Source of the DNA: a virus
Taxonomy: Duplodnaviria; Heunggongvirae; Uroviricota; Caudoviricetes
DNA length: 4,324 bases
Strand: one strand, 5' to 3'
IMG/VR virus record: IMGVR_UViG_3300000059_000077
Location: 1-4,324 of that record
Numbering within the stretch: the stretch's first letter is position 1; the number at the start of each line of letters is the position of its first letter. The translations under genes were made by a program, and so were the position numbers. Below are positions 1 through 4,324 of the stretch, in pieces. The notes under the pieces are model-generated. The model worked only from the letters and a program-made list of their open reading frames with translations, was not told where the DNA came from and did no database searches.

Positions 1-42
<42 letters not shown>

Positions 43-45
43 ATA

Positions 46-121
<76 letters not shown>

Positions 122-240
122 ATTGGTTCCTCAGGTGTGGATGAGATGCCCGGATACATAAATTACCCTCCCTTGGAACCGACGAAGAATAATAATGAAT
201 TCCGCTCCTGTTTCAATACAAACAATGTCAGGTATTTAAA

Positions 241-290
241 ACATAATTATACAATATTATAAAAATTAAAAAGTTCGCAAAAAAAAACTA
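241..290 (-). promoter_or_regulatory. AT-rich candidate promoter for the tRNA cluster (two TATAAT hexamers on the minus strand)
   Basis: The minus strand reads ...TTTTTATAATATTGTATAATTATG..., giving perfect TATAAT hexamers at 261-256 and 251-246, the second preceded by TG. A T9 run and TTGCGA sit upstream at 287-275. No clean 17-bp-spaced -35 was found, so this is a weak call. Confidence 0.3.
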
Positions 291-1334
291 ACTATTGTTT
301 CTTATTTCATCAAACGTTTGATTAAACCTGTCCGTTTCCAGCTCTACACCAATAGCTCTACGTTCCAGAGAGAGCGCAGCCTTTATAGTCGCCCCCGATC
401 CCATAAAAAAGTCTGCAACCAGTTCCCCCGGACGACTGCTGGCTGTAATTATCTGCCGCAACATATCTGCTGGCTTCTCACACGGATGTTTACCCGGATA
501 ATACTGCACAGGTTTGTGCGCCCAGACATCCGTATAAGGAACGGCAGCCGATACGGAAAAATAACGCCGCAGGGATTTGTACTCCTCCAGCAGGCTGGCA
601 TATTGTCGGTTCAGTTCGCTGTATGTGCTGACCAGCTGGTGGTGTGGCTTTTCCAGTTCACCGCGCTGATGTTTTTCTGCTGCAACACGCGCAAACAACG
701 CCTGCAGTTTTCTGTAATCAACCTCATTCGGCAACTGCCACTGACTGGCACCAAACCAGTGTGAAGCCATGTTTTTCTTTCCGGTGGCTTCCGCTATCTG
801 TTTTGATGTTATCCCCAGTGATACACGCGCATCACGAAAGTAAGAAATCAGCGGGGCCATGACGTGCTGTTTAAGCTTGCGCCCCTTTGCCGCATAGCCG
901 TCATTTTTGGGCTGGTATGGCCCCTGATAATGTTCTGCAAACAGAATGCGTTCTGTTGCCGGGAAATACGCCCGCAGGCTTTCCTTGTTGCATCCGTTCC
1001 AGCGTCCGGACGGCTTCGCCCAGATAATGTGGTTCAGCACATTAAAGCGCTCACGCATCATGATTTCGATATCAGATGCCAGGCGATGACCACAGAACAG
1101 GTAGAGACTTCCGGCAGGTTTCAGTACCCGCCAGAACTGCGCCAGACACTGGTCCAGCCATTTCAGGTAATCATCGTCGCCCTTCCACTGGTTATCCCAG
1201 CCCTCGGGCTTCACTTTAAAGTATGGCGGGTCTGTGACTATCAGATCGACAGAGTTTTCCGGTAAGGTCTGGATAAATTCCAGGCAATCAGCGTTGATTA
1301 ACTCACAACTGGATATTTTTACAGTATTAGCCAT
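288..1334 (-). CDS. DNA methyltransferase, beta-class amino-MTase (N6-adenine or N4-cytosine), orphan
   Basis: 348-aa ORF. Motif IV is LIVTDPPYF near the N-terminus and motif I is DFFMGSGAT near the C-terminus; this IV-before-I order defines beta-class amino-MTases (PF01555-type). No restriction endonuclease partner is visible in the window. Start ATG at 1334-1332 with only a weak SD (GAGAAG). Confidence 0.9.
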   Translation of the reverse strand: MANTVKISSCELINADCLEFIQTLPENSVDLIVTDPPYFKVKPEGWDNQWKGDDDYLKWLDQCLAQFWRVLKPAGSLYLFCGHRLASDIEIMMRERFNVLNHIIWAKPSGRWNGCNKESLRAYFPATERILFAEHYQGPYQPKNDGYAAKGRKLKQHVMAPLISYFRDARVSLGITSKQIAEATGKKNMASHWFGASQWQLPNEVDYRKLQALFARVAAEKHQRGELEKPHHQLVSTYSELNRQYASLLEEYKSLRRYFSVSAAVPYTDVWAHKPVQYYPGKHPCEKPADMLRQIITASSRPGELVADFFMGSGATIKAALSLERRAIGVELETDRFNQTFDEIRNNS

Positions 1335-1470
1335 AGATCAATAAGCACTTCTCTGATAGGCTCATACCGCTTTTGCGCAAAGCAGATGGGCCTGAGGTTT
1401 GCTTGTGACCCCAACGCATGAGCAGATGGCTGGCAGGTGCCGCTAACACCCACCAGCCGCCCATTACCAC

Positions 1471-1498
1471 AAATAAAAAAGCCTTCACTGCGGAAGGC
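1471..1498 (-). terminator. Candidate intrinsic terminator overlapping the stop codon of the 65-aa gene
   Basis: Minus-strand RNA GCCUUC-CGCAGU-GAAGGC forms a 6-bp stem (1498-1493 with 1486-1481) and 6-nt loop, followed by UUUUUUAUUU (1480-1471). Folded by eye; the stem is short, so strength is uncertain. Confidence 0.4.
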
Positions 1499-1682
1499 GT
1501 CTGTAACAACCGAACTGATAATCTGCCAGACCCGCCATAACAAGCTGGGTCAGTATTAACTGGCAGCGTTCACGTGAAAGGTAAGTATTCTGCGCAATTT
1601 TCCCGACGGTCGCCGGTTCGGTGACGCTTAATTCATTAAACACCACTCTGGCAGTTTCGGTCATATCCTGCTGTTTTAGCAT
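1485..1682 (-). CDS. Small (65 aa) putative winged-helix DNA-binding protein, possibly FaeA/PapI-like
   Basis: Sequence MLKQQDMTETARVVFNELSVTEPATVGKIAQNTYLSRERCQLILTQLVMAGLADYQFGCYRRLPQ. ATG at 1682 is preceded by AAGGA about 8 nt upstream. The track's TTG start at 1820 lies inside the terminator hairpin, so I reject it. The IA...LS...IL..L...G spacing resembles the FaeA/PapI regulator family as I recall it; this is a weak, unverified similarity. Confidence 0.5.
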   Translation of the reverse strand: MLKQQDMTETARVVFNELSVTEPATVGKIAQNTYLSRERCQLILTQLVMAGLADYQFGCYRRLPQ

Positions 1683-1805
1683 GTCTTTTTTCCTTTTCTG
1701 GTTAACGTGACATACCAATAGCTCTTGTCGAAAAAGCCAGCAAGCTGAAAGACCGGTATTCGCAACCATCAGCGCGTTTAACGTCCTGTACCGTTTTTCA
1801 GGCAT

Positions 1806-1829
1806 AAAAAAAACCCGCAAAAAGCGGGC
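1806..1829 (-). terminator. Strong intrinsic terminator downstream of the Q-like gene (tR'-like position)
   Basis: Minus-strand RNA CCCGC-UUUUU-GCGGG (stem from 1814-1818 and 1824-1828) is followed by a U8 run (1813-1806). It lies about 80 nt downstream of the Q stop codon. Confidence 0.8.
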
Positions 1830-1882
1830 TCTTTCAAATGTCCATGTCTGCTATTCGCCTCGCGGTACAGCTTTGCGAAGCG

Positions 1883-1911
1883 TACCGGCATTGAAGCAGT
1901 TTTTACGTCAA
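1883..1911 (-). promoter_or_regulatory. Candidate late promoter (pR'-like) overlapping the Q stop codon
   Basis: TTGACG (-35-like, 1911-1906) overlaps the Q stop TGA, and TGCTTCAAT follows downstream. No canonical 17-bp-spaced -10 was found. The placement mirrors lambda pR' sitting directly after Q, which is the main support. Confidence 0.2.
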
Positions 1912-2462
1912 AAAGCAATAACTTTTTTCTCTATACAAAAAGCCATAACCATTGGTTTGTACAAAATAAATTCTGCCACCTTTAGCCAATGCTCAATGCG
2001 TCTTTCACAGGTTCTTAAACTCCATTCCGGGTGTGCATCATTCAGCAGTTCAGCCATTTTGCGCTTAGTCATCCCCCGCCCCACATAACGCTGACTCAGG
2101 ACATTGAGCAGCCCGGGATAACCGGCCAGGGCTTCACCAATAACCCTGTCGATTATTAACGCCTCTGAATCGGTACAATGTGCCAGCCAGCTTTTTTGAT
2201 TGCCGTTGATCATATCCCGCAAAAAAGCCTCAAGTTCAGGTTTGTCCAGACCCGCTTTTTTCATCCTCCGGAGCGCCTCGTTAATTGCCGTTTTTGTCAG
2301 CTTTTTAGAGGTCAGTAATTGGTTGAACATATTTCCCGTCTTACCGTCGCCAATATACGACCAACGCCCCCACATACGCAGTTTCCCCTGAATCCAGACA
2401 CTTTCCAGCGTGGTGAGACGAAGGTGTTCTCCGCTTTTTCCTGTATTCGTTGGGTAAATCAT
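1908..2462 (-). CDS. Antitermination protein Q-like late-gene regulator (184 aa)
   Basis: Last gene of the nin-like operon, immediately followed by a promoter-like hexamer and a strong terminator. An N-terminal LRMWGRW motif resembles the WGxW motif I recall in DLP12 QuuD-type Q proteins. Start ATG at 2462 has an AAGGAAGG SD and overlaps the upstream stop as ATGA. The track's longer start at 2582 would overlap the YbcO-like gene by 120 nt. Confidence 0.55.
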   Translation of the reverse strand: MIYPTNTGKSGEHLRLTTLESVWIQGKLRMWGRWSYIGDGKTGNMFNQLLTSKKLTKTAINEALRRMKKAGLDKPELEAFLRDMINGNQKSWLAHCTDSEALIIDRVIGEALAGYPGLLNVLSQRYVGRGMTKRKMAELLNDAHPEWSLRTCERRIEHWLKVAEFILYKPMVMAFCIEKKVIAF

Positions 2463-2749
2463 AAATAACCTTCCTTTCTCCAGACTTCTTGTGTGCGAAA
2501 AACACCTTCTGCATGCATCAGGCGTAATTCTTCTTTGGTGTAATCGCTGGTTTTTACCCGCCCGTCGATTAAATCGTGGCACGAGCTACAGGCAATCGCT
2601 GCCTGCATATCGTGTGGTTTTATCGCCGTTCCACACGTTCCCGCCAGTCGGTAATGCGCCAGCACAGACGTTTCAGGATTGTGATTGCAGTATCCAGGGA
2701 TTCTGACCTGGCACATCTGGCCCCGCGCCACTTTACGTAAATTCACCAT
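2459..2749 (-). CDS. YbcO-like (DUF1364-type) Cys-rich putative nuclease/zinc-binding protein, 96 aa
   Basis: 96 aa with five cysteines (C13, C21, C39, C54, C57). Its size and position just upstream of Q match DLP12 ybcO. Its start overlaps the upstream stop (TAATG) and its stop overlaps the Q start (ATGA). Confidence 0.65.
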   Translation of the reverse strand: MVNLRKVARGQMCQVRIPGYCNHNPETSVLAHYRLAGTCGTAIKPHDMQAAIACSSCHDLIDGRVKTSDYTKEELRLMHAEGVFRTQEVWRKEGYL

Positions 2750-3348
2750 TACGCAAACTCCAGTAGCTGCGCGGCCACATTTTCGACTTGTTCCGGAGAG
2801 GAAAATTTACGGAACAGGATCCAGTTCCACAGCACATTCAGCACAGATTTATAAACCTGCTGAAACTCGGTTTCGTCCATATTCGCAAACGCGATGGATT
2901 TCGCTCGACGCCCGCGGCTACCGTCCGGATAAATATGCTCGGTGTAAAATCCGGCCTGAATGGTTACCCACTCGCGGAAAGCCTCAAACGACTTTAGCAA
3001 TGCCGTATCCCGGGTTCTGCGTGTCGCAACTGTATTCAGATATTGCTCTGCGGCTTCGCTCAGAGCTGGCGTATGTTCCCGGCCTACTGATTCACACAGG
3101 TAATCAACGAATCCTGAAACCAGTTTTCGTTCGCGAGGCGTGATCGCCCCTCCGACCGGAGTCCAGTAATCGAATCCGAGTTGCAGAAGTTTGAAAAAAC
3201 GCTTATGGAATGCGTAGTTACGAACGCGCTTAAAATCAGCGTGTATCCACTCGCCTATTTTGATTTGATGCAGAAAATCACAACTCTCCGGCGTCGCCGG
3301 GAGAAGTAAACCAGAAGAAGTTTGTTTGACCAGTTGTATATGCGCCAT
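2749..3348 (-). CDS. Phage nin-region protein of unknown function (199 aa; possibly DUF1367-like)
   Basis: Long ORF with a GGAG SD 6 nt upstream of the ATG at 3348. The track's TTG start at 3360 is less likely. The stop overlaps the next gene's start. The family assignment is from memory of a roughly 200-aa phage family and is not verified. Confidence 0.7.
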   Translation of the reverse strand: MAHIQLVKQTSSGLLLPATPESCDFLHQIKIGEWIHADFKRVRNYAFHKRFFKLLQLGFDYWTPVGGAITPRERKLVSGFVDYLCESVGREHTPALSEAAEQYLNTVATRRTRDTALLKSFEAFREWVTIQAGFYTEHIYPDGSRGRRAKSIAFANMDETEFQQVYKSVLNVLWNWILFRKFSSPEQVENVAAQLLEFA

Positions 3349-3407
3349 TGTTATCTCCAATGGCGCTGTAGGTTGCCAGTTGTTCAGGCTGGCTTACGAA
3401 TTATAAC

Positions 3408-3581
3408 TCATTCCCGAACCACCTTGAAACCGAGCCTTTCCAGGTATTCAATGAATGCCTCGATAGATAAAATCACATGATCATCAGGAATTAACGTTGT
3501 GTAGACAACTTTCCCATTCTCAACGCGCACAGCATAGAGGCCATTTTCACTAAAAATTTCACGCAATTCTTCGATTTTCAT
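3408..3581 (-). CDS. Hypothetical small protein (57 aa), absent from the ORF track
   Basis: Hand translation gives MKIEELREIFSENGLYAVRVENGKVVYTTLIPDDHVILSIEAFIEYLERLGFKVVRE. A GGAAGGA SD lies about 8 nt upstream of the ATG at 3581. Its position between hok and the nin-like genes corresponds to rem in K-12 Qin. Confidence 0.45.
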   Translation of the reverse strand: MKIEELREIFSENGLYAVRVENGKVVYTTLIPDDHVILSIEAFIEYLERLGFKVVRE

Positions 3582-3662
3582 CTTCAGAATCCTTCCAGAT
3601 AAATAGCTCTCCCCTTCTCAGGGTCCATCCCTCTTCTCCCTGCGCGCTAATTAAGTGAATCG

Positions 3663-3690
3663 ATTCTAGTCAGGCATACCAGCTAATCAA
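3663..3690 (-). promoter_or_regulatory. Candidate sigma70 promoter for the 57aa-199aa-YbcO-Q operon
   Basis: Minus strand has TTGATT (3690-3685), a 16-nt spacer, then TAGAAT (3668-3663). It lies between the hok terminator and the 57-aa ORF. Confidence 0.3.
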
Positions 3691-3730
3691 CAAACCCTGG
3701 TCGGTTAAATAGAAGGATTGGCTAAAATTT

Positions 3731-3760
3731 ATTAAAATAAAAAACCCGCCGAAGCGGGTT
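3731..3760 (-). terminator. Strong intrinsic terminator ending the hok transcript
   Basis: Minus-strand RNA AACCCGC-UUCG-GCGGGUU forms a 7-bp stem with a UUCG tetraloop, followed by UUUUAUUUUAAU. It sits 68 nt downstream of the hok stop codon. Confidence 0.8.
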
Positions 3761-3828
3761 AAGTGCGGGTGCGTTGAGGATGCCTGACACATCAGAGGTG
3801 GCGAGGGATTTCTCCCCCGCCTGGTCTC

Positions 3829-3984
3829 TTACTCCTCAGGTTCGTAAGCTGTGAAGACAGCGACCTCCGTCTGGCCGGTTCGGATTCGTACCTCGCAGAG
3901 GTCTTTCCTCGTTACCAGTGCCGTCACTATGACGGTTAAACAGATGACGATCAGGGCAATTAACATCGCCTTTTGCTGCTTCAT
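3829..3984 (-). CDS. hokD: Hok/Gef family type I toxin (51 aa), HokD/RelF-like
   Basis: Sequence MKQQKAMLIALIVICLTVIVTALVTRKDLCEVRIRTGQTEVAVFTAYEPEE. It has one N-terminal transmembrane helix and the LCEVR motif typical of Hok/Gef, and matches my recollection of K-12 HokD (RelF). An AAGGAGAAG SD lies 6 nt upstream. Confidence 0.9.
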   Translation of the reverse strand: MKQQKAMLIALIVICLTVIVTALVTRKDLCEVRIRTGQTEVAVFTAYEPEE

Positions 3985-4103
3985 AGCCTGCTTCTCCTTG
4001 CCTTTCGGCACGTAAGAGGCTAACCTACATGTGTCTAGCATGAAATTGGCCTCAGATTAATGTTAAGCGTCTTGCAGGACGCGTAATGTTAACTGGGGCT
4101 TCT

Positions 4104-4140
4104 CTATCTGCCTTTTGGTGTTCATGCCTGAGGCAGATAG
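4104..4140. repeat. Perfect 9-bp inverted repeat (CTATCTGCC / GGCAGATAG) with a 19-nt spacer, upstream of hok
   Basis: Read directly: 4104-4112 CTATCTGCC and 4132-4140 GGCAGATAG. The spacer contains the palindromic GCCTGAGGC. Confidence 0.6.
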
Positions 4141-4193
4141 CCTCAAGCACCCGCAGCAATTCTACTTAACTCTCCTTTTCCCGCAAACCGTTT

Positions 4194-4277
4194 TTATCCC
4201 CAGCGGCAAATCGAATACACCACCAGAGCCACCGCCATCGCAATTCCTACCGTGGTAAATGCCTCAGGCCAGGTCAT
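4194..4277 (-). CDS. 27-aa hydrophobic micro-protein (single predicted transmembrane segment)
   Basis: Sequence MTWPEAFTTVGIAMAVALVVYSICRWG. A near-consensus SD AGGAGGTG lies 5 nt upstream of the ATG at 4277. The start overlaps an upstream reading frame's stop as ATGA. Confidence 0.35.
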   Translation of the reverse strand: MTWPEAFTTVGIAMAVALVVYSICRWG

Positions 4278-4324
4278 CGATTCACCTCCTGCCCAATATT
4301 TTTAAGGTCATTTTCCGCATACAG
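4274..4324 (-). CDS. Possible 3' end of an ORF entering from the right edge (partial)
   Basis: The frame starting at 4324 is open for 16 codons (LYAENDLKNIGQEVNR) and ends with a TGA that overlaps the 27-aa ORF start. Too short to assess, and the other frames here are not excluded. Confidence 0.2.
   Translation of the reverse strand: MYAENDLKNIGQEVNR

Follow-up and report, generated by a model that had tools for sequence, protein, structure and literature searches.

All real genes of the window, by which we mean the whole analysed stretch of 4,324 nucleotides and thereby a complete JGI/IMG metagenomic contig, lie on the minus strand. In the direction of transcription they run from a hok/sok toxin-antitoxin module through a 57-aa ORF, a DUF1367 gene, ybcO and a Q-like late antiterminator gene to a small ORF, a DNA methyltransferase (MTase) gene and two tRNA genes (Table 1). 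The strand of the MTase gene, which the original prediction for this DNA had left unstated, is thus the same as that of its neighbours. In addition to its Pfam match, the product of the Q-like gene matches Phage_antitermQ (30.9 bits) and PHROG 753, 'anti-termination protein Q-like' (E=4e-81). Genes of this DUF1133 type are labelled antitermination protein Q in related phage records, and by homology we regard the protein as a putative Q.

Table 1. Genes, RNA elements and protein motifs in the window, listed in the direction of transcription
Feature	Position	Strand	Details
sok RNA	3979-4152	minus	Rfam, 110.7 bits
hok of the hok/sok toxin-antitoxin module	3829-4041	minus	
57-aa ORF		minus	between hok/sok and the DUF1367 gene in transcription order; PHROG 340
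DUF1367 gene	2749-3360	minus	
ybcO	2459-2749	minus	
Q-like late antiterminator gene, DUF1133 type	1908-2462	minus	184 aa; Pfam E=1e-104
Candidate short pR'-to-tR' transcript	1808-1881	minus	possible lambda 6S / StxS analogue; weak isrK match
tR'-like intrinsic terminator	1806-1835	minus	GAGCCCGC-UUUUU-GCGGGUUUUUUUU
Module leader	1686-1815	minus	
Small ORF, putative winged-helix protein	1485-1682	minus	65 aa + stop; PHROG 331, E=6.5e-37
Weaker second terminator-like hairpin and U-run	1471-1498	minus	overlaps the small-ORF stop; 6-bp stem, then TTTTTTATTT
Conserved spacer, small ORF to MTase	1335-1484	minus	150 nt
RNA hairpin 1 in the spacer	1418-1464	minus	AUGGGCGGCUGGUGGGUGUUAGCGGCACCUGCCAGCCAUCUGCUCAU; -30 kcal/mol
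MTase CDS	288-1334	minus	348 aa + stop; ATG at 1334, stop 288-290
MTase motif IV, DPPY	1221-1232	minus	aa 35-38; catalytic; invariant in the family alignment
MTase target-recognition domain (TRD)	624-857	minus	aa 160-237; limits from PMC11551740
MTase motif I, DFFMGSGAT	387-413	minus	aa 308-316; AdoMet-binding FxGxG
tRNA-Thr(UGU)	46-121	minus	downstream of the MTase gene; identical to the copy in locus L006
tRNA-Gly(UCC), 5' part	1-42	minus	cut by the contig end; equals the first 42 nt of the tRNA-Gly in locus L006

The MTase had been predicted from its motifs to be a beta-class amino-methyltransferase, and a search against family profiles bears this out. The protein matches N6_N4_Mtase (PF01555) in Pfam with E=5e-42 and 144.8 bits against a cut-off of 26.7, and the alignment spans aa 29-339, corresponding to profile positions 1-218 of 221. 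The sequence TDPPYF (aa 34-39, nt 1235-1218) with the catalytic motif IV lies N-terminal to the FMGSG (aa 310-314) of motif I and the TRD is located between the two, which is the order of the beta class. No substitutions in the catalytic motifs were found in an alignment of homologues. Residue 315 in motif I is Ala in the MTase and Ser in the related enzyme M.EcoGII (GSGAT versus GSGST); the GSGAT variant is also present in the E. coli copy of locus L002. The halves of the protein for catalysis and AdoMet binding align with the solved structures 8URK/9C3U and those of M.RsrI, CcrM, M.MboIIA and DpnA (E=1e-23 to 1e-14). These matches are split in two stretches, and no solved beta-class structure aligns with the central TRD and linker (~aa 116-280). 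In published AlphaFold models the TRD of M.EcoGII is a four-helix bundle with a helix-turn-helix (PMC11551740), and given that the TRD of the window MTase is ~85% identical to that of M.EcoGII (and 83% identical to that of the copy in phage 1720a-02), it very likely adopts the same fold.

The original prediction mentioned M.EcoGII as an enzyme of the same class; the relationship goes further than this. As a reference we used a natural 349-aa M.EcoGII-type copy from IMG/VR (L325), which is 98% identical to the published M.EcoGII sequence as machine-read from the supplement of PMC11551740, with most of the differences looking like OCR slips. The window MTase is identical to this protein at 299 of 346 positions (86%) without gaps, and of the 47 substitutions 12 are in the TRD. 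Full-length identity is 95-96% to prophage copies on E. coli chromosomes, 92% to L24 of phiP27, 88% to the resurrected ancestor Anc291, 85% to the copy in phage 1720a-02 and 71% to SUPREM (Anc284). M.EcoGII from E. coli O104:H4 C227-11 (EGT69837.1; paralogue M.EcoGI) has 349 aa compared to 348 in the window MTase; the two proteins share the succession of DPPY, central TRD and FxGxG, and both are prophage-borne orphans. Likewise, the L325 locus shares with the window the 65-aa ORF upstream of the methylase gene and the spacer, and has tRNAs downstream. The two systems differ in the C-terminal tail of the enzyme (..EIRNNS in the window MTase, ..EVQDLIV in M.EcoGII) and in the Q gene upstream, which in the window is of the DUF1133 type, unlike that of M.EcoGII. 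M.EcoGII is a dimeric, AdoMet-dependent enzyme. Of the stretches reported to form the dimer interface, aa 116-140 are identical between the two proteins, and aa 97-110 are identical with the exception of S98N, an Asn that is also found in Anc291. In total, these comparisons identify the window MTase as a beta-class N6-adenine methyltransferase and an orthologue of M.EcoGII.

M.EcoGII is a non-specific adenine methyltransferase that modifies adenines in any sequence context (PMC5778455, PMC11551740), and the tested ancestral reconstructions of its clade, including Anc291, are all experimentally non-site-specific (PMC11551740). Anc291 and SUPREM are active enzymes, but synthetic reconstructions (PMC11551740). 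Among site-specific enzymes, M.EcoGII is closest to M.PflMI (CCANNNNNTGG), which belongs to the same beta-class Type II family and is only ~27% identical to it (PMC11551740), a value that refers to M.EcoGII and not to the window MTase. The features of the M.EcoGII family, i.e. high identity over the full length including the TRD, a location in a phage and the lack of a cognate endonuclease, are all found in the window MTase. Given the 86% identity to M.EcoGII and the distance of the nearest site-specific relative, we strongly infer that the window MTase would methylate adenine at N6 in a non-specific manner, and the earlier caution that the sequence does not reveal the specificity went too far in view of the identities to M.EcoGII and Anc291.

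Alternatively, the MTase could be a site-specific orphan in which the TRD has diverged from that of M.EcoGII to read a defined motif. Small changes in the TRD can shift the specificity of other MTases, and 12 substitutions have accumulated in a TRD of 78 residues. Moreover, the 90%-identity protein cluster to which the MTase belongs (3,716 members) bears the NCBI name 'site-specific DNA-methyltransferase'. This name, however, is a generic family name that reflects no experimental result and conflicts with what experiments on the M.EcoGII family have shown. Given also that the TRD has retained 85% identity to that of M.EcoGII, that ancestors down to 71% identity to the window MTase are without exception non-site-specific and that the closest site-specific enzyme is only 27% identical to M.EcoGII, we regard a defined target motif as improbable and favor non-specific methylation.

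The gene shows the signs of sustained selection for function. Compared with four homologues its dN/dS is 0.08-0.12, and in the homologue alignment all residues that are invariant in the family are present. Identity is unevenly distributed along the gene: The N-terminal domain is 99% identical to that of P27 and the C-terminal third only 79%, while this C-terminal third has zero synonymous differences from one E. coli copy. This mosaic pattern indicates recombination within the gene. Of 5,426 complete E. coli genomes, 2,592 have homologues with ~75% nucleotide identity or better, in numbers of up to six per genome, and within its known and characterised family the window MTase is an unremarkable and very common type. 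In a scan of genome contigs, an exact 55-nt match to the window was found only on a 2.5-kb contig that had been binned as a Bacillus MAG and is 96% identical to the window over 840 nt; this contig is almost certainly mis-binned enterobacterial phage DNA.

A gene in decay, or already inactive, within a cryptic prophage is brought to mind by M.EcoGII itself, which has been described on a cryptic prophage and as unexpressed (PMC5778455), by the apparently truncated copies in two of 71 related loci (L269 and L320), and by the nature of the window as a short metagenomic contig from which the integrity of the prophage is not visible. The intact, full-length ORF, in which every invariant residue has been kept, and the low dN/dS argue against decay, as does the presence of the module in inducible, sequenced Stx phages, e.g. 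phiP27 and 1720a-02. We consider an inactive remnant very unlikely and treat the MTase as a functional enzyme.

The notion that the MTase lacks a restriction partner was examined at three levels: (i) scans of ORFs and Pfam domains detected no nuclease-like ORF within the window; (ii) nor is a nuclease encoded beside the MTase in the annotated records of two phages (phiP27 and 1720a-02) and of two E. coli chromosomes, the sequence of one of them matching 92% of the window with 94% identity; and (iii) in 80 viral loci analyzed by clustering and Pfam the recurrent neighbours are holins, three Q families and a TerB-like protein, and no nuclease is among them. Across more than 200 related loci, too, the gene has no nuclease next to it. 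All four annotated records have the order Q, small ORF, MTase, tRNAs, followed by stx or by holin/endolysin genes. The order up to the tRNAs is thus as in the window both for L24 of phiP27, annotated as 'DNA methyltransferase', and for 1720a-02 and the 'DNA methylase' of Stx2a/2c/2d phages; the Stx phages have stx after the tRNAs, whereas the closest relatives of the window continue directly with the lysis genes. Even in clades with MTases that are only 62-80% identical the gene lies between a Q gene and a lysis cassette. The adjacent cognate endonuclease that characterizes a Type II restriction-modification system was found neither in the window nor in these records and loci, and the predicted orphan status of the MTase is upheld.

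Only 287 nt of the window lie downstream of the MTase gene, and a nuclease located just beyond the window edge could make the MTase the modification half of a restriction-modification system. In the syntenic genomes most similar to the window, however, the sequence continues with tRNA-Thr, tRNA-Gly, holins and endolysin, and in the Stx phages with the tRNAs and stx; a recurrent nuclease is missing across the 80 loci; and a non-specific MTase cannot be paired with a cognate sequence-specific partner. The GIY-YIG family gene located between Q and the module is limited to phiP27. A hidden restriction partner is therefore extremely unlikely, and the MTase is best understood as an orphan.

The original prediction also placed the MTase in the late operon, as cargo that follows a Q-like gene and its terminator, and this layout is confirmed: The Q-like gene is followed on the same strand by the tR'-like terminator, which folds with -21.2 kcal/mol (z=-5.5; 0 of 200 shuffled sequences were as stable). 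A hairpin and U-run upstream of the small ORF are found in 150 of 193 related loci with differing stem sequences, most commonly at a distance of ~127-128 nt from the small-ORF ATG. Homology among phages with different Q genes starts at ~1818, inside the U-run of the terminator. Between this terminator and the MTase are the 65-aa ORF and a second hairpin, both of which had been overlooked previously. The second hairpin is less stable (-8.9 kcal/mol, z=-2.2) and was found by a crude detector in 165 of 200 related loci.

No sequence between 1335 and 1900 on the coding strand scored above the consensus threshold for a promoter, and no clear pR' was identified. The isrK match over the terminated leader (1808-1881) is below threshold (19.8 bits compared to an Rfam gathering score of 50, E=0.06-0.4) and is weakly compatible with a short terminated transcript from a late promoter. 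A literature search among papers on Stx pR' regions returned no mention of the methylase module. At the MTase start codon there is no obvious Shine-Dalgarno sequence.

The small ORF, the spacer and the MTase gene form a fixed module. A homologue of the small ORF is located just upstream of the MTase in 74/74 and 73/74 close loci, the MTase is the next gene after the small ORF in all 71 loci with enough downstream sequence, and the small ORF is also found beside many MTases that are only 62-68% identical. Diversity at its third codon positions is four times that at first and second positions, indicating purifying selection. Members of the family have sub-threshold profile matches to TrmB (12 of 15) and DprA_WH (11 of 15), while no PDB sequence was significantly matched in a profile search and an AlphaFold prediction made without an alignment (mean pLDDT 52.6) was too poor for a fold search. 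Because two divergent MTase subgroups are without the small ORF and because cloned M.EcoGII is active on its own, the small protein is an accessory factor rather than a required subunit.

The spacer between the two genes is under purifying selection as well. Among 62 distinct sequences its nucleotide diversity is 0.054 compared to 0.228 at third codon positions of the MTase, and its conservation is on par with that of non-synonymous sites. The spacer folds with -60.7 kcal/mol (z=-2.9) and matches no Rfam family. Folding each version separately, we found a stem comparable to hairpin 1 in the same place in most of 44 distinct versions with compensatory changes; the arms of the L100 and L127 versions even have unrelated sequences, and the G.U pairs are consistent with the sense strand only. 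RNAalifold on a MAFFT alignment of the spacers recovered only eight basal pairs because indels are placed asymmetrically in the two arms. A small peptide starting from a conserved ATG at the hairpin base was ruled out as the reading frame is not conserved and has a stop after 18 codons in L158. In the literature searched, neither the spacer hairpin nor the small ORF has been described together with the methylase, and the association of the two with the methylase is a new observation.

How would a toxic enzyme be tolerated in the position described here? In its lysogen M.EcoGII is silent; constitutive expression makes cells sick, and ~85% of adenines are methylated by the enzyme in vivo (PMC5778455, PMC11551740, PMC12707154). 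SMRT sequencing showed homologues of M.EcoGI/GII to be silent in lysogens of STEC (PMC6602927). A strong and a weaker terminator in front of the MTase gene fit both the published silence in lysogens and the toxicity upon expression. Together, the terminators, the lack of a detectable promoter and the silence of homologues in lysogens support, without proving, that the MTase is expressed only after Q antitermination.

The MTase belongs to the M.EcoGII family and has intact motifs, and its gene is an orphan under purifying selection that lies at a conserved position behind two terminators. Combining these observations with the non-specificity expected from homology to assayed enzymes, we suggest that the MTase is very probably a functional M.EcoGII orthologue carried by a lambdoid prophage as Q-dependent late cargo between the Q gene and the tRNA and lysis genes, that it hypermethylates phage DNA before packaging and that the likeliest benefit is anti-restriction. 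In this model, transcription from the late promoter in the lysogen would stop at the tR'-like terminator, with the second, weaker terminator behind it, and the toxic MTase would remain silent because late transcription ends at these sites. After induction, Q-modified RNA polymerase would pass both terminators, the MTase would be made while phage DNA is replicating, and this DNA would be hypermethylated before it is packaged. The likeliest gain would be the shielding of progeny DNA from those Type I, II and III restriction systems that have adenine-containing sites. Heavily m6A-modified DNA should at the same time be a target of m6A-dependent Type IV enzymes such as Mrr, and the benefit of the MTase would accordingly depend on the host, since m6A-containing DNA would be exposed to enzymes of this type.

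A similar logic has been described for Mom of phage Mu and other late phage modification functions, which are silent in the lysogen, toxic if expressed artificially, made late and provide broad protection (PMC12707154). Mom differs from the MTase in that its protein and chemistry are unrelated. Its control is also different, since Com, Dam and OxyR regulate mom and Q antitermination plays no part.

An alternative model is that the MTase is active and non-specific but has been selected for a function other than restriction evasion. Global adenine methylation of RNA or of host or phage DNA late in infection might then act in shutting off the host, in the timing of packaging or late genes, in the exclusion of competing phages or in the evasion of other defences. 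M.EcoGII also methylates RNA and DNA:RNA hybrids (PMC5778455); its biological function has been described as unknown, and anti-restriction is undemonstrated for it (PMC11551740); and other phage orphan MTases act in packaging or regulation (PMC12707154). In addition, the gene has been kept in about half of all complete genomes of E. coli, frequently in more than one copy, and is tightly linked to a structured leader and a protein of the winged-helix type, which suggests a more elaborate biology. On the other hand, activity on DNA is far above that on RNA, and the window MTase has Q179 as in M.EcoGII and its clade of low RNA activity and not the E179 of SUPREM, an enzyme with high RNA activity. 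Moreover, methylation that takes place late and just before packaging fits protection of progeny DNA, and no regulatory phenotype has been reported. We consider selection for such a function rather unlikely and favor the protection of progeny DNA.

M.EcoGII is already characterised and in commercial use, and the authors who described it noted that its homologues in prophages of E. coli form a very large family. The practical value of the analysis of the window MTase lies in part in a better annotation of the cluster now named 'site-specific DNA-methyltransferase' as a non-specific family. The small winged-helix gene and the covarying hairpin may explain how a toxic enzyme is first silenced and then deployed. 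We tentatively raise the possibility that the PHROG 331 protein and the structured spacer RNA constitute an undescribed control or partner module for a toxic non-specific methylase. If this were true, the module could provide a post-transcriptional lock, such as an RNase III-dependent or translational gate, and the small protein could bind DNA or RNA and thereby limit methylation or set its timing. More speculatively, the small protein could be a reader that shields m6A-containing DNA from m6A-dependent restriction. Such a module could offer a natural, tight off-switch for tools based on M.EcoGII.

Genes encoding methylases of the M.EcoGII family have the small ORF immediately upstream in nearly all cases across the window and the related loci L006-L402, and wherever the small ORF occurs in the sampled loci a methylase gene of this family comes next; two divergent subgroups are without the small ORF. 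NCBI labels the small ORF 'TrmB family transcriptional regulator'. The spacer that separates the MTase gene from the small ORF is conserved at the level of non-synonymous sites and includes an RNA hairpin in which compensatory changes preserve a stem of ~20 bp in most of 44 distinct versions; Rfam gave zero family matches to this spacer. Cargo on the other side of the small ORF, between it and Q, varies among loci, with phiP27 (L001) and an E. coli prophage (L002) carrying different genes there and the window carrying none.

Features and their coordinates; all those in the window are on the minus strand
Feature	Location	Strand	Details
Promoter-like site	window 189-216	(-)	TTGAAA, 16 nt, TATTAT; 10/12 matches
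MTase C-terminal third, aa 260-348	window 288-555	(-)	
Spacer, small ORF to MTase	window 1335-1484	(-)	
RNA hairpin in spacer	window 1418-1464	(-)	
Small ORF	window 1485-1682	(-)	65 aa; putative winged-helix, PHROG 331
isrK-like match	window 1808-1881	(-)	Rfam, weak, sub-threshold
isrK-like match	window 3739-3820	(-)	Rfam, weak, sub-threshold
hok/sok type I toxin-antitoxin module, complete	window 3829-4152	(-)	Hok Pfam E=3e-23; sok RNA 110.7 bits
phiP27 L22, GIY-YIG family protein, Q-to-small-ORF gap	L001 7562-8791		
CPBP intramembrane protease, Q-to-small-ORF gap	L002 8682-9500		

The MTase gene is itself mosaic. Identity to phiP27 is 79% in the C-terminal third versus 99% in the N-terminal domain, the same third has 0 synonymous differences from the L002 copy, and the diversity of the gene increases toward its 3' end. 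In two further loci the match to the MTase ends early although the locus sequence runs on, covering only aa 1-138 in L269 and aa 1-310 in L320, and both copies may be disrupted.

Each of the two isrK-like matches is closed by an intrinsic terminator; the one at 3739-3820 is located between hok and the 57-aa ORF, and the one at 1808-1881 occupies the position expected for a short terminated RNA from the late promoter. The hok/sok module lies at the upstream end of the contig. The AT-rich gap from the MTase stop codon to tRNA-Thr holds a candidate promoter that could independently drive the phage tRNA genes, such sites being no more frequent in the window than expected by chance.

Among the related sequences, a 2.5-kb contig (L003, JBJEFM010000100.1) assigned to a 'Bacillus sp.' MAG has 96% identity to the window across 840 nt; almost certainly it is a piece of an enterobacterial prophage that was placed in the wrong bin. 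The 90%-identity protein cluster of P0001-P0015 has 3,716 members and is named 'site-specific DNA-methyltransferase' by NCBI, despite the lack of specificity of the family's characterised member; the name is an annotation problem.

Follow-up and report, generated by a model that had tools for sequence, protein, structure and literature searches.

The 65-residue winged-helix protein (wH) encoded in the window, the whole 4,324-nt stretch of Caudoviricetes DNA analysed here, is paired, in a conserved arrangement, with an M.EcoGII-type DNA methyltransferase (MTase) encoded downstream, and the 150-nt "intergenic" stretch between the two genes is a conserved structured RNA, homologous in part to the late leader of lambda. 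We tentatively propose that wH is a minimal nucleic-acid-binding protein that would act as the dedicated gatekeeper of MTase production, the cassette being located in the late-operon leader of lambdoid prophages. Most likely, wH does not serve as a PapI-like partner in a methylation-sensitive switch.

Late-operon position of the wH–MTase cassette

Every gene in the window is encoded on the minus strand. The features of the cassette, in window coordinates and from Q onwards, are the following.

1908–2462, minus strand: Q-type antiterminator gene (DUF1133/Phage_antitermQ), from Pfam and PHROG
1890–1917, minus strand: putative pR'-like promoter TTGCTT-16-TTCAAT with a start near 1882, read from the sequence
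1806–1835, minus strand: tR'-like intrinsic terminator, stem at 1828–1814 and U8 at 1813–1806
1715–1743, minus strand: promoter-like block, TTGCTG (1743–1738), 17-nt spacer and TATTGG (1720–1715), from conservation
1485–1682, minus strand: wH gene, 65 aa, equal to phiP27 L23 and belonging to PHROG 331
1471–1498, minus strand: stop-codon hairpin and U-tract, the second terminator-like site, from scanner listing, folding and conservation
1402–1473, minus strand: late-leader hairpin RNA element (P1, P2a, P2), homologous to lambda 45,016–45,087
1336–1410, minus strand: leader domain II of the MTase mRNA, a long-range helix, from covariation and folding
288–1334, minus strand: beta-class N6-adenine DNA methyltransferase, M.EcoGII orthologue (PF01555, E 5e-42)
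46–121, minus strand: tRNA-Thr (UGU), the following gene of the late transcript (ARAGORN; Rfam tRNA, 69.8 bits)

The cassette runs in the order Q, pR', short leader RNA, tR', promoter-like block, wH, structured leader RNA, MTase, tRNA genes and lysis genes, with stx joining the tRNA genes downstream of the MTase in some phages. The Q gene matches PF06576 (E 1.3e-104), PF06530 (E 2.9e-07) and PHROG 753 (anti-termination protein Q-like). Downstream, a weak isrK-like match covers 1808–1881, and its 5' end agrees with the putative pR' start. The wH gene follows Q, the pR'-like promoter and tR' and precedes the tRNA and lysis genes, a position backed by the annotation of neighbouring genes in phiP27 and E. 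coli TUM9812. The lambda late leader, comprising pR', 6S RNA, tR', tandem terminators and the region upstream of S, occupies the same place downstream of Q, and a short pR' RNA ending at tR' would be analogous to 6S RNA, StxS and IsrK. In lambdoid Q antitermination, the region past tR' is read by terminator-resistant polymerase; placed between tR' and the lysis genes, wH should be read by Q-modified RNA polymerase. The preliminary description had regarded the gene as isolated from the Q-controlled late transcript, which is contradicted by this position and by the homology between the spacer and the late leader of lambda.

The promoter-like block has the consensus TTGCTG-17-TAYNTG and precedes every phage wH gene examined, including homologues of ~30% identity. 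Its spacer is invariant in length (17 nt) and variable in sequence. The final base of the −10-like hexamer is G instead of T, and a promoter scanner made no call. By-eye scanning of the block for sigma-54, sigma-32, CRP, LexA, IHF and CII-type motifs found none that fit, and RNAalifold gave no consensus RNA structure in the wH 5' region or the block. The block is disfavoured as a wH operator, because L122 and L123 keep it although their recognition helices differ at R39 and Q41.

The wH gene and its product

wH is a real gene and its product has a winged-helix fold. The start codon is the ATG at 1682, with AAGGA upstream of it, 9 nt away, and this ATG with its Shine-Dalgarno sequence is universal among the related loci, 31 of 32 of which keep an intact ORF of 62–67 aa. 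A 111-aa version of the ORF, starting at a TTG inside the upstream terminator, was rejected: the extension is unconserved, and conservation begins only at the promoter-like block. The protein has the H1-S1-H2-H3-S2-wing-S3 topology together with structural matches to solved winged-helix domains, in agreement with the fold originally suggested for it. It matches PHROG 331, a phage family with no assigned function, over residues 1–64 (E 6.5e-37). Among Pfam families, TrmB (PF01978) reaches E 0.0092 with 16.3 bits, under the gathering cutoff of 25.6, and no NCBIfam model matches. Unlike regulators of the TrmB, ArsR and MarR types, wH is a bare 65-aa domain lacking a dimerisation or ligand domain. 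The supposed likeness to FaeA/PapI did not hold, as there is no PF04703 match at E ≤ 1 and the wH family profile finds no PapI/FaeA PDB chain at E ≤ 10. An Xre-type fold is likewise not what wH has, so that we rejected it as a controller (C) protein of a restriction–modification system; no restriction endonuclease gene is present in the window or related loci.

The wH family is closed, with 85 clusters consisting almost entirely of small proteins. Conservation is highest in two places, the N-terminal tail (MLKQxDMT), which is disordered, and the RCQLILTQL motif; H1, H2 and the wing are free to vary. Such a pattern would suit a protein–protein interface equally well.

Conservation of the wH–MTase pair

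The MTase starts 134–153 nt past wH in 31 of 34 species-level loci, ranging from Escherichia to Plesiomonas, across which wH identity goes down to 41% and MTase identity to 58%. The order of wH followed by MTase is also found in five distant lineages (homologues P0171, P0148, P0176, P0180 and P0183; ~30% identical), where the pairs are behind four Q families (PF03589, PF06530, PF06323 and DUF1133) and the lysis cassettes downstream differ. Synteny with PF01555 MTases had been set beforehand as a check on the proposed pairing, and its outcome is strongly positive. Among 5426 complete E. coli genomes, 1874 (~35%) carry the cassette, in up to seven copies each.

In one case, an EDL933 prophage whose MTase is replaced, the wH gene is frameshifted. 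Intact wH genes lacking an MTase are L245 and the chromosomal homologue P0177, and in the latter the N-terminal tail is degraded to MFNEQGMT. In addition, the distant cassettes L120–L122 have a spacer of only 72 nt with a simple terminator, and their Shine-Dalgarno sequence is normal. The wH types that are ~54% identical to each other pair with almost the same MTase clade (73–79% identity to the window enzyme).

The methyltransferase

The MTase ORF begins 150 nt past the wH stop codon. Its product is 85% identical to M.EcoGII over the full length (347 residues) and 85% identical also to the MTase of phage 1720a-02. Like M.EcoGII and M.EcoGI (E. coli O104:H4), it has the beta-class motif order DPPY...FxGxG (TDPPYF at residues 34–39 and FFMGSG at 309–314 of the translation) and a prophage setting. 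According to the M.EcoGII report (PMC5778455), that enzyme methylates adenine in any context and RNA as well, needs no partner for full activity in vitro or in vivo, is deleterious if constitutive, and is silent in the lysogen. Given the 85% identity, the window MTase is probably also non-specific and context-independent. A non-specific, lysogen-silent MTase cannot maintain site-specific methylation states, and the epigenetic switch initially envisaged for the pair is thereby disfavoured. As M.EcoGII is active alone, a wH partner is unnecessary for catalysis. The MTase start codon has no upstream Shine-Dalgarno sequence, and a nearly invariant GATC is located 4–7 nt before it.

Hairpins flanking wH

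The wH gene is flanked, as first described, by two terminator-like sites, a tR'-like one (1829–1806) and a weaker one (1498–1471) that holds its stop codon. Both have the form of an intrinsic terminator, a GC-rich hairpin directly before a U-tract, and the arrangement of promoter-like block, gene and hairpin resembles the self-contained unit pictured earlier. The upstream terminator is composed of CCCGC-UUUUU-GCGGG (1828–1814) with five GC pairs, followed by U8. Its 46-nt fold has a free energy of −17.5 kcal/mol and a z of −4.3, one of 200 shuffles being equally stable; a consensus terminator scanner did not list the site at 1829–1806. Nearly all related loci have a GC-rich hairpin and a U-run at the equivalent place, and the sequences are non-homologous. 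Homology to phiP27 and Stx phages stops at ~1818, within the loop of the tR'-like terminator, and there are mosaic junctions on either side of the wH gene, within hairpins.

The downstream hairpin is formed by GCCUUC-CGCAGU-GAAGGC (1498–1481), followed by UUUUUUAUUU. It has six pairs (four GC) and U6AU3, and the wH stop codon UGA (1487–1485) is within its 3' arm. The scanner lists this site; alone the hairpin is weak (−7.5 kcal/mol), and its 49-nt context has a z of −1.5. The scanner found five terminator-like sites in the window versus 4.7 expected, so the pattern by itself is no better than chance, and the hairpin is supported because it is conserved. In Enterobacteriaceae it keeps its pairing with changed arms (GCCUCC/GGGGGC, GCUGCC/GGCAGU and CUCCGC/GCGGAG). 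A good U-tract (7–8 U of 9) is confined to the E. coli, E. albertii and Enterobacter types, and the hairpin is absent in Proteus and Providencia (Morganellaceae).

Structured leader RNA between wH and MTase

The spacer is homologous to the late leaders of lambda, P22 and HK97. For its hairpin element, covariance model R1 gives 78.6 bits (E 2.7e-19); pairing is found in 82% of cells versus 32–48% in slid controls, and 15 pairs are changed on both sides, which none of 500 shuffles matches. The element is also found in lambda-type leaders without a wH gene, and hence it is not a wH-specific target. In domain II, the long-range helix pairs GGUCA-AAGC with GCUU-UGAUC, encloses two small helices, and ends 3 nt before the AUG. 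In an unfitted MAFFT alignment this helix is 90% paired, with four of its ten pairs changed on both sides; folding of the window sequence to minimum free energy also produces it (z = −3.2). The long-range helix and P1 are mutually exclusive and near-isoenergetic, and both covary. The region before the MTase AUG is paired in most minimum-free-energy folds, ~15 nt preceding the AUG being within the long-range helix. In the consensus fold the AUG itself stays unpaired. Unlike the lambda leader, in which there are no genes, the element here has wH upstream and MTase downstream, with an extra MTase-specific RNA domain. No Rfam match to the leader (1336–1473) was found at E ≤ 10 when 1300–1500 and the lambda-type version were compared with 4227 covariance models.

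Several other assignments for the spacer were rejected. A conserved AUG (AAUGGGCG) opens a 45-aa ORF, and most relatives stop at codon 8 or shift frame. An acceptor-like closing helix, AUGGGC/GCCCA, has one compensatory change in Mixta and is missing from lambda-type sequences; P2a is preferred. The lambda sRNA LPR2 is not the hairpin element, as its probe maps upstream of the element and differs in sequence. A further candidate helix, P3 (NGCU/AGCN), shows four standard pair types at N-N' and overlaps both P2a and the long-range helix.

Discussion

The cassette may work as follows. In the lysogen, tR' would halt the constitutive pR' transcript, and in E. coli-type phages the second hairpin with its U-tract would be an additional stop; these stops would keep the toxic MTase silent. 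Upon induction, Q-modified RNA polymerase would pass the terminators and co-transcribe wH and MTase, and progeny DNA could then become hypermethylated. A separate transcript carrying only wH may in addition arise at its weak promoter-like block and terminate at the stop-codon hairpin. At the MTase start, which has no Shine-Dalgarno sequence, the preceding nucleotides would be held in the long-range helix in competition with the helix upstream. The target of wH would be either the control DNA of its own cassette or the leader RNA. We infer the Q-dependence, the promoter activity, the silencing logic and the gatekeeper role from these features. Gating of MTase expression by wH, raised in the preliminary description, is possible; against a gatekeeper, Q control alone could account for the timing of the MTase. 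The G-ending −10-like hexamer, the persistence of the block where the recognition helix changes, the hairpin element of leaders lacking wH, the unpaired AUG and the intact wH genes with no MTase also count against it.

Beyond this general form, wH and the two-state leader may constitute a control device in which wH flips the leader, or wH may be a specificity or inhibitory partner of the MTase; taken jointly, these readings are possible but doubtful. In the flip version, the leader would shift between the lambda-like hairpin (P1) and the start-proximal helix, so that MTase translation would be licensed only on late transcripts.

An accessory or specificity subunit, which would bind the MTase and direct or restrict methylation (phage DNA versus host DNA or RNA), is the chief rival, though an unlikely explanation, proposed by analogy. 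Its precedent is PNB-2, a small predicted winged helix–turn–helix protein encoded directly upstream of a prophage MTase, with which it forms a 1:1 holoenzyme whose substrate is switched to 16S rRNA (PMC10810198). As in the PNB-2/M.EcoPA8orf6770P system of STEC phages, a small predicted winged-helix gene is here directly upstream of a prophage adenine methyltransferase. The very tight synteny over deep divergence agrees with such a subunit, and so do the conservation centred on the disordered tail and one helix, the degraded tail of the chromosomal homologue that has no MTase, and the RNA methylation by M.EcoGII. The two systems differ in several respects. The MTase of Stx phage PA8 is of the MT-A70 type (208 aa) and encoded in the early-left region, whereas ours is a beta-class PF01555 enzyme (348 aa) of the late operon. 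PNB-2 (143 aa) has no detectable similarity to wH (BLASTP E 0.53 over 7 residues). The PA8 genes overlap by 4 nt, whereas wH and MTase are separated by structured RNA, with a terminator-like site in E. coli, and wH has its own promoter-like block. The comparison was made with PA8 and not with 933W, at the left end of which there is no MT-A70/PNB-2 locus. A subunit is further opposed by the partner-free activity of M.EcoGII (PMC5778455), by the pairing of divergent wH types with nearly one MTase clade, which shows no sign of co-evolution, and by the absence of any wH–MTase fusion among the 85 family clusters.

The most specific version of the gatekeeper explanation is modelled on the com-mom operon of phage Mu, in which the small protein Com unlocks translation of the toxic DNA-modification enzyme Mom. 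By this analogy, wH would shift the leader between its competing conformers and turn MTase translation on (or off), which we consider improbable. Both systems have a gene for a small nucleic-acid-binding protein (~62–65 aa; binding by wH is putative) just before a toxic DNA-modification gene, whose translation start lies within a regulatory RNA structure and whose expression is late. The conserved two-state leader, with P1 opposed to a long-range helix that ends so close to the AUG, and the missing Shine-Dalgarno sequence of the MTase are what this version would predict. The com gene, however, encodes a zinc finger and overlaps mom, whereas wH is a winged helix separated by a spacer from a SAM methyltransferase. 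The presence of the hairpin element in lambda-type leaders without any wH gene, the unpaired AUG of the consensus fold, and the short-spacer cassettes L120–L122 with ordinary initiation signals also argue against it.

There is an equally small likelihood that wH is an independent moron, a DNA-binding protein expressed in the lysogen whose host or phage target has nothing to do with the MTase, the two genes sharing an insertion hot-spot in the late leader. The architecture of promoter-like block, gene and hairpin, the intact wH copies without MTase, and the mosaic junctions inside the flanking hairpins would fit a moron. Independence predicts loss of the pairing, but the pairing persists to ~30% identity, behind four Q families and with several lysis cassettes, and the wH gene of the EDL933 prophage whose MTase is replaced is frameshifted. 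A FaeA/PapI-like regulator that cooperates with Lrp in a methylation-sensitive switch whose state the neighbouring orphan MTase sets is very improbable, since only the generic small winged-helix fold and the near-invariant GATC speak for it, against the negative profile results, an MTase orthologous to a context-independent and lysogen-silent enzyme, and a prophage late-operon locus between Q and MTase in place of the control region of a fimbrial operon with its Dam/Lrp-dependent GATC sites.

A literature search found no description of a conserved natural partner of M.EcoGII-type enzymes, no paper tying M.EcoGII to a TrmB-like protein, and no match for accession WP_000917767. In the excerpts of the published M.EcoGII work (PMC5778455), the enzyme alone is described, and the upstream wH gene and leader RNA go unmentioned. 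The 72-nt hairpin element is common to lambda, P22-like and HK97-like leaders and absent from Rfam. Stx phages have the cassette between Q and stx2, which places its terminators and leader RNA on the late-transcription path to the toxin genes.

M.EcoGII-type enzymes presumably serve lambdoid and Stx phages as weapons against restriction and are standard reagents for chromatin and RNA footprinting. If wH gates or redirects the enzyme, this would explain how a context-independent, self-toxic MTase is safely carried by ~35% of E. coli genomes, and the tool enzyme could gain in wH a natural regulator or a factor that sets its specificity. With PNB-2 as the first, wH would then be a second example of a small winged-helix protein that partners a prophage methyltransferase. 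Should the control-device or partner reading be true, a tool enzyme in wide use would gain in wH a new class of regulatory partner, one that about a third of E. coli genomes carry.

Gene order and pairing with the methyltransferase

The minus strand carries every gene of the window. The features, in transcription order, are as follows.

hok/sok locus, minus strand, first in transcription order (Pfam HOK_GEF, E 1.2e-23; Rfam sok, 110.7 bits)
DUF1367 gene, then YbcO gene, minus strand, between hok/sok and the antiterminator gene
Q-type antiterminator gene, minus strand, after YbcO (DUF1133, E 1.3e-104; Phage_antitermQ, E 2.9e-07)
pR'-like promoter, TTGCTT-16-TTCAAT, downstream of Q
1682-1485, minus strand: wH, a 65-aa winged-helix ORF with AAGGA preceding its ATG
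1334-288, minus strand: PF01555 methyltransferase (MTase) gene, downstream of the wH region (E 5e-42)
tRNA-Thr gene, minus strand, next after the MTase gene

Between DUF1367 and hok lies a 57-aa ORF (3408-3581, minus) with a match to PHROG 340, a family of unknown function (E 1e-18), and no significant match in Pfam. The nearest annotated relatives are Stx2e phage phiP27, where tRNAs, stx2e, and lysis genes come after the small gene (L23) and the MTase gene (L24), and one E. coli prophage, where tRNA-Thr, tRNA-Gly, and holin genes come after wH and MTase. Hence, the window is the beginning of a lambdoid late operon.

The pairing of wH with a PF01555 MTase, pointed out in the preliminary description, is borne out across species-representative genomes, where an MTase orthologue follows wH after 134-153 nt in 31 of 34 loci; one contig end and one locus without MTase are among the exceptions. 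Five distant wH homologues (~30% identity) stand behind four different Q families and keep the order Q, tR'-like terminator, promoter-like block, wH, MTase, and lysis genes. The pairing looks obligate. Among 5426 complete E. coli genomes, 1874 carry the two-gene cassette, in up to seven copies. One prophage has an intact wH and no MTase, and in an EDL933 prophage the MTase is replaced by an AraC-type gene and wH is frameshifted. A chromosomal wH homologue of 70 aa (P0177; L117-L119, 3001-3213) retains RCQLILTQL and neighbours MlaE/MlaD-type transporter genes and a DUF1398 gene; its locus has neither MTase nor the promoter-like block.

The winged-helix protein

The structure of wH predicted by AF2 from 20 homologues has canonical winged-helix topology (pLDDT 92.7). 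Its Pfam matches are all below threshold (TrmB with E 0.009, DUF7342, and DprA_WH), and database annotations of the gene read 'hypothetical' or 'TrmB family regulator'. Among the PHROGs, the protein falls into family 331, of unknown function. Searched exhaustively with the family profile, 1.84 billion cluster representatives yielded only 85 clusters, nearly all of small proteins, the two large ones being marginal matches in repeat proteins. Two parts are invariant throughout the family: MLKQxDMT at the N-terminus, which is disordered, and the RCQLILTQL-x-MAGL motif on helix 3. H1, H2, and the wing are free to vary, and the Morganellaceae wing is devoid of its basic residues. Codons 6-7 (1667-1662, minus), GAT ATG for Asp6-Met7, are frozen at the nucleotide level, with GAT in 28 of 28 sequences and GAC never, and the Lys3 codon is AAA in every case. 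These frozen first codons hint that the RNA itself is constrained or that translation can start internally.

Terminators and promoter-like elements

The preliminary description had placed the 65-aa gene between two intrinsic terminators. The ORF and both terminator-like sites are accurately described, and the tR'-like one is strong (stem 1828-1814, U8 1813-1806; -17.5 kcal/mol, z = -4.3). An analogous GC hairpin with a U-run lies upstream of wH in nearly all related loci, the sequences being non-homologous. The second site fares less well. Its hairpin (1498-1481, followed by UUUUUUAUUU) contains the wH UGA stop codon and is weak alone (-7.5 kcal/mol; context z = -1.5). It is retained in Enterobacteriaceae with changed arm sequences and is absent from the Proteus and Providencia loci. 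Only the E. coli, E. albertii, and Enterobacter types have a good U-tract there; those of the Salmonella, Klebsiella, and Citrobacter types are poor. The second site is therefore at best a lineage-dependent terminator.

The stretch of ~77 nt from the pR'-like promoter to tR' (1808-1881, minus) gives a weak isrK match in Rfam, at 19.8 bits where the gathering score is 50. In length and location it corresponds to StxS, IsrK, and lambda 6S RNA, short late transcripts that bind Hfq. A stronger, still sub-threshold isrK-like match at 3739-3820 (minus; 30.5 bits, E 7e-4) ends at a terminator (3760-3743) directly downstream of hok, and is possibly an sRNA or the 3' end of hok mRNA.

Upstream of every phage wH gene and downstream of tR' lies a block composed of TTGCTG and TAYNTG, the latter within a longer conserved CAGAGTTAYNTGTRTG, separated by a spacer that is always 17 nt long and varies in sequence. 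The block is ~25-35 nt ahead of the Shine-Dalgarno sequence of wH, has the geometry of a sigma-70 promoter whose -10 element is defective, and yielded no consensus RNA fold.

A structured leader between wH and MTase

The 150-nt spacer between the two genes is highly conserved, with no conserved ORF and no match to an Rfam family. It contains two structured parts.

1473-1402, minus strand: leader hairpin element, a 72-nt irregular hairpin with helices P1, P2a, and P2
P1: UUUGUGG with UCACAAG
P2a: AUGGGC with GCUCAU
P2: 10-13 bp
1410-1336, minus strand: second, MTase-specific leader domain, closed by a long-range helix of GGUCA-AAGC with GCUU-UGAUC

In a model-fitted alignment of 58 distinct leader-element sequences, 82% of cells are paired, compared with 32-48% in slid controls, and 15 pairs are changed on both sides, a level reached by none of 500 shuffles. 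At least eight distinct pairs of complementary P2 arms occur, and G-U pairs assign the structure to the sense strand. The element is homologous to lambda NC_001416 45,016-45,087 (L242 1217-1288), between tR' and S, and also to elements in late leaders of the P22, HK97, and HK620 types; some phages have it ahead of the holin gene with neither wH nor MTase. Hence, wH and MTase flank an ancestral late-leader element. We speculate that its long imperfect duplex could be cleaved by RNase III or could stabilise the mRNA.

Viral contig L193 has two copies of the element (360-422 and 3346-3408), ~3 kb apart. In Enterobacteriaceae, the 5' arm of P2 is frozen and the 3' arm varies; the invariant 5' arm GGCUGGUGGGUG includes the Chi octamer GCTGGTGG on the late-gene sense strand. 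The window has two Chi sites (1450-1457 minus; 635-642 plus) versus 0.16 expected, and GCTGGTGG also occurs in the terminator hairpin of a distant cassette (L122). The mosaic junctions are located within hairpins: the loop of tR' (~1818) is where homology with phiP27 and Stx phages ends, and P2 is where it ends in the EDL933 prophage (L244 3400-3600), with the AraC-type regulator gene beyond.

The long-range helix ends 3 nt short of the MTase AUG. It is 90% paired in an unfitted MAFFT alignment, with four of ten pairs changed on both sides (AAGC/GCUU, GGGC/GCCC, GG/CC). Both this helix and P1 covary, and they are mutually exclusive since they share the nucleotides UCA: the contested GGUCACA pairs with upstream UUUGUGG in P1 (1467-1473/1402-1408, minus) and with GCUU..UGAUC in the long-range helix. 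The free energies of the two conformers differ by no more than ~5 kcal/mol in most species and ~10 in all, and the pairings are near-isoenergetic in 28 species. The MTase start codon has no upstream Shine-Dalgarno sequence, and the ~15 nt ahead of it are paired in most minimum-free-energy folds. The competing pairings may constitute a translational switch. The 5' strand of P1 starts 12 nt downstream of the wH stop codon. Given the footprint of a ribosome, those terminating on wH could influence the choice of conformer.

A Dam site, GATC (1336-1339, minus, within CUGAUCUAUG), lies 4-7 nt ahead of the MTase start and is nearly invariant across genera. As it belongs to the long-range helix, its conservation may be at the RNA level and not related to methylation.

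Possible roles of wH

Along its full length, the MTase shares 85% identity with M.EcoGII (sequence from a supplement of PMC11551740) and with the enzyme of phage 1720a-02. According to PMC5778455, M.EcoGII methylates adenine in any context, accepts RNA as substrate, does harm when expressed constitutively, and is silent in lysogens.

The observed core comprises a genuine winged-helix protein, an M.EcoGII orthologue, a late-leader position, and RNA structures. We tentatively favour, at somewhat under even odds, that wH acts on DNA or RNA to gate production of the MTase. That wH is instead an accessory subunit is rather unlikely: PNB-2, the small predicted wHTH partner of an MT-A70 methyltransferase in Stx phage PA8, provides a precedent (PMC10810198), but the two proteins are non-homologous, and the long structured spacer speaks against stoichiometric co-production. 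Gating specifically by Com-like switching of the leader is improbable, and it is similarly improbable that wH is an independent moron. The PapI-like, site-specific epigenetic switch proposed earlier is very hard to sustain, as FaeA/PapI gave no match to wH in Pfam, the wH family profile retrieved no PapI from the PDB, and the any-context activity, harm, and lysogen silence attributed to M.EcoGII would by themselves make such a switch implausible.

Our literature search found no paper connecting wH to M.EcoGII-type enzymes, nor one on the leader RNA. The cassette resembles Com-Mom of phage Mu, in which a small nucleic-acid-binding partner accompanies a phage DNA-modification enzyme, and pairs of the same kind are formed by C proteins with R-M systems and by PNB-2 with MT-A70. 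We propose that in the lysogen tR' would hold the toxic MTase off, the second site adding to this in E. coli-type phages; after induction, Q-modified polymerase would read through, and wH may also be transcribed alone.

Follow-up and report, generated by a model that had tools for sequence, protein, structure and literature searches.

A predicted Q21-type late-gene switch with a DUF1133 protein in a Rac/Gifsy-like lambdoid prophage

Does the 184-aa open reading frame encoded at 2462..1908 (minus strand) specify a Q-type antiterminator, and does the DNA beyond its stop codon contain a promoter, a pause site and a terminator on which such a protein could act? The initial annotation had proposed a Q-like protein followed by a pR'/tR'-like pair. 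Here we examine both parts of that proposal in the whole stretch of 4,324 nucleotides analysed (the window) and in related enterobacterial loci.

Gene context and affiliation of the 184-aa protein

Every gene in the window is located on the minus strand. The distinguished features comprise, in the direction of transcription, a hok/sok toxin-antitoxin pair (hok, 3984..3832; sok RNA match, 4152..3979), a 57-aa ORF (3581..3411), a DUF1367 gene (3348..2752), ybcO (2749..2462) and the gene of the 184-aa protein. These are followed by a gene for a 65-aa protein with a weak winged-helix (wHTH, TrmB-like) match (1682..1485), a gene encoding an N6/N4 DNA methyltransferase (1334..288; Pfam PF01555, 5e-42) and tRNA-Thr (TGT) (121..46). 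Among complete E. coli genomes, that of TUM9812 is the closest to the window (94% identical). There, the tRNA-Thr is followed by tRNA-Gly, two holin genes and genes for an endolysin and terminase, while replication genes and a cI/cro-type region lie upstream. This context therefore identifies the window as the late-regulatory region of a Rac/Gifsy-like lambdoid prophage, with the tRNA-Thr placed between the putative switch and the lysis genes.

The ATG of the 184-aa ORF overlaps the ybcO stop codon as ATGA (2462..2459), and its own TGA stop is found at 1910..1908. All homologues begin with MIY, MIN or MIH at the same ATG. The gene would be the last of the early-right operon, translationally coupled to ybcO. 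In E. coli phages and genomes, DUF1133 genes (the family to which the ORF belongs, see below) follow DUF1367 and ybcO genes and precede the lysis cassette (holin, endolysin). The cargo inserted ahead of the lysis genes varies, and consists of only two tRNAs, of one unknown gene, or of the wHTH-methylase-tRNA set. Relatives from Pseudescherichia, Buttiauxella, Citrobacter and Superficieibacter (55-62% identical) have holin and lysozyme genes within 0.3-2.5 kb downstream, and in the set of related loci, about 60 distinct ones spread over many enterobacterial genera, the gene is located upstream of lysis genes. This position, at the end of the nin region and upstream of the lysis cassette, is the one that marks antiterminators of the Q21/Q933W type.

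Searches against Pfam gave a full-length match of the protein to DUF1133 (PF06576; 1.3e-104, residues 1-175 on a profile of 176 positions), a family that both NCBI and Pfam still label "DUF1133, unknown function". A second match, to PF06530, the family of Q21-type antiterminators, extends over residues 69-163 (30.9 bits, E 2.9e-7) and exceeds the Pfam gathering score of 26 bits. The protein also falls into PHROG 753, "anti-termination protein Q-like" (4e-81), and no NCBIfam model was found for it. When its single sequence was compared with those of solved structures using phmmer, Q21 was retrieved with an E value of 2.4e-4 (residues 13-181). A profile built from 33 homologues retrieved Q21 at 5.8e-7, the only match below 0.1, which leaves Q21 as the sole significant relative with a solved structure. 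In an hhalign comparison (95.3%, E 2e-8), DUF1133 residues 16-177 were placed on residues 8-151 of Q21.

The two proteins have the motifs WGxW, C-x-D and TC-x-R in common. The WGRW of the 184-aa protein (residues 31-34), on which the initial annotation had based its assignment to a QuuD/PF06530-type family, is aligned with the WGAW of Q21, and the conserved cysteines C96 and C152 are aligned with Q21 cysteines. That annotation had also counted three cysteines and no CxxC pair, and both counts are correct: cysteines are present at positions 96, 152 and 176, and there is no CxxC in the protein. The profile searches that it had named as a check (PF06530, PF03589 and Q21-type) returned the first and the last of these. 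No match was obtained in Pfam, at E values up to 0.01, to the λ Q family (PF03589) or to the phage 82 Q family (PF06323). Members of those two families are encoded at the equivalent genomic position and are expected to have the same role, but the 184-aa protein has neither the family match nor the zinc-ribbon CxxC. λ Q and Q21 have themselves been described as analogues, not homologues (PMC9388147).

The fold of Q21 is all-helical, with an interrupted helix-turn-helix. The AlphaFold model of the 184-aa protein, for which the input alignment was restricted to homologues of at least 72% identity, is all-helical and weak (pLDDT 55.7, pTM 0.39). The six best Foldseek matches of this weak model were all Q21 chains (E 0.015-0.036, TM 0.41-0.54), and the next had an E value above 2. 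As obtained with a low-confidence model, this result is consistent with the Q21 relationship but not decisive. Taken as sequence comparisons, the analyses support the view that the 184-aa protein belongs, as a divergent representative, to the phage 21 Q (Q21/QuuD-type) family and is, as had been proposed, not a λ-Q-like protein. The homology to Q21 (PF06530; PDB 6P18, 6P19, 6P1A, 6JNX) extends over nearly the whole protein, although identity over aligned columns is only about 26% and the DUF1133 protein is longer by some 30 residues, at about positions 40-75. The earlier suggestion of a Q-like antiterminator is upheld by the PF06530 score above the gathering threshold, the homology to Q21 and the position between the nin region and the lysis genes.

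The DUF1133 family, for which 895 clusters at 90% identity were obtained, is carried by prophages in enterobacteria that include E. coli, Shigella, Salmonella and Citrobacter. Among the matches listed, almost every one of the 120 homologues has both PF06576 and PF06530. Their source names are "DUF1133 family protein", "antiterminator", "late gene regulator" and "antitermination protein Q", and a survey found DUF1133 in 13 Stx phage genomes (PMC8136144).

Promoter-like and pause-like elements beyond the stop codon

To compare the DNA that follows DUF1133 genes, we took 27 loci out of species-representative genomes and a further 80 out of viral contigs. From each, a 200-nt segment at and beyond the stop codon was used, which gave 62 distinct sequences. 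Of these, 59 have the same ordered layout: TTGnnn, 17 nt, TT[C/G/A]AAT, 5 nt and a final hexamer, a pattern that was defined after the data had been seen and is a description, not a test. The -10-like hexamer is replaced by TATCTT or CTATAT in two groups. Outside a Gifsy-like group (discussed below) the final hexamer is TAnGCT, with TAAGAT in one locus (L003) and CAAGCT in another (L111). Three observations lead us to argue, from sequence, that the layout is real and not an artefact. It is found again in groups that cannot be aligned outside it; its -35-like hexamer moves from -27 to +8 relative to the stop codon, independently of the reading frame; and only position 3 of TAnGCT is free (C, A, T or G), as is the case for a -10-like element.

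In the window, the layout begins with the -35-like hexamer TTGCTT (1918..1913) of a predicted pR'-like late promoter. It is followed by a 17-nt spacer, TTTGACGTAAAAACTGC (1912..1896), which is the counterpart of the site of the phage 21 Q-binding element, and which includes the hexamer TTGACG (1911..1906) and a TG of the extended -10 type (1898..1897). The -10-like hexamer TTCAAT (1895..1890) is weak, with T at position 2 instead of the usual A. Transcription is predicted to start near 1883, so that the final hexamer, TACGCT (1884..1879), itself -10-like, would be a sigma-dependent pause element at about -1..+5. A consensus promoter scan of the window did not list the TTGCTT-17-TTCAAT site.

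Phage 21 provides the closest known arrangement. In its annotated genome (OL657228), the -35 hexamer TTGACA is located seven nt past the Q stop codon and is followed by a 17-nt spacer containing two 8-bp Q-binding subsites (QBEu and QBEd), ATTGAGCA and AATGAGCA, by a weak -10 hexamer, AACACT, and, 7 nt later, by the start site. A sigma-dependent pause element, TAAGCTG, occupies +2..+8, and a terminator, tRNA-Asn, tRNA-Thr and the holin gene come after it. The order of parts is the same at both loci – Q gene, -35, 17-nt spacer, weak -10, pause element, terminator, tRNA genes and holin gene – and the TAnGCT of the DUF1133 loci matches the pause hexamer TAAGCT. The Q/pR'/tR' layout suggested for this locus at the outset thus stands in its order of parts, as in phage 21, but not in the exact promoter hexamer. 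As sequences, the adjacent promoter, pause element and terminator by which antiterminators of the PF06530 type are recognized were all found.

There are also differences. The window spacer does not contain a tandem repeat of the ATTGAGCA/AATGAGCA type: the best 8-bp repeat in the window (8-13 bp spacing) matched at 4 of 8 positions, whereas the phage 21 control reached 7/8 at 8 bp. In some relatives, the same scan found an 8-mer repeat of 6/8 at 12-bp spacing. Conservation across groups is confined to the downstream half of the spacer (AAACTGC in the window, AAAGTGA or AAAGTGC elsewhere), which corresponds by position to the stronger phage 21 subsite. The pause hexamer is found 7 nt past the -10 in phage 21, but 5 nt past it in the DUF1133 loci. 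At the λ pR' promoter the pause element overlaps the start site; a hexamer at about -1..+5 would be closer to the λ arrangement. The DUF1133 branch has a single conserved half-site, AAAsTGnT, in place of a tandem repeat, and a predicted pause element that overlaps the start site.

The roles of the two hexamers could also be exchanged. TAnGCT would then be the true -10 and TT[C/G/A]AAT a Q-binding or other site, transcription would start about 7 nt further on, near 1872, and a promoter-proximal pause element would be lacking. TAnGCT does have the key -10 bases A (position 2) and T (position 6), which TTCAAT is described as lacking, and TGn precedes it in several loci of group C. However, no -35-like hexamer is present 16-18 nt upstream of TAnGCT, while every group has a TTGnnn separated from TT[C/G/A]AAT by exactly 17 nt, and the phage 21 annotation assigns this hexamer, as TAAGCT, to the pause element past the start site. 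We consider this exchange of roles unlikely.

Another candidate for the -35 of the late promoter is TTGACG (1911..1906), which overlaps the stop codon and which the initial annotation had chosen. It agrees with the consensus at five of six positions, better than TTGCTT does, and in the Gifsy-like group a TTGACT overlaps the TGA stop, with TATATT 18 nt further on and then the start of an Rfam isrK match. Within the window, the hexamers 16-19 nt past TTGACG are GCCGGT, CCGGTA, CGGTAC and GGTACG, none of which is -10-like, and TACGCT is 21 nt away. Moreover, in close relatives whose downstream sequence is the same, TTGACG is replaced by TTTACG, ATGAGC or TTTGCC but TTGnnn 5-7 nt upstream is kept, and the Gifsy-like TTGACT promoter is part of a different, inserted module (see below). 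A -35 function of TTGACG is quite improbable on these grounds; the hexamer is not conserved and lies in the spacer, and the conserved -35-like hexamer is TTGCTT. The 1830-1911 fragment that had been put forward for assaying promoter activity would cut off this conserved hexamer at 1918..1913.

A CII-dependent antisense promoter of the paQ type (TTGYN6TTGY), such as the phage 21 annotation places within its Q gene, was sought as well. None was found inside the Q gene, and the single match in the window (877-890) is at chance level.

Terminator, predicted short RNA and the Gifsy-like group

The strong intrinsic terminator that had been noticed about 80 nt downstream of the gene was confirmed by folding and by comparison. 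This tR'-like element (1835..1806, minus strand) lies about 80 nt past the stop codon of the ORF. Its core, AGCCCGC-TTTTT-GCGGGT plus eight T residues (1830..1806), begins 76 nt past TTGACG and forms a GC stem (GCCCGC/GCGGGT) with a TTTTT loop, and additional A-U pairs extend the hairpin to 1835. The 81-nt segment 1884..1804 has a folding energy of -29.6 kcal/mol (z = -4.18), and none of 200 shuffled sequences was as stable. A terminator is present downstream of the homologous gene in 58 of the 61 distinct regions, which speaks against a chance occurrence. The hairpin 1835..1806 was not listed by a consensus terminator scan of the window, presumably because the A residues ahead of the stem pair with the T tract and use up the free T run that the scan requires.

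Transcription from the predicted start would produce a terminated RNA of about 78 nt (1883..1806) that consists of a 5' stem-loop and the terminator hairpin. The corresponding transcript is about 50 nt in phage 21, and is predicted to be 62-85 nt long in most relatives. The 5' stem of the predicted leader has 8 bp (1882..1875 with 1863..1856). It is conserved among relatives, but its covariation is no better than that of shuffled alignments, with one double change, two wobble changes and a few breaks.

In Rfam, the best match of this RNA is isrK (RF01394), at full model length, with the 5' stem and the terminator aligned. Identification as isrK was rejected, as the score (19.8 bits) lies far below the gathering score of 50 and the middle hairpin is absent. 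IsrK of Gifsy-1 nevertheless equals the predicted 78-nt RNA in length and has a similar 5' stem and terminator. In Stx phages, StxS is a short terminated pR' transcript that acts as a small RNA (PMC7547250). The RNA predicted here resembles StxS and IsrK in that it would be made from a constitutive promoter and end at the first late terminator. It is fairly doubtful that the leader of about 78 nt, with its conserved 5' stem-loop, also acts in trans as a small RNA of the lysogen, as StxS and IsrK do, and that DUF1133 Q proteins, with their extra residues, single half-site and pause element at the start site, load differently from Q21.

The Gifsy-like group, represented in Salmonella (L011) and at some loci of E. 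coli and Shigella (L007, L008 and others), has a different arrangement: a TTGACT that overlaps the TGA stop is followed after 18 nt by TATATT and, seven nt beyond that, by the Rfam isrK match and then C4. In Gifsy-1, the Q-like antiterminator AntQ (SL2579) is encoded directly upstream of isrK; its expression interferes with termination and is toxic in a manner that Rho relieves (PMC4825925). The Salmonella locus contains a DUF1133 gene 75% identical to that of the window, followed by isrK and a 187-aa ORF, which has the exact size of the anrP deletion reported in PMC4825925. Judging by synteny, AntQ of Gifsy-1 is probably a DUF1133 protein; by gene order (L011, L007), a gene of the DUF1133 type lies directly upstream of isrK.

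The use of IsrK as an anchor for the start site was considered and rejected. The same TTGACx-18-TATATT arrangement precedes a second isrK copy that is not accompanied by a Q gene (L011, about 250-290), and the promoter therefore belongs to an inserted isrK/C4 antirepressor module. In contrast to the window, the DNA that follows the gene in Gifsy-1 is this module with its own promoter, not the TT[C/G/A]AAT-TAnGCT cassette, and nothing in the Gifsy-like group speaks for a cognate pR'.

Module boundaries, cargo and the proposed switch

In phages with the Q module in common, the match to the window runs from 4279 to 1854, a point 54 nt past the stop codon, and takes in the promoter, pause hexamer and 5' stem. 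The switch DNA therefore travels with its own Q gene, as a cognate pair should. Phage phiP27 and many Stx2 phages match the window from 1818 to about 330, a segment that represents the wHTH-methylase module. From the limits of the two matches, the joint between the modules is therefore placed at or just upstream of the terminator. In phiP27, the wHTH-methylase module is likewise preceded by a terminator.

The first gene past the terminator, encoding the wHTH protein, is cargo common to phiP27 and the Stx2 phages, and the methylase module is also present in phiP27 and in many Stx2 phages. For the wHTH protein, the Pfam match to TrmB (E 0.009) is below threshold and the PHROG is 331 (function unknown); in the phiP27 record it is annotated as a TrmB family regulator. 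Phage 21 differs from the window, where the wHTH and methylase genes are placed between the terminator and the tRNAs. A second, weaker terminator-like hairpin with a T run (1498..1471, minus strand; -8.9 kcal/mol, z -2.15) overlaps the stop codon of the wHTH gene.

The initial annotation had suggested that expression of the wHTH gene, the methyltransferase gene and the tRNAs depends on prophage induction. For the first two this is plausible, since the promoter scan found no promoter-like site between 1830 and 1334, which makes Q-dependence of the wHTH and methylase genes plausible. The tRNA-Thr stands apart, as it has a promoter-like site of its own (TTGAAA-16-TATTAT, 216..189); such sites are no commoner in the window than in shuffled sequence, and the site is only a hint of a separate tRNA-Thr promoter.

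We consider it likely that the locus is the late-gene switch of a Rac/Gifsy-like lambdoid prophage, transcribed from the minus strand and composed of a Q21-type DUF1133 protein and an adjoining promoter, pause element and terminator. A weak constitutive promoter (TTGCTT, the 17-nt spacer with its TG, and TTCAAT) would start a transcript near 1883, and TACGCT at the start site would let sigma-70 hold RNA polymerase in a promoter-proximal pause. When Q is lacking, the transcript would end after about 78 nt at the terminator 1835..1806. When Q is present, the protein may bind the promoter spacer and load onto the paused polymerase, narrowing the RNA exit channel, as shown for Q21, so that terminator hairpins cannot form. 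The polymerase would then pass both the terminator 1835..1806 and the weaker one at 1498..1471 and transcribe the wHTH gene, the methylase gene, the tRNAs, and the lysis and structural genes.

That the terminator merely ends the early operon, with the protein a DNA-binding regulator that leaves elongation unmodified and the downstream genes read from their own promoters, is highly improbable: terminators after the last gene of an operon are common, Q21 resembles region 4 of ECF sigma factors and the tRNA-Thr has its own promoter-like site, but promoter-like and pause-like elements are conserved between stop codon and terminator at a constant spacing that gives transcripts of 62-85 nt, the interval from 1830 to 1334 is free of promoter-like sites, and the protein is homologous to a proven antiterminator, Q21.

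PHROGs, GenBank and a few papers already treat the DUF1133 family as Q-like. The locus described here adds another predicted Q21-type switch and leaves the general understanding of late-gene control unchanged. The predicted positions of its elements provide exact sites for mutation, and they predict a short constitutive RNA in lysogens. Together with the predicted elements, the Q21-type assignment tells which cargo – here the methylase and the tRNAs, elsewhere toxins – would await induction.

Conserved cysteines and variant copies of the Q-like gene

The only conserved cysteines of the window's Q-like (DUF1133) protein are C96 and C152, and cysteines of Q21, its distant relative from phage 21, align with both. 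C176 (AFCIEKK; codon 176, window 1935-1937) was found in the window protein only; in close relatives its place is taken by glycine (AFGIEKK).

Divergent copies of the DUF1133 gene were also observed. At positions 3001-3114 of loci L031 (E. coli ECMA0423) and L032 (Shigella flexneri SFBU1023), the gene resembles the window protein over the first 38 codons only; beyond codon 38 its ORF continues into unrelated sequence, followed by an ORF resembling an insertion-sequence transposase. Both genomes additionally carry DUF1133 copies with a different N-terminus (L013 and L014). An enterobacterial DUF1133 gene (85% identity) is present on a 5.2 kb contig (JARKOR010000130.1) binned as ‘Candidatus Nanosynbacter sp.’, a label that most likely reflects a binning error in a metagenome-assembled genome.

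The region downstream of Q

On the basis of sequence comparison, window 1818-1854 is a mosaic joint. The similarity of Q-module phages to the window reaches down to 1854; that of the wHTH-methylase module in phiP27 and Stx2 phages extends from 1818 downwards. In phiP27, too, a terminator stands before this module.

In Gifsy-like prophages, a module composed of the small RNA isrK and a C4 antisense RNA lies directly 3′ of the DUF1133 gene. This module is P1 immI-like and an antirepressor ORF comes next. The module was located at 290-476 and 3588-3768 of the Salmonella locus L011, and at 3575-3776 of L007, from the E. coli/Shigella group. The second isrK/C4 copy of L011 is placed upstream of hok/sok, with the same promoter and no Q gene.

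Accessory genes and tRNAs of the window

A type I toxin-antitoxin pair, hok/sok, occupies window 3832-4152 (minus strand, as are all features below). It consists of a Hok ORF (3984..3832; Pfam HOK_GEF, 1e-23) and a sok RNA (4152..3979; full-length Rfam match, 110.7 bits), with a terminator-like hairpin nearby (3760..3743). The protein encoded by the DUF1367 gene (2752-3348; Pfam, 2.7e-98) belongs to a PHROG whose label is NinB/Orf recombination mediator (1.2e-69); its homologue is called irsA in one GenBank record.

Comparison with E. coli TUM9812 (L001) revealed that the window edge interrupts a tRNA-Gly gene, the beginning of which occupies window 1-42. Approximately 70 nt upstream of tRNA-Thr there is a promoter-like site, TTGAAA-16-TATTAT (216..189), and the tRNAs may therefore be independent of Q.

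Follow-up and report, generated by a model that had tools for sequence, protein, structure and literature searches.

A predicted type I toxin-antitoxin cassette, hok/mok/sok of the hokD/hokW subgroup, in a lambdoid prophage segment

Results

Gene content of the prophage segment

The window, meaning the whole stretch of DNA analyzed (4,324 nucleotides), carries a hok toxin gene with a long structured leader. Every substantial gene in it is on the minus strand, and together they make up the nin/Q segment of a lambdoid prophage (Table 1). The hok cassette is located in the nin region, upstream of the genes for DUF1367, YbcO and the Q-like antiterminator. The window is a mosaic prophage missing from our collection of complete E. 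coli genomes. None of these genomes contains the exact mosaic or matches the window at 99% or better, and the best match covers 92% of the window at 94% identity.

Table 1. Positions of genes, RNA elements and promoters in the window
Feature	Position	Strand	Basis or remark
tRNA-Thr(UGU)	46-121	minus	downstream of the methylase and the Q region
N6/N4 DNA methylase	288-1334	minus	
PHROG 331 ORF	1485-1820	minus	
Q-like antiterminator (DUF1133, PHROG 753)	1908-2582	minus	
YbcO	2459-2749	minus	
DUF1367	2749-3360	minus	
57-aa ORF, PHROG 340	3408-3581	minus	
Full-length hok mRNA, predicted, ~414 nt, GGGUGCUUGAGG to terminator U-run	3739-4152	minus	RF01794 model position 1; alignment; terminator
Intrinsic terminator of hok mRNA	3739-3760	minus	terminator scan; common to K-12 hokD
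fbi (fold-back inhibition) element CCUCAACGCACCC	3767-3779	minus	pairs with tac, -21.5 kcal/mol; 49 nt past stop
3' UTR stem-loop GGCGGGGGAGAAAUCCCUCGCC	3800-3821	minus	present in every fold
hok ORF, 51 aa	3829-3984	minus	Pfam, PHROG, identity to K-12 HokD
mok ORF, 70 codons, in frame with hok, common stop	3829-4041	minus	ORF scan; same architecture as mokW and mokC
hok Shine-Dalgarno (SD) AAGGAG	3994-3999	minus	read from sequence; K-12 hokD similarity starts here
Sok promoter, -35 TTGCCT (3998-4003), 17-nt spacer, -10 TAACCT (4021-4026)	3998-4026	plus	identity to 933W; R1 layout
dcb (downstream complementary box) GCCUC, within AGCCUCUUAC	4016-4020	minus	predicted; motif invariant across family
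Predicted Sok antisense RNA, ~69-76 nt, 3' end 4101-4108	4033-4103	plus	mapped from 933W sokW annotation
mok SD GAGG	4050-4053	minus	8 nt upstream of mok ATG; equivalent to R1 GAGG 105-108
ucb / anti-SD box AGCCCC	4095-4100	minus	pairs with mok SD in MFE fold; equivalent to R1 70-75
tac (translational activator) element GGGUGCUUGAGG, mRNA 5' end	4141-4152	minus	folds; Rfam consensus; conserved across genera
Predicted hok/mok promoter, -10 TAGAAT (4164-4159), -35 TTGCGG/TTTGCG (~4187-4181)	4159-4187	minus	inferred from sequence

Several smaller features surround the cassette. Stx-type lambdoid prophages carry tRNA clusters downstream of Q, which the placement of the tRNA-Thr(UGU) gene resembles; in the E. 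coli genome RMDEC465, tRNAs for Ile, Arg, Thr and Gly occupy the equivalent place. The neighboring ORFs of 27, 57 and 111 residues have no NCBIfam match, and the first of them also has no PHROG match. This 27-aa ORF (4194-4277, minus) encodes a hydrophobic peptide, MTWPEAFTTVGIAMAVALVVYSICRWG, has a strong SD, GGAGGTGAATCG, before its ATG and ends directly upstream of the predicted hok promoter. By-eye translation of the aligned 933W and STEC308 DNA indicated an open frame there too, with substituted residues, and neither record annotates it. It could encode a small membrane protein linked to the hok cassette. A 35-aa ORF (4052-4159, minus) and plus-strand ORFs across the leader had no Pfam match or other support, and were discarded as chance ORFs in a structured leader.

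Sub-threshold matches to an isrK-like Rfam family (gathering score 50) are found on the minus strand at 1808-1881 (19.8 bits) and 3739-3820 (30.5 bits). The first is directly downstream of the Q-like antiterminator gene and holds a strong terminator, GCCCGCTTTTTGCGGGTTTTTTTT. A short pR'-tR' transcript is expected directly downstream of Q in lambdoid phages. The isrK and rsmX matches at 3739-3825 were rejected as a separate small RNA. Their scores are below threshold (30.5 against 50 and 23.3 against 56, respectively), and they draw mainly on the hok 3' hairpin and terminator.

The Hok toxin and its relation to K-12 hokD

The toxin matches Pfam HOK_GEF (PF01848) with 81.6 bits (cutoff 22, E=3e-23) and PHROG 251, ‘MokW-like host killing’, at 2.8e-33. 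It scored 48.5 against an NCBIfam Hok subfamily model, below the cutoff of 73, which can be attributed to the narrow scope of that model. A preliminary description of this DNA had matched the protein to HokD (RelF) of K-12, and the two are identical in 51 of 51 residues. The Tyr47 codon UAC and the G following it form a UACG motif (3843-3846, minus), which is kept in the window. TadA A-to-I editing is reported to recode the tyrosine of this motif to cysteine in the hokC, hokD and hokE mRNAs (preprint 10.1101/2025.08.07.668861).

In K-12, hokD belongs to the relB-relE-hokD (relBEF) operon of the Qin prophage. The window does not have this arrangement. As the preliminary description had noted, there is no RelB or RelE coding potential upstream: neither an ORF nor a Pfam match was found, and a full leader is present, with the 27-aa ORF and phage DNA upstream of it. 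K-12 hokD and the window are nearly identical in DNA over a stretch that starts ~15 nt before the hok ATG and takes in fbi and the terminator, and both loci are upstream of a prophage Q-like region. Further upstream the two differ. In K-12, relE abuts hokD; the hok promoter, tac, ucb, mok start and Sok are all missing, and there is no match to the leader model RF01794.

Since the similarity to K-12 starts only ~15 nt upstream of the hok ATG, with relE beyond it, the relBE-linked, leaderless hokD is the derived form, and the window holds the complete, evidently ancestral one. A relBE neighbor is a peculiarity of the K-12 Qin prophage, where relBE removed the hok leader, and not the norm. Further Escherichia, Shigella and Kluyvera genomes also contain a leaderless hokD of the K-12 type, preceded directly by relE-derived sequence (loci L017, L019 and L048 of our collection). 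The relBE-hokD fusion is thus a lineage that has spread, not an accident of K-12.

The mok reading frame

The canonical mok coupling frame had been reported as absent from this DNA. The observations behind this claim were reproduced. Stops are frequent in one alternative frame across hok. The second runs open from 4024 to ~3838 (62 codons), lacks any ATG, GTG or TTG and has ATG-TAG ahead of it at 4030-4025. In frame with hok, a 70-aa ORF (4041 to 3829) begins at the ATG at 4041, which has GAGG 8 nt upstream (4053-4050). The conclusion was mistaken, because this in-frame ORF of 70 codons has the layout annotated as mokW in 933W and mokC in K-12. The GenBank record of 933W lists a 213-nt mokW sharing the hokW stop, together with a sokW antisense RNA. 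In the K-12 RefSeq record, mokC starts 57 nt upstream of hokC, in frame and with the same stop, and sokC is on the opposite strand. The 19-residue N-terminal extension of the window Mok differs from that of MokW only at residue 3, which is D in the window and N in MokW. The aligned N-termini are MLDTCRLASYVPKGKEKQA (window), MLNTCRLASYVPKGKEKQA (MokW) and MLNTCRVPLTDRKVKEKRA (MokC). Judged by this homology, the in-frame ORF from 4041 is mok itself.

From species-representative genomes and IMG/VR we gathered 143 related loci. Together with the window and an R1-type plasmid leader, these gave 62 distinct leaders. A GAGG-type SD and an ATG 56-58 nt upstream of the hok ATG are found in 58 of the 62, from Escherichia, Shigella, Photorhabdus, Citrobacter, Pantoea, Erwinia and Kluyvera. 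The distance between the two ATGs is 57 nt, which places mok in frame, in 44 leaders, 58 nt, as in plasmid R1, in eight and 56 nt in six. The remaining four include relE-adjacent loci of the K-12 type and one truncated contig. In tblastn searches, residues 1-69/70 of Mok were covered in many of these genera. The start of mok thus keeps a constant position across the family, with a frame that drifts relative to hok.

The R1 leader has the mok AUG at 116 and that of hok at 174, an offset of 58 nt that puts them out of frame (PMC9841398). We verified this offset on a plasmid leader identical to R1. The expectation that mok lies in another frame than hok fits plasmid R1 only. The open alternative frame in the window (VSLLRAERQGEA...) is the homologue of the R1 Mok frame, disconnected by a 1-nt difference just after the mok ATG. 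In R1, translation up to the hok start region matters, and the Mok peptide itself does not (PMC9841398). A drifting frame at a fixed start is consistent with this view, in which the essential event is translation through the hok ribosome-binding site.

The hok mRNA leader and its predicted folding

The covariance-model search proposed in the preliminary description gave a strong match. RF01794 aligns with 4152-3979 over the full model (1-157), with 110.7 bits against a gathering score of 59 (E=1.8e-25). In control searches, K-12 hokC scored 118.3 bits, 933W 113.5 and R1 88.9, below the window, and the leaderless K-12 hokD had no match. The Rfam name of this family is ‘sok antitoxin’. Its matches are nevertheless on the hok-mRNA strand in the window, hokC, 933W and R1, opposite to the annotated sokC of K-12 and sokW of 933W. 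In effect RF01794 models the sense strand of the hok 5' leader, ending at the hok AUG, and the strand of a match must not be taken as that of Sok. The three control matches are at 602-754 in locus L003, 4223-4397 in L001 and 400-576 in L005.

The 5' end of the mRNA was placed by position 1 of RF01794 and by alignment to 933W, hokC and R1, and its 3' end by the terminator. The range given earlier for the locus, 3731-4140, leaves out the first 12 nt of this mRNA (4152-4141), which are tac, and the hok promoter (~4187-4159). The 933W sequence is identical over the predicted promoter region, and K-12 hokC shares its geometry, with TATAAT followed after 6 nt by GGGTGC.

The 414-nt mRNA is predicted to be highly structured, with an MFE of -171.7 kcal/mol (z=-8.48 against shuffled sequences). 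Pairing of the 5' and 3' ends, which the preliminary description had suggested examining, is found in the full-length MFE fold between tac (4152-4141) and fbi (3779-3767). In the same fold the mok SD is paired with ucb (4100-4095), and the R1 control folds alike. This model corresponds to the published closed form of the R1 hok mRNA. Comparison across genera indicated that the tac-fbi pairing is conserved. In relatives, fbi is located 45-56 nt after the stop, and the two elements show compensatory changes, GGGUGC/GCACCC to GGGCGC/GCGCCC and GAGG/CCUC to GAAG/CUUC, with G-U intermediates. The 3' UTR stem-loop is probably the protective 3' hairpin expected in the processed mRNA. Its analogue is the last stem-loop of the truncated R1 hok mRNA (PMC9841398).

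The alternative, open form was modeled as well. The Rfam consensus structure holds the tac-ucb stem, and the window fits the consensus. Constraining the 3'-truncated RNA to tac-ucb pairing leaves the mok SD paired with dcb, and this conformer is 1.9 kcal/mol above the MFE (1.7 in R1). In the MFE structure given by RNAfold for the truncated RNA, the SD stays closed and tac is in a local hairpin; the open form is near-optimal, likewise in R1. Since the R1 control behaves alike, we regard this as a limit of MFE prediction and not a fault of the locus. Refolding to the open form is therefore as plausible in the window as in the R1 paradigm. All of these sequence elements are present in the window, at positions conserved in the family; their pairings are predictions.

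The Sok antisense RNA

No plus-strand promoter and terminator for a Sok RNA had been seen by eye. This stands for consensus signals: in a scan against promoter and terminator consensus, neither the hok promoter, the Sok promoter nor a Sok terminator was detected. It does not stand for Sok as such. Plus-strand positions 3990-4032 are identical to the 933W DNA upstream of the annotated sokW, and a Sok RNA is predicted directly downstream. The layout is TTGCCT, 17 nt, TAACCT, 6 nt and G at 4033; in R1 it is TTGCGC, 17 nt and TATCCT. Takada et al. found that a promoter mutant abolished the antitoxin activity of sokW (PMC8621323). In the corresponding ‘pro-less’ mutant of Sp5, primer YO-421 alters exactly TAACCTA (PMC8621323). 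The -10 hexamer matches the consensus at only 3 of 6 positions, which makes the by-eye miss understandable, and the hok promoter escapes the scanner because its -35 is weak. The scan was set aside as uninformative, because these promoters are weak relative to the consensus and yet identical to annotated or mutated ones.

The predicted Sok RNA begins with a single-stranded 5' tail of 15 nt, which is complementary to the mok AUG region. It continues into a hairpin of -28.7 kcal/mol and ends in a tail, CUUCUCUAUC. The order of 5' tail, hairpin and U-rich tail is like that of sokW, sokC and R1 Sok.

These results bear on an alternative reading, in which hok lacks both mok coupling and Sok control and is silenced in some other way, or in which a 70-aa toxin is made from 4041 without antisense control. 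The missing start codon in the R1-type frame and the negative plus-strand consensus scan are in line with it. Against them, the in-frame ORF is what databases name mok in loci of the hokC/hokW type, and mok starts 56, 57 or 58 nt ahead of hok in different members of the family, with SD and ATG at a fixed position. The Sok promoter and RNA are conserved, the former matching the promoter mutated experimentally in sokW, and RF01794 matches the leader strongly. We consider this alternative so improbable as to deserve almost no weight. A hok/mok/sok cassette with in-frame mok and antisense Sok accounts for the locus.

A short A-run next to ucb

The leader of the window is unusual at one place. Between the leader hairpin and ucb, the A-run reads GAG-AA-GCCCC (4101-4102), and the equivalent run is AAAA in all 89 related loci compared. 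An exact 50-mer spanning the short run was found in one of 1654 matching E. coli genomes, RMDEC465. This 50-mer is all that RMDEC465 has in common with the window, and its assembly contains many frameshifted prophage genes. On the Sok strand, the loss of 2 nt shortens the U-run after the hairpin from UUUU to UU, which might weaken Sok termination. The loss may equally be neutral, since the U tail of R1 Sok is also broken.

The variant could be taken to mean that a canonical layout has decayed or become deregulated, the 2-nt deletion weakening the Sok terminator and altering the tac-ucb junction, so that the locus is silent debris or a leaky toxin. Its rarity (none of the 89 related loci, one of the 1654 genomes) and the frameshifted prophage genes of the only genome sharing it fit this idea, as do the many chromosomal hok loci reported inactive (bioRxiv 10.1101/2025.08.07.668861). 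The sequence itself argues otherwise. The two deleted nucleotides are unpaired in the Rfam consensus, the model score is still 110.7 bits and every predicted pairing survives. The interrupted U tail of R1 Sok, GGGGCUAUCUUCUUU, is a precedent, and Hok, Mok, the promoter, fbi and the terminator each have an intact sequence. Decay is therefore a very unlikely explanation, and we retain the reading of an intact cassette.

We also considered that the contraction of the A/T-run is a natural regulatory variant and, separately, that the 70-aa Mok-Hok protein is a functionally distinct second toxin isoform, with a role beyond coupling. We think this improbable. If it were true, the shorter U-tract and the changed tac-ucb junction might alter the length or abundance of Sok, or the refolding of the hok mRNA.

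Comparison with hokW-mokW-sokW, hokC and plasmid R1

The closest characterized relative is hokW-mokW-sokW of the Stx2 phages 933W and Sp5 (VT2-Sakai), with ~92% nucleotide identity over the whole cassette. Both loci are in lambdoid prophages. They have in common the in-frame 70-codon mok and the positions of its SD and ATG, are identical over the Sok promoter region and agree in their tac, ucb, fbi and Sok hairpin elements. The differences are limited. Four of the last seven residues of Hok differ, TAYEPEE in the window and VDYESEK in HokW. The 5' tails of the two Sok RNAs differ at several positions, which suggests that each Sok is specific to its own mRNA. An intrinsic terminator follows directly after fbi in the window and is missing in 933W, and the A-run is 2 nt shorter in the window. 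The cassette is located in the nin region in the window, and near attR in 933W.

K-12 hokC/mokC/sokC (gef) also has mok in frame (57 nt), with the motif MLNTCR in place of MLDTCR in the window. Its tac, GGGUGCUUGAGGCU, is the same, and ~75% of columns are identical in a three-way alignment including hokC. Its Sok hairpin is shorter than that of the window. It is a chromosomal backbone locus, with IS186 immediately downstream in K-12.

In hok/mok/sok (parB) of plasmid R1, tac, ucb, mok SD, mok AUG, dcb, hok SD and fbi follow one another as in the window and are spaced alike, and the Sok promoter is likewise inside mok. R1 differs in having mok out of frame with hok, 58 nt in place of 57, and in being plasmid-borne. 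At the protein level the distance is considerable: HokW, a close relative of the window toxin, is only 44% identical to R1 Hok (PMC8621323).

Distribution of the cassette

The cassette is widespread. It is found in ~1,000 or more complete E. coli genomes, with a median of two and up to eleven matching places per genome, and in hundreds of IMG/VR phage contigs. It has been reported that prophages show an enrichment of hok genes (bioRxiv 10.1101/2025.08.07.668861). Some genomes have two hok cassettes within ~600 bp (L032, Photorhabdus temperata; L049; L054). Sok 5' tails differ between cassette copies, which suggests copy-specific antisense control.

A number of matches come from unrelated taxa. 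Assemblies with Mok/Hok at 94-98% identity to the window are a Veillonella parvula MAG (L011), Xanthomonas pisi (L015), Acinetobacter idrijaensis (L043) and two further loci (L055 and L058). Some of the contigs are very short, 431 nt in X. pisi and 275 nt in A. idrijaensis. The DNA of PP818812.1, ‘Actinobacillus phage vB_Apl-pPE4’, is 97% identical. These matches look like E. coli contamination, mis-binning or doubtful host assignment.

Discussion

Our analysis indicates, with a probability of about 0.93, that the minus-strand locus at 4187-3739 is a type I toxin-antitoxin system, an intact hok/mok/sok cassette belonging to the hokD/hokW subgroup, in a lambdoid prophage. The preliminary description had left open how the toxin is silenced. 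It had named two kinds of evidence that would speak against its reading, a covariance-model match to a canonical arrangement and comparative data revealing a mok frame, and both were found. With a canonical leader (RF01794), a mok start, a Sok promoter and a predicted Sok RNA at the locus, the question it raised has a likely answer.

By homology to R1 hok/sok and Sp5 hokW-sokW, we propose the following mechanism. A weak promoter would produce a stable mRNA of ~414 nt. In the full-length RNA, tac at the 5' end would pair with fbi at the 3' end and ucb would hold the mok SD, so that the RNA is neither translated nor bound by Sok. Slow 3' trimming would take off fbi, allowing tac to pair with ucb and exposing the mok SD. 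Ribosomes starting at the mok AUG (4041) would then traverse the hok ribosome-binding site and allow Hok synthesis. As mok is in frame with hok, its product would be a Hok extended at the N-terminus, 70 residues in length. A constitutive but unstable Sok of ~70 nt, made from the plus strand from ~4033, is expected to pair across the mok start region, block mok translation and lead to cleavage by RNase III. Hok would be made only once the supply of Sok stops, for example upon loss of the element or prophage induction, as for hokW-sokW.

The Sp5 locus offers a guide to function. There, hokW and sokW form a functional type I toxin-antitoxin pair: HokW acts as a toxin, and sokW suppresses it in partial dependence on RNase III and Hfq (PMC8621323). 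Upon induction with mitomycin C, sokW disappears and HokW appears in the inner membrane, and deletion of the locus halves phage release (PMC8621323). The window cassette probably works by the same mechanism and may have a similar role. We infer its transcription starts, 3' processing, toxicity and biological role from these relatives. Intact chromosomal hok loci tested earlier gave no post-segregational killing, as cited in a preprint (bioRxiv 10.1101/2025.08.07.668861), so ‘intact’ is no guarantee of ‘active’.

The window cassette is of an already described, canonical kind. It carries two lessons for annotation. The mok and hok frames coincide in the hokC/hokD/hokW subgroup. K-12 hokD, a truncated derivative, is a poor reference for the layout of a hok locus.
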